The notes under the pieces were generated by a model. That model was not told the origin of the DNA, did not search any database, and was given only the letters and a program-made list of their open reading frames with translations. From NCBI GenBank assembly GCA_038065955.1, contig JBBTPY010000006.1:7626-71625 (forward strand): DNA of 64,000 nt, read 5' to 3'. Shown here piece after piece: positions 1 to 64,000 of the stretch. The stretch's first letter is position 1; the number at the start of each line of letters is the position of its first letter. The position numbers were made by a program, and so were the translations under genes. This stretch comes from Patescibacteria group bacterium. GTDB lineage: Bacteria > Patescibacteriota > Minisyncoccia > UBA6257 > UBA9933.

Positions 1-1
1 G

Positions 2-229
2 GCAAAACAAGAGTTAAAATTATCAGCGGAAATAGGAATGCCGGAAATTCAAAATTTGGAGTTTTATAACGCCGAATTCGGCGGGCAGGTTGAAAGTTCC
101 GATTTCAGCGCAGTCGCAGGATTGCTTTTATGGGGGAGCGACGAGCATTCGGGCGAAAAAAATTGGACGATTTCAAAACAAGGATTAAAAGGATTAGTTT
201 TTAAAATGCTTAAATATTTTAAGCCGTAA
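2..229 (+). CDS. C-terminal fragment of a cell-division protein, probably FtsA (5' end lies outside the window)
   Basis: Reading frame is open from the window edge to stop at 229. Tail 'SDFSAVAGLLLWGSDEH' resembles the conserved FtsA C-terminus. Sits immediately upstream of ftsZ as in the usual ftsA-ftsZ arrangement. Confidence 0.45.
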   Translation, partial: AKQELKLSAEIGMPEIQNLEFYNAEFGGQVESSDFSAVAGLLLWGSDEHSGEKNWTISKQGLKGLVFKMLKYFKP

Positions 230-248
230 ATGGTTTGGGTTAACAACT

Positions 249-1403
249 ATGGCGCAAAAAAAACGATTTAATAAATTAAAAAAACGTTCTTCGCCAAAGC
301 GTTCTTTGCCGTATTCTTTGGCTAAAATTAAAGTGGTTGGCATTGGCGGCGCCGGCGGCAACGCCGTTTCTCGGATGTTTGGAGTTTTTTCCCGGGGCGT
401 CGATTTAATCGCGATAAATACCGATATTCAAGATTTGGAATATTGCCAGGCGAAAAAGAAAATTTATATCGGCAAGAATGTTACCCGGGGTCTTGGAGCT
501 GGAATGAATCCTGATTTGGGGCGTCAGGCGGCCGAGGAAAGCCAAGCCGATATCGCGGAAGCGCTGGAGGGGGCGGATATGGTATTTCTTACCGCCGGAT
601 TCGGCGGCGGCACCGGTACCGGTGTTTTGCCGGTGGTGGCGGAAATTGCCAAAGATTTAGGGATTTTAACCGTGGCGATAGCGACCAAGCCGTTCGCTTT
701 TGAAGGTTATGAAAGGCAGAGGATTGCCGAAGAAGGCATAATAAAAACTAAAGATAAAGTTGACACTTTAATTATTGTGCCCAATGACCGGATTTTTTCC
801 GTTATTAATAAAAATACCACTTTAACAAAGGCTTTCGAAGCCGTTGATGAAGTGCTGAAAAATTCAGTGGCCGGCATTGCCGAACTGATAGCGGCGCCCG
901 GAATTATTAATATTGATTTTGCCGACGTTAAAACGATTATTCAGGATGCCGGTTCGGCGATTATCGGCATCGGTTCTTCTTTCGGCGCCGAGCGAGCGAT
1001 TAACGCCGTCAATATGGCTATTCATTCTCCGCTTCTGGAAATTTCCATAGAAGGGGCGAGAAAAGTGCTTTTTTCAGTTTCCGGCCATCGCGATTTAAAA
1101 ATGAGCGAAATTAACGATATTGCCCGAATGATTTCCGAAGCCGCGGACCATTCGGCAAAAATTATTTTTGGAGCTTATTATGATAAAAAACTTAGAAAAG
1201 GCGAATTAAAAGTGACCTTAATGGCGACCGGTTTTAACGGTTTATTAAATAAGGAAACGGCGCTTTTGCCGAATTTATTTTCCGCGGTGGCGGAAAAAAC
1301 GGTTTCTAAAACTGTTAATGATAAAAATAAAAAAGAAAAAGAAGAAAAAAACGACGATAATGCATGGGATATTCCGACATTTTTAAGAAAGAAAAGAAAA
1401 TAA
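249..1403 (+). CDS. ftsZ: Cell division GTPase FtsZ
   Basis: Tubulin signature 'GGGTGTG' in '[41 protein letters not shown]'; N-terminal '[13 protein letters not shown]'; basic C-terminal tail. Confidence 0.95.
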
Positions 1404-3692
1404 ATGGCCGAAATTAAAACATTTCAAAATAATAAATCGGTTTTGAACGATTATTTCAAAACAGTCAAAAAACGCGACGGACGGTTGGCGTTTTTTGACA
1501 AATCTTTTATTACTCGCGCCATTATGAAAGCGCTCGCGGCGACCGGCGAAGGCGGCGAAGAAGACGCTATTCGTATTTCCGACCAAACACTCATCGTTTT
1601 AAAGAAAAAATATCCTCAAGATTATATTTTAGAGATTGAAGAAATTCAGGATATTGTAGAAGAATCTTTAATTTTATTGGATTACGCCAAAACCGTTAAA
1701 GCCTATATTCTTTATCGGCAGAAAAGAGCCGAAGTTCGGACCGAGCGCAAAGAAGTTCCGGAAAAAATTAAAAAATTAGCCGAGGAAAGCAAGAAATATT
1801 TTCGGAATTCTCTGGGCGAATTCATTTATTATCGCACTTATTCCCGCTGGATTGAAGATGAAAATCGGCGTGAAACTTGGATTGAAACGGTTGCTCGATA
1901 TATTGATTTTATGAAAGAGAATCTTGATGATAAATTGACGGATGCCGAATATCAAGAAATAAAAGAAGCGATTTTGAATCAAAAAGTGATGCCCTCAATG
2001 CGTTTGTTATGGGGCGCCGGCAAGGCGGCGAGAAAAAACAATGTTTGCGCCTATAATTGTTCATATATCGCTCCGGCAAAAATCAAAGATTTCGCCGAAA
2101 TTATGTTTCTTTTAATGAACGGCGCCGGCGTCGGATTTTCCGTCGAGCACCAGACGACTCAATTATTTCCCCAGATTAAAAAACAAACAGGAAAGTTATT
2201 GCCGGTTTATGTGATTGAAGACAGTAAGGAGGGATGGGGAGACGCTTTGACCGCGGGATTAACCGTTTGGTTTGAAGGGGAAGACATCAATTTTGATTTT
2301 TCAAAAATTAGGCCGGTGGGAAGTCATTTGAAAACAATGGGCGGTAAAGCTTCCGGTCCCGAGCCGTTGAAAAATCTTTTGGAATTTTCTCGCCGGAAAA
2401 TTTTGGCGCGCCAGGGAAGGCGTCTTCGGCCGATTGACGTTCACGATATTATTTGTAAAATCGGCGAAGTGGTGGTGATGGGCGGCGTCAGGAGAAGCGC
2501 TTTGATTTCTTTGTCCGATTTGGACGACGAAGCGATGAGAGCGGCAAAAATGGGGCAGTTTTATTTGACGGAACCTCAGCGAAGTTTGGCTAATAATTCC
2601 GTCGCTTATGATGAAAAACCGACGGCCGACCAGTTTTTGGAAGAATGGCTGGCTCTCATTAAAAGCAACGCCGGCGAGCGGGGAATTTTTAATAGGGGAG
2701 GATTAAAAATTCAAGTGCCGGAACGGCGCTGGAAAATTTTAGAAAAAGACGCGGCCACGGTTGGCGCCAATCCTTGCGGCGAAATTTATTTAAAATCAAA
2801 AGAATTTTGCAATTTAACGGAAGTCGTTGCCAGGGCGGAAGATACCGAAGAAATCCTTTTGGAAAAAATTCGTCTTGCCGTTATTTTGGGCACTTATCAG
2901 TCGACATTTACCGATTTCCGCTATCTTTCCGAAGAATGGAAGAAAAATTGCGAAGAAGAACGGCTTTTAGGAGTTTCAATCACCGGACAATGGGATTGTC
3001 AGACATTGAGAAATGCGGAAGCTTTTTATAAATTAAAAGAAAAAGCCGTTGAGATTAACAGAATTTACGCTAAAAGATTTAATATTAATCCTTCGGCCGC
3101 CATTACTTGCGTGAAGCCGTCGGGAACGGTATCTCAGTTAGTGGACGCTTCTTCTGGTATGCATCCGCGGCACAGCCGTTATTATATCAGACGCGTAAGA
3201 ATCGCGGCGACAGACAATTTATTTCAAATGCTTAAAGAACAGCGGGTTTCTTATTATCCCGAAGTCGGCCAAAGCATGGATTCGGCTTCAACTTATGTTC
3301 TGGAATTTCCGGTCAAGGCTCCGGCCGGTTCAATTTTTAGAAACGATATGAGCGCTATTGAACAGCTGGAATATTGGAAGTTGGTGAAAAATAATTATAC
3401 GGAGCATAATCCTTCAGTAACGATTTCGGTCGGCAAGGACGAATGGGTTAAAGTCGGAAATTGGGTTTACGAGAATTGGGATATTGTCGGAGGGTTGTCT
3501 TTTTTGCCGCGCGAAGACGAAGACCATGTTTATAAGCTCGCTCCTTATGAGGAAATAAGTGAAGAAAAATACAATGAAATGGTAACGGCTTTTCCGGAAA
3601 TCGATTTTTCCCAAATCATCGCTTATGAATGGGAAGATGAAACTCAGGGCGCCAAAGAACTGGCTTGCGTTTCGGGAGTTTGTGAAATTTAA
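1404..3692 (+). CDS. nrdJ: Class II (adenosylcobalamin-type) ribonucleotide reductase with N-terminal ATP-cone
   Basis: N-terminal ATP-cone-like segment ('KRDGRLAFFDKSFITRAIMKA'). Active-site thiyl-radical motif 'NPCGEI' is the class II form (class I has 'NxCxE'). Length 762 aa fits monomeric NrdJ/RTPR. Confidence 0.7.
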   Translation: MAEIKTFQNNKSVLNDYFKTVKKRDGRLAFFDKSFITRAIMKALAATGEGGEEDAIRISDQTLIVLKKKYPQDYILEIEEIQDIVEESLILLDYAKTVKAYILYRQKRAEVRTERKEVPEKIKKLAEESKKYFRNSLGEFIYYRTYSRWIEDENRRETWIETVARYIDFMKENLDDKLTDAEYQEIKEAILNQKVMPSMRLLWGAGKAARKNNVCAYNCSYIAPAKIKDFAEIMFLLMNGAGVGFSVEHQTTQLFPQIKKQTGKLLPVYVIEDSKEGWGDALTAGLTVWFEGEDINFDFSKIRPVGSHLKTMGGKASGPEPLKNLLEFSRRKILARQGRRLRPIDVHDIICKIGEVVVMGGVRRSALISLSDLDDEAMRAAKMGQFYLTEPQRSLANNSVAYDEKPTADQFLEEWLALIKSNAGERGIFNRGGLKIQVPERRWKILEKDAATVGANPCGEIYLKSKEFCNLTEVVARAEDTEEILLEKIRLAVILGTYQSTFTDFRYLSEEWKKNCEEERLLGVSITGQWDCQTLRNAEAFYKLKEKAVEINRIYAKRFNINPSAAITCVKPSGTVSQLVDASSGMHPRHSRYYIRRVRIAATDNLFQMLKEQRVSYYPEVGQSMDSASTYVLEFPVKAPAGSIFRNDMSAIEQLEYWKLVKNNYTEHNPSVTISVGKDEWVKVGNWVYENWDIVGGLSFLPREDEDHVYKLAPYEEISEEKYNEMVTAFPEIDFSQIIAYEWEDETQGAKELACVSGVCEI

Positions 3693-3700
3693 AAGTTTAT

Positions 3701-5413
3701 ATGCTTCAAATTCCTTCTCAAAAATTAAAAGATCTTTTAATAAGCGAGGGGTTGGTTGTTTCTTCTGATTTTGAAGCTTTATCGGAAGAAGCTCGGCGGT
3801 TGGGGCAAAATCTTGGCGAACTTTTAATTTCGCGCGGCATTGTTACATTGGATTATTTATATGGAGTCATCGCTAAATATTTTGGAGTTGAAAGAGTCGA
3901 TTTTATCAATCGGAAAATAAATGAAGAAGTTTTCGGCCGTCTTTCGGAGAATTTAGCCAGGCAAAAAAGAGTAATTATTTTTGACAAAGATTCAACGGGC
4001 GTTGTTTGCGCGGCCATGGAAGACCCGAGCGACCTTAACACGATTGAATTTCTGCAGAAACATTTAGGGGTAAGGATTAAACCGTTTTTGGCCGCTCCCG
4101 AAGACCTAAATAAAGGTTTTTCGTTTTATGGCCGTCATTTCGCCGAAGATTTTAAAAAAATTATTGAAGAAAACATCGCGGCTTCATTGCGCCAAAAAAT
4201 ATCGCAAACCGTTGAAGAAGCGGCGGCCGCGGTTCCCATCATCGCCATTATTGACGGATTTTTTTCTTATGCCGCTTCACTGAGGGCTTCGGATATTCAT
4301 ATAGAAATTTTTGAAGACGGAATTCTCGTCAGATTCAGGATAGACGGCATTTTGCATGAAATTATGAGAATTCCCAAAGAAGTGCATCCGGCTATCATCG
4401 CTCGGTTGAAAATATTGGCCGGTTTGAAAATTGACGAACATCAAAAGCCGCAGGACGGCCGTTTTCGTTATAAAATCGGTTCCGATTTGATTGATGTTCG
4501 GGTTTCAATAATTCCGACTTTTTACGGTGAAAAAATCGAAACGCGGCTTTTGCCGTCAACGCAAAAACCATTGTCTTTAAAAGATTTAGGGATAATGGAA
4601 AATAGCGAGCTTATTATCAGGGAAAACATTAAAAAATCTTATGGAATGATTTTAATTACCGGTCCGACCGGTTCGGGTAAAACCACTACGCTTTATTCAT
4701 TGCTTAATATTTTAAACAAACCGGAAGTAAATATTGTCACCGTTGAAGATCCGATTGAATATGATATGAAATATATCAATCAGGTTCAGATTAATCCTTT
4801 AGCCGGGATTACTTTTTCCGCCGGTCTCCGTTCTATTTTGCGCCAGGACCCTAATATTATTATGGTAGGCGAAATTCGCGATAATGAGACGGCGGAAATT
4901 TCGGTGCACGCGGCTTTAACCGGCCATCTCGTGATTTCAACTCTTCATACTAATGACGCGCCCACGGCAGTGCCTCGATTAATCGATATGAAAATCGCTC
5001 CTTTTTTGGCGGCCGCGGTTTTAAATATGATAATGGCTCAGCGGTTAGTAAGAAAAATTTGTCTCAATTGTATTGAGTCTTTTTCGCCGTCTTCCGATTT
5101 AATAGAATCAATAAAAAGACAATTAAAAGATTTGCATTTAATCGCCGATTTTAAGGCGCCTAAGATTTTATATAAGGGCAGGGGTTGTTCGAGTTGTAAT
5201 CATACCGGTTATAGCGGACGAATCGGCATTTATGAAATATTAAATATTGACGATGATATAAGAAAAGAAATTATTAATTCCGAGTTTTCTCTTAATAATT
5301 TGATTAAATTAGCCAAACAAAGAGGGATGATTACGATGTTTGAGGACGGCTTAAAAAAATCCGAATTAGGGATGACGACTATAGAGGAAGTATTAAGAGT
5401 TATTAGAGAATAA
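3701..5413 (+). CDS. pilB: Type IV pilus assembly ATPase PilB/GspE family
   Basis: Walker A 'ITGPTGSGKTTTLYS'; GspE N-domain; tetracysteine motif 'CLNC...CSSCNHTGYSGRIGIYE' typical of PilB/GspE. Confidence 0.9.
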   Translation: MLQIPSQKLKDLLISEGLVVSSDFEALSEEARRLGQNLGELLISRGIVTLDYLYGVIAKYFGVERVDFINRKINEEVFGRLSENLARQKRVIIFDKDSTGVVCAAMEDPSDLNTIEFLQKHLGVRIKPFLAAPEDLNKGFSFYGRHFAEDFKKIIEENIAASLRQKISQTVEEAAAAVPIIAIIDGFFSYAASLRASDIHIEIFEDGILVRFRIDGILHEIMRIPKEVHPAIIARLKILAGLKIDEHQKPQDGRFRYKIGSDLIDVRVSIIPTFYGEKIETRLLPSTQKPLSLKDLGIMENSELIIRENIKKSYGMILITGPTGSGKTTTLYSLLNILNKPEVNIVTVEDPIEYDMKYINQVQINPLAGITFSAGLRSILRQDPNIIMVGEIRDNETAEISVHAALTGHLVISTLHTNDAPTAVPRLIDMKIAPFLAAAVLNMIMAQRLVRKICLNCIESFSPSSDLIESIKRQLKDLHLIADFKAPKILYKGRGCSSCNHTGYSGRIGIYEILNIDDDIRKEIINSEFSLNNLIKLAKQRGMITMFEDGLKKSELGMTTIEEVLRVIRE

Positions 5414-5417
5414 ATTT

Positions 5418-6629
5418 ATGCGTTTTCACTATTTAGCTTCAAAACTTGATAACGCGGCGGTTGAAGGGGAGATAGAGGGAGAGAGTTTAACTGATGTTTT
5501 AAAATATCTGGCAAGAGAAGGATTAAGACCCGTTTCGATTAAGTCGCTTAAAGAGATTAAAAAAATTGGCCGATTTAATATTTTCGGTAAAGGAATTACC
5601 GTAACCGATAAGGTTTTTTTGACGAAATATTTGTCGTTAATGATCAGGACGGGAACCGATTTATTCAAGGCCATTGATATTTTAATCGGTGATTTTGATA
5701 AAGCGGACGTCAAGGCCCTGCTTATGGAAATTCGTTATGGATTAGAAAAGGGCCAGCCGTTTTATTCTGTTTTCGCCAAATACCCGAAATTTTTTTCTCC
5801 GGTTTTCATTAATTTGATTAAGGCCGGCGAGGCCTCGGGAAACTTGGAACAAGTTCTTACGCGATTAAGCATTTCCCTGCAGAAAGAGGCCGACCTTCGT
5901 CATAAAATCAAAGCCGCCCTCACTTATCCGATTATTTTATTAATTGCTTCTTCGGCTATTCTTTTTATATTGGTCGGTTTTGCTTTGCCGAAAATCGCCG
6001 ATGTTTTTAGTTCTACCGGTTTTGAGCCGCCTCTTTTTTCAAAAATCGTTTTTTTAGTCGGTATTTTTATCGGTAATCATTTTTTAATTATTTTTGGCGG
6101 ATTGCTGATTTTAATTTTTTCTTTATGGTATTTTCTTGCCAGGACTATAATCGGCCGGCAATTTTTTTACCAATTAATCATTAAAGTTCCGGCAGTCGGA
6201 GATGTTTTAAAAAAAATCGCTCTTCAGCGTTTTGCCGGAACTTTTTCGGCTTTGCTGTCGGCCGGAATGCCTATTTTGGATTCTTTGGAAATTACGGCCG
6301 ATACGGTCGGCTTCGGAGAATTAAGAAGAAGTTTATTAAGGATTTCCAAGGAAGGAATTGCCAAAGGGTTGACAATCGGCGACGCTTTTCGCCGCGAGCC
6401 GGTTTTTCCGCGGACGGTAACCAATTTGGTGGCGGTTTCCGAGAAAGCCGGTCATTTGGAAAAAATTTTGGAAACATTGTCGGAATTTTACGAATCGGAA
6501 ATTGAATCTTCGATTAAATCGCTGTTTTCTTTTTTGGAACCGGTTATGCTTTTGATAATCGGCGCAATTATCGCGGTAATCGCTTTATCAACGATTATAC
6601 CGATTTATCAGCTGATGGGGGAGTTTTAA
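5418..6629 (+). CDS. pilC: Type IV pilus / type II secretion platform protein PilC/GspF family
   Basis: Two GspF-type repeats, polytopic membrane protein ~400 aa, directly downstream of pilB. Confidence 0.85.
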   Translation: MRFHYLASKLDNAAVEGEIEGESLTDVLKYLAREGLRPVSIKSLKEIKKIGRFNIFGKGITVTDKVFLTKYLSLMIRTGTDLFKAIDILIGDFDKADVKALLMEIRYGLEKGQPFYSVFAKYPKFFSPVFINLIKAGEASGNLEQVLTRLSISLQKEADLRHKIKAALTYPIILLIASSAILFILVGFALPKIADVFSSTGFEPPLFSKIVFLVGIFIGNHFLIIFGGLLILIFSLWYFLARTIIGRQFFYQLIIKVPAVGDVLKKIALQRFAGTFSALLSAGMPILDSLEITADTVGFGELRRSLLRISKEGIAKGLTIGDAFRREPVFPRTVTNLVAVSEKAGHLEKILETLSEFYESEIESSIKSLFSFLEPVMLLIIGAIIAVIALSTIIPIYQLMGEF

Positions 6630-6631
6630 TA

Positions 6632-7093
6632 ATGAAAGCATTTACCTTAATTGAACTTTTAATAGTAGTTGCCATTATGGCGATTTTAGCCGCCGTCGGT
6701 TCAGTTAATCTTTTTAATTTTCGCGCTCAAAATAATTTGAATTTAACGGTCAATGAAATTATTTCTCTTTTAAGAAATGCCCAAAATCGTTCAATTACTC
6801 AGGAAAACGGCAGTAATTGGGGCGTTCATCTTGAAAATCCGTCAAATCAAGACGATTTTTACGCTTTATTTCAAGGCGCCGTTTATTCTTCGGGCAATAC
6901 GGTTTTAAGAGCAAATTTGCGGCCGACGGTCCAATTTAACGACCCGTCAAGCGGCGCGAGCAAGGACATTATTTTTAATTCAATCAGCGGTTTGCCGTTC
7001 GCTTCTACGACTGTTATAATATCTTTAAAAAGCGATTCTTCTAAAATAAAAACTATCACCGTCAATGCTAATGGCAGAATACAACAATATTAA
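6632..7093 (+). CDS. Type IV (pseudo)pilin with class III prepilin leader
   Basis: N-terminus 'MKAFTLIELLIVVAIMAILAAV' is the prepilin cleavage/N-methylation motif with a hydrophobic helix. Confidence 0.75.
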   Translation: MKAFTLIELLIVVAIMAILAAVGSVNLFNFRAQNNLNLTVNEIISLLRNAQNRSITQENGSNWGVHLENPSNQDDFYALFQGAVYSSGNTVLRANLRPTVQFNDPSSGASKDIIFNSISGLPFASTTVIISLKSDSSKIKTITVNANGRIQQY

Positions 7094-7709
7094 AGGCCAA
7101 TCGCTTGTGGAAATAATAATTGCTATGGCCATCGGGACGATTTTAATCGGCGCTTCGGTTGGTTCCATTGTTTTGCTTTTAAAATATAATTTAAACACGA
7201 AAACGGTTCAAATTGCGTCTTCTTTGAATAGGCAAATGATGGACGATATCCGCTCAATATCAGAATCCGATTGGCTTAATATTTACAATAAAAATAAAGG
7301 AGTAAGTAATCAATATTACATTTCCAGTTCCACGCGGCAGATTGTTTCCGGCGCGGAATCTTTAATTATTGAAGGAAGGCAGTTCAGCCGTTATTTTTAT
7401 ATTGAAAACGTTTCCCGCGACGCCGGCAATAATATTGAAGTTATTTATAATTCGGTTAATGATGACCCTTCTACCCAAAAAATTGCGGTAATTGTTCAAT
7501 GGGGCGGCGGAGGGAATATTAAAGAAGTTCAGTATTTAACCCGTTTTCGCAATGCGGTTTTTGTCCAGACCGATTGGTCGGGCGGATTTAACCAAGAGAT
7601 ATTTGCCACTACAAGCGCCGGAACGATTATTAATGGCAAATTCGCCACTTCATCGTCCAATATTGATTTTTCTTCAACACCCGGGTCAATTAGATTAATT
7701 TTGCCGTAA
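7065..7709 (+). CDS. Minor pseudopilin-like protein
   Basis: 'KGQSLVEIIIAMAIGTILIGA' is a prepilin-like N-terminal motif. Overlaps the preceding pilin gene by 29 nt; the true start may be M7071. Confidence 0.5.
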   Translation: MLMAEYNNIKGQSLVEIIIAMAIGTILIGASVGSIVLLLKYNLNTKTVQIASSLNRQMMDDIRSISESDWLNIYNKNKGVSNQYYISSSTRQIVSGAESLIIEGRQFSRYFYIENVSRDAGNNIEVIYNSVNDDPSTQKIAVIVQWGGGGNIKEVQYLTRFRNAVFVQTDWSGGFNQEIFATTSAGTIINGKFATSSSNIDFSSTPGSIRLILP

Positions 7710-7717
7710 GAAAATAT

Positions 7718-8554
7718 ATGATTAAGCTTAAAAAATTAAAAATTTTAATCGTCACTTTTTGTTTTTTATTTTTAATTTCAAATTTTATTTATGCGGCCGT
7801 TATTGATCCGATCGATCGCTGGGCTTGGAATGACATAATCGGCTGGATTGATTTTGGTTATCCGGCCGGTAATGTTAATGTTTATAGCAATCGTTTAGAA
7901 GGATATGCAAGTTCGTCGGTTGGTTTTATCGCTTTGAATTGTAATTCCACGCCTAATGGCAATATTTGCGGCGCGAGCGATTTTAAAGTTTCAAATGACG
8001 GCGCCGGCAATCTTTCGGGCTGGGCTTATAATGACAATATCGGCTGGATAAGTTTTGCTTCCACTACGCCGGTTGTTTATTCAGTTTCCATTGATTCGGG
8101 CGGCGATTTTCACGGCTGGGCTTGGAACGATATTATCGGCTGGATCAGTTTTAATTCTGCGGAAGGAGGAGGGAGCGTTAATTATAAAGTGAAAACTCTT
8201 TGGTCGGCGCAGGCGGCGACCGGCACTTTAACTTCCAGCGTTTTTGACGCTCAAGTTGCCGGCGGCGTGGCTATTAACACGATTATGTGGCAGGGGAGCA
8301 GAAACGGCGGAGCGGTGAAATTTCAGATCGCTTCTTCAAATAATTCCGCCGGTCCCTGGACTTACTACGGTCCCAATAACACGTCGCTTGACAACGACGT
8401 TTATTCTCCAACAGATTCAAATGCGCCTATTGAAATAAATCCGATTCAGCATAATAATAAAAGATATGTTCGTTATAAAGCGATTTTAGAATCCAATTTG
8501 GCGCAGACTCAAAGTCCGACAGTTAATGATATAATAATAAATTGGAGCCCGTAA
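7718..8554 (+). CDS. Secreted protein with Trp-rich internal repeats (possible pilus-associated or adhesin protein)
   Basis: Signal peptide, then four copies of a 'WAWNDIIGWI(D/S)F' module. Embedded in the pilus gene cluster. Confidence 0.4.
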   Translation: MIKLKKLKILIVTFCFLFLISNFIYAAVIDPIDRWAWNDIIGWIDFGYPAGNVNVYSNRLEGYASSSVGFIALNCNSTPNGNICGASDFKVSNDGAGNLSGWAYNDNIGWISFASTTPVVYSVSIDSGGDFHGWAWNDIIGWISFNSAEGGGSVNYKVKTLWSAQAATGTLTSSVFDAQVAGGVAINTIMWQGSRNGGAVKFQIASSNNSAGPWTYYGPNNTSLDNDVYSPTDSNAPIEINPIQHNNKRYVRYKAILESNLAQTQSPTVNDIIINWSP

Positions 8555-8563
8555 TTATTTAAT

Positions 8564-8971
8564 ATGTCAAAATTAAACAAAATTTTATTATTTTTTGTCT
8601 TTATATTATTAATGGCCCTGGGAGTCGTTTTATATTGGCAGAAAATCGGTTTTGAAAAACCTTATTACGCGGTTTATTTAAATACCGGCGACCTTTATTT
8701 CGGCAGATTAAATTATTTTTCAAATTCGTCCTTAAGCGATGTTTATTATATCCAAAGAAATCCGGAAGACCGGCAGAATCCTTTAAGTATTTCAAAATTT
8801 GAGAATTCTTTTTGGAAACCGGAAGGGAAGATTTATATCAACGATGATATGATTGTCTGGAAAGTCAGGTTAAAAAAAGACAGCGAGCTGTTGAATTATA
8901 TTAAAAATCCGCAGGCATTTCAGCAATTTCAACCCCAGCAACAGTCTCAATCAACTTCATCTCGGCAATGA
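8564..8971 (+). CDS. Small membrane-anchored protein, unknown function
   Basis: N-terminal transmembrane helix; Q-rich C-terminus; no recognisable catalytic motif. Confidence 0.3.
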   Translation: MSKLNKILLFFVFILLMALGVVLYWQKIGFEKPYYAVYLNTGDLYFGRLNYFSNSSLSDVYYIQRNPEDRQNPLSISKFENSFWKPEGKIYINDDMIVWKVRLKKDSELLNYIKNPQAFQQFQPQQQSQSTSSRQ

Positions 8972-9402
8972 AATTATTAGATATTTTACGCAATTTATTT
9001 GATTTAAGAGGCATCGTGGCTTTGCCGACAATTCTTATAATAGGCGGGATAATAGTTGAAATCGGGTTAGCCGGCATTTTAGTCGCCTATTTGGTTTCTC
9101 AGAGCGGATTCGGCGTTAAAATGTCTGCCGAGGCCATGGCGGCGGCGCAAGCCGGAGTAAACGATGCTATAATGAAAGTGGTTAGAGATAAAAATTTTTT
9201 CACCGGCGCTTCAACGACATTGGCTGTCGGCGACCGTTCGGCTGAAGTGTCGGTCATAAGAGACAATCCTTCAATCGGCAAAAGCGCGGTTTTTTCCATA
9301 GGTACAGCTTTTAATAAAAAGAGAAAATTAAAGGCGCTCTTGAATGTTAATAGTATTACCGGAGAAGTTAAAATAGAATCCATAGAAGAAATGCCGTTAT
9401 AA
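8968..9402 (+). CDS. PilX-like minor pilin/pseudopilin
   Basis: N-terminal TM segment followed by 'MSAEAMAAAQAGVNDAIMKV', resembling the PilX N-terminal 'AEAG' region. Start overlaps the upstream stop (translational coupling). Confidence 0.4.
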   Translation: MKLLDILRNLFDLRGIVALPTILIIGGIIVEIGLAGILVAYLVSQSGFGVKMSAEAMAAAQAGVNDAIMKVVRDKNFFTGASTTLAVGDRSAEVSVIRDNPSIGKSAVFSIGTAFNKKRKLKALLNVNSITGEVKIESIEEMPL

Positions 9403-9415
9403 ATAAATAGATAAT

Positions 9416-10909
9416 ATGAATTTTAAACGAATATTAAATATTTTAAATCCGCCGCTTCAAATCGGCGGTTTAGAAATTACGGATTTTGAATTAAGGTTCG
9501 TCGGTTTTAAAGGCGGCGCGCCTTTTTCAATTTCTTTAAAACTTGAGCCCGGGATTATTAAAGAAGGAGAAATTAAAAATACTGAAGCCTTTTTGAATAT
9601 TCTTTCTAAATTGCGTTTGGAAATAACTGGCGGCCGAAAGAAAAAAGTTTTCGCGGTCGTAATTATCCCGGACAATAATGTCTATGTTCAATCGTTTTAT
9701 TTGCCCGATGTTTCGGGCGAACGCCTTGAAGAAGCGGCCGAATTAAATTTACAGATGATTTCGCCGATAGAATATGGCGGCGCTTATTCCGATTGGCAGT
9801 TGGCGAACGGCGGCGAAAACGGCCGGTTGGAAGCGTTGGGAGTTTTTGCGCATAAAAAATTTATTGATGAAATAAATAAATTTTTAAAGCAAGCAGATTT
9901 TATGCCGGCGGCGATTGAATTTTCCGGCCTTTCTTTGGTTCGGTTGGCCGAGAATTCCGGCGCGGGCATTGACGTTTCAAAGCCTTATCTTTTGCTTCAT
10001 GTCGGCGGCAATGGTTTGAGTTTTAATCTTGTTAAAAATGGCAATCTTTATTTTAACCATTTTGTTTCCTGGCAGTCGGTTTATGAAGACAAGCGGGAAG
10101 TGCCCTTTGAGTCTTTTAAAAAATTAATTATTGAGGAAGTGAGGCGGATTTTGAATTTTTACGCCGCTCATTGGGACGGCCAGCTTGAAAACGCCGTTTT
10201 GGCGGCTCCCGGTTTGGTTGACGACATCGTTAAAGTCATTTCTGAAAATTTTGCTTTTAAAATTCAACCGCTTTCGCTTAAAAATTTTACGGATGTTTCG
10301 GCGGCTTGGTTTCCGGCTTTGGGAGCGGCATTTCGCGGTTTAATTCCGCGATCGCAGGATAATTTTATCGGCCTAAGGAAAGACGAGATTGAAAAAGAAT
10401 TTTACTTTGAAAAAGTAATCAGATTTATAAAAATATGGCGCAATGTCGTTTTAATGGCGTTTGCGGCGATGATTTTAATTTTCGGCGCCGCCGATTTGTT
10501 TTTAAAAAACACACTTAATTCTTTAAGCGCCCAAGCGGACGGTTTCAAAAATCGCGATGAAGTCAAATTGGTTGAATTGGAAAAATTTCAGAACCAAACC
10601 GGAGAAATCAATAAAAAAATAGATTTGGCGGTAAAATCTTATGGTGAGCGGCTGAGATGGTCTTTATTTTTGGAAAAAATTCGAGATTTGGCCGGCGCGG
10701 ATATTGTTATAGAAAAGATATTTATTCAATCGCCGGAGATGCCGGTTATTGTGAATGGGCTGGCGCCAGCCGAAAACGCCGCTTTGGATTTTAAAAAAAG
10801 GCTTATTGAAAGCGGATATTTCAATAATGTTGACCTTCCTGTTGATAAAATTATTCAAGCCGCCGGCGGCGTTAATTTTACGATCAATTTTATTCTTAAA
10901 AGTTTATAA
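9416..10909 (+). CDS. PilM-like actin-fold protein fused to a PilN-like membrane segment (type IV pilus alignment complex)
   Basis: ~350-aa cytoplasmic domain, then a TM helix ('VVLMAFAAMILIFGAADLFL'), then a ~120-aa C-terminal domain. Location in the pilus cluster supports the call. Confidence 0.45.
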   Translation: MNFKRILNILNPPLQIGGLEITDFELRFVGFKGGAPFSISLKLEPGIIKEGEIKNTEAFLNILSKLRLEITGGRKKKVFAVVIIPDNNVYVQSFYLPDVSGERLEEAAELNLQMISPIEYGGAYSDWQLANGGENGRLEALGVFAHKKFIDEINKFLKQADFMPAAIEFSGLSLVRLAENSGAGIDVSKPYLLLHVGGNGLSFNLVKNGNLYFNHFVSWQSVYEDKREVPFESFKKLIIEEVRRILNFYAAHWDGQLENAVLAAPGLVDDIVKVISENFAFKIQPLSLKNFTDVSAAWFPALGAAFRGLIPRSQDNFIGLRKDEIEKEFYFEKVIRFIKIWRNVVLMAFAAMILIFGAADLFLKNTLNSLSAQADGFKNRDEVKLVELEKFQNQTGEINKKIDLAVKSYGERLRWSLFLEKIRDLAGADIVIEKIFIQSPEMPVIVNGLAPAENAALDFKKRLIESGYFNNVDLPVDKIIQAAGGVNFTINFILKSL

Positions 10910-13477
<2,568 letters not shown>

Positions 13478-13484
13478 ATTTTTT

Positions 13485-14408
13485 ATGAAGAATGCGAAAA
13501 TTATTATGTTGTTTATTGTTTTCGTCGGGGTGGTTATTTATCTTGCGTTTAATTGGCAGATTTTGATTAAAAAAATTCAAACCCAGCTTGAATTTCGGCC
13601 GCTTTTCAGATTGCCGGTTAAAACAGAATTTGTAAAGACAAAAGGCGAAGCCGCGCCAATGGCAACATCGGTCGCGGCAATCGCGACTTCCGCGTCGGAA
13701 ATTCCGGATTATTTAATTCCTCTCGGATTTAAACGCGAAGAACTCAGTTCTTATTTTCAAAAAATAAGAATTTCTTCGGTTTCGCCGAGTTCATGGAGCA
13801 GTTATCCGGCCAGTCTCAGGCTTTATTCATATATTCAAAAAGGGGAATCAATTAACATTACGGGCTGGAAAATTAAAAGCAATCAACGCTCATTTGAAAT
13901 TTTTAAAAGCATTGATATTTATCGGTTGGAAGGTCCGTTTGACGAAACCGATATTATTTTACCGCAAAACGGCTCTTTGACGATTTACGGCGCCAAAAAT
14001 CCGTTCAATAAAAATCTCCGGCTTAACAAATGTTCCGGTTATTTGAATAATCTTTACGATTTTAATCCGGATTTGCCGCGTAATTGTCCTTTAATTTCGC
14101 GGGAAAGTTATAAAAATCTTTCAGGAGAGTGCCAATCATATATTATGTCTTTAGGCAGTTGCGAAATTCCGTCGGCCGATAATTATAATTCTTTCCCGGG
14201 CACCGACCAAGGCAACACTTGCCGGGCTTATTTAAACACTATCAGTTATGGCAATTGCTTTAATAAATACCGCAACGACGGAGATTTTCTTTTAAATGAA
14301 TGGTGGTTGTGGATTGATAAAAACACTTTTGATATTTTTGATTTGCGGCATGATGCTGTCAGGCTTTTTGACAAAGAAGGGAAATTAGTTGACCAGTACG
14401 TTTACTAA
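13485..14408 (+). CDS. Membrane-anchored Cys-rich extracytoplasmic protein, unknown function
   Basis: N-terminal TM helix. C-terminal half has 9 Cys in spaced pairs ('CSGY', 'CPLIS', 'GECQSY', 'GSCEIP', 'NTCRAY', 'GNCFNKY'). Confidence 0.35.
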   Translation: MKNAKIIMLFIVFVGVVIYLAFNWQILIKKIQTQLEFRPLFRLPVKTEFVKTKGEAAPMATSVAAIATSASEIPDYLIPLGFKREELSSYFQKIRISSVSPSSWSSYPASLRLYSYIQKGESINITGWKIKSNQRSFEIFKSIDIYRLEGPFDETDIILPQNGSLTIYGAKNPFNKNLRLNKCSGYLNNLYDFNPDLPRNCPLISRESYKNLSGECQSYIMSLGSCEIPSADNYNSFPGTDQGNTCRAYLNTISYGNCFNKYRNDGDFLLNEWWLWIDKNTFDIFDLRHDAVRLFDKEGKLVDQYVY

Positions 14409-15083
14409 GCCTCTTTTTACGATATTTATCGGGATTGCCAAACCGATGTTTTCGGCTTCCAAAAGCGCCACGGTGTTGATGCCGATAATTTCGCCTTTTA
14501 AATTAATTAACGGCCCGCCGGAGTTTCCCGGGTTGATGGCGGCGTCGGTTTGAATTAAATGGCGAATTTTATGGGCGGAAGAATTGATTTCGGTTTCAGC
14601 GGAAATGGTTCGGCCGAGTCCCGAGATAATGCCTTCGGAAACGGTGTTTTTAAAGCCATAGGCGTTGCCGAGAGCCAAAACGGTTTCGCCGAGCCGGATT
14701 TTATCGGAATCGCCGAGTTTGAGCGTCGGAAAATTTTTGTGTTTATTGGCGATTTGAAGAACGGCGATATCGTTATTTTTTTCCCAGCCGATAATTTTAG
14801 TTTTGTATTTTTTATTGTCGTTCGTGATAATTGCGTAATCGGCGCCGGGGTCGGCGATAATGTGTTTGCTGGTTAAAATAACGCCCGATTTGTCGATAAA
14901 AAATCCCGAGCCGCCGCCGATTTCAATATCGCCGTTGCGGTCGGCGATTTTTTTAAGTTTTTTCTTGTCTTTCGGACTGGTCATTTTTTTTGGAATTTTG
15001 GAAATATTTTCTGAAACCGTGATTGAAACTACGGCCGGCATTACCTTTTTAATTATTTTCGGTATTAAATTATTGTCGTTCAT
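14385..15083 (-). CDS. Trypsin-like serine protease (S1C/HtrA-like catalytic domain, no PDZ)
   Basis: 'GNSGGPLINLKGEIIGINT' oxyanion/Ser motif; His and Asp regions ('TSKHII', 'DIAVLQI') in the expected order. Confidence 0.8.
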   Translation of the reverse strand: MNDNNLIPKIIKKVMPAVVSITVSENISKIPKKMTSPKDKKKLKKIADRNGDIEIGGGSGFFIDKSGVILTSKHIIADPGADYAIITNDNKKYKTKIIGWEKNNDIAVLQIANKHKNFPTLKLGDSDKIRLGETVLALGNAYGFKNTVSEGIISGLGRTISAETEINSSAHKIRHLIQTDAAINPGNSGGPLINLKGEIIGINTVALLEAENIGLAIPINIVKRGLVNVLVN

Positions 15084-15134
15084 TTATTAGTTATTAATGC
15101 GGTGCCTTTCGCCCAAAATCCTAATTTTGAAAAT

Positions 15135-15224
15135 TGGCGGAGGGTAGAGGATTTGAACCTCTGAGGGGATTTCTCCCCAAGCGCATTTCGAGTGCGCCGC
15201 ACTAGACCACTATGCGAACCCTCC
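15135..15224 (-). tRNA. tRNA-Ser (anticodon CGA) with long variable arm; CCA encoded
   Basis: Minus-strand reverse complement folds as cloverleaf. Acceptor GGAGGGT/ACCCTCC; anticodon stem GCGCA/TGCGC with loop CUCGAAA; long variable arm; T-arm GGTTCAAAT. Confidence 0.8.
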
Positions 15225-15232
15225 ATGCCCTA

Positions 15233-15303
15233 TGCCCTCGCGAGGAATCGAACCTCGATTTTAGGTTTAGGAAACCCACGTCCTATCCGTTGAACGACAA
15301 GGG
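15233..15303 (-). tRNA. tRNA-Arg (anticodon CCT); CCA not encoded
   Basis: Reverse complement GCCCTTG...CGAGGGCA; anticodon stem TGGGT/ACCTA with loop TTCCTAA; T-arm GGTTCGATTCC. Confidence 0.75.
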
Positions 15304-15384
15304 CGGTTTGATTTAGTTTATCTTTTTTATTTGAAAGTTGCAATTAAATTAAATTTTAAGTAATATTTTCAATATATTTTAAGC

Positions 15385-15455
15385 GGGCCTATAGTAAAAT
15401 GGTATTACATCTCCATGGCATGGAGAAGGTAGGAGTTCGATTCTCCTTAGGTCCA
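15385..15455 (+). tRNA. tRNA-Ala (anticodon GGC) with G3:U70; CCA not encoded
   Basis: Acceptor GGGCCTA/TAGGTCC with G3-U70 wobble (Ala identity element); D stem GTAA/TTAC; anticodon stem TCTCC/GGAGA with loop ATGGCAT; T-arm AGGAGTTCGATTCTCCT. Confidence 0.75.
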
Positions 15456-15650
15456 CTGTATGATACTTCGAGCCGGAGAATTGCTGATTAAGCTCGAAGA
15501 TTACTGACAATTTTGCGGTTCCAAATCCTTTATTTCGCGTGTACGGAATTCCCTCAGATTTATATTGATTTTCCATTTTCATATTTATTCTCATTTTTCG
15601 GCTACTTTTGCATACAATCGGATATAGCCGTTATATACGATTTTGGGCTG

Positions 15651-15677
15651 TTGACTTGTTCCACAATCTACTATAAT
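15651..15677 (+). promoter_or_regulatory. Candidate sigma70-type promoter (TTGACT, 15-nt spacer, TATAAT) upstream of the first island gene
   Basis: TTGACT at 15651-15656 and TATAAT at 15672-15677, ~50 nt upstream of the ATG at 15729. Confidence 0.3.
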
Positions 15678-15728
15678 CTAATATAGTTAAAGTATAAGAT
15701 AATTTACTTGTAGTGAGTTTATCGAACT

Positions 15729-16118
15729 ATGGCAAAAATCCATATCAAAAAGTTTTTACCCGACGGCGCTATTAACCCGGAGTATTTAGAGGAGTTGAAG
15801 CGTCGGACACTTATTCAAAGCACGGCTTCATCTTTGCGGCTTTCTGGCATTAAGATTACCGAGAAAGAAGTTGAACTAATTGTTAATCGCCCGGCGTCCA
15901 ATTCTGTTTTCCATAAAAACATAGAAAAGATTTTATCGCCAAAACAGCTGGCGGTTTTGAAGTATCTGCAAAGCGTGGAAGAAGCCGCTCCCGGCGAAAT
16001 TGCTAAAAAAGCAAAAGTTGCCAGACCCACAGTCAATCAAGCGTTAGACAAGCTTTTGCGCCTCAAAAAAGTCGAACGGATCGGCCTTGGAAGAAGTACG
16101 AGATATAGGAAATTATGA
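15729..16118 (+). CDS. Small winged-helix DNA-binding protein; N-terminal motif shared with ORF 27172
   Basis: C-terminal wHTH ('IAKKAKVARPTVNQALDKLLRLKKVERIG'). N-terminal 'RRTLIQSTASSLRLSGIKITEKEVELIV' is paralogous to 'RKTLIESTGASVRLSGLKITNEEVEKII' at 27172. Confidence 0.45.
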   Translation: MAKIHIKKFLPDGAINPEYLEELKRRTLIQSTASSLRLSGIKITEKEVELIVNRPASNSVFHKNIEKILSPKQLAVLKYLQSVEEAAPGEIAKKAKVARPTVNQALDKLLRLKKVERIGLGRSTRYRKL

Positions 16119-16220
16119 AAATAAAGGATTTACCAAAATCGGATAGGCCGCGGGAGAAGCTCGAGAAATATGGACCCGAGCGGCTTTCGAATTCATGGCT
16201 TTTGATGATAAATTAAAACT

Positions 16221-18113
16221 ATGAATAATAACGGCGTACATCGCAAAAAGGATTCGGCGCGGATTGTGTGGGATTCAAAGCCACATCGCGCGCCGAATCC
16301 GAAAGATATTGAATTTCAAACAGCCGAGGTGGTGATTCCGAACCCAGAAACCGCCGGGCAGTTGCCGATGTCTTTTCAGGATAGACTGCTGGGAGAGGAA
16401 GAACTAGACAAGCAAAAAATGAACCGCCTCATTTGGGGCGACAATCTGCTCGCGATGCAGGCGCTTTTGAATCAGGGGTACGAGGGCAAAATCAATCTCA
16501 TCTACATTGATCCGCCGTTTGATTCTAAAGCGGACTATTCGCATAAAATAAAGCTCGGCGAAACCGAATTTACCAAAGAGCCGAGCGTGATTGAGCGGCT
16601 TGCCTACAAAGACACTTGGGCCGGCGGCACGGATTCTTATCTTGATATGCTTTACCCACGCCTGCAACTAATGAAGCGGCTCCTGTCAGACAACGGATCG
16701 ATTTATGTGCATATTGGTGGTCATGTTAATGCTTACGTTAGACTATTGTTAGACGAAGTATTTGGCACAGACAACCTGATTAACGAGATCACGTGGTTTT
16801 ATAAAAATAAACTACAATCAAAACTATCTCAATTTTTCCCGAAAGATACCGAAAGTGTATTCGTTTTTGCAAAAAAATATGGCGATCATCAATTTCATCA
16901 TCAATATATTAAATTAGATGAGCCACGCAAACAAAATAAGATAAAATGGGATCCAGTCCACAAGAAGACTGTTACCGTAAAGGACGAAGCGGGCAATGTA
17001 GTTTATTATCAATCTGATCAAAAATTGATTGGCCAAATGTGGGAAATACCACGCGTCAATTCTATGGCAAAAGAAGACACGGGATATGATACACAAAAAC
17101 CACATGAGCTCATGGAAAGAATAATTAAAGCCGGTTCATCCGAGGGAGATTTAGTGGCAGATTTCTTTTGTGGGTCTGGTACCACACTTGCTCTTGCAGA
17201 AAAACTCAACCGCCGATGGATCGGGTGCGAATTGGGAAAAGTCGGCATACAAGTCACGCGGGGGCGGATGGTGGAGATGAAAAGCAAACCATTTCTGATT
17301 GAAAATATCGGCAATTATCAGCGCGAGATGATTTATCTGGGTGGCGCACGGATTTACGAGATGCAGAGAATTATTTTGAAACTCTACGGCGCGGAGCCGA
17401 TGGACGGGCGTAAAGATTTAGGCGTGAGAAAAACGGAGGATGGAACGCTGGAACTGGTCTATTGCGGCTATCCCGATAGGGCAGTTGCGGCGCATAAGGT
17501 GGAAGATTTGGCGAAGGAAGCGCAAATGCTTGATGGCACGGGCTACAAGAGACTCGTGATTCTGGCGTGGGATTATGAATACAATTATGACGAGCTTTTA
17601 CAAACGCGGATAAAAGCCGCGGGCAAGGATATAAAAACGGAAATTGTCAGCCGTCAGATTCCGCCGGACATTTACGAATACTTAAAACAAACAAAATCAG
17701 AAGAAGATATTGAGCGGTTTTCGGACAAAGTGAAGTTTTTAGAAAAACCGTATTTGAAGCTAAAAAAACCGAAAGTGAAAGACAATTCGGTTACTATCGG
17801 CATTGAAAAGTATGTGCTATATGATTTCCCGCTTGGAAGTGGCAAAAAAGCGGGCGAAGACCACCAACAACTGATGCGACTTGTCAAAGACAATTTCGCC
17901 ATTTTGATTGACTACTGGGCAGTGGATTGGGACTACGACGAATTGACCTTCAAAAGCCATTGGCAGGATTTGCGCGGGAATGGCCGAAAAGCAAAAGTAG
18001 TAGCAACAGAGAAAGAACATTCGTATGAAAAATCCGGGAAGCACACAATTGCCGTGCGCGTGGTGGACATTTTTGGCAACGATGCCACGGCTACGATTGA
18101 TATAAAGACATAA
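16221..18113 (+). CDS. mod: Beta-class N6-adenine/N4-cytosine DNA methyltransferase, Type III Mod-like
   Basis: Motif IV 'IYIDPPF' lies N-terminal to motif I 'DFFCGSGTTLALAEKL' (beta-class order). Middle region is variable (TRD-like). Immediately upstream of a Res-like helicase-nuclease. Confidence 0.8.
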   Translation: MNNNGVHRKKDSARIVWDSKPHRAPNPKDIEFQTAEVVIPNPETAGQLPMSFQDRLLGEEELDKQKMNRLIWGDNLLAMQALLNQGYEGKINLIYIDPPFDSKADYSHKIKLGETEFTKEPSVIERLAYKDTWAGGTDSYLDMLYPRLQLMKRLLSDNGSIYVHIGGHVNAYVRLLLDEVFGTDNLINEITWFYKNKLQSKLSQFFPKDTESVFVFAKKYGDHQFHHQYIKLDEPRKQNKIKWDPVHKKTVTVKDEAGNVVYYQSDQKLIGQMWEIPRVNSMAKEDTGYDTQKPHELMERIIKAGSSEGDLVADFFCGSGTTLALAEKLNRRWIGCELGKVGIQVTRGRMVEMKSKPFLIENIGNYQREMIYLGGARIYEMQRIILKLYGAEPMDGRKDLGVRKTEDGTLELVYCGYPDRAVAAHKVEDLAKEAQMLDGTGYKRLVILAWDYEYNYDELLQTRIKAAGKDIKTEIVSRQIPPDIYEYLKQTKSEEDIERFSDKVKFLEKPYLKLKKPKVKDNSVTIGIEKYVLYDFPLGSGKKAGEDHQQLMRLVKDNFAILIDYWAVDWDYDELTFKSHWQDLRGNGRKAKVVATEKEHSYEKSGKHTIAVRVVDIFGNDATATIDIKT

Positions 18114-18117
18114 TCCT

Positions 18118-20961
18118 ATGACAAAGAAAATCCACAATAATTTACTCAATGAATTACCGCTTGCCGCGATACTTGCACCGGAAGTAAAGGCGTGGGCGGA
18201 TCAGGGCTGGCAAGGCGTAACGCAGACGACCTACGAACTTTTGGCGTATTGGTTTAATCGTGGGGAAGAAGACGGCGATGGATTTCATAAATGTCAGCGC
18301 CGTGCGGTGGAGACGATTATTTACTGCCATGAAGTTTTGGGTATTGAAACACTCAAACAGGCATTTGAAAGATTTGCTCCCGAAGCGTTGGCGGCAAGCG
18401 CGGCTCTTTCGGAAGAAGTGCAGAATTTACCTTTTGCGAAATATTGTCTCAAAATGGCAACCGGTACCGGCAAGACATGGGTTTTGGCCGCACTTTTAGT
18501 ATGGCAATATTTCAACGCCCTGAACGGCGAGCGGCCGGGAAAATATTCCTCACATTTTTTGCTCGTTGCGCCTGGACATGAGGTATTGAATCGTTTGCTG
18601 GATATGTTTTTAGGAAAGCATAACCCGAAAACCGGCAATCGCGACAAATCAAAATCGGATTTTGAGCGACCGCTTTTTATACCAGAGGGCGAGCGGTTTC
18701 GCAATCGTTTTAATCTGCAAGTTTTGGAACCGGCGGACATCCGACCAAATCTTACGCCGCCGGACGAGCCGTTTGTGTATATCACTAACTGGCAGCAGTT
18801 TCGTTTGAACGAATCCAGCAACTTATGGGATCAACTAACTGGCGCTGATGTGGAGGAACAGCCGCGCGGCGAAATCATTGCCGATTTTCTTTCCGAGTAT
18901 TCAGATTTAATTATTTTCAATGACGAGGCGCACCATGTCCATGGCGCTAAAACCGCTAAAGGCGAGGAGTTGGTGTGGCGGAAATTCTTAACCGCTCTGT
19001 ATAACCGAATGGCGGAAAAGCGCGGCGATGAGAAAGGCGTATTTTTACAAATTGATTTTTCCGCTACGCCATTTTATGGCAGCGCGGAGAAAAAAGAGTA
19101 CTTCCCCCATATCGTCTATGATTTTGATTTAGTGGAAGCGATGCGGGCGATGCTCGTGAAGCAGATATTTTTGGAAGAACGGCAGGGAATGATGGGCGAG
19201 AAAATGGATGACCTTGATGTGCGCGCCGAACGAGCCGAAGCCGACGACGAACACCGGCGCGGGCAAGTTATCGGTGTTTCCGTGAGCCAGAAACTGCTTT
19301 TAGACATCGGCAGAAAAAAGATGGAGCAGATCGCCGTGGAATTTCGCGAAAAAGGACTGGATAAAAAACCGGTGCTTTTCGTGCTTGCGGAAAATACCGA
19401 GGTGGCTGATTTGGTTGCCGAGCATTTGGCAAATTTGACCGACGAGCGTGGCAGAAACTATCGCAATCAAGTTCTTGTAATTCACTCTGATAAAAAAGGC
19501 GAAATGAGCGACAAGGATTGGGAAAAGTATCGCCAGCAGTTGGAAACGCTAGATGAGCCAGAGGAAATAAACCAGATTCGCGTCGTGGTAAGCGTCTTGA
19601 TGTTGCGCGAGGGTTTTGACACTCAAAATGTGGCGGTGGTAGTGGTTTTGCGGAGCGCGAAAGCTGATCTCCTTTTGGAACAGATTGTCGGGCGCGGCGT
19701 ACGACTGATGTTCCCGGAATACAAATACCCAGAACTTGCGGACTTGAAGCGAGAGGCGCGGGAAGATGTGATGCGAAAGCGCGCGCCGAAAAACTCTTTG
19801 GACTTTTTGTTTGTTGTTGAACACCCAAAATTTCGAGGTTTCTATGAAGAATTACAGAAACAGGGATATGCGATTGGTATTGGCGATTCGTCGAGCACGG
19901 AAACAACCGGCGATTTGATTTTGTCGGAAGCCACACCCGAAAGAATTAAAAAATACGATCTCTCTTGGCCGATACAGGTATATGAACAGTCGCCGAAGTT
20001 TGATTTTTCCGCCATAGGCATTTCGGGGTTACCGAAGTATTCCATTCCGTTTGAGATGCTCAAAAAACAACTTTCCCAAATCTCCATCACAGAAACACAC
20101 GCCGAGACGGGTGGAAAAATAAAAACATGGAAACTGGACAATCAGTATTTTGATTACGCCCATTTCTTGCGCCAAGCAACAATCGCGGTGGCTTCCGAGC
20201 GCGGCACGAACACACTCACTAGCAAGATGGCAGATATTACCGGAATTATTGACGAGTATGTAAGTAATTATTTATTCGGCGGCGAGATTGACTTTCAGAA
20301 GGCCGAAAATTATACGGTCCTCAATTACGCACCGCTTTTTGATTTTGTTGTCGGGAGCGTCAAGCGAGTATTGTTGGATGGCTTGGGTAAAATTCAATAC
20401 GAAGTGAAAGCGGGAAAAGTTGGCAGGTTGAGCGATATAAAAAAGATTTATGTGCGGCAATCGCTATCTGTGCCGGTGGAGCGGTGTATTTATCCGCTCG
20501 CCGGATATTCGCGGCGAGGTGAAGGATTTGAGAAAAAGTTTATGGAGGAAACTTTGGATAAATCCACCGAGGTGGAAGCGTTTGGAAAAATTCAACAGAG
20601 AAAACACCTGCTCAACATTTCCTATCGGGACAAAGACGGAATCAAGCGCGACTATTTCCCCGACTTCGTTATCAAGATAAAAGACAAAATGTATATCGTG
20701 GAAACGAAAGCCGAGGACGAAATACAGAAGGCGGAAGGCAACGAAAAGAATTTGATCGTTTTGAAGGCGCGCGCGGCCGTGAGTTGGTGCAAAACAGCAA
20801 GTCAAATATCGCTCCCGAACCAGCCGCAGGAATGGGAGTATTTTATGTTATCTGAAAAGACATTCAATGAAAACCGGCAATTGGGCTTTGATGCGCTGGC
20901 CGACTTGGGTAGATTGGATTTGGAGCGGCTTTTGACGAGTGAAGCGGGGAAGCTGTTTTGA
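18118..20961 (+). CDS. res: Type III restriction enzyme Res subunit (SF2 helicase plus PD-(D/E)xK nuclease)
   Basis: Walker A 'MATGTGKTWV'; DEAH box 'IIFNDEAHHV'; downstream helicase motifs; C-terminal 'DFVIKIKDKMYIVETKAEDE' nuclease core. Confidence 0.8.
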   Translation: MTKKIHNNLLNELPLAAILAPEVKAWADQGWQGVTQTTYELLAYWFNRGEEDGDGFHKCQRRAVETIIYCHEVLGIETLKQAFERFAPEALAASAALSEEVQNLPFAKYCLKMATGTGKTWVLAALLVWQYFNALNGERPGKYSSHFLLVAPGHEVLNRLLDMFLGKHNPKTGNRDKSKSDFERPLFIPEGERFRNRFNLQVLEPADIRPNLTPPDEPFVYITNWQQFRLNESSNLWDQLTGADVEEQPRGEIIADFLSEYSDLIIFNDEAHHVHGAKTAKGEELVWRKFLTALYNRMAEKRGDEKGVFLQIDFSATPFYGSAEKKEYFPHIVYDFDLVEAMRAMLVKQIFLEERQGMMGEKMDDLDVRAERAEADDEHRRGQVIGVSVSQKLLLDIGRKKMEQIAVEFREKGLDKKPVLFVLAENTEVADLVAEHLANLTDERGRNYRNQVLVIHSDKKGEMSDKDWEKYRQQLETLDEPEEINQIRVVVSVLMLREGFDTQNVAVVVVLRSAKADLLLEQIVGRGVRLMFPEYKYPELADLKREAREDVMRKRAPKNSLDFLFVVEHPKFRGFYEELQKQGYAIGIGDSSSTETTGDLILSEATPERIKKYDLSWPIQVYEQSPKFDFSAIGISGLPKYSIPFEMLKKQLSQISITETHAETGGKIKTWKLDNQYFDYAHFLRQATIAVASERGTNTLTSKMADITGIIDEYVSNYLFGGEIDFQKAENYTVLNYAPLFDFVVGSVKRVLLDGLGKIQYEVKAGKVGRLSDIKKIYVRQSLSVPVERCIYPLAGYSRRGEGFEKKFMEETLDKSTEVEAFGKIQQRKHLLNISYRDKDGIKRDYFPDFVIKIKDKMYIVETKAEDEIQKAEGNEKNLIVLKARAAVSWCKTASQISLPNQPQEWEYFMLSEKTFNENRQLGFDALADLGRLDLERLLTSEAGKLF

Positions 20962-20965
20962 ATTT

Positions 20966-21085
20966 ATGATAGAAAAACAAACAAAAGTCCGCGACTACGA
21001 AAAACAAATTGACCAGCTCGTCTATAAACTCTACGGCCTCACCCCGGAGGAGATTAAAATTGTTGAGAATAATAATAAAAAATGA
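20966..21085 (+). CDS. 39-aa ORF ending in a 'LYGLTxEEIKIVE'-type motif (remnant of an RM-methylase C-terminal tail, or a small coupled peptide)
   Basis: ATG 5 nt after the res stop. Its stop overlaps the next ATG (ATGA). Sequence 'MIEKQTKVRDYEKQIDQLVYKLYGLTPEEIKIVENNNKK'. Confidence 0.3.
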   Translation: MIEKQTKVRDYEKQIDQLVYKLYGLTPEEIKIVENNNKK

Positions 21086-21801
21086 CCACCGAGGATTACA
21101 ATTTATATAAATTACTTATCGAAGCGATAATAGCAATCGTCTCTCTTTTAGTTGGTGGAGTAATGGGTATTTATGTAGAAAATAGGTGGAAAATAGTGAA
21201 AAAAGTTAAAAGCCGCATAAATCAGAAAGGTTATGTAAATCAAGCAGTCGAAGTTATTGATAGTCCGCATTCTTCTCCTCAAAATGCTGGTGGCGATGCA
21301 CTTAGACAAGAAGGCGCGGGGGTTCTTGCATCCATTAAAGATAGCCCAGGTGCCTCAATAAACTTTGCGAATAATGAACCCAGGGTCGGGAGCCCCGATG
21401 AAGCTCTTGGGACAAGTTCTTTGCCCACGGAAAGTGAGCGTATTTCTTTGAGTTCGAATCAGGCGCATATTTATCAGAAAGTTCAAGAAATTCTCCAAAA
21501 ACTGAATAAAAACACTACTTTTGCAGCCAGATACCAAAATGCAATCCGTCATTTGAACAGTAATAATGCACAGGTCTGTGCTTCTGAATATCACAGCGCC
21601 TTTCTCGATGTCGTTCCAATTATTTTAGAGCGTTCCACATATGGCAGTTCTGCTCCTACAAAAGATAATTTGGACGCTCTGAACAAATCTTTTGAACAAA
21701 TCCGAGTATTTATGAACACCTCTTCTCACGACGATGCAACGCTGGGAAATACTCTAAAAAGCTTTGAGGATGCCATTCTAATTTTACTTGGTTATCTATG
21801 A
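21082..21801 (+). CDS. Membrane-anchored hypothetical protein (239 aa) in the RM-linked operon
   Basis: N-terminal TM helix, Pro/Ser-rich linker, alpha-helical C-terminal domain. Start and stop codons overlap the flanking genes. Confidence 0.4.
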   Translation: MTTEDYNLYKLLIEAIIAIVSLLVGGVMGIYVENRWKIVKKVKSRINQKGYVNQAVEVIDSPHSSPQNAGGDALRQEGAGVLASIKDSPGASINFANNEPRVGSPDEALGTSSLPTESERISLSSNQAHIYQKVQEILQKLNKNTTFAARYQNAIRHLNSNNAQVCASEYHSAFLDVVPIILERSTYGSSAPTKDNLDALNKSFEQIRVFMNTSSHDDATLGNTLKSFEDAILILLGYL

Positions 21802-24800
21802 ATCAAATCGGATTACACAAAAAAATAGACGAGTTGCTGACAAGGGGGCCTGCTGAAGCAAAGCGTGAGGATATCTCTGCTTTGGCTTCAGCTAATCAGG
21901 ACGCACATCAATACTTTTTCACCAAGGCGGATGAGCGTTGGCTTGATTGGCTTTGGGAAAACGGATTTTTGAATGTCGTCAAGCAAAAAGCAGAAGATCC
22001 GACACGCTATGGCTATAGGACGCCGGAGATTAATTATCTTGTGAAAGTTTCCGAGAGAGAGCCAACCAAGGTGGTTGATATTATGCTTGAGGTGCCAATT
22101 TCTGCCGAGAATTTTAACCCCGAAGTAGTGGATAGATTCTTACGCATCTGCAGCGGCCTGCCGGCACCAGAGCTCAAGCGGGTAGTAAAGAAGATCCGTG
22201 ATGAAAGATGGGTTTCGCTTATGGGAGCTTTCAATGATTGGGGTTTTGAGTATGAAAAAATGCTTAAAACATTAACAGAGGCCAGCGACTTTAATAGCGT
22301 TCTTGCTATTGCCGAGGCAATACTTTCCGTGAGAACAAAGGAAGAGGCGGAAAAAACTTCACGCGGATTTTTATCTGATAACCCCTTCTACTTTAAAGAG
22401 CTAAGTTATACAAAAGTATTTGAGTACCTGCTTAAGATAGATGAGAAAAATATAGAGAAAGCGCTTACTCTAATGACCAACGCAATGAAGCAGGTAGTGC
22501 TCTTCGGGGAAAAAGATCATAAAGACGAGGTGTTTAAAGTTTATGATAGTTACTTTTTATTGGATGTAGATTTTTTTGAGCTTGAACTTACCGAGAAAGA
22601 CAGGCTTTCACACGGGGACGATGTTAAAAATCTCGCAGCCGTTATTAAGCATTATGCAGAACAAACCATAGGACAACAGTGCAACAACGAAGAGTTGATC
22701 ACAAAATTATATGATAAGTATTTTGAGCCATTGCCAGATAGCCGTTCTATGTGGCGTCTGCGATTGTTTGTGTTGAGCTTGTGTCCCGAAGCGTTTAAGA
22801 AAAAGCTCAAAAAAGCGTTCTTCCGATTGTTTGAGGTCGAGCGTTATTATAACGAGTTGATTTCTGGCACAGAATATCTAAAAGCATTACGCGTCGGATT
22901 TCCTGTTTTATCTGATACTGATAAGCGTGATTATGTAAAACGGGTCATAGAGTATTTTACAAAAAAAGACCGAGAAAAGGAGAACGAAAAAGAAAATTGG
23001 CACATAGGGTACGGCTCGAGGATTCTTTCAGTAATAGCCGATCAGCTTACTGAAGAAGAAAAACAAGTAGCTGAAAAAGCTAAATTTACCATCCGTTCTA
23101 ATTACGAACCAGAGCCGTCTATAAAAATGGGTGGATTTGCCGGCAGTATAAGGCCGAGAGGTCCGACTACCCAAGAAGCATTTGGGAAACTTCCGATAGA
23201 TGATATTGCACAAAAATTAAGAACTGAATGGAAACCAGAGAAGTTAAGAGAAGAAAACACAAATGAAGATTTTCACAACCCATTAAATGCCGAGGGTGCC
23301 GGCGAATTGTTGCGTATAGATATTTCTAAACGACTGCAAGATTATGTAAACAATGCCAACCTCTTCTTTGAACGGGGTGTATTGGATCAGCATTATACTT
23401 ATTCTTTTCTGCGAGGCATACAGGAGATTCTTCGCGGCAATAAAGCTGATTCTGGCAATATAAATTGGGATAACTTATTAGCTCTCTGTATCACAATAAA
23501 GGAATCTGGTGAGTCCAATCCTTTCGATAATGAAAGGCGCGAACGAGATAGTTTTGATGCGTGGCTTTCTGGCTGGACAGGCGTTCATTCTGCCATGACG
23601 GATGTTGTCCAAGAACTATTAAGTGAAGAAAGAAGTGTTAAAATCGATTTTCCTAAACATCGCGACAAATTTTTAGTGATTATGAGTTATCTACTCGCTT
23701 ATCCCGATCCGATTCCAGCTGATGAAGAGCCGAAAACGGCGACAATGACCACGACTTCTCCCGGCGCGCAAGAACAGATGGTGAGCGATCCGTATTCAAT
23801 GGCAATCAATACAGTGCGTGGCCGAGCATTTCAGGCTTTTGCGCTATTTATGTATCAAGACGGAAAGAAGTTTCCTAAGGAAGAAAAAGTAAAAATTTCT
23901 CCCGATGTAAAAGAGTTGTATGAGGCAGTTCTAAAAAAAGAGCAGACCCGTGCCCTTATGTTTATGTTCGGGCACTATCTGCCATCGTTCTATTTCCGAG
24001 ACAATGAATGGATACAAGGGCTATTCTCGCAGATTTTCCCCGTAGAGTCAGAAAAGAAAAACCTTTATACGGCATCTTGGGAGGGTTATGTCTCAGCCAA
24101 TCTTTATGAGGAGATATTCTTTAATCCAGAAATTCAAAAACTCTATGAACGAGGCCTCGCATTAACAGATGCGGATTATCCAAAGCAAAAGCATTTCAAA
24201 GAGCCGGATGAAGGTGTTGCTGTTCACATTGCGCTCGCTTTTATGCATTTCTCAAAATTTGGCTTTGAGCACGATCTATTCAAAACATTCTGGAGTACGC
24301 CAAATACAGAAAATCATAAAGAGTTCATTTCGTTTATTGGTCGTCATTCTATCTCACGAGAATCGGCTGCGGAATGGATAAAATATAACAAGGTTGATAT
24401 AGAGAAGCTTAAGAAATTCTGGGATTGGGCACTTGAAAACTGCAGCGCCGATGCGCTAATAGGTTTTGGTTTTTGGATCAATACAGAACGCAGTGCGCTG
24501 GATACAAAATGGCTCGCCCGGCATGCGCGCCAAACGCTCGAAAAGACAAAAGGATATGTCGAGTGGGAATATGGATTGATGCGCTCGCTCATGGCATTTG
24601 CTAAAGAAGCGCCGGAAGATACGCTTGCGATTTTGCGTGCTCATATTTTTGAAGAGGTGGCAAAACATGAGCCGGTTAGAACTTGGCTTCACATGGATAC
24701 CGAGGTTTATGACGCTTTCCGAGAACTCTATAAAAATGAGACGACCAAAGAAGGTGTTCGCACACTTATCAACGATCTCTTGCCATACCGCAACGGTATG

Positions 24801-24839
24801 TTTTGGGGGTTGAAGACGATATTAGACGAAACCAAATAA
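21798..24839 (+). CDS. Large (1013 aa) hypothetical alpha-helical protein, RM-associated, no recognisable catalytic motif
   Basis: Uninterrupted ORF translationally coupled to the upstream gene. No Walker, HD, DEAD or nuclease motifs found by eye. Composition and GC match the res/mod genes. Confidence 0.45.
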   Translation: MNQIGLHKKIDELLTRGPAEAKREDISALASANQDAHQYFFTKADERWLDWLWENGFLNVVKQKAEDPTRYGYRTPEINYLVKVSEREPTKVVDIMLEVPISAENFNPEVVDRFLRICSGLPAPELKRVVKKIRDERWVSLMGAFNDWGFEYEKMLKTLTEASDFNSVLAIAEAILSVRTKEEAEKTSRGFLSDNPFYFKELSYTKVFEYLLKIDEKNIEKALTLMTNAMKQVVLFGEKDHKDEVFKVYDSYFLLDVDFFELELTEKDRLSHGDDVKNLAAVIKHYAEQTIGQQCNNEELITKLYDKYFEPLPDSRSMWRLRLFVLSLCPEAFKKKLKKAFFRLFEVERYYNELISGTEYLKALRVGFPVLSDTDKRDYVKRVIEYFTKKDREKENEKENWHIGYGSRILSVIADQLTEEEKQVAEKAKFTIRSNYEPEPSIKMGGFAGSIRPRGPTTQEAFGKLPIDDIAQKLRTEWKPEKLREENTNEDFHNPLNAEGAGELLRIDISKRLQDYVNNANLFFERGVLDQHYTYSFLRGIQEILRGNKADSGNINWDNLLALCITIKESGESNPFDNERRERDSFDAWLSGWTGVHSAMTDVVQELLSEERSVKIDFPKHRDKFLVIMSYLLAYPDPIPADEEPKTATMTTTSPGAQEQMVSDPYSMAINTVRGRAFQAFALFMYQDGKKFPKEEKVKISPDVKELYEAVLKKEQTRALMFMFGHYLPSFYFRDNEWIQGLFSQIFPVESEKKNLYTASWEGYVSANLYEEIFFNPEIQKLYERGLALTDADYPKQKHFKEPDEGVAVHIALAFMHFSKFGFEHDLFKTFWSTPNTENHKEFISFIGRHSISRESAAEWIKYNKVDIEKLKKFWDWALENCSADALIGFGFWINTERSALDTKWLARHARQTLEKTKGYVEWEYGLMRSLMAFAKEAPEDTLAILRAHIFEEVAKHEPVRTWLHMDTEVYDAFRELYKNETTKEGVRTLINDLLPYRNGMFWGLKTILDETK

Positions 24840-24843
24840 TTTT

Positions 24844-25161
24844 ATGGACGAAGAAAAAGAGCGGCAAAAAGAAATAAGAGAAAAATTAGAAAGCGAGGGG
24901 CTTGACCCGGACGAATTTGACGAGGAAGAGCGCGAAGAACTCGCCACAGACGAATCACTGCAGAATGTTGTAGCGAACAATGTCCGACAAAGCTCCGAGC
25001 TTGAATTTAAAGGGGTTTTCAACGGCAAGGTTGACGATCAATTTGAAATTGACCGCAAATTGTGGGAACAGCTTACGAATAATCCCGAATTAAATAAGTA
25101 TATTGAGAAAAAAATGTTTAAGTATGTAGCCGATAAGATTTTAGCATTGCGAGAGGAGTAA
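24844..25161 (+). CDS. Small acidic hypothetical protein (105 aa), last gene of the RM-linked operon
   Basis: Starts 4 nt after the previous stop. N-terminal half is very acidic (E/D-rich). Confidence 0.35.
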   Translation: MDEEKERQKEIREKLESEGLDPDEFDEEEREELATDESLQNVVANNVRQSSELEFKGVFNGKVDDQFEIDRKLWEQLTNNPELNKYIEKKMFKYVADKILALREE

Positions 25162-25635
25162 ATTTTAAGACCCGCCTTTTAGTGACGGGCCTAAGGGTGG
25201 AATCGGGAGATGTATCACGAGCAATCTTTGACTTTACCTCTCCAGAGCCGATTAATCTGTTTTTTTGTGTGTAAGAATGCCTGATATACTGCGTATGGGG
25301 GGAGGACGCCATTCTTGAGGTGAGTTGCCCGATTGGTACCGAACCATTCTTCCGACCTTATTTGTGCTTGGTGTGGCCGTGGCCGGGCTTAGGAACGCGT
25401 TCGACAACATGGGTACGGGGATTGTTTCGCGCTTTCTGGACGGTAGTTAACCTGCCGGTATTTGCGCTGCGGCCACGAAGAGTAGTTTTATGAGCCATTT
25501 TAATTTTCCATCTTAATTTTTAATAAATCGACCTTTTATACTTCCATTTTTAAACCTATTTTACTTGTTGTCAAGGAGTTTTACTTATCCACTTGACAAG
25601 GTTTCTTTACAGGAGTAATATGGTAGTATAAATAC

Positions 25636-26418
25636 ATGGCTACAAACCTATACAAAAAAATAAAGGAGTTGCGTGAGCAAAACAAATTTTCTCAAGAGTA
25701 TCTGGCGGAACAACTCAAGGTCTCCCGTCCTACTTATATGCAGGTTGAAAAGGGCGAGCGAGACATTACCGTACCGGAGGCAAGAAAGCTTGCTCTGGTT
25801 TTTGGCGTGAGTTTAGAAGATTTTCTCGGCGAAGAAGTTTCAGCGCTTCCCGATGTGGTTTTAAAGAAAGAAAAAGCCAAAGAGAAAGAAAGCGATATCC
25901 GCATTATTATGCCTCGAGCGGATGTAAAAAAGTTCAAAGAAGTGCTTCTCTATGTTTTAAGCAAGATTGGAGCAAAACCGAACATTGGAGAGACCGCCCT
26001 CTACAAACTTTTGTATTTTATTGACTTTGATTTCTATGAGAAGTTTGAAGAACAGCTTACCGGGGCGCGATACATAAAAAATCATTACGGCCCCACGCCG
26101 GTTGAATTCAAGAAGATCGTTGAAGGGATGGAGAAAAAAGGAGAGGTTGAGCGCGTTAAATCGAGTTACTTTCAGTACGACCAAAAAAAATATCTGCCGC
26201 GCAGAGAACCCGATCTAAAGAATCTCTCGGCGCAGGAAATTAAACACATTGACGAAGTTCTCGCCCGATTATCAGATAAGAACGCCAACGAGCTGTCCGC
26301 CTATTCGCATAGCGATGTGCCATGGAGAGTACACAAAGCTGGAGAGACGATCAGCTACGAAAGCGTATTTTACCGAGACGAGGATCACTCTGTAAGAAAT
26401 TACGACGATGAACTTTAG
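25636..26418 (+). CDS. HTH-XRE plus Panacea (DUF4065/SocA-like) domain antitoxin
   Basis: N-terminal XRE helix-turn-helix ('SQEYLAEQLKVSRPTYMQVEKGER'). C-terminal 'TALYKLLYFIDFDFYEKFEEQLTGARYIKNHYGPTP' matches the Panacea core. Confidence 0.6.
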   Translation: MATNLYKKIKELREQNKFSQEYLAEQLKVSRPTYMQVEKGERDITVPEARKLALVFGVSLEDFLGEEVSALPDVVLKKEKAKEKESDIRIIMPRADVKKFKEVLLYVLSKIGAKPNIGETALYKLLYFIDFDFYEKFEEQLTGARYIKNHYGPTPVEFKKIVEGMEKKGEVERVKSSYFQYDQKKYLPRREPDLKNLSAQEIKHIDEVLARLSDKNANELSAYSHSDVPWRVHKAGETISYESVFYRDEDHSVRNYDDEL

Positions 26419-26752
26419 TGAAACCAATGAATTTTCAAAAGATTTCAAGCGACTCTCAAAAAAATATAGATCCCTGCCGGATGATTTGCTTGAATTCAAA
26501 AAGATCATATCAGAAATTCCTCTCGGTAGTGGGAAGCACTTTGTAGTGCTTCACGAAAACGAGGAGGTGAAAATTCTAAAGGCGCGCCTATTCTGTAAAT
26601 ATCTCAGGGGCGCGTCTTTGCGTATTATCTACGCATATCGTGAGACTACGGCAACGATTGATTTCATCGAGATTTATTATAAGGGTGAGCAGGCAAACGA
26701 AACTAAGGGCCTGATTAATGACTTTCTGCGCGAGTTAAATAAAAATGGATAA
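26408..26752 (+). CDS. RelE/ParE-superfamily type II toxin
   Basis: Overlaps the antitoxin stop (ATGA). '...LRIIYAYRETTATIDFIEIYYKGEQ' resembles the RelE/HigB/ParE C-terminal region. Confidence 0.55.
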   Translation: MNFSETNEFSKDFKRLSKKYRSLPDDLLEFKKIISEIPLGSGKHFVVLHENEEVKILKARLFCKYLRGASLRIIYAYRETTATIDFIEIYYKGEQANETKGLINDFLRELNKNG

Positions 26753-26978
26753 ACTTACAAAAATCAAATGTTTCGGATGCGGAATATTTATTGCCACCGC
26801 TATAGGCGTCGAATCACTGCCTATTATCTGCCCAAAATGTCATCATGTTTCTGCGCCGCATCTCCCGGAGCAAAATTACACCGTGCAATATCGCCAGATA
26901 TCCACCTTCGCAATTTCTGGAATTTCCGATACGGCGACAGCGAGCATTTTGCCGCAGTTTGACGCAGACACCTCATAA
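26745..26978 (+). CDS. Small zinc-ribbon protein (CxxC...CxxC)
   Basis: 'CFGCG...CPKCHH' pairs; 77 aa. May be non-coding. Confidence 0.25.
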   Translation: MDKLTKIKCFGCGIFIATAIGVESLPIICPKCHHVSAPHLPEQNYTVQYRQISTFAISGISDTATASILPQFDADTS

Positions 26979-27171
26979 CCGGTTTATAAATTTAGCTTAA
27001 TGGATAAACGCATATACCCGGGCCTTTTAGAAGCATTTATAAGCAATGGCAAAATAGCTTTAGAATATGCGGCTGGAAAGGCAAAATCTGGCTAAGGTTT
27101 GTTATAGGCAATTCATGGCAATGGTGGTCGCGATGCAGTGGTAATCTTATACAATCTCATATAGTTGATAT

Positions 27172-27531
27172 ATGAGATTGGCCACAAGCGGAAACAAGCG
27201 TTATACCAACAATATGGCAAAAAGGACTACAAAAAAACTCCATTCCGATGATAGGTTCAATACTGATTTTTGGAGAGAGCAGAGGAGGAAGACATTGATT
27301 GAGAGCACAGGAGCGTCCGTGCGGCTTTCTGGTTTAAAAATTACCAACGAGGAGGTGGAAAAAATTATTGATTCTGACAAGAGTAAAAAACTGTACCAAT
27401 GCTCGGAGTGCGGCTTCCACTATGCCGAGATGGAATGGGCAGAGAAATGCGAGGCGTGGTGCCGGAAACATAAGAGTTGCAATATCGAGATCACCGCTCA
27501 TGCCGAGGAAAACAAGAAGCCGGGTAAGTAA
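27172..27531 (+). CDS. Hypothetical protein with N-terminal motif paralogous to ORF 15729 and a C-terminal zinc-ribbon
   Basis: 'TLIESTGASVRLSGLKITNEEVEKII' shared with 15729; C-terminal 'CSECGFHYAEMEWAEKCEAWCRKHKSC'. Confidence 0.4.
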   Translation: MRLATSGNKRYTNNMAKRTTKKLHSDDRFNTDFWREQRRKTLIESTGASVRLSGLKITNEEVEKIIDSDKSKKLYQCSECGFHYAEMEWAEKCEAWCRKHKSCNIEITAHAEENKKPGK

Positions 27532-27588
27532 TCCCAGCTTCTCAATCAAGTTGATAGCATTCGGCTAAATTGATATTATATAAGTACC

Positions 27589-29112
27589 ATGAAAACTATA
27601 AAATCTATTTTTATTTCGATCCTATTTATTCCTGTTTTGGCTTTTGCCCATGAGCCGGCGGCATTGCCAAATGCAGGGCTTACTCCCGAAAGCGCTTTTT
27701 ACTTTGTTGATAAACTCGGCGAAGCATTGCGCGAATTCTTCACTTTTAACCCGGAGGCAAAAGCCCATCTTCAGATTGATTTTGCCGCCGAGCGAATCGC
27801 TGAGATAAAAATTATCTTAGAGACCAAGGGCGTGAATGCCAAGGGGTTAGAGGTGGCTCAATCCCGGCTTCAGGCAAACATTGCCAAGGCCGCTGGTATT
27901 ATTGAAGGCGAAAAATCCAAAGGGAAAGACGTAAGCGAGCTCGCAAAAAGCATTAGCGATGATTTTGATGCAAACAAAGAAGCCCTCAAGCAAGCTTTCA
28001 AAGATCAAGAACGCGCTCTTGAGGCAAAAGAAGACGAGCTTAAAGCAAAAATCCGCGAGGCAAGACGGGCCGGCGATACCGCTCAAGTTGAGGCGTTGGT
28101 AAAAGAACTCGGTGAAATTAAGGCTCAAAAAGAACTCTTGGAGCTCAAAGAAGAAGAGCAGGAAGATGCCTTAGAACAAGAAGAAGAAAAGATTGAAAGG
28201 GAGATGGATAAAAAGGAAGACGCGGAAAAGGCCATAAAAGAAGTTGAAGAGGAAAAGCAGGAATTGTTAGGTATAGTGGTTATGGATGGGAGTGGAGGTG
28301 ACGACATGACAGGGATAGTGGTCATGGACGGGAGCGGAAGCGATGACCTGTCGCAAATTTTTACTAAATTTGACCGACTACTTGCCCAAGCGAAAGAACT
28401 CTTTGCCAAAGAGAATTATGTCGGGGCAAAGCAATTAGCCAAGCAGGCAGAAAAAATCCTTGACGAGGTAGAAGACGCCATTGAAGATTTAGAAGAAGCG
28501 AAAGAAGAGGAAGATGAGTTGAAAGAAGAACAAGAAGAACAAACGAAGGAGGGGGCTGAAAAAGAAGCCGAGCGTTTAGAAAATGGGCAAAGACAAAAAG
28601 AAGCCGAAAAACAGCAAGAAGAAGCCGAGGAGCAAAGTAACGAAGCAGGTGGGGCACGGATTGTAAATCCTACGGAAAATCCATCAACCAGTAGTAATCC
28701 GCCAACGGCAAAAGACACCGGTGACTATACATTTACGATCACGGGCCGTGTGACGGATAATACATACGACCCTTCGGGAATGACGGACGGTGTTCTAGCG
28801 CCCGCTGGCGTTGTCATTCGCGCCATTGGTCCTAAAACAGTTACGACACAAACACGAACTGACGGTTCCTATACTCTCTCTTTCACGAACACGCCGCTCG
28901 GCACTTATGATGTGTGCATAACTCCTCCTTCTGGATATACGACGAATCCACTCTCCATTTCGAATTCAGAGTCAGGATGCGATAATGTGGTTGTACGATT
29001 ACGCAATGATACAACCCTTGATTTCTTTTATGGTGGTGGGCGCGCATCCCACGCGACCATTTATTTCGACTTACGGCGTACGGGGTCAGCCGAAAAGCCC
29101 ATCAACTGGTAG
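27589..29112 (+). CDS. Secreted E/K-rich coiled-coil protein with internal tandem repeat and C-terminal beta-rich (carboxypeptidase-regulatory/Ig-like) domain
   Basis: Signal peptide 'MKTIKSIFISILFIPVLAFA'; long charged helical region; duplicated 'GIVVMDGSG(G/S)DD' module; Thr/Gly-rich C-terminal ~150 aa. Confidence 0.45.
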   Translation: MKTIKSIFISILFIPVLAFAHEPAALPNAGLTPESAFYFVDKLGEALREFFTFNPEAKAHLQIDFAAERIAEIKIILETKGVNAKGLEVAQSRLQANIAKAAGIIEGEKSKGKDVSELAKSISDDFDANKEALKQAFKDQERALEAKEDELKAKIREARRAGDTAQVEALVKELGEIKAQKELLELKEEEQEDALEQEEEKIEREMDKKEDAEKAIKEVEEEKQELLGIVVMDGSGGDDMTGIVVMDGSGSDDLSQIFTKFDRLLAQAKELFAKENYVGAKQLAKQAEKILDEVEDAIEDLEEAKEEEDELKEEQEEQTKEGAEKEAERLENGQRQKEAEKQQEEAEEQSNEAGGARIVNPTENPSTSSNPPTAKDTGDYTFTITGRVTDNTYDPSGMTDGVLAPAGVVIRAIGPKTVTTQTRTDGSYTLSFTNTPLGTYDVCITPPSGYTTNPLSISNSESGCDNVVVRLRNDTTLDFFYGGGRASHATIYFDLRRTGSAEKPINW

Positions 29113-29488
29113 TAACTCACTATTGATGGTCATATTACTTATGATCACGGACCACGCTTATGATGTCACGGCAATGACACTGAGCGGTAGTTTTTCTTAT
29201 TGTCATTGCGAGAAAATTTGGTAAATAATATAAATTCAAAAAGAATTTGCCGCCTCAGCCGGAGGCTGATCTGCCTCGGGCGGAAAAGAAAAACTTGTCA
29301 TGCCTGAGGCAGATCCGCCTCTGGCGGAAAATCGTTCTTTCCGCTCCGGTTCAAGGGAGCAATCCCCGCCGTTTTATAACGTGGCCCATGCCCCTGACTC
29401 GTTGAAGTCGGCACTACACGAGATACAGCTCGCAGAACACATCTTCGAAAGGAGGAAACAGGTGAACGAAAGCCGCTTCAGCAGTAAG

Positions 29489-30034
29489 ATGGTCTTCGCT
29501 CTGACTGGCATGAGTGAGTGCGGAAAAAGTACTGTTGGTAAGTATCTCGACTCCAAGGGCATCGCGCGTCTCAAGATTGTGAAGCTTTTCGAAAGAGTCC
29601 GCGACAAGTGGTCTTCCGATGAAGAACTCTACGCGTTCGTGAGACGGCAGGAGGAACGCGACCCCCATGCTTTATGGGACGCGTTCGTCGACGAGCTGGC
29701 TACGGAGATGGATCGCCTCAGCACTAATGCCGCCTCAATCGAAAGTTTGTACGGCGGCGGACTGGGTCCATACCTCAAACAAAAGCTCGATCGACACTTC
29801 TGTGTCGTATTCCTGGACATGCCCTTAGAGATTCGTCTTGTTCGCCAGATGCAACGTGAAGGCCTTTCTGATATGGATAGTGCCCGAAAGCATCTTCTGC
29901 CACGAGATAAAATCAAGGAAAAGTCGGGAATCCCGGCGCTCAAGGAAATCGCGGGCGAAGTGGTTGACAATTCTGGGACGCTCAAGGAGCTCTACCAGAA
30001 AATAGATCAACTGGTTCAGAGATATTTCCCGTAA
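29489..30034 (+). CDS. P-loop nucleotide/nucleoside kinase (dephospho-CoA kinase-like)
   Basis: 'ALTGMSECGKSTVGKYL' Walker A near the N-terminus; C-terminal 'VVDNSGTLKELYQKI' resembles CoaE-type ends. Start taken at the internal Met; ORF track extends to 29300 through a hairpin-rich region. Confidence 0.5.
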   Translation: MVFALTGMSECGKSTVGKYLDSKGIARLKIVKLFERVRDKWSSDEELYAFVRRQEERDPHALWDAFVDELATEMDRLSTNAASIESLYGGGLGPYLKQKLDRHFCVVFLDMPLEIRLVRQMQREGLSDMDSARKHLLPRDKIKEKSGIPALKEIAGEVVDNSGTLKELYQKIDQLVQRYFP

Positions 30035-30103
30035 CCCAAGCGGCTCTTTCGAAAGATAGAGCCGCTTTTTCCAATCCACGCTAAAAACCGCTATAATACA
30101 ACT

Positions 30104-31495
30104 ATGAAATTTGACGAAAACGATCAAATTGAATATTTGCCAAACGGCATAAAACATGAATCTGCTGGAGGTTTTGTGTTTTTTGAAGATGACAAAACTC
30201 ACGAGTTGTTTGTAGCTTTATTACGTAAACCAGACGGACACTATCTCATCCCAAAAGGCCACGTCAGAAAAGGTGAAGAAACAAAGGATGCGGCTGTAAG
30301 AGAAGTTATGGAGGAACTTATTCTAAAAGAAAACCCTGAGATTATTTCTTTTCTCAAAATTGATAGTTACACATTTACTCTTGACGATAGCAATGTCACT
30401 CATCATAAAAATGTCCATGTCTACGTTTTTCGGCTTAATAAAAAAGCTGACATTAAGCCTCAAATTGACGAAGGATTTGAGGCTGCGGAATGGATTCCAT
30501 TTGAAAAAGCCGTTGAAAAAATTTCATTTGATAGAGAAAACCTCCTTAAAGCACGACAGTGTTTCTACTACAACAAACCAGTAAAAGCTTTTAAAGACCT
30601 AACAGATATAAAATCCCTGACTATCGCAATTTCCACCCACAACGGTGAATTTACGATATCAAAAACCCTTAAATCGTTAACTGAAAATCTACAAGAGATT
30701 GGAGATTTTTTAAAAAAGGAAGTATTAGTATGCGCAGATCATTGTACCGACAACACCATTTCGGTTGTAGATAATTTTATAAAAAGTAACAAGTTGGACG
30801 ATATACAATTTCATCTGATAAGCAACGACAATGCGAAAGGAAAATCAAACGCTCTGAATAAAATTTTTTCTGCTTCGTCCGGAGAGCTTTTTTGTGCGGT
30901 TGATGATGACGTTATTCTTAAAGAAAAAAGCTTAATTAATCTCATGAGAGCTTTGGTTGAAGAAGAAAGTTTGAGGTGTGTCTTTTCGGCGTGGAAAAGA
31001 TTACCATTTCAAAGCAAAAATCCTTGGAAACTATTTTGGCACTGGATTTTAGGAATTAAATTCGAGGTTAACGAAACAAGCGAAATAATGAGAGGAGCTA
31101 CTATGATGCTGAGAAGAGATAATTTTGTTTATTTGCCAGCAGTGCTTAACGAAGACCAATTCTTGCAATATATGTACTGGCCGCAAACAAAGGAGGTTAA
31201 AGACTCCGTGATTTACTTTAACTCTGTCAGCAGTATTTCTGATTATTATAGAAGATTTATCCGTATAATGGTCGGCTCTAAGCAACTGTCAAAATATCTT
31301 GCTAAGAATAGAATTGATGAATGTTCTAGAGCTCTTTTTCAAAAACTGGAATACCACAGAATCTTGCGCCTGCCTTGGAAGTTAAAGGGTCCTTTTCTGT
31401 TTTACAGATTTATTCGGTTTTGTATAAGTTTGTATGTTAACCTTAAGATTAAATTCATAGACGATTATGAATGGTTTCGATTCAAACAAAATTAA
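30104..31495 (+). CDS. Fusion protein: N-terminal NUDIX hydrolase plus C-terminal family-2 glycosyltransferase
   Basis: Nudix box 'GHVRKGEETKDAAVREVMEELIL'; GT2-A region 'VCADHCTDNT...CAVDDDVIL' with DxD. Confidence 0.55.
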   Translation: MKFDENDQIEYLPNGIKHESAGGFVFFEDDKTHELFVALLRKPDGHYLIPKGHVRKGEETKDAAVREVMEELILKENPEIISFLKIDSYTFTLDDSNVTHHKNVHVYVFRLNKKADIKPQIDEGFEAAEWIPFEKAVEKISFDRENLLKARQCFYYNKPVKAFKDLTDIKSLTIAISTHNGEFTISKTLKSLTENLQEIGDFLKKEVLVCADHCTDNTISVVDNFIKSNKLDDIQFHLISNDNAKGKSNALNKIFSASSGELFCAVDDDVILKEKSLINLMRALVEEESLRCVFSAWKRLPFQSKNPWKLFWHWILGIKFEVNETSEIMRGATMMLRRDNFVYLPAVLNEDQFLQYMYWPQTKEVKDSVIYFNSVSSISDYYRRFIRIMVGSKQLSKYLAKNRIDECSRALFQKLEYHRILRLPWKLKGPFLFYRFIRFCISLYVNLKIKFIDDYEWFRFKQN

Positions 31496-31862
31496 ATTGA
31501 GCATTAGTGACGCATTGCTTGATGCTCTTCAAGAAAATCTTGCGGCTATAATTCTAGCCGGTAGTTTTCCAGATTCATTCAAAGAAGGGTGGAGCGATGT
31601 TGATCTGTTGATTGTAGTCCATAAAATGGATCTTGATACAAAATTAAAATTAACCCATGTGATTGTAAAGCTGGAACATAACACAAAGACACACCACGGC
31701 ATAAATGTAATAACTGAAGAAGAATTTTTAACTCCAAAATCCCCAGAAACTTTACTTGAGGGTAAAACACTTCAGGCTCTTATTGACTTAAAAAAATATC
31801 CTGAAAGAGTTATTTACATTCACAAAACGATTAATCCCGAAAAGGTCTATTCTCCATGTTGA
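31467..31862 (+). CDS. Minimal nucleotidyltransferase (Pol-beta superfamily, MNT-like)
   Basis: 'AGSFPDSFKEGWSDVDLLIVV' fits the G[SG]...D.D nucleotidyltransferase motif. Confidence 0.55.
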   Translation: MNGFDSNKIKLSISDALLDALQENLAAIILAGSFPDSFKEGWSDVDLLIVVHKMDLDTKLKLTHVIVKLEHNTKTHHGINVITEEEFLTPKSPETLLEGKTLQALIDLKKYPERVIYIHKTINPEKVYSPC

Positions 31863-31959
31863 CCACATAAAAGCATGGGCAAATGGTGGGGAGACTATTT
31901 TAGAAAATTTACAAACGCTTTGTTCAAAGTGTAATATTGGTAAAAGCGATTTAGAATAA
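31858..31959 (+). pseudogene. Remnant of an HNH endonuclease (C-terminal half only)
   Basis: In frame +1 relative to the nucleotidyltransferase. Translates 'VDHIKAWANGGETILENLQTLCSKCNIGKSDLE*', the second half of an HNH motif (DH..., N..., CxxCN). Upstream CxxC and first His are absent. Confidence 0.5.
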
Positions 31960-31961
31960 TT

Positions 31962-32285
31962 ATGGAAACTAAAAATGTAAAATTCGTTGTTTTTGTTCCT
32001 CTCTCTCACGCTGATGCTGTGCGCCATGCTCTCGGCGAGGCCGGAGCGGGTAAAATCGGAAATTATGATTTCTGCTCGTTTTCTTCTCGTGGCACAGGTC
32101 GTTTTCGTGGAAATGAAAAAGCGAATCCTGTAATTGGTAAAGCGGGGAAATATGAAGCAGTCGAGGAAGAAAAAATTGAGGCGATTGTGCCGCGAGAAAT
32201 TTTGAAAGAGGTTATTGAAAAAGTAAAAAGCGTTCATCCATACGAGGAAGTCGCTTTTGATATTTATCCGTTGGAAACAATATGA
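31962..32285 (+). CDS. Small PII/CutA-like (ferredoxin-like fold) protein, function unknown
   Basis: 107 aa; 'GAGKIGNY', 'SRGTGRFRG' and C-terminal 'HPYEEVAFDIYPLE' resemble CutA/PII-like families. Weak assignment. Confidence 0.3.
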   Translation: METKNVKFVVFVPLSHADAVRHALGEAGAGKIGNYDFCSFSSRGTGRFRGNEKANPVIGKAGKYEAVEEEKIEAIVPREILKEVIEKVKSVHPYEEVAFDIYPLETI

Positions 32286-32911
32286 AAATTACAAAAAATA
32301 AAATTCAAGTACTATTAGTCCATGGTGGAATGACCTTCAAAAATGAGAAGGATTATTTACACTACTTAAAAACTAAAAAAGTAACGACAACGAAAAAAGT
32401 TTCTTGGACAGGAGGTTATTTAGAGAAAAGTTTAGGCAAAAGGTTTGAAATAATCTCGCCAAGAATGCCTTTGCAGGATTTTGCGAAGTACAGAGATTGG
32501 AAGATATTTTTTGAGAGATACTTATCACTTATCAAAAATAAATACATTTTGATTGGTTCGTCTTTAGGCGGAGTTTTCCTTGCAAAATATCTTTCCGAAA
32601 ATAAACTTCGCAAAAAGGCATTGTCGGTATATTTGGTTTGTCCACCTTTTGACAATACATTGCCAGGTGAAGATTTGGTCGGTGGCTTCACGCTCGGCAA
32701 TAATCTGTCGTTGATTGAGAAGAACTGCAAAAATCTCCATTTGTTATTTTCAAACGATGACGATGTTGTGCCCGCCGCTCATGCCGATAAATACAAGCGA
32801 AAATTGAAAAATGCCCATGTTGTGATTTACAAGAGCAAAGGCGGGCATTTCAACATCGCCAAATTTCCTGAAATAGTTAAGATGATTTTTGCAGATATTA
32901 AAAGAAACTAG
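32282..32911 (+). CDS. Alpha/beta-fold serine hydrolase (YdeN/RBBP9-like)
   Basis: 'VLLVHGG' N-terminal strand; nucleophile elbow 'IGSSLGG'; late 'GGHFN' His region. Confidence 0.5.
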   Translation: MKITKNKIQVLLVHGGMTFKNEKDYLHYLKTKKVTTTKKVSWTGGYLEKSLGKRFEIISPRMPLQDFAKYRDWKIFFERYLSLIKNKYILIGSSLGGVFLAKYLSENKLRKKALSVYLVCPPFDNTLPGEDLVGGFTLGNNLSLIEKNCKNLHLLFSNDDDVVPAAHADKYKRKLKNAHVVIYKSKGGHFNIAKFPEIVKMIFADIKRN

Positions 32912-33010
32912 CCGCCAATTTTTTCAAAAAAGAAAGCCGAAGCCCGTGCGGATTCCTCCCCAAACCCCTCCTCCGCGCGGGCGAGTCCGAATTCCGCACC
33001 CCGCCACCAT
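32909..33010. repeat. Partial copy (R orientation) of the GC-rich intergenic repeat family; begins at the stop codon of the upstream gene
   Basis: 'tagccgccaatttt...gcggattcctccccaaacccctcctccgcgcgggcg' aligns with 36676-36760. Confidence 0.6.
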
Positions 33011-33340
33011 TCCCCCAGAAAAATGAGGCGGGGTGCGGTCAGAGTTTCTTCTCGAAAAAAGTTCGAGCAAATGCTAAAATAACACCACATTAGACGATTT
33101 CTTTCGCCCTCGCCCCTCGCTTCGCTCGGGGCTCGGGCTTCGGCGGGCAGAAAATAAAGGTAATTCCACGGCTTTTTGAAGTCAACAAAAAGCCGTTGGT
33201 CAAAAATTCGGCGGTTCGAGCCGATTTTTTTGAGAAAATTTTTCATCTCTGAAAAATTATCCTCCAAAGCGAAATTTTTGGCTTGGTTGGCTTCAATTAT
33301 CCAGTTCCGGACGAGTTCGAGCCAATGATTGCCTTTTCGC

Positions 33341-34591
33341 TCAAAATCGCTTTTTTTCCTCAATATCTTTTTTCCCCGACATCAGATCGTTTTTCTTTGG
33401 CTGAAACTCCGGCAGTTCTAAATCGCCTTCAAGGTAAGCGTCCATCAGGCGATTTATTTTTGTCTTAATTTTTTCTAATTCTGTTTTAAGATTTTGAGCG
33501 AAAAGGTCAGATGAGTGGCGGGATTCTTTATTCTCATTTTCCAGTTTTGTCAAAAACTTTTCCCGCCACTCATCGGGCAAAGAAACTTTTTGACAAAGAT
33601 TTTTCACTTGTTCAGTTAAAACTTCTTCCCGCAAAAAGCGATTTTCAGTACACGAAATAGTTTTGCTCTTGTGGGTGCAACGATAATAAATAAATTTCAA
33701 ACCACTTTTCTTGATGTGTCGCTCGGCGGTTATGGCATATCCACATACCCCACAAGTAGCAAAACCTAAAAACTGAAAATTCTTTGGTCCTCGCTTTTTG
33801 CGGGGCTTCCCATTCTGAACAAGTGCATTTTGAATTTGGTCAAAAAGTTTCTTTGCAATCATTGGCTTATGCGAACCTTGATGCACCTCGCCACGATATT
33901 GAAAGTGTCCGTAGTAAAAAGGATTTTTCAAAATATGTTCAATACTGGCGAGGTGCAAAGGTTTACCTGTTTTGCCAACCAAGCCAAGAGAAAACATTTT
34001 GCGTTGAATAGCCGTGAGTGTGTATTGCCCCGAAGCAAAAGCCCCTAACGCTTCTTTTACTTTGCCAAAAGTTTTTCTATCCGGCTCAATCGTCCGCAAA
34101 CGAGGTTCGTTGAAATATCCTAAAGGGGCTTTTGCGGAAAGTTCACCACGGCGTATTTTTTGGCGAATACCACGCAAAATGTTTTCTCTTAAATTGTCGG
34201 TGTAATACTTTGCTTGTCCGAAGGCGACACTCAACATAAATTTTCCTTGCGGTGTCGCCTCGAACCAGAAAGTAGGGAATTTTAGCGCAACAATCTTTTG
34301 CGTATCCACCAAATAAATTACTCTGCCACCGTCTATGCTATTTCTCGCTAAACGGTCTGGATTCCACGCTAAAATTCCCTGTGCAGTGCCTTTTTCAATT
34401 TCGCCAAGCATTTCGTTGAAAACTACTCTACCCGGCTCTTTGGCGGTCTTGCTCTCGTAAAATTCTTTTTCAACGAAAAGATTATTTTGCTTGGCGAATT
34501 CCCGAAGCTCCGTCAATTGTGCCTCAATACTTAAAACTTGGCGTTCTTCGTCTTCACTTGATTTTCTACAATAGATAAAATATTTGATCAT
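33341..34591 (-). CDS. Large serine recombinase (resolvase/invertase catalytic domain, recombinase domain, zinc ribbon)
   Basis: N-terminal 'YCRKSSEDEERQVLSIEAQ' contains the catalytic Ser. C-terminal 'CGVCGYAITAERHIKKSGLKFIYYRCTHK' is the zinc ribbon of large serine recombinases. Confidence 0.85.
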   Translation of the reverse strand: MIKYFIYCRKSSEDEERQVLSIEAQLTELREFAKQNNLFVEKEFYESKTAKEPGRVVFNEMLGEIEKGTAQGILAWNPDRLARNSIDGGRVIYLVDTQKIVALKFPTFWFEATPQGKFMLSVAFGQAKYYTDNLRENILRGIRQKIRRGELSAKAPLGYFNEPRLRTIEPDRKTFGKVKEALGAFASGQYTLTAIQRKMFSLGLVGKTGKPLHLASIEHILKNPFYYGHFQYRGEVHQGSHKPMIAKKLFDQIQNALVQNGKPRKKRGPKNFQFLGFATCGVCGYAITAERHIKKSGLKFIYYRCTHKSKTISCTENRFLREEVLTEQVKNLCQKVSLPDEWREKFLTKLENENKESRHSSDLFAQNLKTELEKIKTKINRLMDAYLEGDLELPEFQPKKNDLMSGKKDIEEKKRF

Positions 34592-34799
34592 AGCTTCGGG
34601 AATTAAATTGATAAAGGCATTGCACTTACACCGACAATTTCTAAAAATCTCTCCTCATCGGCTCTTGCGCCTTTGGCGCAATCCAAACTTTGTTTGGGAA
34701 CCGCCGACTTTCGGCGGGAATTCTTTTGGCGGAATTCAAAACCCCCTGGAATTTCTTGGCGGAAACCAATGCCGAGGGGCGAAGCCCCGAGGCAACTTC

Positions 34800-35020
34800 T
34801 TCGGCAAATCAAATTTGGTGGTGTTTGTTTAAAAAAGTCAGAACCCATTTTGCAGAAAATCCCAACGAATGAAACGGAAACAATGCGGACTCGGCAGGGC
34901 AAACTATTTTTCTGGGGTTTTGGATTTGCCCTGCCTCGGCTGATTTCCCGCCCGCAGGAGGGGTCTGGGGAGGAATGCGGGCGGGTTTCGGACTGGGGGT
35001 TTTCGGAAATTCGGCGGCTA
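34800..35020. repeat. Left copy (L orientation) of a ~200-bp inverted repeat flanking the XRE-NDT-HD cassette
   Basis: Reverse complement of 34837-35020 aligns nearly base-for-base with 36676-36870. Contains a perfect 10-bp hairpin stem cccgcccgca/tgcgggcggg. Confidence 0.8.
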
Positions 35021-35101
35021 TAAAATAATTGAATAATTCTCTCATATTTGTTATTATAATACTGTCAGTTAAAACAAGCAACAGTATTATGTTATCAATA
35101 T

Positions 35102-35305
35102 ATGGAAACTAATTTATTAGGACAGAAAATAAAGAAGCTACGGACAAAACTTGGTCTTTCTCAAGACGATTTTGCTCGCAAGGCGGATGTTCCCTACACA
35201 ACGCTTACAAAGGTCGAAACAGGCGTTATAAAAAAACCTTCGGTTTTTATGGTGAGCAAAATCGCTAAAGCGCTTGATGTTAATATTGAAGAATTAATAA
35301 AATAA
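35102..35305 (+). CDS. XRE-family helix-turn-helix transcriptional regulator
   Basis: 'LGLSQDDFARKADVPYTTLTKVETG' HTH_3 pattern; 67 aa. Confidence 0.6.
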   Translation: METNLLGQKIKKLRTKLGLSQDDFARKADVPYTTLTKVETGVIKKPSVFMVSKIAKALDVNIEELIK

Positions 35306-35310
35306 ATATT

Positions 35311-35697
35311 ATGAAAACAGTAGTACTTTGCGGCAGTCGCCGTTTCAAACCGGAAATGAGAGAATTTGGCAAAAAGCTAAAAGAGCTTGGTGTCGTTGTG
35401 TTTGAACCTTATTTACATTCCGGTCAAGACGAATGGGCGAAACTGTCGGACGACTATAAAAAATTTGTTGCTCTCGGACTAACCCATGATCATTTTTACA
35501 AAATACAAATAGCTGATGTGGTTTTTATTTTTAATAAAGACGGTTACACTGGGAATAGTACGACTTTGGAAATCGGTTATGCGGTAGCGACAGGAAAACC
35601 AATTTATGCGTTAACAAGTGACGAAGAATTATGCCGCCATGTTTTATTTAGAGAGATAATTTCTTCACCCAAAGAACTTGTTAAAAAATTGAAATAA
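35311..35697 (+). CDS. Nucleoside 2-deoxyribosyltransferase-like (Rcl/DNPH1-type Rossmann) protein
   Basis: 'VVLCGSRRF' N-terminal strand and 'GYTGNSTTLEIGYAVATGKPIYAL' match the NDT-like 'G.S.GT..E.G.A.A.GKP' signature. Confidence 0.45.
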   Translation: MKTVVLCGSRRFKPEMREFGKKLKELGVVVFEPYLHSGQDEWAKLSDDYKKFVALGLTHDHFYKIQIADVVFIFNKDGYTGNSTTLEIGYAVATGKPIYALTSDEELCRHVLFREIISSPKELVKKLK

Positions 35698-35700
35698 ATT

Positions 35701-36678
35701 ATGAAATACACAGATAGAGTATATGGAAATTTTGAAATTACAGAACCAGTAATTTTGGAATTGATAAATTCCTCAACTTTTCAAAGATTAAAGGAAATAG
35801 ATCAAGCTGGATATTTCGAACCACATTTCCCAGGCACTGCACATTCGCGTTTTGAACATTCAATCGGTGACTATTTACTTTTGAAAATGTATGAGGCACC
35901 AATTGAAGAACAAATTGCTGGTCTTATTCATGATGTTTCTCACTCGGCATTTTCTCATTGTATAGATTATGTCTTAGATGCTGGCTCTGAAAAAGAACAT
36001 AATCATCAAGATAATGTTTTTGATGATTATGTTAGAAAATCAGAAATACCAGAAATTCTTAAAAAATATAATCTCGATTTGGATTATATCCTTGACGATA
36101 AAAATTTTCCTCTTAAAGAAAACGATTTGCCAGATTTATGTTCAGATAGAATAGATTATTCATTAAGAACAGCTACTGTTTTTAAGGAAATAGAAAACGG
36201 AAAATTTTTTATTTATAATCTCACAGCAAAAGACGGAAGGTGGATTTTTAAAGATTTTGAAAGTGCAAAAAAATATGCAGACTTATTTTTGAAACTCAAC
36301 ACTAACTATTATGCGGGATTACCTTCCGCTGTTATGTTCCGAACGGTTGGAGATTATTTGCGATATGCACTTTCAAAAGAATATATTTCTGAAACCGATT
36401 TATACACAACTGATAAAATTGTTCTTTCAAAAATAGAATTTCATATCACCGACGACTCAAAATTGAAATTGCTTTTTGAAAGAATGAATAATAAAATCGG
36501 TTTCAGAAATGACCCAGTTAATTATGACGGAAAAGTATTTTGTAAATCACGAGTGGTTGATCCTCTTTGTTGGCATAATGGGGAAATAAAAAGAGTTTCA
36601 GAAATAGAGCCGAGTTGGTCTGATATAATTACGCGGGAATCAAAACCAAAAGAATATTTTTTAAAATTTGATAGATAG
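35701..36678 (+). CDS. HD-superfamily metal-dependent phosphohydrolase
   Basis: 'HSRFEHSIGDYLL' (His) and 'LIHDVSHSAFSH' (HD) motifs. Confidence 0.7.
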   Translation: MKYTDRVYGNFEITEPVILELINSSTFQRLKEIDQAGYFEPHFPGTAHSRFEHSIGDYLLLKMYEAPIEEQIAGLIHDVSHSAFSHCIDYVLDAGSEKEHNHQDNVFDDYVRKSEIPEILKKYNLDLDYILDDKNFPLKENDLPDLCSDRIDYSLRTATVFKEIENGKFFIYNLTAKDGRWIFKDFESAKKYADLFLKLNTNYYAGLPSAVMFRTVGDYLRYALSKEYISETDLYTTDKIVLSKIEFHITDDSKLKLLFERMNNKIGFRNDPVNYDGKVFCKSRVVDPLCWHNGEIKRVSEIEPSWSDIITRESKPKEYFLKFDR

Positions 36679-36995
36679 CCGCCGAATTTCCGAAAACCCC
36701 CAGTCCGAAACCCGCCCGCATTCCTCCCCAGACCCCTCCTGCGGGCGGGAAATCAGCCGAGGCAGGGCGAATCCATATCCCCAGTCAAATGTTTCGCCCT
36801 GCCGAGTCCGCATTAGTTTTCAGGGTTCTCCGCAAAATGGGTTCTAACTTTTTCCAACAAACACCAAAATCAAGCCCCTTGATTTTGGGATATTCTAAAC
36901 TTTGCGCGAAATCATTTTGAGGGAAACTAGCCCGCCTCCGCTTCGCTCCGGCGGAACGCTCGGGCATTTCGGCGAAAAATTTTTGCGACTGACAA
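36676..36995. repeat. Right copy (R orientation) of the inverted repeat; starts at the HD-gene stop codon and extends ~320 bp
   Basis: 'tagccgccgaatttccgaaaacccccagtccgaaacccgcccgcattcctccccagacccctcctgcgggcggg...' is the reverse complement of 34837-35020. Its distal part (36900-36995) is mirrored at 39042-39130. Confidence 0.8.
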
Positions 36996-37069
36996 AATAG
37001 GTATTACTTCTATCTTATCATAATATCTAAACTTTGGATATTGATTTCTTGGATATATCTTGTTAATAT

Positions 37070-37291
37070 ATGGTTAAGTCAATCCAAACAAAGGAATATG
37101 CCTATTTTATTGAGCGGTTACGGAAGGCTCGACTAAGGGCTGGTCTGACACAGGCGCAGGTCGCGAAAAAGATAGGTCGCCCCCAATCGCATATATCAAA
37201 TGTTGAATCTGGACAGCAAATGGTTGATGTAGTCGAGCTTCAACGATTTGCAAAGATATACGGAAAAGATATTAACTTTTTCCTAAAATGA
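37070..37291 (+). CDS. XRE-family HTH regulator
   Basis: 'AGLTQAQVAKKIGRPQSHISNVESGQ' HTH_3 pattern; 73 aa. Confidence 0.6.
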   Translation: MVKSIQTKEYAYFIERLRKARLRAGLTQAQVAKKIGRPQSHISNVESGQQMVDVVELQRFAKIYGKDINFFLK

Positions 37292-37620
37292 AATCTGCCA
37301 AACTTATTTCAGTTTTACTTTCCTTTGTGATTATTGTTAGTGTATTCGGTGTTTTTGCTGCTCCCAACACAACAGAGGCGTTTGTCCAAAAATATGAATA
37401 TTCAGAATATGATCCGCCTGGTGTTTTCTCTGGAGTTTGGCATGGACTTCTTGCGCCATACTCGCTTGTTGCCCGTTGGTTTATGGACGACGGAGCGATG
37501 TACGCAGTACCGAATACTGGTTGGTTTTATGACGCAGGATTTTTGATTGGTATAGTCGGCTCGATTCCTATTGGTTGGGCTGCTGCTATAATTTCCACAA
37601 TTGGACATATCTTGTCTTAA
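37288..37620 (+). CDS. Small membrane protein, unknown
   Basis: N-terminal TM or signal segment plus C-terminal hydrophobic segment; start overlaps the upstream stop. Confidence 0.3.
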   Translation: MKSAKLISVLLSFVIIVSVFGVFAAPNTTEAFVQKYEYSEYDPPGVFSGVWHGLLAPYSLVARWFMDDGAMYAVPNTGWFYDAGFLIGIVGSIPIGWAAAIISTIGHILS

Positions 37621-37632
37621 TTTCTAAAACTT

Positions 37633-38115
37633 ATGAAAATTAAACTTATAATTGGAATTCTCGTCGTGCTGGTTTTAATCTTTGGTTGGATAGCTTTTTC
37701 TCCAGCTACTCAAGAATCGTCAGTCAAGAAAGCACATTTTGCTACAAAATTATCAGCATCAGGAAGTATCACCTGTACTTATCCTCAAATACTGCATGCC
37801 AGCTATCAATCCGGAGAAATAACGCATGAATTACCGAAGCCGGAGACAAACCCTATCATAATGACTTTTAGCGATATTGATTCTGAAGTTGCAAAAGTTA
37901 AGTTCATTGATGCAACGCAATCCATTTCAGAAGTTCCACTCGTGAAAGTTATTGATACAGTAGAAAAGTTGATGTTCCTCGAAGGAAACGGTGAGCCCTA
38001 TATAACTGTTCATACAATTTATAAGGAAGATGGCGTTGCAACCTATGAAAAATCAATGTCGCTATTAGGTATCCCAGTAGGTACGGTGGGAATGGGTAGT
38101 TGTGTCGATTATTGA
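37633..38115 (+). CDS. Secreted hypothetical protein
   Basis: Signal-peptide-like N-terminus 'MKIKLIIGILVVLVLIFGWIAFS'; no recognisable motif. Confidence 0.3.
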   Translation: MKIKLIIGILVVLVLIFGWIAFSPATQESSVKKAHFATKLSASGSITCTYPQILHASYQSGEITHELPKPETNPIIMTFSDIDSEVAKVKFIDATQSISEVPLVKVIDTVEKLMFLEGNGEPYITVHTIYKEDGVATYEKSMSLLGIPVGTVGMGSCVDY

Positions 38116-38180
38116 AGGATAAACCCACTACGTAGCTTTAACTTGTTCTTCATCGTCATATTTAGTATTATATAAGTGAT

Positions 38181-38672
38181 ATGTCCTTACACCGAAAAAA
38201 GTACCAAAATGCTGTTTTGTACTTATGCCGGAAGCTAAAAGGCGAGGTACGCGGCAAGAAAAAATTAGCGAAATTGCTTTATTTCGCGGATTTTGATTTG
38301 TACGAAAAAAGTCAGAAATCAATAACTGGCGATGTTTACTGTGCGCTCCCAATGGGGCCGGTTCCGGCAGCTTTGGAAGAAATCACAGCTGAAATGACAA
38401 AAAAGAAAATGCTTGGCGTTGAGCACATCGAAGAACGAGAGGGATACAATCCTACTGAAGTATATAAGTGTCTCATCGAACCCGATCTTTCTGTTTTTGA
38501 TGACGAAGAAAAGAAAATGCTCGATCGGATTGTTGTCAAATATGGTCATCTCAATGGCAAACAATTAGAAGAATTATCTCACGCCGAAGCACCATACATC
38601 GGTACGGAGTTACGAAAAGAAATTCCATACGAACTGGCTTTTTATCGTGGTACAGATTTTAGTGAAATATGA
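38181..38672 (+). CDS. Panacea (DUF4065) domain antitoxin-like protein
   Basis: 'LAKLLYFADFDLYEKSQKSITGDVYCALPMGPVPAAL' matches the Panacea core and is paralogous to the 25636 C-terminal domain. Confidence 0.55.
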   Translation: MSLHRKKYQNAVLYLCRKLKGEVRGKKKLAKLLYFADFDLYEKSQKSITGDVYCALPMGPVPAALEEITAEMTKKKMLGVEHIEEREGYNPTEVYKCLIEPDLSVFDDEEKKMLDRIVVKYGHLNGKQLEELSHAEAPYIGTELRKEIPYELAFYRGTDFSEI

Positions 38673-39040
38673 TTCAGTTTCTGTACCACGACGGCATTCA
38701 GAAAGAAATCGCCGCCCTTGATGAGCGGCGATTTCGTACTATACGCAGTGGTCTGTCTGCATTTGAGAGACTGTGTGAGGTGCAATTTAATCCGACAAAT
38801 CCGCGACAAATCATTGCGCCGGCTAAAATACACCGCATTACGCAGAATGATATTTGGACACTCTGGAAAACTGAACTCGTTGTACCTAATTCGGGTTTAC
38901 GCCCAAATCAATGGCCGCGAATGTGGTTTGTGGTGAAGGGCGCAATTATTGCTTTTTTGTGCATATCCTCTCATGTTGATAATTACAACGATGAGGATAT
39001 GAATCGTTTAGCTTTGTCGCGGGTGTCGGATTTCTTCTGA
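38669..39040 (+). CDS. Putative toxin partner of the Panacea protein (family unrecognised)
   Basis: Start overlaps the Panacea stop (ATGA coupling); 123 aa; C-terminal hydrophobic stretch. Confidence 0.3.
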   Translation: MIQFLYHDGIQKEIAALDERRFRTIRSGLSAFERLCEVQFNPTNPRQIIAPAKIHRITQNDIWTLWKTELVVPNSGLRPNQWPRMWFVVKGAIIAFLCISSHVDNYNDEDMNRLALSRVSDFF

Positions 39041-39041
39041 A

Positions 39042-39130
39042 ATGTCGCAAAAATTTTTCACCGAAATGCCCGAGCGTTCTGCTAGAGCGAAGTGGAGGCG
39101 GTTTAGTTCCTTTTTTGAATTTTTTAGGAG
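39042..39130. repeat. Partial L-orientation copy of the intergenic repeat family
   Basis: 'gtcgcaaaaatttttcaccgaaatgcccgagcgttctgctagagcgaagtggaggcgg' is ~90% identical to the reverse complement of 36921-36990. Confidence 0.7.
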
Positions 39131-39292
39131 GCGCGCAAAAGAAAATTGTAAGGGAAAATTTCTGCGAGGTTGTCGCCTGAGCGAAGCGGGAGCGTACGAT
39201 TTAGTCTCGCTTCACCACGCGCTCCGCGCGCGGCACATCAGTCGGGGTTCTACTGGAAGTAAGTCCGAATTTTTTGGTATAATGATTACCAT

Positions 39293-39997
39293 ATGAATTT
39301 GCCAAATCATGTCGTTGTAATTCCCGATGGTAATAGGCGGTGGGCGAGAAAAAAGGGGTCGCTTTATTTTTTTGGCCATCGCGAAGGCGCGAAAACGACG
39401 GAAAAAATTTTAAAAGCCGCTTTAGAGATGAAAATTTATCATCTCACTTTTTGGGGCAGCAGTTTGGATAATATTATCAAGAGACCCAAAAAAGAGGTTG
39501 AATTTTTATTTGATATTTTTGAAAAGAATTTTAAAAAATTGGTTAAAAATAAAGATATTCATAAAAATGGCGTTAAAGTGAACGCGCTTGGCAGATGGAG
39601 AGAGTTATTTCCGGAACGCGTTAAAAAAGCCATTGAAGAGGCGATTGAAAAAACAAAAAATTATAAAAATTACCATCTGACGTTTTTAATGGCTTATAGC
39701 GGTATTGATGAGATGACAAACGCAATCCAAGAGATTGCTAAAATCAGAAATCAGAAATCAGAAATCAAAATCGACGGAGATTTAATTAAAGAAAATCTTT
39801 GGACAAAAGATTTGCCGCCTGTTGATTTGGTTATTCGCACCGGCGGCGAACCGCATTGGTCGGCGGGAATGATGATGTGGGACGTGGCCGACGCCCAATT
39901 ATATTTTACCGAAACGCTTTATCCCGATTTTTCCGTGGAGGAATTCAAAAAAGCCGTTGAAAAATATCAAGAAACGGAAAGAAGATTAGGCAAATAA
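39293..39997 (+). CDS. uppS: Undecaprenyl diphosphate synthase
   Basis: 'HVVVIPDGNRRWARKKG' and 'IRTGGEPHWSAGMMMWDVADAQLYFT' cis-prenyltransferase motifs. Confidence 0.9.
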   Translation: MNLPNHVVVIPDGNRRWARKKGSLYFFGHREGAKTTEKILKAALEMKIYHLTFWGSSLDNIIKRPKKEVEFLFDIFEKNFKKLVKNKDIHKNGVKVNALGRWRELFPERVKKAIEEAIEKTKNYKNYHLTFLMAYSGIDEMTNAIQEIAKIRNQKSEIKIDGDLIKENLWTKDLPPVDLVIRTGGEPHWSAGMMMWDVADAQLYFTETLYPDFSVEEFKKAVEKYQETERRLGK

Positions 39998-40759
39998 ATT
40001 TTTAATTTTAGCGTATCGCCATCGTCCGTATTGGTCGCGTTCAAATTCGCATAATTGATATTTTTCTTTTTGAACTAATTTTTTAACGGCGTTTTTTTGA
40101 AGAGAATCAAATTCCAGCCAAATTTCGCCGTTTGATTTCAGACGATTTTTCGTTTGCTTAAGAAATTTTTTTATGTAAAATAATCCGTCTTTTTTGCCGA
40201 AAATCGCCGATAAAGGTTCATATTTTAAAACAGAAACGGAGATTATCTTTTTATTTTTAAGCGGCACATAAGGCGGATTGGCTAAAATAAAATTATATTT
40301 TTTATTAATTCCAATATTCTCAAAAATATTGGAATGAATTATTTGATAACGAGACGAGGCAATTTTGTTTAATTTCAGGTTTATTTTTATTTGTTTGATA
40401 AATTCCGGATTTTTTTCAATAAAATTAACATTGGTATTTTTGAGATTTTTCAAAATCGCAATACCGATGCATCCGGAACCGGCGAAAGCGTCAAGGATTT
40501 TCAGCCGACTGCCACGAGTTTTCGCAAAAGCGATAAATTTTTCCGTCCAATATTCGGTTTCCGGTCTGGGAATAAAAGGTTTTTGCGAAAGGTCAATTTG
40601 GCAATTCAAAAACGGTTTCCAGCCGATGATATAATCAAGCGGTTCGCCGGCTTTGAGCCGTTTCAAGTCATTTAAAAATTCAGGATGCCATTTGCCGGCG
40701 TATTTATCTTTGATTAAAAATTTGATTTTTTCGCTAATTTTTTTAATGTTATTTTTCAT
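39986..40759 (-). CDS. prmC: Release-factor glutamine N5-methyltransferase PrmC/HemK
   Basis: 'FILANPPYVP' NPPY motif; SAM-binding 'ILDAFAGSGCIGIAI'. Confidence 0.8.
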   Translation of the reverse strand: MKNNIKKISEKIKFLIKDKYAGKWHPEFLNDLKRLKAGEPLDYIIGWKPFLNCQIDLSQKPFIPRPETEYWTEKFIAFAKTRGSRLKILDAFAGSGCIGIAILKNLKNTNVNFIEKNPEFIKQIKINLKLNKIASSRYQIIHSNIFENIGINKKYNFILANPPYVPLKNKKIISVSVLKYEPLSAIFGKKDGLFYIKKFLKQTKNRLKSNGEIWLEFDSLQKNAVKKLVQKEKYQLCEFERDQYGRWRYAKIKNLFA

Positions 40760-40782
40760 AGATAATTGTTATTATATTTGAA

Positions 40783-41820
40783 ATGCGAATTTTAGCCATT
40801 GAAACATCTTGCGATGAAACGGCCTTGGCGATAGTTGAGGCGAAAGGAGGGTTAAAAAACCCGCGTTTTAAAATTTTGAAAAATTTAGTTGCCTCGCAAA
40901 TTAAAATTCATCGTCCTTTCGGCGGCGTGGTGCCGAATTTGGCTAAACGCGAGCATCTTAAAAATTTGCCGATTTTGTATAAAAAACTAGTGGCTAGTGG
41001 CAATACCCTAAACCCTGATTTAATCGCCGTCACGGTCGGTCCCGGATTAGAGCCGGCTTTGTGGACGGGCATAAATTTCGCGCGCGAAATTTATTCCGAC
41101 TTACGACAAACGACTAACAACAAACAACTTAAACTAATCGGCGTAAGTCATTTGGAAGGCCATCTTTATTCCAATATTCTTGAGAATATAAGAATGAAAA
41201 ATATTTTTCCGTCGATTCCGCTTATTGTTAGCGGCGGTCATACTATTTTGCTTTTAATGAAAGATTTAACTCATTATAAAAAACTCGGCGAAACAAGAGA
41301 CGACGCGGTTGGCGAAGCTTTTGATAAAGTGGCGCGGCTTTTAAATCTTTCTTATCCCGGCGGTCCGGAGATAGAAAAACTCGCGAAAAAAGGGAATCAT
41401 GAAGAGATTAATTTTCCCCGACCAATGATCAATCAAAAAAATTATGATTTCAGTTTTTCCGGGTTAAAAACAGCGGTTTTATATTATTTAAAGAATAGCG
41501 AAAATTTATCGGTAAAAAAAGAGGATGTGGCTGCCAGTTTCCAGCGAGCCGCTTTTGATGTTTTAATTTCAAAAACTTTGCGCGCCGTAAAAGAATTTTC
41601 CGCCAAATCAATAATGATTTCCGGCGGAGTGGCAACAAACAATTCTTTAAGGAATTGTTTAAAATCAAAAATTAAATCTCAAAAATCAAAAATTAAATTA
41701 TTTTTTCCAGAAAAAAAATTTTGCGCAGATAACGCGGTAATGATTGCCGTAGCCGGTTATATTAATTATTTACAAAAAAAGAACAGGCGATTATCGGCGC
41801 GGGGAAATCTTCGGTTGTGA
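40783..41820 (+). CDS. tsaD: tRNA N6-adenosine threonylcarbamoyltransferase TsaD (Kae1/Gcp family)
   Basis: 'MRILAIETSCDETALAIVE' N-terminus; 'GVSHLEGHLYS' His motif; 'ISGGVATN' C-terminal region. Confidence 0.9.
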   Translation: MRILAIETSCDETALAIVEAKGGLKNPRFKILKNLVASQIKIHRPFGGVVPNLAKREHLKNLPILYKKLVASGNTLNPDLIAVTVGPGLEPALWTGINFAREIYSDLRQTTNNKQLKLIGVSHLEGHLYSNILENIRMKNIFPSIPLIVSGGHTILLLMKDLTHYKKLGETRDDAVGEAFDKVARLLNLSYPGGPEIEKLAKKGNHEEINFPRPMINQKNYDFSFSGLKTAVLYYLKNSENLSVKKEDVAASFQRAAFDVLISKTLRAVKEFSAKSIMISGGVATNNSLRNCLKSKIKSQKSKIKLFFPEKKFCADNAVMIAVAGYINYLQKKNRRLSARGNLRL

Positions 41821-41864
41821 AAAAGTTTGTCAAATTCTTATTATTTTTGGTATGATTATTTTTA

Positions 41865-42938
41865 ATGAGTGTAATAAATCTTCGACGGTTTGATTGGCCG
41901 TTGAATTTCTCCGTCTTATTTTTATTGTCGGTCGGGCTTTTGAGCTTGTTGAGCGCCAATCAATCTTTATTTTATAAACAATTTCTTTTTTTGGTTATCG
42001 GATTGATTTTTATTTTTACAATAATCAGATTTGATTGGCGGCCGTTTATTAATCACAAAGGAATTATTCTGGCAATTTATTTTTCAGTCGTTTTACTTCT
42101 TGTCGCCACTTATTTTTTCGCGCCGGTCATCAGGGGAGTAAGGGGCTGGCTGCCGCTTGGTCCGTTTCAGGTTCAAACGTCGGAATTTGCGAAAATCGCT
42201 TTGATTATTATTTTGGCCGGATTTTTCAGTCGAAAACATATCGGCATTGCCAGAATTTCCAACTTACTGGCCTCTTTTATTTATTTCGCGATTCCGGGAT
42301 TTTTAATCATTCTTCAGCCGGACCTCGGTTCAGCTTTAATTCTTTTTTTCATTTGGTTCGGTTTTCTTTTAGTTTCCGGAATTTATTGGCGGCATTTGGC
42401 GGTTTTTTCGCTGATTTTTTTAATCGCGGGAGCGGTAATGTGGACAAGTTTTTTAAAAGATTATCAAAAAGAAAGAATTCTCGGTCTTTTTTCTCCAGAG
42501 CGCGATCCGTTGGGGGTTAATTACAGCGTTATTCAGGCGAAAATTGCCATCGGTTCCGCCGGTTTTTTCGGCAAGGGATTCGGACAGGGAACGCAAACGC
42601 AGCTGGGTTTTTTGCCGGAAGCCCAGACGGATTTTATTTTTTCCGCCATTATTGAAGAGTTCGGTTTGATAGCCGGATTTTTGGCGATAGCGGCTTTTAC
42701 TGTTTTGATTTTCAGAATTATTAAAATTGGTTTTGGTTCGGATAATAATTTCAGTCGGTTTTTTTGCCTCGGAACGTCTATTCTTTTTTGCGCGCAATTT
42801 GTTTTAAATGTCGGTTCAAATCTCGGTTTGACGCCGGTAATAGGCGTAACTTTTCCATTTTTAAGTTACGGCGGGTCGTCTTTATTGACCAATTTAATTC
42901 TCGTTGGTATTATTCAATCTATCGCGCTCAAACGCTGA
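41865..42938 (+). CDS. ftsW: SEDS-family peptidoglycan glycosyltransferase FtsW/RodA
   Basis: Ten-TM profile; 'LPEAQTDFIFS' and 'PFLSYGGSS' conserved SEDS motifs. Confidence 0.8.
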   Translation: MSVINLRRFDWPLNFSVLFLLSVGLLSLLSANQSLFYKQFLFLVIGLIFIFTIIRFDWRPFINHKGIILAIYFSVVLLLVATYFFAPVIRGVRGWLPLGPFQVQTSEFAKIALIIILAGFFSRKHIGIARISNLLASFIYFAIPGFLIILQPDLGSALILFFIWFGFLLVSGIYWRHLAVFSLIFLIAGAVMWTSFLKDYQKERILGLFSPERDPLGVNYSVIQAKIAIGSAGFFGKGFGQGTQTQLGFLPEAQTDFIFSAIIEEFGLIAGFLAIAAFTVLIFRIIKIGFGSDNNFSRFFCLGTSILFCAQFVLNVGSNLGLTPVIGVTFPFLSYGGSSLLTNLILVGIIQSIALKR

Positions 42939-42940
42939 AT

Positions 42941-43924
42941 ATGAAAATTATTTTATCAAAGCCGATAATTATTGGTTTATCGGCAACGGTTTTTTTAACG
43001 ATTTTTTTTCTTGGGAATTTTCGATTAAGCGCGGAAATTAACGGAACGCCGGCGTTCATCGATATTCCTTCGGGAACCGGTCTTAATGAAATAACCGAGA
43101 GGATTTATTCGACAAAACTTATTCGTTCCAAGGCGATTTTTAAAATTTACGCCATTTTAAGCGGCAAGGCGCATCTTTTAAAAAGCGGCAGTTATGAAAT
43201 TCAGCCGCCGGTTTCCATAACAGAACTTTTAAAAATTTTAACCGAAGGGCCGAAGGAAATCGCGGTTGTTATTTCTCCGGGGATGACCGTAAAAGAAATT
43301 GACACTCGGCTGACCGAGGCGAAAATCATAAAAAGCGGCGAGTTGATAAATTTTAAAAATGGTTTTTTGGAAGGATATTTAATGCCCGACACTTATTATT
43401 TTTATCGTAATTCCGATATTGATTTCGTCGTTAAAAAAATTTTGGACAATTTCAAAAATAAAATAGTCGAAATCGCCGGCGACCAAATCGGCGATTTGCG
43501 TTTTTTGGAGAAAAACGATAAACTAAAAAAAATATTGATAATCGCCTCTATGTTGGAAAAAGAAATTCCCGATGACGGAGAACGCGAAATAGCGGCCGGC
43601 ATATTAGAGAAACGGCTTAAAAATAAAATGCCCCTTCAGATTGACGCGACGATTATTTATTTGAAGTGCGGCGGCAGATTTTTAAATTGCGCTCCGCTTC
43701 AAAAAAGCGATTATAAAATTGATTCCCCGTACAATACTTATATTTATCAAGGATTGCCGCCCGCGCCAATAAGTAATCCTTCCTTAAGAGCGATTTTGGC
43801 GGCGATAAGGGGAAAAGATTCATCTTATTGGTATTATCTTTCCGACCCTAAAACAAAAAAGACGATTTTCAGTAAAACATTCGAAGAGCATAATAAAAAC
43901 AGAAAAAAATATTTAAACAGTTGA
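42941..43924 (+). CDS. mltG: Endolytic murein transglycosylase MltG (YceG-like)
   Basis: N-terminal TM; 'YNTYIYQGLPPAPISNPS' signature. ATG at 42941 chosen over the ORF-track upstream extension, which overlaps ftsW. Confidence 0.8.
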   Translation: MKIILSKPIIIGLSATVFLTIFFLGNFRLSAEINGTPAFIDIPSGTGLNEITERIYSTKLIRSKAIFKIYAILSGKAHLLKSGSYEIQPPVSITELLKILTEGPKEIAVVISPGMTVKEIDTRLTEAKIIKSGELINFKNGFLEGYLMPDTYYFYRNSDIDFVVKKILDNFKNKIVEIAGDQIGDLRFLEKNDKLKKILIIASMLEKEIPDDGEREIAAGILEKRLKNKMPLQIDATIIYLKCGGRFLNCAPLQKSDYKIDSPYNTYIYQGLPPAPISNPSLRAILAAIRGKDSSYWYYLSDPKTKKTIFSKTFEEHNKNRKKYLNS

Positions 43925-44055
43925 CAAATATAAATTAAACGGATAAAATGAAAAATTGTTAAGTAAGTATTTATTTCTGAAATAATATCTCAGGGAAAGA
44001 AAGAGGTTATTTTTTAGTGTTTTTTATTTTTTTTAAATTCTTTTTTTAAATAAAA

Positions 44056-47000
44056 TTGTCTAAATTGCCTGTTAAAATTTTTTCTTCTCATCCGGGCGCT
44101 TTTATTGAGCAGCCGTTTTTGGCGGAAATTCAAAATTTGTCTTGGGAGTGGTTTGTCAAAAAAGGATTGAAGGAAATTTTTGACGAAATTTCTCCAATAA
44201 AAGATTCAGCCGGCGAATTTGAGCTTTATTTTTCGGATCATTATTTTGACGAGCCGAAATACGATGAAGAAACCGCTTGGTCAAAGAGTTTAACCTATGA
44301 CGCGCCACTTAGAGTAAAGGCAAAATTAATCAATCTCCGCAGTAAAGAAACAAAAGAGCAGGAAATTTATCTTGGCGATTTTCCGATTATTACTTCCCGA
44401 GGCACTTTCATTATTAACGGCGTTGAGCGCGTGGTTATTTCGCAGCTTATTCGTTCGGCCGGCATTTATTTTACCTCTGAAGCGTATCGGGGGCGCAATC
44501 TTTTCGGCGCCAAAGTTATTCCCGACCGCGGTAGTTGGCTGGAATTTTCAACAGACCCCGACGGTTTTATCGGCGTTAAAATAGACCGGCACCGTAAAGC
44601 CGCGGCCACGGACCTTTTAAAAATTTTCGCGAATATTTTTAAACGCCGCGATTTAGAAACAAACGAAGCGATTTTAGATTTATTTAAAAATATTGATATC
44701 AATGCTGTTCATTTTATTGAAGCGACTTTGAAAAAAAGTGAAACCAAAAGTTCAATGGAGTCGTATATTGAAATTTATAAACGTTTGAGACCGGGCGATT
44801 TAGCCACTCCGGAAAACGCCAAAAATTTAATTGACGCGATGTTTGTAAGAAACGATCGTTACGGCCTTTCCGCCGCGGGCAGACATAAGATTAACGGCCG
44901 GTTAGAAATTTCTCGGGAGAAAAACAGTCCGCTTCTCGATTTAGACGACATTATTTTAATTATTAAAGAAATTATCAGACTTAATAACGATCCGGCAGCT
45001 ATTTCGGACGATGTTGACCATTTGGGTAATCGTCGCGTAAAGGCCGTCGGCGATTTGCTTCAGAGCCGGTTGCGAATCGGAATGGCGAGAGTTCGCCGGA
45101 CCGTTATTGACAGAATGTCCACTTTGGAAACTGCCGTTCTTACGCCCGTTCAGTTAATCAGCGCTCGGCCGTTGCAGGCGGTTGTTCGGGATTTTTTTAC
45201 CGCGTCGCAGTTGTCTCAATTTATGGACCAGGATAATCCTTTGGCAGAACTGGAACATAAACGGTGTCTTTCTTCTATGGGACCGGGCGGATTAACGCGG
45301 GAGCATGCCGGTTTTGAGGTGCGCGATGTTCATATTTCGCATTATGGCCGAGTTTGTCCGATTGAAACTCCGGAAGGGGCCAATATCGGCTTGATTAATC
45401 GTTTAGCCAATTACGCTCGGGTTAATGAATTAGGATTTTTGGAAACGCCTTACGTTAAAATTAAAAACGGGAAGGCGACTGATGAGATTATTTGGTTTGA
45501 AGCCAAAGATGAAGAAAAATATAAAATCGCCCATGGCGGAGTCAATCTTGATAAAAGCGGAAAAATTATTGATGAGAAAGTGGAAATTCGTTTTCTCGGC
45601 AAGCCGGGAACGTGTTCAAGTAAAGAAGTGGATTTAATGGATGTTTCGCCTCAGCAAATTTTAGGCGTGGCGGCTTCCATGATTCCATTTATAGAACATG
45701 ATGACGCCAATAGGGCTTTAATGGGTTCCAATATGCAGCGTCAAGCCGTGCCTTCAATTGTCGCTCAGGCGCCTTTGGTTTCCACGGGTATAGAAGAAAG
45801 AGCGGCCAAAGATTCCGGACGGTTGATAATCGCTGATTTTGACGGAACAGTGGCGGAGGCGGATGCTAAAAAAATCGTAATAGAAGATAAAAATAAAAAG
45901 AAAAAAATTTATTCTCTTAATAAATTCAAAAGATCAAACGATTATACCTGCGTTTCCCAGCGGCCATTGGTAAATAAAGGAGAAAATGTTAAAAAAGGCG
46001 ATGTTTTAGCCGATACGTCTTCAACCGAAAACGGCATTTTGGCGCTGGGGCAGAATTTATTGGTGGCTTTTATTTCTTGGGAAGGCGCGAATTTTGAAGA
46101 CGCGATTATTCTTTCGGAAAGGGCGGTAAGGGACGATTTTTTCACTTCCATCCGCATTGAAGATTTTTATTGCGATGTTCGCGAAACGAAATTGGGGCCG
46201 GAAATGACGACGCAGGATATTCCCAATATAAGCGAAGAAAAATTGAAAAATCTTGACGAAGAAGGGATTATCAGAATCGGAGCCGAAATTGCGGCAGGCG
46301 ATATTTTGGTCGGCAAAATTTCTCCAAAAGGAGAAACGGATTTTACTTCCGAAGAAAAATTGCTTCGGGCGATTTTCGGGGAAAAAGCAAAAGATATTAA
46401 AGACACTTCATTGGTTATGCCGCACGGAAAATCGGGCCGGGTGGTTGGCGTAAAAATTTTTTCGCGCGACCATGGCGACAAGTTAGAGCCCGGCATAATT
46501 AAAAGAATTCAAATTGAAATCGCCCAGTTGAGAAAAGTGATGGCCGGCGACAAATTAGCCGGCCGTCACGGCAATAAAGGCGTTATTTCTCAAATCAGGG
46601 CAGCGGAAGACATGCCTTATCTGGAAGACGGCACGCCGGTTGATATTATTTTAAATCCTTTGGGCGTTGCTTCAAGAATGAATCTTGGTCAAATTTTGGA
46701 AACTCATTTGGGTTTGGCCGCAAAGCGTCTCGGTTATCGGGCTGTTTCTCCTATTTTTTCCGGCGCCTCGGAAGAGGATATTAAAAATGAACTTAAAAAA
46801 GCGGGTTTTAACGAAAGCGGTAAACTCAAACTTTATGACGGCAGAACCGGCGAACCGTTCCCGGGGTATACTACGGTGGGTTATATTTATATGTTGAAAC
46901 TCAACCATTTGGTTGAAGATAAAATCCATATGAGGTCAATCGGTCCTTATTCGCTGATTACCCAACAGCCATTGGGTGGAAAAGCGCAATTCGGCGGACA

Positions 47001-47241
47001 GCGTTTTGGAGAAATGGAAGTCTGGGCTTTGGAAGGATATGGCGCGGCTTATACGCTTCAGGAAATGTTGACTATTAAATCGGATGATGTTTTAGGGAGA
47101 GCGGCCGCTTTTGAATCTATTATCAAACAGGAAAAAATTAAAAGTCCCAATATTCCTTCGGCGTTTAATGTTTTAGTAAGCGAAATTAAAGCGCTGGGAA
47201 TGGACATTGAAACAATACAACATGATAATTTAAAAAATTAA
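44056..47241 (+). CDS. rpoB: DNA-directed RNA polymerase beta subunit
   Basis: 'GRHGNKGV' and 'NMQRQAVP' regions; 'SRMNLGQILE'; 'GGQRFGEMEVWALE' catalytic region. Confidence 0.95.
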   Translation: MSKLPVKIFSSHPGAFIEQPFLAEIQNLSWEWFVKKGLKEIFDEISPIKDSAGEFELYFSDHYFDEPKYDEETAWSKSLTYDAPLRVKAKLINLRSKETKEQEIYLGDFPIITSRGTFIINGVERVVISQLIRSAGIYFTSEAYRGRNLFGAKVIPDRGSWLEFSTDPDGFIGVKIDRHRKAAATDLLKIFANIFKRRDLETNEAILDLFKNIDINAVHFIEATLKKSETKSSMESYIEIYKRLRPGDLATPENAKNLIDAMFVRNDRYGLSAAGRHKINGRLEISREKNSPLLDLDDIILIIKEIIRLNNDPAAISDDVDHLGNRRVKAVGDLLQSRLRIGMARVRRTVIDRMSTLETAVLTPVQLISARPLQAVVRDFFTASQLSQFMDQDNPLAELEHKRCLSSMGPGGLTREHAGFEVRDVHISHYGRVCPIETPEGANIGLINRLANYARVNELGFLETPYVKIKNGKATDEIIWFEAKDEEKYKIAHGGVNLDKSGKIIDEKVEIRFLGKPGTCSSKEVDLMDVSPQQILGVAASMIPFIEHDDANRALMGSNMQRQAVPSIVAQAPLVSTGIEERAAKDSGRLIIADFDGTVAEADAKKIVIEDKNKKKKIYSLNKFKRSNDYTCVSQRPLVNKGENVKKGDVLADTSSTENGILALGQNLLVAFISWEGANFEDAIILSERAVRDDFFTSIRIEDFYCDVRETKLGPEMTTQDIPNISEEKLKNLDEEGIIRIGAEIAAGDILVGKISPKGETDFTSEEKLLRAIFGEKAKDIKDTSLVMPHGKSGRVVGVKIFSRDHGDKLEPGIIKRIQIEIAQLRKVMAGDKLAGRHGNKGVISQIRAAEDMPYLEDGTPVDIILNPLGVASRMNLGQILETHLGLAAKRLGYRAVSPIFSGASEEDIKNELKKAGFNESGKLKLYDGRTGEPFPGYTTVGYIYMLKLNHLVEDKIHMRSIGPYSLITQQPLGGKAQFGGQRFGEMEVWALEGYGAAYTLQEMLTIKSDDVLGRAAAFESIIKQEKIKSPNIPSAFNVLVSEIKALGMDIETIQHDNLKN

Positions 47242-47245
47242 ATTT

Positions 47246-50200
47246 ATGGACTTCAACGCTATAAAAATTCAAATCGCCTCGCCGGAAAAAATTCTTTCTT
47301 GGTCGCGCGGCGAAGTTTTAAAACCGGAAACGATTAATTATCGGACGCAAAGGCCGGAAAAGGACGGTCTTTTTTCCGAGCGGATTTTCGGGCCGACCAA
47401 GGATTTTGAATGCTACTGCGGAAAATATAAAAAAATCCGTTATAAGGGCGTTGTTTGCGACCGTTGCGGTGTGGAAGTGACTCGTTCTTCGGTTCGCCGC
47501 GAGCGAATGGGGCATATTAAATTGGCTTCGCCGGTAACTCATATTTGGTTTTTAAGAAGCGTTCCTTCAAGAATCGGCGTTTTTATTGACGCGCCAATTC
47601 AAAAATTAACAAGAGTCGTTTATTATGCCGCTTACATCATTACCGCGGTCAACGAAGAAAATAGAAATAAATATCTTCAAGAAATTAAAAAGGAATTAAA
47701 ATCAAAAAAACAATCAATAGAAAAAGAGCGGTTAAAAGAACTTGACGAAGCCGCAAGCGCGGCCGAAAGCGCTCTTGAATCTTTGGCCGTCGGTCGCGTA
47801 ATCAATGAAACGGAATATCATAATTTAACTAAGCGTTTTAGCGGAGCTTTTGAGGCTCAAAACGGCGCCGAGGCGATTTATAATATTTTAAAGAGCGTTG
47901 ATTTGAAAAAAGAAACGGCAAAAATAGAAAAAGAACTGGAAGGCGTTAAAGATGCCGGCCGGCATAAAAAATTGCTTTTTAAGCTGAAAATTTGCCGTTC
48001 TTTTATTAAAAATGATTTAAGGCCAGAATGGATGGTTTTGGCGGTTTTGCCGATTTTGCCGCCGGAACTCCGGCCGATGGTAGCCTTAGAGGGCGGCCGT
48101 TACGCCACTTCCGACCTTAACGATTTATACCGGCGCGTAATCAACCGCAATAATAGGCTGAAAAAATTGATGGAAATCAAAGCTCCTGAAGTAATAATTA
48201 TTAATGAAAAAAGAATGTTGCAGGAGGCGGTGGACGCTTTAATTGATAATTCCGCCCGTTTAGGTTCTCAACAACAGCTTTCAAGCCGCCGCCGACCGTT
48301 GAAATCACTGGCAGATATTTTAAAAGGAAAACAAGGAAGATTCCGCCAAAATTTACTCGGCAAGCGGGTTGATTATTCCGGCCGTTCGGTGATTGTGGTC
48401 GGGCCTGAATTAAATCTCGACGAATGCGGTTTGCCGAAAAAGATGGCTCTGGAACTTTTTAAGCCGTTTATTATTTCAAAAATTATTGAAAGAAACATGG
48501 CTTACAATATCAGAAACGCTAATCGGCTGATTGAGGCGGCCGGAAGCGAGATTTGGGCGATTTTAGAAGAAGTCATTAAAGATAAGAAAGTTTTGCTTAA
48601 CCGCGCGCCGACGCTTCATCGCTTAGGCATTCAGGCTTTTAAACCGGTGTTGGTTGAAGGTTTGGCAATCAGAATCCCGCCAATGGTTTGTTCGGCTTTT
48701 AATGCCGATTTTGACGGCGACCAGATGGCGGTTTATTTGCCGCTTTCTTCCGAAGCTCAAAAAGAAGCGGAGGAATTAATGTTGGCTTCAAATAATATCG
48801 TAAAACCGGCGACCGGCGATCCTATCGCCCAGCCGACCCAAGACATTATTTTAGGATGTTATTCTCTTACGCGGTTGATTCGCGAAGACGATCAGGAAAA
48901 AGTTAAAGCGTTTTCAACCTATGAAGAGGCGATTATGGCCAACAACTTAGGTTATTTGAAATTTAATGAACCGATTAAAATGTTTTTAGACAAAGCATCG
49001 ATTGAAACAAGCGTTGGCCGATTGATTTTTAACAAGGTTTTCCCTGCGGATTTCGGTTTTGTCAATAAAACTATGAATAAAAAAGAATTAGGCAAATTGC
49101 TTTCCGAAATGATAGACAAATACGGTATCAAGAATATTTCTAAGACATTGGATAAAATAAAATCTCTCGGGTTTAAATATTCAACTATTTCCGGCGTAAG
49201 CTGGGGGATGGATGATTTGACGATACCCAAAGATAAAAAGAAAATTATCGCCGCGGCCGAACAGGAAGAAAATCTGATAAAACAGCAATATGAAGAAGGC
49301 CTTTTAACCGATTTTGAACGCCATGCCAGGGTGATCGGCATTTGGGATAAAACGAAAGAAGCCATTGCTAAATTAGTGCCTCAAGCCATTAACCCCATCG
49401 GCTCGGTTTATTCAATAATTGATTCCGGAAGCAGGGGTTCATGGAAACAGCCGGTGCAGATGATGGGGATGAAAGGTTTGGTCGCCAATCCTCAAGGCGA
49501 AACAATTGAATTGCCGATTAAATCGTCTTATAAAGAGGGATTAAGCGTTTTGGAATTTTTCATTAACACTCATGGCGCCAGAAAAGGATTGACGGACACC
49601 GCTTTGAAAACCGCTCAAGCCGGATATTTAACCCGCCGTTTAGTTGACGTCGCTCAAGATTTGATTATCAGAGAAGAAGATTGCGGCGCGACAGAGGGAA
49701 TTGAAATTAATCGTTTGGAAGGAGAGGAATACGGTTATTCTTTCGCTCAGCGGATATTTTCAAAAACGGCTCTTGATGACATTAAAGACGGTAATAAAAT
49801 TTTGGTTTCCGCCGGAAAAATTATCGATCGCAAGGCGGTTGAAGCGATTGAACGAGCGAAAATTGAAAAAATTTCAGCGCGTTCGCCTTTAACTTGTAAG
49901 ACTCTTTACGGTATTTGTTCAAAATGTTACGGCCTTGATTTAGGGAGATTGGAGCCGGTTAAATTGGGCGAGGCGGTCGGTGTTATCGCCGCTCAATCAA
50001 TCGGCGAGCCGGGAACGCAATTGACGCTAAGAACTTTTCATACCGGCGGCGTGGCGGGTCTTGATATCACTCACGGCCTTCAAAGGGTGCAGGAATTGCT
50101 CGAAGTCCGCATTCCTAAAGGTAAAGCTTTTATGGCGGAAGCCGACGGCGTTATTGAAGACATTGAAGAACGAAAAGGAATGAAAATCATTAAATTAAAA

Positions 50201-50794
50201 ATTGCCAAAACGGCTAAAAGCGGCAAGGGTGAAAAGTTAAAAATCGTTGAGTATGCTATTCCCCGAACCGCCGCGATTTTCGTCAAACTAAAAGACCGCG
50301 TTTCAAAAGGCGACCAGCTCTGCGAAGGCAGTCTCGACCTTCACGAACTTTTTGAATTCAAAAACAAAGAAGCGGTTGAGCATTATGTTATTAATGAAAT
50401 TCAGAAAATTTATATTTCAGAGGGCAGCGGAATAAGCGATAAGCATTTGGAAATTATTTTAAGGCAGATGTTTTCCCGGGTGATGATTAAGGATTCGGGC
50501 GATACGCATTTTGTCGCCGGCGAAACGATTGAAAAATCTAAATTTTTGGAAACTAATCGGCAGATGAAGGCGAAGAAAAAAAATCCGGCCAAAGCAAAAC
50601 AATTGTTAATGGGTATTACTAAGGCGTCTCTTTCCACGGAAAGCTTCCTTTCTTCGGCCAGTTTTCAGGAAACGGCCAGAGTTTTAGTGATGGCTGCCAG
50701 CGAAAGTAAAGTGGATAAACTTCGCGGTTTGAAAGAAAATGTGATTATTGGCCGATTAATTCCGGCCGGCACCGGATATAAAAAAGTTGACTAA
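47246..50794 (+). CDS. rpoC: DNA-directed RNA polymerase beta' subunit
   Basis: N-terminal zinc-binding Cys cluster; 'NADFDGDQMAV' catalytic Asp triad; trigger loop and bridge helix regions. Confidence 0.95.
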   Translation: MDFNAIKIQIASPEKILSWSRGEVLKPETINYRTQRPEKDGLFSERIFGPTKDFECYCGKYKKIRYKGVVCDRCGVEVTRSSVRRERMGHIKLASPVTHIWFLRSVPSRIGVFIDAPIQKLTRVVYYAAYIITAVNEENRNKYLQEIKKELKSKKQSIEKERLKELDEAASAAESALESLAVGRVINETEYHNLTKRFSGAFEAQNGAEAIYNILKSVDLKKETAKIEKELEGVKDAGRHKKLLFKLKICRSFIKNDLRPEWMVLAVLPILPPELRPMVALEGGRYATSDLNDLYRRVINRNNRLKKLMEIKAPEVIIINEKRMLQEAVDALIDNSARLGSQQQLSSRRRPLKSLADILKGKQGRFRQNLLGKRVDYSGRSVIVVGPELNLDECGLPKKMALELFKPFIISKIIERNMAYNIRNANRLIEAAGSEIWAILEEVIKDKKVLLNRAPTLHRLGIQAFKPVLVEGLAIRIPPMVCSAFNADFDGDQMAVYLPLSSEAQKEAEELMLASNNIVKPATGDPIAQPTQDIILGCYSLTRLIREDDQEKVKAFSTYEEAIMANNLGYLKFNEPIKMFLDKASIETSVGRLIFNKVFPADFGFVNKTMNKKELGKLLSEMIDKYGIKNISKTLDKIKSLGFKYSTISGVSWGMDDLTIPKDKKKIIAAAEQEENLIKQQYEEGLLTDFERHARVIGIWDKTKEAIAKLVPQAINPIGSVYSIIDSGSRGSWKQPVQMMGMKGLVANPQGETIELPIKSSYKEGLSVLEFFINTHGARKGLTDTALKTAQAGYLTRRLVDVAQDLIIREEDCGATEGIEINRLEGEEYGYSFAQRIFSKTALDDIKDGNKILVSAGKIIDRKAVEAIERAKIEKISARSPLTCKTLYGICSKCYGLDLGRLEPVKLGEAVGVIAAQSIGEPGTQLTLRTFHTGGVAGLDITHGLQRVQELLEVRIPKGKAFMAEADGVIEDIEERKGMKIIKLKIAKTAKSGKGEKLKIVEYAIPRTAAIFVKLKDRVSKGDQLCEGSLDLHELFEFKNKEAVEHYVINEIQKIYISEGSGISDKHLEIILRQMFSRVMIKDSGDTHFVAGETIEKSKFLETNRQMKAKKKNPAKAKQLLMGITKASLSTESFLSSASFQETARVLVMAASESKVDKLRGLKENVIIGRLIPAGTGYKKVD

Positions 50795-50826
50795 ATTTTA
50801 TAAAAACACTAAACTCTAAAATACTA

Positions 50827-51252
50827 ATGGATAAAGAACAAAAAAATTACGAAATCAGTTTTTTAGCGAAAGGGGATAAGGATAATGGAGAGATAATTGA
50901 AGCGTTAAAAAAACATCAAGCTTTAATTACCGGCGAAGACAATGTTTTAAGGGTTAAACTGGCTTATCCGATTAAGAAAGAAGAATCCGCTTTTTTCGGT
51001 TGTTTTCGTTTTTCCGCAGCGCCGAATATAATTAAAAAAGTCAGCGATGAATTGAATTTTAATCAAAAGATTTTAAGATTTTTAATTATTACTCCGCCGA
51101 TTGCCAAATTAGCGGCCGTTTCGGCGCCGAGAATGAGAAGACCGGCTTTATTTAAAGAAGCGGAGAAAAAAATCGAAATTAAAAAGGCGGAACCTCAGCA
51201 GATTTTAACAAATGAAGAATTGGAGAAAAAATTGGAGGAAATATTGAAATAA
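50827..51252 (+). CDS. rpsF: Ribosomal protein S6 with extended C-terminal tail
   Basis: 'YEISFL' start of the S6 fold, ~95-aa core; position at the head of the rpsF-ssb-rpsR operon. Confidence 0.65.
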   Translation: MDKEQKNYEISFLAKGDKDNGEIIEALKKHQALITGEDNVLRVKLAYPIKKEESAFFGCFRFSAAPNIIKKVSDELNFNQKILRFLIITPPIAKLAAVSAPRMRRPALFKEAEKKIEIKKAEPQQILTNEELEKKLEEILK

Positions 51253-51253
51253 T

Positions 51254-51697
51254 ATGAATTTAAATAAAGTTTTTATAATCGGTAATTTAACGAGAGATCC
51301 GGAATTGCGGATGTTGCCTTCCGGGGCGCCGGTTGTTTCTTTTGGAGTGGCGACTAATCGGATTTGGAAAAATCAGCAAGGTCAGAAACAAGAAGAGGTT
51401 CAATTTCATAATGTGGTGGTGTTTGGCAGGCAGGCGGAAATTGCCAATCAATATCTTTCCAAGGGCAGAATGGTTTTTATTGAGGGCCGGATTCAGACAA
51501 GAGATTGGGAAGGAAAAGACGGCGTAAAAAGGAGTCGGACGGAAATAATCGCCGAAAGAGTCCAATTTGGTCCGCGTCCCGGAGGTTTTAACCAAAAAGA
51601 GGAAGGGGCGCCGAAAGAACAGCCGTCTTTTAAAAATGAACTTCCGGAAATCAATATTGAAGAAGAAGAAATAAAAACGGAAGATTTACCGTTCTAA
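51254..51697 (+). CDS. ssb: Single-stranded DNA-binding protein
   Basis: OB-fold 'VFIIGNLTRDPELR'; acidic tail ending 'EDLPF'. Confidence 0.85.
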   Translation: MNLNKVFIIGNLTRDPELRMLPSGAPVVSFGVATNRIWKNQQGQKQEEVQFHNVVVFGRQAEIANQYLSKGRMVFIEGRIQTRDWEGKDGVKRSRTEIIAERVQFGPRPGGFNQKEEGAPKEQPSFKNELPEINIEEEEIKTEDLPF

Positions 51698-51703
51698 AAA
51701 ATT

Positions 51704-51901
51704 ATGCAGTGTTTCTTTTGCTCGCAAAATTTAAAAATGATTGATTATAAAGAGCCGATTTTTTTAAAGCGGTTTATTTCAGCGCAGGCAAAAATTATTG
51801 ACCCGAAACACACGGGAGTCTGCGCCAAGCATCAACGAATGCTGGCTCAGGCCGTTAAAAGAGCGAGATTTATTGGACTTTTGCCATTCGTCGGTAAATA
51901 A
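51704..51901 (+). CDS. rpsR: Ribosomal protein S18
   Basis: 'IDYKEPIFLKRFISAQAKIIDPKHTGVCAKHQRMLAQAVKRARFIGLLPF' matches the S18 core. Confidence 0.8.
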   Translation: MQCFFCSQNLKMIDYKEPIFLKRFISAQAKIIDPKHTGVCAKHQRMLAQAVKRARFIGLLPFVGK

Positions 51902-52431
51902 TGGACCTTTATTTTTTTAAACTTATTAATAGTTTAGCCGGCCGCTTATGGCCGATTGATTGGTTCGCGGTTTTTTTTGCCGATTATTTCGGATACTTTT
52001 TGATTTTAATCGTTTTAATTTTATTTTTAAGGGAAAAAAATTGGAGAAAACGGATTTATTTTTTTTCTTTAGCCTTTATTTCATTGATTTTATCGCGGGG
52101 GATTATTACGGAAATAATCAGATTTTTTTATGAACGGCAGAGACCGTTTTTGTTTTTAGGATTTCAACCGCTATTAGACTATGTTCAAAACGGCTCTTTC
52201 CCTTCGGGACACGCGGCGTTTTTTTTCGCTTTGGCTTTAACGGTTTTTTATTTTAATAAATTATGGGGATGGCGTTTTTTGGCGATGGCAACAGTTATTT
52301 CTCTGGCTAGGATTTTTGTCGGCGTTCACTGGCCGTCCGATGTTTTAGCCGGCGCTTTCATCGGATTGGGGAGCGTTTTTCTGATAAGGCAAATTTTGCC
52401 GGCGTTGGAAAAATTGCCGTCGGAAAAATAA
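51901..52431 (+). CDS. PAP2-family membrane phosphatase (undecaprenyl-diphosphatase-like)
   Basis: 'SFPSGHAAFFFALA' (PSGH) and 'GVHWPSDVLAGAFIG' (SRxxxxxHxxxD-type) motifs. Confidence 0.7.
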   Translation: MDLYFFKLINSLAGRLWPIDWFAVFFADYFGYFLILIVLILFLREKNWRKRIYFFSLAFISLILSRGIITEIIRFFYERQRPFLFLGFQPLLDYVQNGSFPSGHAAFFFALALTVFYFNKLWGWRFLAMATVISLARIFVGVHWPSDVLAGAFIGLGSVFLIRQILPALEKLPSEK

Positions 52432-52461
52432 TAGCCCCAACAACTTGGTTGGGGCATGAGT

Positions 52462-52809
52462 TTAAGAGGCATGGGCAAGTTCTTTTAATTTGTGTTTTTC
52501 AAGGTGGTCGCAAAATGTTTGGATATCATTTTCCGTTTCAGTGGCGCTGATATTGTGCGTTTTTAATTCGTTCAACAAGTTGTGTAGTCTGGATTTATAT
52601 ATTTTACATAAATCGCAATTGCTGTAAAAATCTCCACAATTTGATATTATTCGATAGAGAAGGAATGCGCAAGCTTGTTTTGGGGTCAGATTTTTTTGCT
52701 GCACCTTTACTAAAATACTTCCGATACTTAAGGAAATTTTCATATTACACCTCCTTTGTGAATATTCTATTTGAATTATAGAGTATGCGAATAAATTTGT
52801 AAAATTCAA
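52462..52809 (-). CDS. Cys-containing hypothetical protein (possible small regulator)
   Basis: Probable true start at the internal Met ('MKISLSIGSIL...', ~52743). 'CGDFYSNCDLC' cluster; no recognised family. Confidence 0.25.
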   Translation of the reverse strand: MNFTNLFAYSIIQIEYSQRRCNMKISLSIGSILVKVQQKNLTPKQACAFLLYRIISNCGDFYSNCDLCKIYKSRLHNLLNELKTHNISATETENDIQTFCDHLEKHKLKELAHAS

Positions 52810-52865
52810 TTTATTATATTATATTTAATTTAAAGGTCGGAATATTTTTAGAAGCAATATATAAG

Positions 52866-53051
52866 ATGAGTTTTAATCAAAGTCAAGGTCCTCGCCAAAT
52901 GTTTGAAGGCGATTGGAAATGCTCTAAATGCGGAGCTCAAATTAAACAGCTTCCTTTTGAGCCGGATCCGGCCCGTATCGATAAGATTTTATGCCGAGAT
53001 TGCCATAGAGAACGAGCCCAGTCTTTCCGTCGCTCTTCGTTTGACAGATAA
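52866..53051 (+). CDS. Small zinc-ribbon protein
   Basis: 'CSKCG...(17)...CRDCH'; 61 aa; basic C-terminus. Confidence 0.3.
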   Translation: MSFNQSQGPRQMFEGDWKCSKCGAQIKQLPFEPDPARIDKILCRDCHRERAQSFRRSSFDR

Positions 53052-53104
53052 GAAAAGACAAACAAAAACAACCCCTCAATATTGAGGGGTTGTTTTTGTT
53101 TGTG

Positions 53105-53185
53105 TGCCCGGGGTGGGAGTCGAACCCACATGCCTTGCGGCACACGATTTTAAGTCGTGCGTGTAAACCATTCCACCACCCGGGC
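53105..53185 (-). tRNA. tRNA-Leu (anticodon TAA), long variable arm
   Basis: Reverse complement GCCCGGG...CCCGGGCA; anticodon stem CACGA/TCGTG with loop CUUAAAA; variable arm TGCCGCAAGGCATGT; T-arm GGGTTCGACTCCC. Confidence 0.8.
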
Positions 53186-53216
53186 ATATTTATAACTAAT
53201 AATTAACTACTAACAG

Positions 53217-53288
53217 AGGCCTGGGGGAGAATTGAACTCCCGTATAAGAGTTTTGCAGACTCTTGCCTTACCACTTGGCTACCAGGCC
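53217..53288 (-). tRNA. tRNA-Cys (anticodon GCA), U73 discriminator
   Basis: Reverse complement GGCCTGG...CCAGGCCT; anticodon stem AGAGT/ACTCT with loop CUGCAAA; T-arm GGGAGTTCAATTCTCCC. Confidence 0.75.
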
Positions 53289-53333
53289 CGTTCCCGTATT
53301 ATATTTCGTGAATAGTTAAAAATCAAACAAGTA

Positions 53334-54872
53334 TTATTTCCAAATCAAGCGGTCTCCTTCGGAGATAATCGTATCGGATTCAATAAAAAGGCCACATTCT
53401 TCATTTGCCGAAATCTGGCTGATTTCGCGCTTATGCTGTCTTAAACTGACGACTTTTCCAAATCCCGCTTTTTCATTATTTTTTATAATTTCAAATCGGG
53501 AATTATTTTTGATGACGCCGGAGAGCGCGCGGCCGCCGACAAGCTGTTCTTTATTTTTCCGGCTGAAAATTTTTAAGACTTCAAATTCGCCAAGCGGCTT
53601 CGGTTTTTCCAATAACTTAACTTCATTTTCCACGGCTTCTATCAATTCGTATATGATATTTGAGATAATGATTTTAATTTCCTGAATTTTAGCCAAATTT
53701 TCGGCGATTTTATTGACTTTAGTTCCAAATCCGATAATGAGCGCTTTGCCGGCAATAGCCGTTTTAATGTCACCGTCGGTTATTTCTCCGATTGATTCGT
53801 TTAAGATGTTTATTTTTACGCCTTCATGTTTAATGTTTTTAATAATTTCCGATAAAGTTTCAAGCGAGCCGGAAGTATCGGCTTTGATAACGAGATTTAA
53901 TATTATTTTCGAATTTTCACGAACTAGTTTAACGGCAGAATTGGAAATTTGCGTGATTGGCGACAGATTCGCGTCAATTTGCGAACCAGTGAAAAATTCT
54001 TCTCCGATTTGAGGTAAAGTTTCAAATCCTAAAATTATTGCCGGGCTTGATGGCGAAAGTTCATCAATAGTTTTGCCTAAAAAATTCGTTAAATTTTTAA
54101 TTTTTCCGACGGCGCTTGCCGTGAAGATTTTTTCGCCGGTTTTCAAAATGCCGTTTTCAATAATAACGCTGGCGACAATTCCGCGATTAGGGTTGATTTT
54201 GGTTTCAATAATAATGCCGCTGGCCGGGACATTGGAATCGTAAGTTAAATTTTCTAATTCCGCGGCAAGCAAAATTAAGTCCAAAAGTTCGTTAATGCCT
54301 TGGCCGGTTTTAGCGGAAATCGCCTGCCAGGAAATATTGCCGCCAAATCCTTCAAGTAAGATGCCGTTTGCCGTTAAATCCTGTTTTGTTTTTTCAATAT
54401 CGGCGCTCGGTTTGTCTATTTTATTAATGGCGACAATAAACGGCGTTTTGGCCGCATTGAGAATTTCAATTGATTCTTTAGTTTGCGGTTTGACGCCATC
54501 GTCAGCCGCTACGACTAAAATTGCCAAATCGGACACTTTGGCGCCTCGGGCGCGCATTTTTGAAAAGGCCTCGTGGCCGGGCGTGTCTATGAAAGTGATT
54601 TTCCTGCCTCCGGCAGGCGCGGAACTACGCGGACTTAACGCAGACCCACGCGGAAATTCTGCGTTGTTCTGCGTCTGTTCTGCGTCTATCCGCGATTCAT
54701 GCGAAGCATGAATAATCTCGTAGGCGCCAATGGATTGGGTAATGCCGCCGGCTTCTTTGGCCACAACGCCGGTTTTGCGGATATAATCCAAAAGACTGGT
54801 TTTTCCGTGGTCAACATGTCCCATTATAACAACAATCGGAGGGCGCGGTAATAAAGTTTGAGTTTTTTTCAT
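53334..54872 (-). CDS. infB: Translation initiation factor IF-2 (short form) with a repeat-derived in-frame insertion in the G domain
   Basis: 'GHVDHGKTSLLDYIRKT' (G1), 'DTPGHEAF' (G3), 'NKIDK' (G4). ~30 extra residues lie between 'GAYEI' and 'KITFIDTPGH'. Confidence 0.9.
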   Translation of the reverse strand: MKKTQTLLPRPPIVVIMGHVDHGKTSLLDYIRKTGVVAKEAGGITQSIGAYEIIHASHESRIDAEQTQNNAEFPRGSALSPRSSAPAGGRKITFIDTPGHEAFSKMRARGAKVSDLAILVVAADDGVKPQTKESIEILNAAKTPFIVAINKIDKPSADIEKTKQDLTANGILLEGFGGNISWQAISAKTGQGINELLDLILLAAELENLTYDSNVPASGIIIETKINPNRGIVASVIIENGILKTGEKIFTASAVGKIKNLTNFLGKTIDELSPSSPAIILGFETLPQIGEEFFTGSQIDANLSPITQISNSAVKLVRENSKIILNLVIKADTSGSLETLSEIIKNIKHEGVKINILNESIGEITDGDIKTAIAGKALIIGFGTKVNKIAENLAKIQEIKIIISNIIYELIEAVENEVKLLEKPKPLGEFEVLKIFSRKNKEQLVGGRALSGVIKNNSRFEIIKNNEKAGFGKVVSLRQHKREISQISANEECGLFIESDTIISEGDRLIWK

Positions 54873-54958
54873 AGCCTTGTAAAATTAACATAGAAAATCA
54901 GGTAAAACAAGATTTTATCTTGATTATTAATTCATAATTCATTATTCTTATATTTTAT

Positions 54959-55048
54959 GGAGGCGTGGCTGAGCGGTTTAAAGCAGCATCCTGCTAAGAT
55001 GTTGAGGGAGCAATCCTTCCGAAGGTTCGAATCCTTCCGCCTCCGCCA
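54959..55048 (+). tRNA. tRNA-Ser (anticodon GCT), long variable arm; CCA encoded
   Basis: Acceptor GGAGGCG/CGCCTCC plus G-CCA; anticodon stem GCATC/GATGT with loop CUGCUAA; variable arm TGAGGGAGCAATCCTTCCG; T-arm AAGGTTCGAATCCTT. Confidence 0.8.
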
Positions 55049-55050
55049 AA

Positions 55051-56055
55051 TTGGAAATGTACGAACTTTATTTTAATATTCTTTTAATTGCAGTCGGGAT
55101 TTTTGCGCTTATTAAATCCGGCGCTTATGTCGTTAAGGCGTTAATTAATATCGCTCATTTTTTAAAAATATCCGAATTCACGCTTTCTTTTATTTTGATG
55201 GCGGCCGCCACTTCGCTCCCGGAATTAGGCATCGGATTGAACGCCGCTTTCAATAATACGCCACTTATTTCTTTGGGGAATATTTTAGGAGCCAACATTT
55301 TGGTTTTAAGTTTGATTTTAGGAGCGATGATTTTAATTGAAGGCAATTTGACGCTGAAAAAACATTCGCCGGCCCATTCCAGTTGGTTTAATTTTTTTCT
55401 GGCAATTTCGCCGGTTATATTATTGATTGACGGCGATCTTTCGCGGTTTGACGGCTTGATTTTAATCGCGCTTTTTGTTTTAAATTTAGGCAGACTTTTG
55501 AAATTTCGGGAGATTTTTAATCATCATCGTGTCAAGCATTTCTTGAATGGAGATGAACATCGGCTGGCTGATTTAAATACAAGTTTTTTTTTAAAAAATT
55601 TATTTATTTTTATTCTGGCAATCGGCGTTTTGCTGTTATCGTCTTATTTAATAGTTAAAGGAGTGGAAATATTTTCTTTGAAATTGGGAATACCGGAAAT
55701 ACTGATAGGAATTTTTATTGTCGCTTTGAGCACGACTTTGCCGGAATTGTCGTTCGGTATCAAGGCGATTTTAAGCCGGCGCAATGAGATGTCTTTGGGC
55801 AATCTTTTAGGGACGGTCGTTTTTAATTCAACGCTGATTCTGGGAATTGTTTCCTTAATCAGTCCGATAAGAATAGAGAATGGCGTTTCTTTTTGGGTTA
55901 GCGCCGGAGTTATGATTTTGATAATTTTTTTGGCAAATTTATTTTTGAAAACTCGCGATTCGCTCAATCGTCTGGAAGGATTATTATTGATTTTGATTTA
56001 TTTTGTTTTCGCGATTATATCTTATGTTTTGGCGTTACCCAAAATCCCAGTCTGA
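55051..56055 (+). CDS. CaCA-family Na+/Ca2+ (cation/Ca2+) exchanger, YrbG-like
   Basis: Two alpha-repeat signatures: 'MAAATSLPELGIGLNAAF' and 'ALSTTLPELSFGIKAIL'. Confidence 0.75.
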   Translation: MEMYELYFNILLIAVGIFALIKSGAYVVKALINIAHFLKISEFTLSFILMAAATSLPELGIGLNAAFNNTPLISLGNILGANILVLSLILGAMILIEGNLTLKKHSPAHSSWFNFFLAISPVILLIDGDLSRFDGLILIALFVLNLGRLLKFREIFNHHRVKHFLNGDEHRLADLNTSFFLKNLFIFILAIGVLLLSSYLIVKGVEIFSLKLGIPEILIGIFIVALSTTLPELSFGIKAILSRRNEMSLGNLLGTVVFNSTLILGIVSLISPIRIENGVSFWVSAGVMILIIFLANLFLKTRDSLNRLEGLLLILIYFVFAIISYVLALPKIPV

Positions 56056-57580
56056 ATTTTCCCGAAAGCGCAAGCCGCGTTTGCGCTTCAAGAGCCGGCA
56101 GGGCGCCGAAGATAATCATCGTCAACATAAGCAGAGGCCATTGGAAAATCATTAAAAGATATTTGTGTTTGCCGTAATTTTTAGGAAGCGGCGGCAAAAT
56201 TACCATCGTTAAATAAGCGGAAGTAACGATGCCGACCATTGAAAAAGTCATCAGCCATCTTGTGATTTGAGGGAGATTATACGCCAAAAGAGTTTGCTTG
56301 AATGCTTCTCCTCCCAGAACCAGCGGCATCCAGCCGAGAAAAAAAATAATTAAAGCGTTTGTTGACCAGGACCAGACGCCTTCAATATAGACGAAGCTGT
56401 AGCGGATTTTTTTATAAAGCGGAATCTTTTTGTTTTTTAAAAAGCCGAATAGAAAATAAGGGATATTTTCAGCGCCCCAAGCCCAGCGTCTTTGCTGTTT
56501 ATATAAATTTTTCATCGTTTGCCAAAAAGTTGGCGCCGCGTTGGCGTCCATTTTTATGGGATAATAAATGGGGATAACGCCGTAATTTCCGTTGTGCCGA
56601 AGCAGACATTGCCAGAAAATTCGCGAGTCTTCGCTGACCATATTTTTCTGCCATAAATCAACGTTGACCAGCGCCTGAAACGGCATTGAATGGGAAGAAA
56701 AAGTGGTAAGCCGTTCGGCTCTTTCTTGTTGAATTGTATGCCAAAAAGTGGCGGAAAACGCGACTACGCGAGCGAGCGCCGGCGCCTGCCAAATGTTATT
56801 AACGTAAAATGGCACCGGCTGATAACTGAAATTCTGGGGATTGGGCGTGTTTAAATAAATATAAGTCAATCGGCTGAAATAATCGGGGAAAATAACGGTG
56901 TCAATGTCAAAAGCCGAGACGATGATTTTATCATAAGGAATTTTCAATGCGTCAATGATTTTTTCTCTGGTTTCTTTTCCGGCGAACGCGATATTTGATC
57001 CTTTGCCGGGAATTTCATCGAGTAAGTCTTTTGGATGGATGGTGATTAAGAATTTGAAAAATTGAGAACCGAATTCTTTTTTAATTTTTTGAGTAATTTC
57101 TAAAATTGATTCGCCGGCGCGCTCTTCGGCCGCCAAAACGACAATTATTTTATCTTTCGGATAATTAACCGGAATTAAACTTTTTACCGATGCGCGGATA
57201 GTTTCTTCGGATTCGTTGTAAAAAGGCAAAATAATTAAATGATAAATATCTCGCCAATTTTTGTTTATAGTTTGCAGTTTGTAATTAGCAGTTAATTTTT
57301 CCAGCCAATTTATTTTTAAATTTTCTTTAATTTTTTTAAATGCCGAGCGCAGGTGCAGAGAAAGATAAATTGTTTTTAATAGCCAATAAACATCAAAGGC
57401 GATAATAAAAAAAGCCGTAAAAACCGGAGCGAAATAAGATAAAGCGAAAATCCCTAAAAGTGTTGACCAAGCCAATGTTCCTGGCAAAATTTCCAAAAAT
57501 CTGTATATTATCCGTTCTTTGGGGATAATTAAGTCTTGCGACGAGCCGATTTTGGTGTAATAATATTCTTTAGGAAGCAT
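56015..57580 (-). CDS. Membrane-embedded processive family-2 glycosyltransferase (cellulose/chitin-synthase-like)
   Basis: 'QQRRWAWG' QxxRW motif; upstream D/DxD regions ('VVLAAEERAGE', 'SAFDIDT'); multiple TM helices at both ends. Confidence 0.6.
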   Translation of the reverse strand: MLPKEYYYTKIGSSQDLIIPKERIIYRFLEILPGTLAWSTLLGIFALSYFAPVFTAFFIIAFDVYWLLKTIYLSLHLRSAFKKIKENLKINWLEKLTANYKLQTINKNWRDIYHLIILPFYNESEETIRASVKSLIPVNYPKDKIIVVLAAEERAGESILEITQKIKKEFGSQFFKFLITIHPKDLLDEIPGKGSNIAFAGKETREKIIDALKIPYDKIIVSAFDIDTVIFPDYFSRLTYIYLNTPNPQNFSYQPVPFYVNNIWQAPALARVVAFSATFWHTIQQERAERLTTFSSHSMPFQALVNVDLWQKNMVSEDSRIFWQCLLRHNGNYGVIPIYYPIKMDANAAPTFWQTMKNLYKQQRRWAWGAENIPYFLFGFLKNKKIPLYKKIRYSFVYIEGVWSWSTNALIIFFLGWMPLVLGGEAFKQTLLAYNLPQITRWLMTFSMVGIVTSAYLTMVILPPLPKNYGKHKYLLMIFQWPLLMLTMIIFGALPALEAQTRLALSGKFRLGFWVTPKHKI

Positions 57581-57621
57581 TTTTACAGTTTATCATATTA
57601 TTATAATTTTTAATTTTTAGC

Positions 57622-59907
57622 ATGAATCAAGTTTTAGAAGCTTCGAATAACGAAAGTAGCGGTTCAAAATGGCGCTGGCTGTTTATTATTTTTGCCGTCT
57701 CGCTGTTTTTGATTTTTATCAGCGGCATTTTTTGGATTTTTACTAAAAGCACGGCTTCGCCGATTGGACTCGGCTGGTTTTTATTCAGTTTTGCCGCCGG
57801 ATTATCAATGATTGTGCTTCCATGCACTTTGCCCTTGGCTTTTGTAATTGTGCCTTTATCAATGGGTAAGGGTTATGTAAAAGGATTAGCGGTGGCGTTG
57901 GCGTTCGGCTTGGGCGTTGCCATCACTCTTTCCACTTACGGCATTTTTGCCGCTTTGCTCGGCAAAGTTTTTATTGCTTATGCCGGCGGCGGAGGCGAGA
58001 TTATTAAAAATATTTTTTATGCCATTGCCGGAGTTTTTGCGATGCTGTTCGCTTTGTCCGAATTAAAATTGATTAATTTTCGCATCCCCAGTTATATGGG
58101 CGCGGCCCCGGGTTTTATTCAAAGGCGCAGCGATATTGCCAAGGCCTTAATGCTCGGACTTTTTTTGGGAAATATCGGTATTGGCTGTCCGCACCCGGCA
58201 ACGCCGATAATTTTAGGGCAGATTGGAATTATCGGAGATGTTTTTTACGGCTGGCTTTTATTTTTAACGCACGCGATCGGAAGAATCATCCCGCTGTTGT
58301 TATTGGCAATTTTGGGAATTTTGGGAATTAACGCCACTAAAGCGCTGATGGCGCGCAAAGAATCAATCGCCAGAGCCACTGCTTGGGGAATGGTTTTTGT
58401 CGGAGCTTTTTTGTTTACGCTCGGATTTTTCGGCCATGATTGGTGGGTATTTTCCGGAATGCACACGTTGCTGGAAGAAATCACGCAAGAGGAGCGCTTG
58501 CTCGGTATTTTGAAAGGCAGATTGGAAAGCGCGGTTACTCATGTTCACGGCATTCCAACTGGTACCGGATTTTTCGGCTTGCCTTTATGGCTGGGTAATT
58601 GGGTTTTTGTGCTGTTGATGGCAATACCATTGTGGGGTTCTTGGTTTCTTCAGCGCAGAAAATTAAGCGTTTTAACAGAGCCGGAACAAAGCATTTTAAA
58701 AAAAGAATTAAGATTGAAAAAATTTAAATTCGCGGTTTTAACGATTATTTTCGCCTTAACTTTTATTTATATTTTGCCGCAAAGATTTTTATCTCAGCAA
58801 TTGGCGCATCAGGCGGAAGAAGTTGGATATGACTATACGGCAGGCGCGCATCTTCCGGCGAAAACAGTTGATATTTCTGAAATTGGCAAGAGAGCTGATG
58901 ACTTGCCGGCGCCGATTGTCCGCCGGGAAAATGAAAAAGTGATAGTGGAATTGGAAACGCGGGAAATTGTCGCTGAAATCGCGCCCGGAATCACTTATGA
59001 ATATTGGACTTATAATGGCACTGTACCCGGACCCTTTATCAGAGTTAAAGAAGGGGACACGGTGGAGGTCCGGCTTACTCACGCATTGCACAGTCATGCG
59101 GCAAATGCCGAACATTCTTTTAATATCAGCGCTTTTCCGGTTAAAAGCGTAAACGCTGGCGTTGGACATAACGATGAGCATGATTCAATGGCGAATTCAG
59201 ATCACGAAAAAGCCGGTCATGCCAAGCATTCCATTGACCTTCACGCCGTGGAAGGCCCGGGAGGCGGAGCGGTTTTAACGCAGGTTGAAAGCGGGCAAAC
59301 AGCTACTTTTCAATTTAAAGCCACGCGGCCGGGAATCTATGTGTATCATTGCGCCAGCCCTCATATTCCCACTCATGTTGCCAATGGAATGTACGGGTTA
59401 ATTTTGGTTGAGCCGAAAAACGGCTTGGCAAAAGTTGCTCAAGAATTTTATGTGATGCAGGGAGAGTTTTACACGAAAGGCGAGGTTGGCGAAAAAGGCC
59501 ATCAGGAATTCAGTTTGGAAAAATTGAAAAAAGAAGCGCCGGAATATTTTGCGTTTAACGGCCGCGTCGGTTCTTTAACAGGTAGCCGCGCCTTAAAAGC
59601 CAAAGTCGGCGAAACAATCCGCCTTTATTTCGGAGTCGGGTCGCATATCGCTTCAAATTTTCATATTATCGGAGGAATTTTAGATAAACTTTATCCGGAG
59701 GGAGACATTATATCTTTGCCGCATCGCAATGTTCAGACAACAATTGTGCCGCCGGGAGGCGCGGCAATGGCGGAATTCAAATTGGAAGTTCCCGGCAAAT
59801 ATTTATTGGTTGATCACAGCTTGTCGCGCGCCATTGACAAAGGAGCGATTGGAGAGATTATCGTAAGCGGAGAAGAAAATCCGGAAATTTTTAAAAAAGT
59901 AAAATAA
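57622..59907 (+). CDS. Fusion of a CcdA/DsbD-like polytopic thiol-disulfide membrane domain to a NirK-type (copper nitrite reductase-like) cupredoxin domain
   Basis: N-terminal 'LPCTLPLAF' and 'GIGCPHPATP' Cys motifs in TM helices. C-terminal type-1 Cu site 'YVYHCASPHIPTHVANGMYGLILVEP'. His-rich loop 'HNDEHDSMANSDHEKAGHAKH'. Confidence 0.55.
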   Translation: MNQVLEASNNESSGSKWRWLFIIFAVSLFLIFISGIFWIFTKSTASPIGLGWFLFSFAAGLSMIVLPCTLPLAFVIVPLSMGKGYVKGLAVALAFGLGVAITLSTYGIFAALLGKVFIAYAGGGGEIIKNIFYAIAGVFAMLFALSELKLINFRIPSYMGAAPGFIQRRSDIAKALMLGLFLGNIGIGCPHPATPIILGQIGIIGDVFYGWLLFLTHAIGRIIPLLLLAILGILGINATKALMARKESIARATAWGMVFVGAFLFTLGFFGHDWWVFSGMHTLLEEITQEERLLGILKGRLESAVTHVHGIPTGTGFFGLPLWLGNWVFVLLMAIPLWGSWFLQRRKLSVLTEPEQSILKKELRLKKFKFAVLTIIFALTFIYILPQRFLSQQLAHQAEEVGYDYTAGAHLPAKTVDISEIGKRADDLPAPIVRRENEKVIVELETREIVAEIAPGITYEYWTYNGTVPGPFIRVKEGDTVEVRLTHALHSHAANAEHSFNISAFPVKSVNAGVGHNDEHDSMANSDHEKAGHAKHSIDLHAVEGPGGGAVLTQVESGQTATFQFKATRPGIYVYHCASPHIPTHVANGMYGLILVEPKNGLAKVAQEFYVMQGEFYTKGEVGEKGHQEFSLEKLKKEAPEYFAFNGRVGSLTGSRALKAKVGETIRLYFGVGSHIASNFHIIGGILDKLYPEGDIISLPHRNVQTTIVPPGGAAMAEFKLEVPGKYLLVDHSLSRAIDKGAIGEIIVSGEENPEIFKKVK

Positions 59908-59908
59908 A

Positions 59909-60175
59909 ATGAAAAAGATTATTTTGGAAATTTTGTCGTCGCCGGGGTGCGTTCATTGCGCTGAATTTAAAAAATATTGGGAAAGCGTTAAGGCTCAATT
60001 TCCCGACGTGGAAATGGCTGAAATTGATTTAACCAGCGATAAAGGTCAGGAAATGGTTCAGAAATATATGATTATGGCTTCTCCGGGTGTTATAATAAAT
60101 GGAGAGCTTTTTTCAACCGGCGGAGTCAATAAAGAAAAATTTGAAATGAAATTAAAGGAATTATCCGTGTCTTAA
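59909..60175 (+). CDS. Small thioredoxin-fold protein (SPGCxxC type)
   Basis: 'SSPGCVHCAEFKKYW' CxxC active site; 88 aa. Confidence 0.65.
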   Translation: MKKIILEILSSPGCVHCAEFKKYWESVKAQFPDVEMAEIDLTSDKGQEMVQKYMIMASPGVIINGELFSTGGVNKEKFEMKLKELSVS

Positions 60176-60201
60176 AAGGTCGCGATAAGTATCAAAATTA
60201 T

Positions 60202-60681
60202 ATGAAAATATTTTCAATATCGTTTTTAGCAGTTTTATTTTTATTAAGCGGTTTTGCGTCCGTGGTTTTTGCTCATGGCGGCGAAGTGGACGGCCATAGC
60301 CCTACAACGATGAAAATGGACGAGATGATGTCCGCGATGATGGGAGAGAATAAAGCGGTTAATTGCGCGGGAATGGATTCAGCTGAATTGATTGAAAAAG
60401 GCGAGGATTTAATGTCAAAAATGATGGGCAATGATGAAGAAAAACACGAACTTATGGAAGAAGAAATGGAAAAAATCGGCGGTATGGAATTTCACGATAT
60501 GATGCATACAATGATAGGGCGAATGGCCAGCGGATGCCTTACCGATGAACAACAAAAAGCAGTAATATCTAAATTAACTGCAGTCGCGCCCCAAAAAACC
60601 AACCAAGCATTGCCGCTTGTAACAGGCATTGTTATGGGATTGATTGTCGGATTGGTCGGGATGTCGTTTTTTAGAAAATAA
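60202..60681 (+). CDS. Secreted Met/His-rich protein with C-terminal membrane anchor (Cu(I)-binding, CopM/PcoE-like)
   Basis: Signal peptide; repeated 'MMSAMMG', 'MSKMMGN', 'MEFHDMMHTM' Met-rich motifs; C-terminal TM 'LVTGIVMGLIVGLVGM'. Confidence 0.5.
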   Translation: MKIFSISFLAVLFLLSGFASVVFAHGGEVDGHSPTTMKMDEMMSAMMGENKAVNCAGMDSAELIEKGEDLMSKMMGNDEEKHELMEEEMEKIGGMEFHDMMHTMIGRMASGCLTDEQQKAVISKLTAVAPQKTNQALPLVTGIVMGLIVGLVGMSFFRK

Positions 60682-60682
60682 A

Positions 60683-61081
60683 ATGAATAAATTCGTCATT
60701 ATCGCTATTTTCGCCGCTATCTTAATCGGAGCCGGCATAACATACAGCGTTTATTTTCGCGCTCCGGAAATCGCTCCCATTAAACCAACCGGCAATATTG
60801 TAGAAATCAATATAACGGCGAATAAAAATAAATGGAATCCAACACTGATTACCGTCAAAGCCGGCGATACCATTAAAATAAATTTGATTAACGAAGACCT
60901 CTATGACCACGGATTTGCCATAGAGGCCTTTGGCATTAATAAGCGAATGTTCGCCAAGCAAAACACTTCGGTGGAATTTGTCGCTTCAAAAAAAGGCAAT
61001 TTTGTTTTTTATTGCTCTGTGCCGTGCGGCGAAGGACATTTTGAACAAACCGGCCACCTTATAGTAGTAAGTAGTGAGTAG
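60683..61081 (+). CDS. Membrane-anchored cupredoxin-like copper-binding protein
   Basis: 'YDHGFAIE...FYCSVPCGEGHFEQTGHL' H...C..C..H...M-like ligand spacing (CuA/cupredoxin type). Start taken at Met 60683 ('MNKFVIIAIF'). Confidence 0.5.
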   Translation: MNKFVIIAIFAAILIGAGITYSVYFRAPEIAPIKPTGNIVEINITANKNKWNPTLITVKAGDTIKINLINEDLYDHGFAIEAFGINKRMFAKQNTSVEFVASKKGNFVFYCSVPCGEGHFEQTGHLIVVSSE

Positions 61082-61101
61082 AAAGTAGTAAGTAGTAAAA
61101 C

Positions 61102-63516
61102 ATGCAAGAACGTAAAATTTTCAAAATTAGAGGAATGCATTGCGCCGCGTGCGCCAATTTAATCAACAAATTTTTGTTGAAGCAAAAAGGCGTGCTGGAA
61201 GCGAATGCCAATTTCGGCTCTGAATCTTTGAACGCGTTTTATGACAGTTCGGTTATCACGCCGGAGCAGATGAACGCCGTTTTGAAGAAGCTCGGTTATA
61301 GCCTTATCATAGCGGAGAAAGAAAGCGAAAGCGAAGAATTGGCGGAAATGGAAAGGCAAAAAGAAATTCAAAATCTCAAAAAAAGGACAATCATCAGTTT
61401 TATTTTTGCTTCGCCGATAATTCTTTACTATATGACAGTGCATATGTTTAATTTAAAACATATTCACGCTTTTTGCGTTTCTGGCGGCGGATTGATGACA
61501 GGATTGGTAAGCGGATGCCAAGGCGGATGGCTTTTGGATTTTAATTGGATATTTTTCGCGATGACTACGCCGATACAATTGGGAGTCGGCTGGGTGTTTT
61601 ACAGAAACGCCTGGACCGCCATGCGCGTCGGTTCGGCTTCAATGGATGTTTTGGTGGTTTTGGGAACAAGCGCGGCTTATTTGATTTCGGTTATCGGTTT
61701 TCTTTTTTCCGATTTGGCTTTTTTGCGCGAATGGAGCGGCTGGAGCGGTTTGGACCATCCTTTTTGGGAATCCTCGGCGGCCTTGGTTTCTTTTATTATT
61801 CTCGGTCGTTATTTTGAAGCGCGTTCCAGGGGTCGAGTAACATCGGCAATCCGCAAGCTAATGAATTTGGCGCCAAAAACCGCGATTGTTATTCGCGATG
61901 GCAAGGAGCTGGAAATTCCATCCAGCGAGCTGAAAATTGACGATATCTTTTTGGTAAAGCCCGGAGCCAATGTGCCGACGGACGGCATTATTGTTGAAGG
62001 CAAATCGTCAATTGACGAAAAAGTCGTTACCGGCGAATCAATGCCCGTTGGCAAAGACGCGGGCGATGAAGTAATAGGCGCGACCAATAACACTTACGGC
62101 CTTTTGAAATGCCGCGCCAAGAAAGTGGGCAAAGACACTTTGCTTTTTCAGATTATTAAAATGGTTCGCGAAGCTCAATCGTCAAAGGCCTCTATTCAGG
62201 ACGTGGCCGACAGAGTGTCGGAAAAATTCGTGCCCATTGTTATCGTGTTTGCTTTGCTGGTTTTTTCAATGTGGTATTTCATTCTCGGCTATCCGGCAAT
62301 TCCTTCAATGATTTTTATGGTGGCGGTTCTGGTTATTTCTTGCCCTTGCGCTTTGGGATTGGCAACGCCTACGGCTTTGATGGTTGGCACTGCTCGCGGC
62401 GCGCAATCCGGCATTTTAATAAAAGGCGGTAAAGCGCTCGAAGGCGCTTATAAGATTAATGCTGTGGCGTTTGACAAGACCGGCACGCTTACCAAGGGCG
62501 AGCCGGCGGTAACCGATGTGGTTGCTTTGGCCGCTCTGCCCAAAGAAGAAGTTTTGAAAATTGCCGCTATTGCCGAGCGCGGTTCCGAACATCCGCTTGC
62601 TCAAGCGATTATTAAAGCTTCAGCCGATGTTCCCGAGCCGAAAGAATTTTCCGCGCTTTCAGGCCGCGGCATTAAAGCGCAATATGAAGGCAAAACAATT
62701 TTAGTGGGCAATGAGCTTTTGATGGCGGAAAATAATTTGGATATTACTCCTTACGAAAAAGATTATGAAGATTTGCAGAATCAGGCGAAAACCGTCGTTT
62801 TCACCGCTTATAACGGAAAAATTATCGGCATTATCGCCTTGGCCGACACTTTGAAAGATTATGTCAAAGAAGCGATTACGGAACTTAAAAAAATGAAGAA
62901 AGAAATTATTATGATTACCGGCGACAATGAAAAAACCGCCAAAGCCATTGCTTCAAGTATTGGCATTGACAGTTATTTTGCCAAAGTTTTGCCGGAGAAA
63001 AAAGAGGAGTTAATAGCCAATCTGCAAAAGCAAGGTAAGGTGGTGGCAATGGTTGGCGATGGCATTAATGACGCGCCGGCTTTGGCAAAAGCCGATTTGG
63101 GAATCGCGGTCGGTTCCGGCACCGATGTGGCGATTGAAACCGGCGACATTATTTTAATTAAAGACGATATTCGCGACGTGGTTACTGCCATTGATTTGTC
63201 CAAAAAAACCATCCATAAAATTTGGCAGAATTTCTTCTGGGCTTTCATTTATAATATAATCGCCATTCCCGTTGCCGCCGGCGTTCATTTGTTTATAACG
63301 CAAACCGCCGGCGTTCCGGCGCCTTGGGTGGTAGAAGCGGCGGCTTTTCTTGGAGAAGCTAGCGGTAAGATATTCCTGAATCTTTCGCAGTCGTCGCTTA
63401 GGCCGGAAATCGCCGGTTTTGCCATGGCGTTTTCTTCGGTGTCGGTGGTAATGAATTCTCTTTTACTCAACCGCTACAAAGAGCCAAAGTTTGCCAGAGA
63501 GAATAAAAAACAATAA
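61102..63516 (+). CDS. copA: Copper-translocating P1B-type ATPase
   Basis: N-terminal HMA 'GMHCAACANLI'; 'CPC' in 'ISCPCALGLATP'; 'DKTGTLT'; 'GDGINDAPAL'. Confidence 0.9.
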   Translation: MQERKIFKIRGMHCAACANLINKFLLKQKGVLEANANFGSESLNAFYDSSVITPEQMNAVLKKLGYSLIIAEKESESEELAEMERQKEIQNLKKRTIISFIFASPIILYYMTVHMFNLKHIHAFCVSGGGLMTGLVSGCQGGWLLDFNWIFFAMTTPIQLGVGWVFYRNAWTAMRVGSASMDVLVVLGTSAAYLISVIGFLFSDLAFLREWSGWSGLDHPFWESSAALVSFIILGRYFEARSRGRVTSAIRKLMNLAPKTAIVIRDGKELEIPSSELKIDDIFLVKPGANVPTDGIIVEGKSSIDEKVVTGESMPVGKDAGDEVIGATNNTYGLLKCRAKKVGKDTLLFQIIKMVREAQSSKASIQDVADRVSEKFVPIVIVFALLVFSMWYFILGYPAIPSMIFMVAVLVISCPCALGLATPTALMVGTARGAQSGILIKGGKALEGAYKINAVAFDKTGTLTKGEPAVTDVVALAALPKEEVLKIAAIAERGSEHPLAQAIIKASADVPEPKEFSALSGRGIKAQYEGKTILVGNELLMAENNLDITPYEKDYEDLQNQAKTVVFTAYNGKIIGIIALADTLKDYVKEAITELKKMKKEIIMITGDNEKTAKAIASSIGIDSYFAKVLPEKKEELIANLQKQGKVVAMVGDGINDAPALAKADLGIAVGSGTDVAIETGDIILIKDDIRDVVTAIDLSKKTIHKIWQNFFWAFIYNIIAIPVAAGVHLFITQTAGVPAPWVVEAAAFLGEASGKIFLNLSQSSLRPEIAGFAMAFSSVSVVMNSLLLNRYKEPKFARENKKQ

Positions 63517-63525
63517 AATATACAT

Positions 63526-63741
63526 ATGACAAAAAAATTTTATAACATAGAAGGCATGCATTGCGGAGCTTGTAGCACCGGCATTGAAATGTTTTTGTCC
63601 AATACCGAAGGCGTGAAATCCGCGAAGGTTTCGTTTGAAGAAAAAAAAGCCGAAGTGGAGTATGACGAAAATAAAGTAAACGACGAAAAAGTGGTTAAAG
63701 CAGTTGAAGAAGCGGGGTTTAAAGCGCAGGCAATTTCTTGA
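63526..63741 (+). CDS. copZ: Copper chaperone CopZ (HMA domain)
   Basis: 'GMHCGACSTGIEMFL' MxCxxC motif; 71 aa. Confidence 0.8.
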   Translation: MTKKFYNIEGMHCGACSTGIEMFLSNTEGVKSAKVSFEEKKAEVEYDENKVNDEKVVKAVEEAGFKAQAIS

Positions 63742-63745
63742 AATT

Positions 63746-64000
63746 TATGGACTGGTATACTTTTCTCATTATTATTCACCTTATTGGAACAGTTTTAGGA
63801 GTGGGCGGCGCGACTTTCGCCGAGATTTTTTATTTTAAAGCGAAAAAAGACGGCGTCATTGAGCCCTTGGAAGTTGACTATCTGCGAACCGCTTATTTTG
63901 TTTTAAGAATTGGTCTTTTTATTTTAATAATATCGGGCTTTGGTTTTCTTTTATTCTATCGTTTAATCGGCGCGGGTGAAGTTCTTTTAAATCAAAAACT
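63746..64000 (+). CDS. Membrane protein, 5' part only (runs off window)
   Basis: ATG at 63746 followed by two hydrophobic helices. Linkage to the copper operon is by position only. Confidence 0.3.

Follow-up and report, generated by a model that had tools for sequence, protein, structure and literature searches.

A stand-alone Panacea gene and a putative RelE/ParE-fold toxin gene form a compact module shared among Patescibacteria

The occurrence of a Panacea-domain gene directly before a small gene that resembles nothing annotated raises the question of whether the two belong together as a toxin–antitoxin (TA) pair and, if so, what kind of toxin the second gene would encode. We consider this question for a locus in a Patescibacteria group bacterium (assembly GCA_038065955.1, contig JBBTPY010000006.1), for which the whole stretch of DNA analyzed (herein referred to as the window) spans 64,000 nucleotides. 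An earlier note, made from the sequence alone, had described at position 38181 the second Panacea-domain gene of the window, lacking an HTH and ATGA-coupled to a 123-aa partner, and had proposed that this partner would be a toxin of a possibly new family. The two genes are referred to here as panA and ORF B:

38181..38672, plus strand: panA, putative antitoxin of 163 aa, stand-alone Panacea protein without HTH (PF13274 match)
38669..39040, plus strand: ORF B (panT), putative toxin of 123 aa with a predicted RelE/ParE fold (AF2 model, Foldseek, pairing)

The identity of the first gene is clear. The Pfam family PF13274 (SocA_Panacea) matches residues 29–139 of the panA product (E=1.6e-22, 81 bits against a cut-off of 25.7), no HTH or other non-Panacea domain was found among the Pfam families searched, and the protein aligns with 32% identity over 157 aa (E=2e-22) to the Panacea portion of the product of 25636–26418, confirming both the shared Panacea core and the lack of an HTH described in the earlier note. 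The locus therefore has the Panacea/DUF4065 (PF13274) partner by which a PanAT system is recognized, in the HTH-less state that is the commoner one among PanA proteins (PMC8832971).

For ORF B, searches of Pfam, NCBIfam, PADLOC, PHROGs and, by phmmer, the sequences of the PDB gave no significant match, which agrees with the earlier view that it holds no placeable motif. Searching 5.8 billion clustered proteins nevertheless retrieved 473 homologs at 90% clustering, nearly all of them from CPR bacteria; the best 120 of the 473 are 78–98% identical, have ~122 aa and no Pfam domain, are named "hypothetical protein" and derive from Wolfe-, Lipton-, Vogel-, Davies-, Sung-, Nomura-, Lloydbacteria and similar CPR lineages. 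Among 1.84 billion representatives of 50% clusters, searched exhaustively with an HMM, the family accounted for only 82. Among 47 family members, the best Pfam matches were to YafQ_toxin (0.033) and ParE-like_toxin (0.074), in one member each, and no sequence model of the RelE/ParE clan (ParE_toxin, YafQ_toxin, HigB-like, YoeB and others) was matched significantly. Profile searches of the PDB with alignments of 47, 26, and 63 sequences returned chance matches only (e.g., FtsY and PspGI), and hhalign found no relationship between the ORF B family and Escherichia coli YafQ (0.3%). MqsR, the commonest annotated PanT domain, does not account for the protein either: MqsR models matched neither ORF B nor its family, and the panA product consists of Panacea only, not of the ZBD–HTH–Panacea arrangement of an MqsR-like system.

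The stop codon of panA overlaps the start of ORF B by 4 nt (ATGA), as is plain from the raw sequence at the junction, ...gaaatATGAttc..., and the coupling had thus been read correctly in the earlier note. Scanning 185,579 genomes, one for each GTDB species, yielded 42 loci, nearly all labelled Patescibacteria. By six-frame ORF calling and phmmer, a PanA homolog lies directly upstream of the ORF B homolog at every one of the 42 and ends at or just inside its start; the stop/start junction is kept in 37 (34 ATGA, 1 GTGA, and 2 TAATG), and the identities of PanA and of ORF B to the window copies are correlated (r=0.92). Purifying selection on both genes is strong (omega = 0.03–0.09 for each, at dS 0.55–2.4; Nei–Gojobori). 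Four ORF B homologs on metagenome contigs are each immediately preceded by a 163-aa Panacea gene that overlaps them by 4 nt, inside flanks that are wholly different and represent at least four unrelated contexts (LepA/DivIC...glycosyltransferase; Lon/M48 peptidase...Kazal protein; HD/adenylosuccinate lyase...VTT protein; SecY/LepA), and three remote relatives (24–33% identity) each lie directly downstream of a Panacea gene of 161–172 aa. Because the 42 species-level loci and these 24–33%-identical relatives are all paired, the association of ORF B with a Panacea gene is family-wide, contrary to the prospect, raised in the earlier note, that the partner might not be conserved beside Panacea neighbors in other genomes. 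A two-gene architecture conserved across unrelated genomes is the feature on which FlaGs and NetFlax rely, and its presence here supports the view that panA and ORF B behave as a dedicated PanA-partner module. On one long-read contig (L014) a split PanA adjoins an intact ORF B; this may be an assembly error, since the same ORF B protein adjoins an intact PanA on another contig (L015). At 7 of the 42 loci, a tRNA gene lies 60–380 nt upstream on the same strand.

The limits of this module can be read from BLASTN comparison of window positions 34500–40000 with all fetched loci. The DNA common to other genomes comprises only ~38135–39046 (~910 bp, 65–90% identity), that is, from ~45 nt 5′ of the panA ATG to the ORF B stop codon, and similarity with 50+ loci from other genomes begins at 38135–38166, no earlier. 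It thus includes a short stretch before panA:

38135..38180, plus strand: conserved upstream region of the module, ~45 nt (DNA similarity and aligned upstream sequences)

The aligned upstream sequences share a conserved CTTGTTC...TAGTATTATATA, a -10-like, AT-rich box that ends ~10 nt before the panA ATG. A scan for sigma-70 consensus promoters did not flag this box, which, judged by sequence, is likely to be a compact promoter whose transcript would have a very short leader or none. An Rfam search of 33500–40500 found nothing.

In the window, the pair forms the right end of an accessory segment (XRE gene at 37070, TM protein, secreted protein, panA, ORF B) that lies between the arms of a 65-nt inverted repeat, given here as context only:

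36925..36989, minus strand: left arm of the 65-nt inverted repeat (repeat search, 89% complementary)
39044..39108, plus strand: right arm of the 65-nt inverted repeat, beginning 4 nt past the ORF B stop codon

None of the neighboring genes travels with the pair: in 58 other loci, no homolog of the window's neighbor genes was found within 3–4 kb of it (covering the XRE genes at 37070 and 35102, the membrane protein at 37288, the secreted protein at 37633, the deoxyribosyltransferase-like protein at 35311, the HD protein at 35701 and the serine recombinase at 33341–34591). The gene at 37070, which the earlier note had pointed out as a separate XRE gene two genes upstream, does encode an XRE-type HTH (37070–37291; HTH_3, E=5e-13), but we reject it as a regulator of the module: its ATGA coupling is with the following gene (37288) and not with panA, it is absent near the pair in other genomes, and it lies outside the module because only the ~910 bp at 38135–39046 are shared between genomes. 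The ~0.9-kb cassette is mobile as a unit among the genomes of Patescibacteria (CPR).

The surroundings of the accessory segment are of interest in their own right. The window matches Hainich groundwater contigs, including one of 695 kb, at >99% identity, and immediately to the left of the segment lies an XRE/deoxyribosyltransferase-like/HD cassette with the following features:

34819-35021 and 36675-36866: ~200-nt inverted repeats flanking the cassette
33341-34591: large serine recombinase, 416 aa, preceding the cassette (phrog_95 "integrase")

Within each ~200-nt repeat is a hairpin whose 21-nt loop, ATTCCTCCCCAGACCCCTCCT, is invariant, and an exact scan of metagenomes for this loop found at least 120 stretches. 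Among the matches listed, the hairpin copies of 37 of 38 two-copy contigs are inverted in the same sense and 1.6–7.8 kb apart, often sitting exactly at the contig ends; a serine recombinase homolog lies just outside one hairpin, in a geometry like that of the window, at about 30 loci, and XRE is the first gene inside the hairpins at about 60. The enclosed cargo is diverse (XRE, DNA methylases, ResIII, SWI2/SNF2, HNH, GmrSD, AbiEii-like ATPases), and the 9-bp stem covaries, with double changes in 9/9 pairs and 94% of cells paired, values that 0/500 shuffles reached. Two related contigs have the left flank of the window with a different XRE-led cassette and no recombinase. This hairpin-repeat/serine-recombinase system is widespread and may prove more interesting than the PanAT pair, which is not part of its regular cargo: no PanA or ORF B homolog occurs in the 120 loci listed, and only one PanAT locus (L022) has a hairpin nearby.

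What kind of protein ORF B would be is best approached through its predicted structure. An AF2 run on a shallow alignment of 78–98%-identical homologs gave a pLDDT of 56 and was discarded; with an alignment of 47 sequences (23–87% identity), the model reached a pLDDT of 95.5 and a pTM of 0.89. Its elements (E3–6, H8–19, H25–39, E54–59, E64–69, E84–90, E93–100, H108–122) follow a b-a-a-b-b-b-b-a topology, with the N-terminal strand, two helices and antiparallel sheet of the RelE/ParE fold. Proteins of the RelE/ParE superfamily make up 17 of the top 20 Foldseek matches in the PDB, at probabilities up to 0.99 and target-normalized TM scores of 0.60–0.66, although the E-values are marginal (0.012–0.4, none ≤0.001) and the query-normalized TM is only ~0.5, owing to the extra hairpin strand, the loop of 14 residues and the long C-terminal helix of ORF B. 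The matches are led by Helicobacter pylori HP0892 and its L66S mutant (E=0.012–0.025, probability 0.98–0.99, target-normalized TM 0.64–0.66) and include E. coli YafQ (probability 0.84–0.95), Mycobacterium tuberculosis HigB1, Staphylococcus aureus YoeB, HP0894, Streptococcus pneumoniae HigB, the Cami1 RelE-like domain, Vibrio cholerae HigB2, and an Agrobacterium YoeB/ParE toxin; a Foldseek search of viral structures returned no named match that was informative. Given the marginal E-values and the absence of sequence-profile confirmation, we file the modelled protein under the RelE/ParE fold by fold only, outside every existing sequence family.

The window itself contains a second, related pair:

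25636..26418, plus strand: HTH–Panacea antitoxin (putative) of the related module, 260 aa (HTH_3 E=4.8e-15; PF13274 E=7.7e-19)
26408..26752, plus strand: 114-aa toxin (putative) of the related module, sister family of ORF B (hhalign)

By hhalign, the ORF B family is related to the single protein at 26408–26752 with a probability of 92.8%, and to the family of that protein over the full length with 95.2% (E=2.8e-8). The 114-aa family numbers 381 homologs, is likewise restricted to CPR bacteria and unannotated (none has a Pfam domain), and is as strictly linked to Panacea as ORF B, with the 260-aa HTH–Panacea architecture preceding its members in other genomes. As the toxin families are homologous and both Panacea-linked, the window contains a pair of paralogous PanAT modules whose putative toxins are sisters. 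They share their architecture and the positions of a Lys, two Arg and a Tyr, and differ in that the antitoxin of the first pair carries an N-terminal XRE HTH, absent from panA, its toxin lacks the equivalent of His102 and the 14-residue loop of ORF B, and its genes overlap by 11 nt instead of 4 nt. The new family proposed in the earlier note therefore stands as a sequence family, in that no annotation covers it, but not as a new fold: the remote-homology and structure searches place ORF B in the RelE/ParE fold, with the partner in the first pair as its remote homolog.

Conservation within this fold suggests a function. The conserved residues of ORF B are H7, H55-R56, K67, R78, Q81, P83, R84, H102, and Y106. 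In the two toxin families together (63 sequences), K67 occurs in 54, R/K78 in 56, R/K84 in 63, and Y106 in 59; within the ORF B family, H102 is found in 46/47 and Pro83 in 47/47, Gln81 and His7 also being kept, and His102 is absent from the sister family. In the model, Lys67 lies on strand 3, Arg84 on strand 4, and His102 and Tyr106 follow the last strand. A His directly after the last strand with an aromatic residue four positions on (H102-x3-Y106) parallels YafQ H87-x3-F91, the YafQ sequence having been checked against 4ml2. We take the RNase residues of the known toxins to be K52/K54, R61, R81, and Y87 in RelE, H83 and Y84 in YoeB, and H87 and F91 in YafQ; the equivalences among ORF B, YafQ, RelE, and YoeB were assigned by secondary structure and published knowledge rather than by structural superposition. 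Since the arrangement in ORF B resembles that of RelE, YoeB, and YafQ, ribosome-dependent cleavage of mRNA would be its likeliest function.

We hypothesize that panA and ORF B constitute a self-contained, ~0.9-kb type II PanAT cassette of a Panacea antitoxin and a RelE-fold mRNA-endonuclease toxin, a reading to which we assign a probability of roughly 0.6. ORF B, as a divergent member of the RelE/ParE superfamily, would cleave mRNA in a ribosome-dependent manner with a putative catalytic set of Lys67, Arg78, and Arg84 on the sheet and His102 and Tyr106 just past the last strand. The stand-alone Panacea protein would bind ORF B and neutralize it directly. A single transcript with a short leader would yield both proteins through translational coupling at the ATGA junction. 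The cassette travels as a unit among CPR genomes and is retained under strong purifying selection, whereas the toxicity of ORF B, its RNase chemistry and its binding by PanA are inferred. For neutralization we draw on the literature. Stable complexes were obtained for all five PanAT pairs examined by pull-down, which were assigned to type II; PanA antitoxins bind a diversity of toxins, and the antitoxin-first order is the commoner one (943 vs. 325) (PMC8832971); stand-alone Panacea domains neutralize directly through the Panacea core (PMC10440598).

A module of this kind could also serve chiefly in abortive infection or phage defence, with Panacea sensing an infection cue and releasing the RelE-fold effector, a view that is compatible with the PanAT cassette proposed above and differs from it in the purpose of the module. 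The NetFlax authors favor a sensory role for Panacea and tie TA networks to phage defence (PMC10440598), the panA product matches the phage families phrog_1281 (2e-16) and phrog_10390 in PHROGs, both proteins are unusually conserved, and the window pair lies in an accessory segment beside cassettes that have relatives with R-M and defence-like cargo. However, PADLOC models match neither protein, searches of IMG/VR viral contigs, GenBank phages and PLSDB plasmids found neither the pair nor ORF B by itself, and most genomes place the pair among housekeeping genes instead of in defence islands; we thus regard defence as its main role as unlikely.

The main alternative to mRNA cleavage is that ORF B poisons gyrase in the manner of ParE, with PanA still acting as its direct antitoxin. 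RelE and ParE share one fold, so that fold alone does not tell function (PMC10440598), a ParE domain occurs among PanT toxins (PMC8832971), a "YoeB/ParE toxin" (6n90) is among the Foldseek matches (target-normalized TM 0.66), and one family member shows the weak ParE-like_toxin match in Pfam (0.074). The top structural matches are nonetheless RNases (HP0892, YafQ, HigB, YoeB), whereas bona fide ParE2 chains match poorly (probability 0.11–0.14, TM 0.26–0.36). The near-invariant Lys, Arg, Arg, His, and Tyr, moreover, form a set of the RelE-type RNase kind, and we know of no ParE proteins with such a conserved set. Gyrase poisoning is, on this evidence, distinctly unlikely.

The degree of constraint invites readings beyond selfish addiction. 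TA toxins evolve fast, and housekeeping-like constraint is atypical for them. Because the constraint on this module is at the housekeeping level (omega ~0.03–0.09, 80–98% identity across CPR lineages), ORF B and the sister family at 26408 could conceivably form a branch of the RelE fold that is specific to CPR bacteria, previously unrecognized and distinguished by an active site of its own layout (His102/Tyr106, the GLRxxQxPR loop and the C-terminal helix), and that was co-opted for a regulated function. We consider this improbable; if true, the co-opted function would have to do with the unusual ribosome of CPR bacteria or with their episymbiotic way of life and not with ordinary selfish addiction, for example a regulated arrest of translation or action on something other than A-site mRNA. 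It is more improbable still that ORF B is not a toxin at all but a RelE-fold partner without catalytic activity, such as a regulator or a factor that binds the ribosome, domesticated together with PanA. The same constraint (omega 0.03–0.09, 80–98% aa identity across many CPR lineages) would fit such a partner, as would the ten predicted NetFlax TA pairs that showed no toxicity in E. coli (PMC10440598); against it, the conserved polar residues resemble an active site, and the patchy distribution (42/185,579 species genomes) with flanks that differ in each lineage speaks for a mobile accessory module and against a core function. Lastly, indirect neutralization as in the type VI system SocAB, with Panacea as a proteolytic adaptor delivering ORF B to ClpXP, is very improbable: Panacea/DUF4065 is the domain of SocA (Pfam name "Antitoxin SocA-like") and NCBIfam SocA_antitoxin matches the panA product weakly (E=1.2e-4), but the SocA equivalog NF047745 scores 21.8 bits against a cut-off of 190, well short of SocA-level similarity and for that reason unfavorable to adaptor action, the five of five pulled-down PanAT pairs were stable and type II (PMC8832971), and ORF B is predicted to be RelE-fold and not SocB-like.

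The preferred reading, a type II PanAT cassette with an mRNA-cleaving toxin, is of an already described kind, because PanAT clusters T14 and T28 pair PanA with RelE/ParE-like toxins (PMC8832971) and RelE/ParE is among the commonest TA folds in NetFlax (PMC10440598). In Dataset S1 of the PanAT survey (Kurata et al. 2022), both clusters have "noNTD" PanA proteins with the antitoxin first, their toxins match HigB-2, YoeB/ParE, RelE, and YafQ by HHpred, and the pairs are predicted, not experimentally tested; ParE and PemK are among the annotated PanT domains, and 41 PanT clusters have no domain (PMC8832971). T14 and T28 resemble panA–ORF B in having a Panacea antitoxin first and a small toxin next in a tight bicistron, a RelE/ParE-fold toxin, a noNTD PanA and a patchy, mobile distribution. 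ORF B differs from their toxins in belonging to a family that sequence methods relate to no annotated toxin family and that is all but confined to Patescibacteria (CPR), a group not seen in the accessible part of Dataset S1, which covers RefSeq (GCF) assemblies (PMC8832971).

Among individual toxins, the best structural matches, YafQ (4ml0, 4q2u), HP0892, and HP0894 (probability 0.93–0.99, target-normalized TM 0.63–0.66), share the b-a-a-b-sheet core with ORF B, which is 30 residues longer, has an additional b-hairpin strand (54–59), its own 14-residue G-L-R-x-x-Q-x-P loop and a 15-residue C-terminal helix, and shows 12–16% sequence identity to YafQ-like toxins and no hhalign relationship; the antitoxin is Panacea for ORF B, whereas for YafQ it is the RHH protein DinJ. 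The HigB toxins (HigB1 7awk/7nbu, S. pneumoniae 6af3, HigB2 8a0x), which are ribosome-dependent mRNases, resemble ORF B in length (110–125 aa) and extra elements and have the highest query-normalized TM to it (0.55–0.59), with no sequence similarity. A higB gene usually precedes the gene of its HTH antitoxin HigA; panA–ORF B, in contrast, is antitoxin first and has no HTH.

What is new here is the toxin sequence family, its near-restriction to CPR bacteria and its unusual conservation. The panA–ORF B module leaves the current picture of TA systems unchanged; it adds two related, unannotated families of putative toxins (~470 and ~380 clusters at 90% identity) to the partners of Panacea, and ~850 clusters of "hypothetical protein" become annotatable as RelE/ParE-fold putative toxins. 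It also extends PanAT systems to Patescibacteria, in which TA and defence biology is almost unknown, and, being compact, self-contained and extremely conserved, would offer a convenient test case for the neutralization of a RelE-fold toxin by a stand-alone Panacea protein.

Within the window lies a hairpin-recombinase element whose organization is conserved in the candidate phyla radiation (CPR), both here and in the metagenome stretches L063–L182, which were collected by an exact scan for the hairpin loop. Its components are arranged as follows:

32937–36866: the whole element, in the order recombinase, repeat, XRE gene followed by cargo, inverted repeat
33341–34591 (-): large serine recombinase, transcribed outward from the element
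32952 (+), 34956 (-), 36720 (+): hairpin copies
34819–35021 and 36675–36866: repeat arms of ~200 nt, the second inverted, with two hairpins per repeat
35102–36678: cassette between the hairpin repeats, encoding three proteins (XRE, deoxyribosyltransferase-like, weak HD)

The 21-nt hairpin loop (ATTCCTCCCCAGACCCCTCCT) is invariant and, searched as an exact match in metagenomes, was recovered in at least 120 stretches; the 9-bp stem covaries, with double changes at all nine of its pairs. Among the matches listed, the same arrangement recurs in 37 of the 38 contigs that carry two hairpin copies, such paired hairpins often falling exactly at the contig ends; a homologue of the recombinase lies outside the hairpin pair in ~30 loci, an XRE gene is the first gene inside it in ~60 loci, and the enclosed cargo is diverse and resembles restriction–modification or defence genes. 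Rfam returned no match for the hairpin element over window positions 33500–40500, and a literature search found no account of a hairpin-recombinase element of this kind. Its possible roles include the exchange of cassettes or their inversion.

The left flank of the element (32292–33089) is common to related genomes, corresponding to positions 544–1341 of the metagenome stretch L098 and 610–1340 of L174 at 89–90% identity; the shared portion comprises a serine-hydrolase gene and the first hairpin, beyond which the sequences diverge. L098 then carries a different XRE-led cassette between two hairpins (encoding a split PPDK_N/PEP-utilizer protein) and encodes no recombinase. Comparison of these sequences suggests that the hairpin site is a cassette hot spot. 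The cassette in the window itself encodes an XRE protein of 67 aa, a nucleoside 2-deoxyribosyltransferase-like protein of 128 aa (PF05014, E=3.7e-8) and a protein of 325 aa that weakly matches the HD domain. It may be an operon, accessory or defensive, that acts on nucleotides.

The segment around panA and ORF B is bounded by a second inverted repeat:

36925–36989 and 39044–39108: arms of a 65-nt inverted repeat, 89% complementary
37070–38115: XRE gene (73 aa) and two downstream genes (110 aa, then 160 aa)

This repeat encloses the XRE gene at 37070, the genes for a membrane and a secreted protein, panA and ORF B, its right arm beginning 4 nt downstream of the end of ORF B, and it was not found in any other fetched locus. 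The 73-aa XRE gene is ATGA-coupled to that of the 110-aa predicted membrane protein; the 160-aa protein that follows has a signal- or transmembrane-like segment at its N-terminus, and neither has a family match in Pfam or NCBIfam. Homologues of this XRE adjoin hairpin repeats in the metagenome stretches L081, L137 and L169.

Elsewhere in the window, a 42-nt G+C-rich direct repeat (GCGCRGAAC...ACGCGGA...) occurs in three copies set in distant parts:

11615–11656, 11796–11837 and 54617–54658: copies of the 42-nt direct repeat

The 114-aa protein encoded at 26408–26752, partner to the first Panacea gene, belongs to an unannotated CPR family with 381 homologues and no Pfam match, and weakly matches the phage family phrog_5869 (E=2.8e-5). 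In the loci checked, a gene for a 260-aa HTH-Panacea protein always precedes the homologue of this partner.

Among fetched loci from other genomes that carry the panA–ORF B pair, L014 (a long-read-style contig of 106 kb) has, at 3473–4004, panA split into two ORFs, with ORF B intact, and L015 has an intact panA beside an ORF B protein identical to that of L014; the split stems from an indel error, or else the antitoxin gene is naturally frameshifted. Adjoining the pair in L001 is a LepA (EF4) gene (375–2693) whose GTPase domain is interrupted by a PDDEXK_3 nuclease domain, apparently an insertion of the intein or homing-endonuclease type. In seven of the 42 species-level loci (L020, L030, L031, L034, L040, L050 and L052), panA is preceded on its own strand, 60–380 nt upstream, by a tRNA gene (Gly-ccc, Arg-tct twice, Leu-cag, Arg-gcg, Trp-cca or Thr-cgt). 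By a rough estimate from tRNA density this proximity is well above chance, and it hints that the panA–ORF B pair inserts next to tRNA genes.

Follow-up and report, generated by a model that had tools for sequence, protein, structure and literature searches.

The segment studied here, in the infB gene of a CPR bacterium, is probably a selfish palindrome that was inserted into the gene and is translated with it. It would be an ORF-less member of a CPR/Patescibacteria-wide repeat family whose full-length forms carry an in-frame GxxExxY nuclease. The organism is a tiny groundwater bacterium, and a 64-kb stretch of its DNA (hereafter the window) was analysed.

The infB gene and its insert

infB lies on the minus strand at 53334..54872 and encodes a short-form IF-2 of 512 aa, as judged from its ORF, its Pfam domains (GTP_EFTU and IF-2), its homologues (named IF-2 proteins from Wolfebacteria/Patescibacteria) and its best-matching solved structures, which are bacterial IF-2. 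The closest homologue (P0001/L120, 480 aa) is 85–90% identical to the query, carries no insert and has a clean empty site that reads ...EIIHNEKKVSFIDTPGH. DNA and protein alignment with it delimits the whole inserted stretch to 54603..54707 on the minus strand (codons 56–90, ASHESRIDAEQTQNNAEFPRGSALSPRSSAPAGGR), which stands in place of three codons in the empty allele and lengthens the gene by a net 96 nt (32 aa) relative to this homologue. An initial annotation of this DNA had quoted a minus-strand sequence, which is present at about 54618–54683 and encodes ...GAYEIIHASHESRIDAEQTQNNAEFPRGSALSPRSSAPAGGRKITFIDTPGH within the 512-aa ORF, and had proposed an insertion of about 30 aa, the right size class, now refined to the net length and replaced stretch given above.

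The insert is real and not a product of assembly, an artefact that the annotation had considered and that can be excluded: 22 contigs, assembled independently from different samples and by different assemblers, encode the identical IF-2, and four independent assemblies, one of them a 695-kb contig, match infB at every position (100% identity, 0 mismatches).

The segment had been placed in frame between the G2 and G3 regions of the G domain, in a switch-proximal loop. The G2–G3 placement stands, but the insert sits in the distal turn of the beta2–beta3 ‘interswitch’ hairpin. In the alignment to the solved Thermus IF-2 structure, the flanking blocks are 5 residues apart, compared with 37 here; for E. 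coli IF-2, where the annotation had put the gap at about 6 residues, the alignment reported the downstream block alone, from residue 439. In the AlphaFold model, residues 59–87 have pLDDT <50 and lie between strands 49–55 and 90–96; the modelled position of the insert is the tip of the beta2–beta3 hairpin, a surface site, and the 32-aa loop is probably disordered. By sequence, the tryptic peptides derived from the insert would include IDAEQTQNNAEFPR, GSALSPR and SSAPAGGR.

Anatomy of the insert

The insert is a composite of a mini-hairpin, a long palindrome and a second mini-hairpin. Its core, recovered by repeat search, motif clusters, folds and nhmmer (match at 54617–54695, E 1.7e-18), is a 77-nt interrupted palindrome at 54618..54694, in which four CGCNGA motifs spaced 10/11/10 nt are followed by a 1–3-nt loop and four inverted motifs. 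The arms described earlier (aacgcagaa/gtctgcgtt) are indeed an inverted pair, but they are one of four repeated motif pairs and not the whole structure.

Folds and allele comparison define mini-hairpin 1 at 54695..54713 (ATTCATGC-TTC-GCATGAAT on the coding strand), the outer half of which is the host I-H codons and the inner half an inverted copy of those codons. Mini-hairpin 2, defined by folds at 54603..54617 (CCTGCC-GGA-GGCAGG on the coding strand), has a 3′ half that matches the host G-R(K) codons preceding K-I-T-F and a 5′ half that is their inverted copy. The mini-hairpin 1 junction was present in all same-site IF-2 inserts examined (the empty L120 compared with L121 and L127–L135). Inverted host-flank copies recur in other IF-2 alleles, reaching 15 nt in L128 (GGTGATTTTACGACTG-GC-AGTCGTAAAATCACC), and allele L121 consists of both mini-hairpins only. 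Comparing empty with filled IF-2 sites, no target-site duplication was visible; inverted copies of each host flank were found instead. In one rRNA copy of the family (L068), there is a possible 10-nt direct repeat.

The insert folds at −34 to −36 kcal/mol as DNA (z −6.5 and −7.9 against shuffled controls) and at −56 to −60 kcal/mol as RNA (z −6.6 and −8.2), with the sense RNA at −55.8 kcal/mol. There is no ORF between the infB arms, and no GxxExxY nuclease gene was found within the window.

Copies in leuS and across the CPR

An nhmmer profile built from 34 copies found exactly three in the window: that in infB and two in leuS, which bears out the earlier proposal that the infB palindrome belongs to a repeat family shared with leuS. 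The full leuS copy (11615..11698, plus strand; repeat search and nhmmer, E 2e-17) is in frame, encodes a 29-residue peptide and sits at the LeuRS site that holds nuclease-bearing cassettes in other CPR genomes; L006, L021, L062 and L096 have copies at this site. The half copy (11796..11837, plus strand; repeat search and nhmmer, E 1.2e-8) is a single arm encoding a 15-residue peptide, also in frame; it is 43 kb from infB and identical to the infB arm at 37/42 positions, and includes the 18-mer CGCGGACTTAACGCAGAC that the annotation had reported as common to the two genes. The window contains this 18-mer at two positions only, 54628 and, in leuS, 11807, against a chance expectation of 0.04 matches; two occurrences were seen in 0/100 shuffles.

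Outside the window, the four-motif pattern was found in at least 119 genomic stretches, mostly CPR metagenome-assembled genomes, with several copies per contig in some (for example, L028, L039 and L081). Matches outside the CPR (Flavipsychrobacter, Prevotella and Methanomicrobium) appear to be unrelated tandem repeats; 18 stretches in viral contigs are all unrelated coding tandem repeats with no inverted arm, and blastn of the element against phage records gave no match. The element is 77–85 nt long, and a consensus of 20 copies, starting acCGCgGA, has invariant CGC.GA / TC.GCG and a structure of four helices; the stem positions that pair are invariant, so covariation is uninformative on selection for structure. 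The conserved entity is the DNA motif and not the peptide, different frames giving NAE, TQN or RG.

Pfam-confirmed hosts are UvrA, MnmA, aldolase II, P-type ATPase, LeuRS, RecG and GatB, with LepA identified from P0121 and L028. Copies also lie inside the 23S rRNA, 16S rRNA and RNase P RNA genes of related loci; the window has none of this kind, its RNA genes (and its Rfam matches at gathering threshold) being tRNAs only. In the census, 71 of about 160 copies fall in ORFs that extend 50 codons or more to either side of the copy, and no broken protein gene was found among the 13 non-spanning cases inspected (of 26). As intragenic palindromic repeats, members of the family behave like the Rickettsia palindromic elements (RPE), being multi-locus, forming a stable stem-loop, lying in frame and occurring in structural RNA genes as well. 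A literature search on Patescibacteria, palindromic and in-frame found nothing. Sites are reused in IF-2, LepA, LeuRS and RecG. Such reuse could merely reflect a scarcity of insert-tolerant sites.

These copies bear on whether the palindrome moved at all, as it might instead have grown in situ from a seed hairpin, by slippage of the 10–11-nt unit and fold-back template switching. At each junction the host flank is copied in inverted orientation, a typical template-switching product, the tandem units of the arms could be expanded by slippage, and an allele of two mini-hairpins alone exists (L121). However, the central motif array with its invariant CGCNGA recurs at dozens of unrelated loci in different CPR classes, the infB arm has its close match in leuS, and the infB copy scores 45–46 against ATPase-gene and 23S-gene copies of other genomes but 20–36 against same-site IF-2 copies. 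Growth in situ could account for the mini-hairpins, though not for the core, and we think it unlikely as the origin of the insert.

Nuclease-bearing cassettes

The infB arms are shared with ORF-bearing cassettes, the ORF of which is a PF13366 nuclease and not a known transposase. At five census loci the arms are 382–402 nt apart and enclose a TIGR04256/PF13366 ORF (E ~1e-33), and we collected eight cassettes in which the arms enclose a GxxExxY (PF13366) PD-(D/E)xK nuclease. In all eight, host protein and cassette are read as a single uninterrupted ORF, the frame being kept at both junctions, and the cassette nucleases retain the D...ExK motif. A 2012 survey enters the biochemical activity of GxxExxY proteins as ‘Unknown’ (PMC3424549).

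The leuS site, like the recG site, is occupied by copies with the ORF and by copies that lack it, and the LepA cassette site is structurally equivalent to the IF-2 insert site. Nucleases at the LeuRS site are 67–72% identical to one another and those at the LepA site just 55–56%, so that clustering by insertion site is weak for LeuRS and absent for LepA; a comparison for flank co-conversion gave no signal localized near the insert. A nuclease-only search returned 71 matches, mostly called as stand-alone proteins of 125–154 aa, the ends of which resemble arm-encoded peptides; no host catalogue was obtained from it.

No IF-2 allele carrying the nuclease ORF was seen among about 45 filled alleles. 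A chimeric IF-2 plus nuclease query returned LepA and no nuclease-bearing IF-2, and a metagenome scan for the conserved left junction added five IF-2 alleles, every one ORF-less. A phmmer search of 1.84 billion representative proteins with the 35-aa peptide of the insert gave 0 matches, the query being too short and too low in complexity.

Fate of the insert and its distribution in IF-2

Among 121 related CPR IF-2s, 52 have some insert at the beta2–beta3 turn, of 6–46 aa; on this alignment, insertions recur at the turn. When the 121 are ordered by neighbour joining, the query lies among empty-site relatives and the filled alleles are scattered, with one clade of eight sequences having a long insert in all. 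Because the P0001 site is empty and the query stands amid empty-site relatives while filled alleles are scattered, a recent gain or loss of the infB insert is supported. The reading frame is kept, with no stop codon, in all of the approximately 52 IF-2 inserts, and from this strict preservation we infer that the insert is retained in mRNA and translated.

It is improbable, in our judgement, that the hairpin is instead an intervening sequence whose stem joins its ends, is excised by RNase III or by the PD-(D/E)xK protein and leaves rejoined exons and a mature IF-2 without the insert. Such a fate would suit the strong fold of the sense RNA and the family palindromes in 16S, 23S and RNase P RNA genes; stem-loop intervening sequences excised by RNase III are known in rRNA genes (PMC4990558; PMC11270868), and the PD-(D/E)xK superfamily, according to the 2012 survey, includes tRNA-intron splicing endonucleases (PMC3424549). 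Removal at the RNA level would leave the frame unconstrained, yet it is kept without stops in every protein-gene copy examined (8/8 cassettes, the IF-2 inserts and 71 census copies), and Rfam gave no intron or other family match at E up to 1 over 54500–54800. No bacterial pathway is known that rejoins an mRNA after excision of such a hairpin.

The distribution among IF-2s also bears on a second improbable alternative, that the loop has a lineage-specific function in IF-2, such as a contact adapted to CPR ribosomes, and is retained for it, with the palindromic DNA incidental. Inserts at the turn are common, one clade has them throughout and the frame is always preserved. But the closest relatives are entirely insert-free, sequence and length vary freely, the peptide is of low complexity and predicted to be disordered, the identical DNA repeat family occurs in unrelated proteins and RNA genes, and conservation is at the level of the DNA motif. 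A GC-rich palindrome within an AT-rich metagenome-assembled genome could suggest a chimera or a misjoin at a repeat, but given the recurrence of the protein and DNA across assemblies, the intact frame and homologous inserts in many other assemblies, this is scarcely credible.

Comparison with known elements

We favour the reading of the insert as a translated, ORF-less member of the repeat family, and we would liken the element to the RPE (Ogata et al. 2000, reviewed by Delihas 2008, PMC2229807); one RPE-carrying enzyme has been demonstrated to be translated and active (PMC2229807); membership of the RPE-1 to RPE-8 families is not claimed, the host being a CPR bacterium. Both are short palindromes of reduced genomes, with long stem-loops, that lie in frame inside conserved protein genes as well as within structural RNA genes (RNase P RNA, and tmRNA for RPE). 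They differ in taxon and apparently in sequence: the CPR arms are arrays of 10–11-nt units with invariant CGCNGA, the CPR element reuses sites across distant lineages and paralogues, and it has full-length forms with a nuclease ORF, whereas the RPE review gives no autonomous partner (PMC2229807).

The intervening sequences of 23S rRNA, such as that of Coxiella with S23p (PMC4990558), are likewise selfish stem-loops, in rRNA helices, at times with a small ORF in the loop; 23S_rRNA_IVP ORFs are reported in CPR rRNA insertions (PMC11270868), in a survey where neither palindrome nor hairpin appears as a term, and the present family has members in 16S and 23S genes. Unlike them, the infB, leuS, lepA and recG copies lie in protein genes and are read in frame, and the cassette ORF is a PD-(D/E)xK protein (PF13366), not a four-helix-bundle IVS protein.

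With inteins and homing-endonuclease genes the family shares a nuclease ORF in frame at conserved sites of essential genes, common sites in distant lineages, a patchy distribution with empty close relatives, and ORF-less derivatives. An intein was rejected: there is no Hint splicing domain (Pfam shows PF13366 alone in the inserted part) and there are no nucleophilic Cys/Ser/Thr residues at the junctions, which in infB are H|A and R|K, and the insert apparently stays in the protein. The infB copy lacks the nuclease ORF expected of a homing endonuclease element, which only related copies have between their arms, and a group I/II intron was rejected for want of a covariance-model match over 54500–54800.

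MITEs (Correia/NEMIS and ERIC; PMC2229807, PMC10969869) are similarly small, non-autonomous and rich in inverted repeats, and may be read through in frame, but the CPR element shows no target-site duplication or TA ends and no known IS transposase, its candidate partner being a PD-(D/E)xK protein of about 120 aa. REP/BIME sequences with RAYT transposases (PMC3733652) are also multi-copy, GC-rich hairpin repeats; they are extragenic, 20–40 bp long and tagged with GTAG or CGTC, whereas the CPR element is intragenic, longer and tag-free.

A possible mechanism

How the family moves can be proposed from sequence comparison. Each arm has about four CGCNGA motifs, one per helical turn, and the nuclease might recognize these invariant motifs or cut target sites, allowing the family to spread or persist. 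Insertion could begin with a break in the target, the ends of which would fold back and serve as their own template; this would account both for the junctions, where the host flank is copied in inverted orientation, and for the missing target-site duplication. ORF-less palindromes might then arise by loss of the ORF or by mobilization in trans. In infB, the mRNA would form a strong hairpin at the insert (about −56 kcal/mol) and the protein would tolerate the added loop.

More tentatively, and with somewhat less than even confidence, we suggest that the IF-2 palindrome is the degenerate end-state of an undescribed class of CPR mobile element. This would be a hairpin-armed cassette, its arms being arrays of nuclease-binding motifs and its cargo the GxxExxY PD-(D/E)xK nuclease, which invades conserved sites of essential protein and structural RNA genes, is spliced from neither RNA nor protein, and persists because its in-frame translation product is tolerated, as a loop or domain on the protein surface. 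Two features look new, the association with the nuclease and the reuse of sites.

Implications

The family appears to represent translated selfish DNA in essential, conserved proteins (IF-2, LepA, LeuRS and RecG) across a whole bacterial radiation, and offers a second independent system, besides Rickettsia, for palindromic DNA colonizing coding sequence. It bears on gene annotation, core-gene alignments and phylogenies in the CPR, and the infB copy informs the tolerance of a translational-GTPase G domain to insertion. It also links CPR rRNA-gene insertions with unexplained loops in CPR proteins, which are usually handled apart, and offers a testable hypothesis for the large GxxExxY/PF13366 family. 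If the mobile-element reading is true, there would be a function for the orphan PF13366/TIGR04256 family and an explanation for many odd insertions that are peculiar to the core proteins and rRNAs of the CPR.

An in-frame palindrome in the G domain of IF-2

The infB gene (53334–54872, minus strand) encodes a 512-aa, short-form IF-2, without the long N-terminal region of the E. coli protein, and is flanked on both sides by tRNA genes (53105–53288, minus strand, and 54959–55045, plus strand). Its product contains the peptide quoted in the initial annotation and reads ...GAYEIIHASHESRIDAEQTQNNAEFPRGSALSPRSSAPAGGRKITFIDTPGH, where the closest homologue, P0001 (480 aa, 85–90% identical), reads ...EIIHNEKKVSFIDTPGH. 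In DNA alignment, the P0001 gene (L120) has a clean empty site, with 3 codons opposite window codons 56–90 and a net gain of 96 nt; the insertion proposed initially is thus real, and its interpretation was essentially right. An assembly artefact is excluded, since the identical 512-aa protein is on record for 22 contigs and the infB DNA of four retrieved loci, each from a different sample (assemblies from ENA or Logan, one a 695-kb contig), was identical to that of the window.

Motif and fold analysis resolved three adjoining hairpins at the insert: a central interrupted palindrome of 77 nt (54618–54694), in which four CGCNGA motifs, spaced 10, 11 and 10 nt from start to start, precede a short loop and four inverted motifs, and two mini-hairpins, ATTCATGC-TTC-GCATGAAT (54695–54713) and CCTGCC-GGA-GGCAGG (54603–54617). 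The insert is layered, because another relative (P0042/L121) has both mini-hairpins and lacks the central palindrome. GC content peaks locally here (0.58–0.59, versus a window mean of 41% GC), and the 116-nt stretch has a folding energy of −34 to −36 kcal/mol for DNA and −56 to −60 kcal/mol for RNA (z-scores −6.5 to −8.2; no shuffle equalled the native sequence).

Alignment to the solved Thermus IF-2 left 5 residues between the aligned blocks, versus 37 in the window protein, and an AlphaFold model (45 homologues) placed the insert between strands 49–55 and 90–96, with pLDDT <50 for residues 59–87. In terms of G-domain architecture, this site is the distal turn of the β2–β3 ‘interswitch’ hairpin, far from the nucleotide; the earlier description of a ‘switch-proximal loop’ overstated the danger that the insert poses to the protein.

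Among the query and its 120 best homologues, 69 had a basal 7-residue turn, 22 an extra 6–8 aa (type PSASSGQAK) and 30 an extra 13–46 aa; the turn is a recurrent insertion point. Arm-like peptide motifs (NAE/NAD ... QRxSA) were present in at least 20 long IF-2 inserts. In a neighbour-joining ordering, the query fell amid empty-site relatives, and filled alleles were scattered apart from one clade of eight sequences, all filled. The shorter inserts read PSASSGQAK or HSTSSGQMK (6–8 aa; P0007, P0008, P0010, P0014 and others), and a third type reads EILRVAQDDFA. At the protein level, a recurrent (G/D)DF just ahead of KITF resembles the product of host AAAATC codons copied in inverted orientation.

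A repeat family across Patescibacteria

A degenerate four-motif pattern scan of genomic sequence returned at least 119 stretches. Among the matches listed, the majority came from MAGs of Patescibacteria (CPR), including Saccharibacteria, Wolfe-, Vogel-, Jorgensen-, Harrison-, Lipton-, Kaiser-, Doudna- and Magasanikbacteria and others; the roughly 20 listed from non-CPR genomes, like all viral-contig matches, were unrelated tandem repeats without an inverted arm. A profile made from 34 full copies found exactly three copies in the window: one in infB (54617–54695, E = 1.7e-18) and, both in frame in leuS (10910–13477), a full copy (11615–11698, E = 2e-17) and a single-arm copy (11796–11837, E = 1.2e-8). 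The 18-mer CGCGGACTTAACGCAGAC, correctly reported as common to infB and leuS, occurs exactly twice in the window (54628 and, in leuS, 11807), with 0.04 matches expected by chance, and the leuS arm is identical to the infB arm at 37 of 42 positions.

Alignment of 20 copies showed CGC.GA and TC.GCG to be invariant, with variation in the middle base, sixth base and linkers; what is conserved is therefore a sequence motif that recurs with each helical turn. No compensatory stem changes were present in these copies, the paired positions being invariant.

A census placed 71 of about 160 copies within ORFs that extend uninterrupted for 50 codons or more on each side, with UvrA, MnmA, class II aldolase, P-type ATPase, LeuRS, RecG and GatB as Pfam-confirmed hosts. 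The 13 inspected of 26 non-spanning cases all lay in rRNA, at a gene start or in an intergenic spacer, with no broken protein gene among them. By Rfam, further copies fall within genes for 23S rRNA, 16S rRNA and RNase P RNA. One Saccharibacteria MAG (L028) holds three palindrome copies in its RNase P RNA gene (6755–7393), and on the same contig is a LepA with the nuclease cassette, whose arm units are GCGGAT-type.

Nuclease-bearing cassettes

At five loci the arms were 382–402 nt apart instead of a few nt, and the protein between them was GxxExxY (TIGR04256, E = 1e-33; PF13366 PDDEXK_3, E = 1e-33), a family whose function is given as ‘Unknown’ (PMC3424549). With three further examples, all eight cassettes examined formed a single continuous ORF, running from host N-part through arm peptide, nuclease and arm peptide to host C-part, in LeuRS (3), LepA (2), RecG, GatB and a membrane protein. 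The nucleases share 51–72% pairwise identity and keep the D...ExK motif.

The full leuS copy of the window occupies the LeuRS site of the cassettes in L021, L062 and L096 and of an ORF-less copy in L006; RecG shows the same pairing of ORF-less and ORF-bearing forms at one site (L024 and L008). The LepA cassettes lie between RGITIK...VRMDY and YVLNLIDTPGH, a turn structurally equivalent to that of the IF-2 insert. No GxxExxY gene lies in the window, and no IF-2 allele with a GxxExxY ORF was found among about 45 filled alleles.

More distant GxxExxY genes have inverted arrays of other units on either side (for example, ATTCGGAT and AACCACTGA), a hint that the arms change along with the nuclease. 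The ends of stand-alone GxxExxY proteins (P0231–P0301) look arm-encoded (MNADKK..., MSTDKK..., ...NQRESAK, ...PRKSVINPR), suggesting that inverted motif arrays enclose most genes of the family and that the start codon falls within an arm. Cassette hosts in L021, L028, L035 and L112 have extra short inserts of arm-like peptide elsewhere in the protein (for example, TNAEQTQKNAE near the LeuRS N-terminus); several copies can thus build up in one gene. A membrane protein of 521 aa, encoded 1.1 kb from infB (56015–57580, minus strand), is the empty-site counterpart of an 862-aa L035 protein in which two GxxExxY cassettes, differing in arm type, are read in frame.

Translation or removal of the insert

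Were the insert cut out of the RNA, the reading frame would be free to vary; yet in all the copies observed in protein genes the frame is kept and stop codons are absent (8/8 cassettes, about 52 IF-2 inserts of many lengths and the census copies), where chance would keep it in only one copy in three. An intein was rejected, as Pfam found no Hint domain and there is no intein-type junction. From the kept frame and the lack of intein features, we infer that the insert is read through into protein.

Mechanism of spread

In the DNA of ten other filled IF-2 alleles (L127–L135), the left junction ATTCAT|GYTYCGCAYGAATC|GCRGA was common to all ten, and the right junction of each carried an inverted copy of the allele's own host flank, which in L128 extends over 15 nt and takes in the conserved K-I-T codons. 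No target-site duplication was visible.

The evidence best fits a selfish palindromic element that persists at sites where a further surface loop or RNA helix is harmless. Its life cycle may be nuclease-linked, homing-like or MITE-like, with the ORF-less IF-2 copy as a derivative, as the arm motifs are invariant, the nucleases intact and the sites reused in distant lineages. Against a simple homing model, there was no localised signal of flank co-conversion near the insert, nucleases clustered weakly by insertion site, and the infB copy was nearer to copies at unrelated loci (scores 45–46) than to same-site IF-2 copies (20–36). More speculatively, broken target ends might fold back and copy themselves, given the inverted host copies at both junctions and the lack of a target-site duplication.

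The window also contains a large serine recombinase ORF (33341–34591, minus strand) amid nested long inverted repeats (32900–39110), one with 140-nt arms that are 94% complementary (34882–35021 and 36675–36814). They probably belong to an integrated mobile island that has no connection with the IF-2 insert.

Relation to known elements

The closest functional analogue is the Rickettsia palindromic elements, which lie in frame in 19 protein genes, with one product shown to be translated and active, and also occur in tmRNA and RNase P RNA genes (PMC2229807). The rRNA-borne members resemble 23S rRNA intervening sequences with an internal ORF (PMC4990558). A 2024 survey of CPR rRNA insertions described group I-like introns, LAGLIDADG genes and 23S_rRNA_IVP ORFs, with palindromes and hairpins unmentioned (PMC11270868). 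We found no paper joining Patescibacteria with palindromic, in-frame elements, in a literature coverage that was incomplete and leaves a prior description possible. The IF-2 instance alone is a further example of a known phenomenon. What looks new is a CPR-wide family that reuses the same sites in core genes, those for translational GTPases among them, and that includes in-frame nuclease-bearing forms, and it is this wider picture that merits follow-up.
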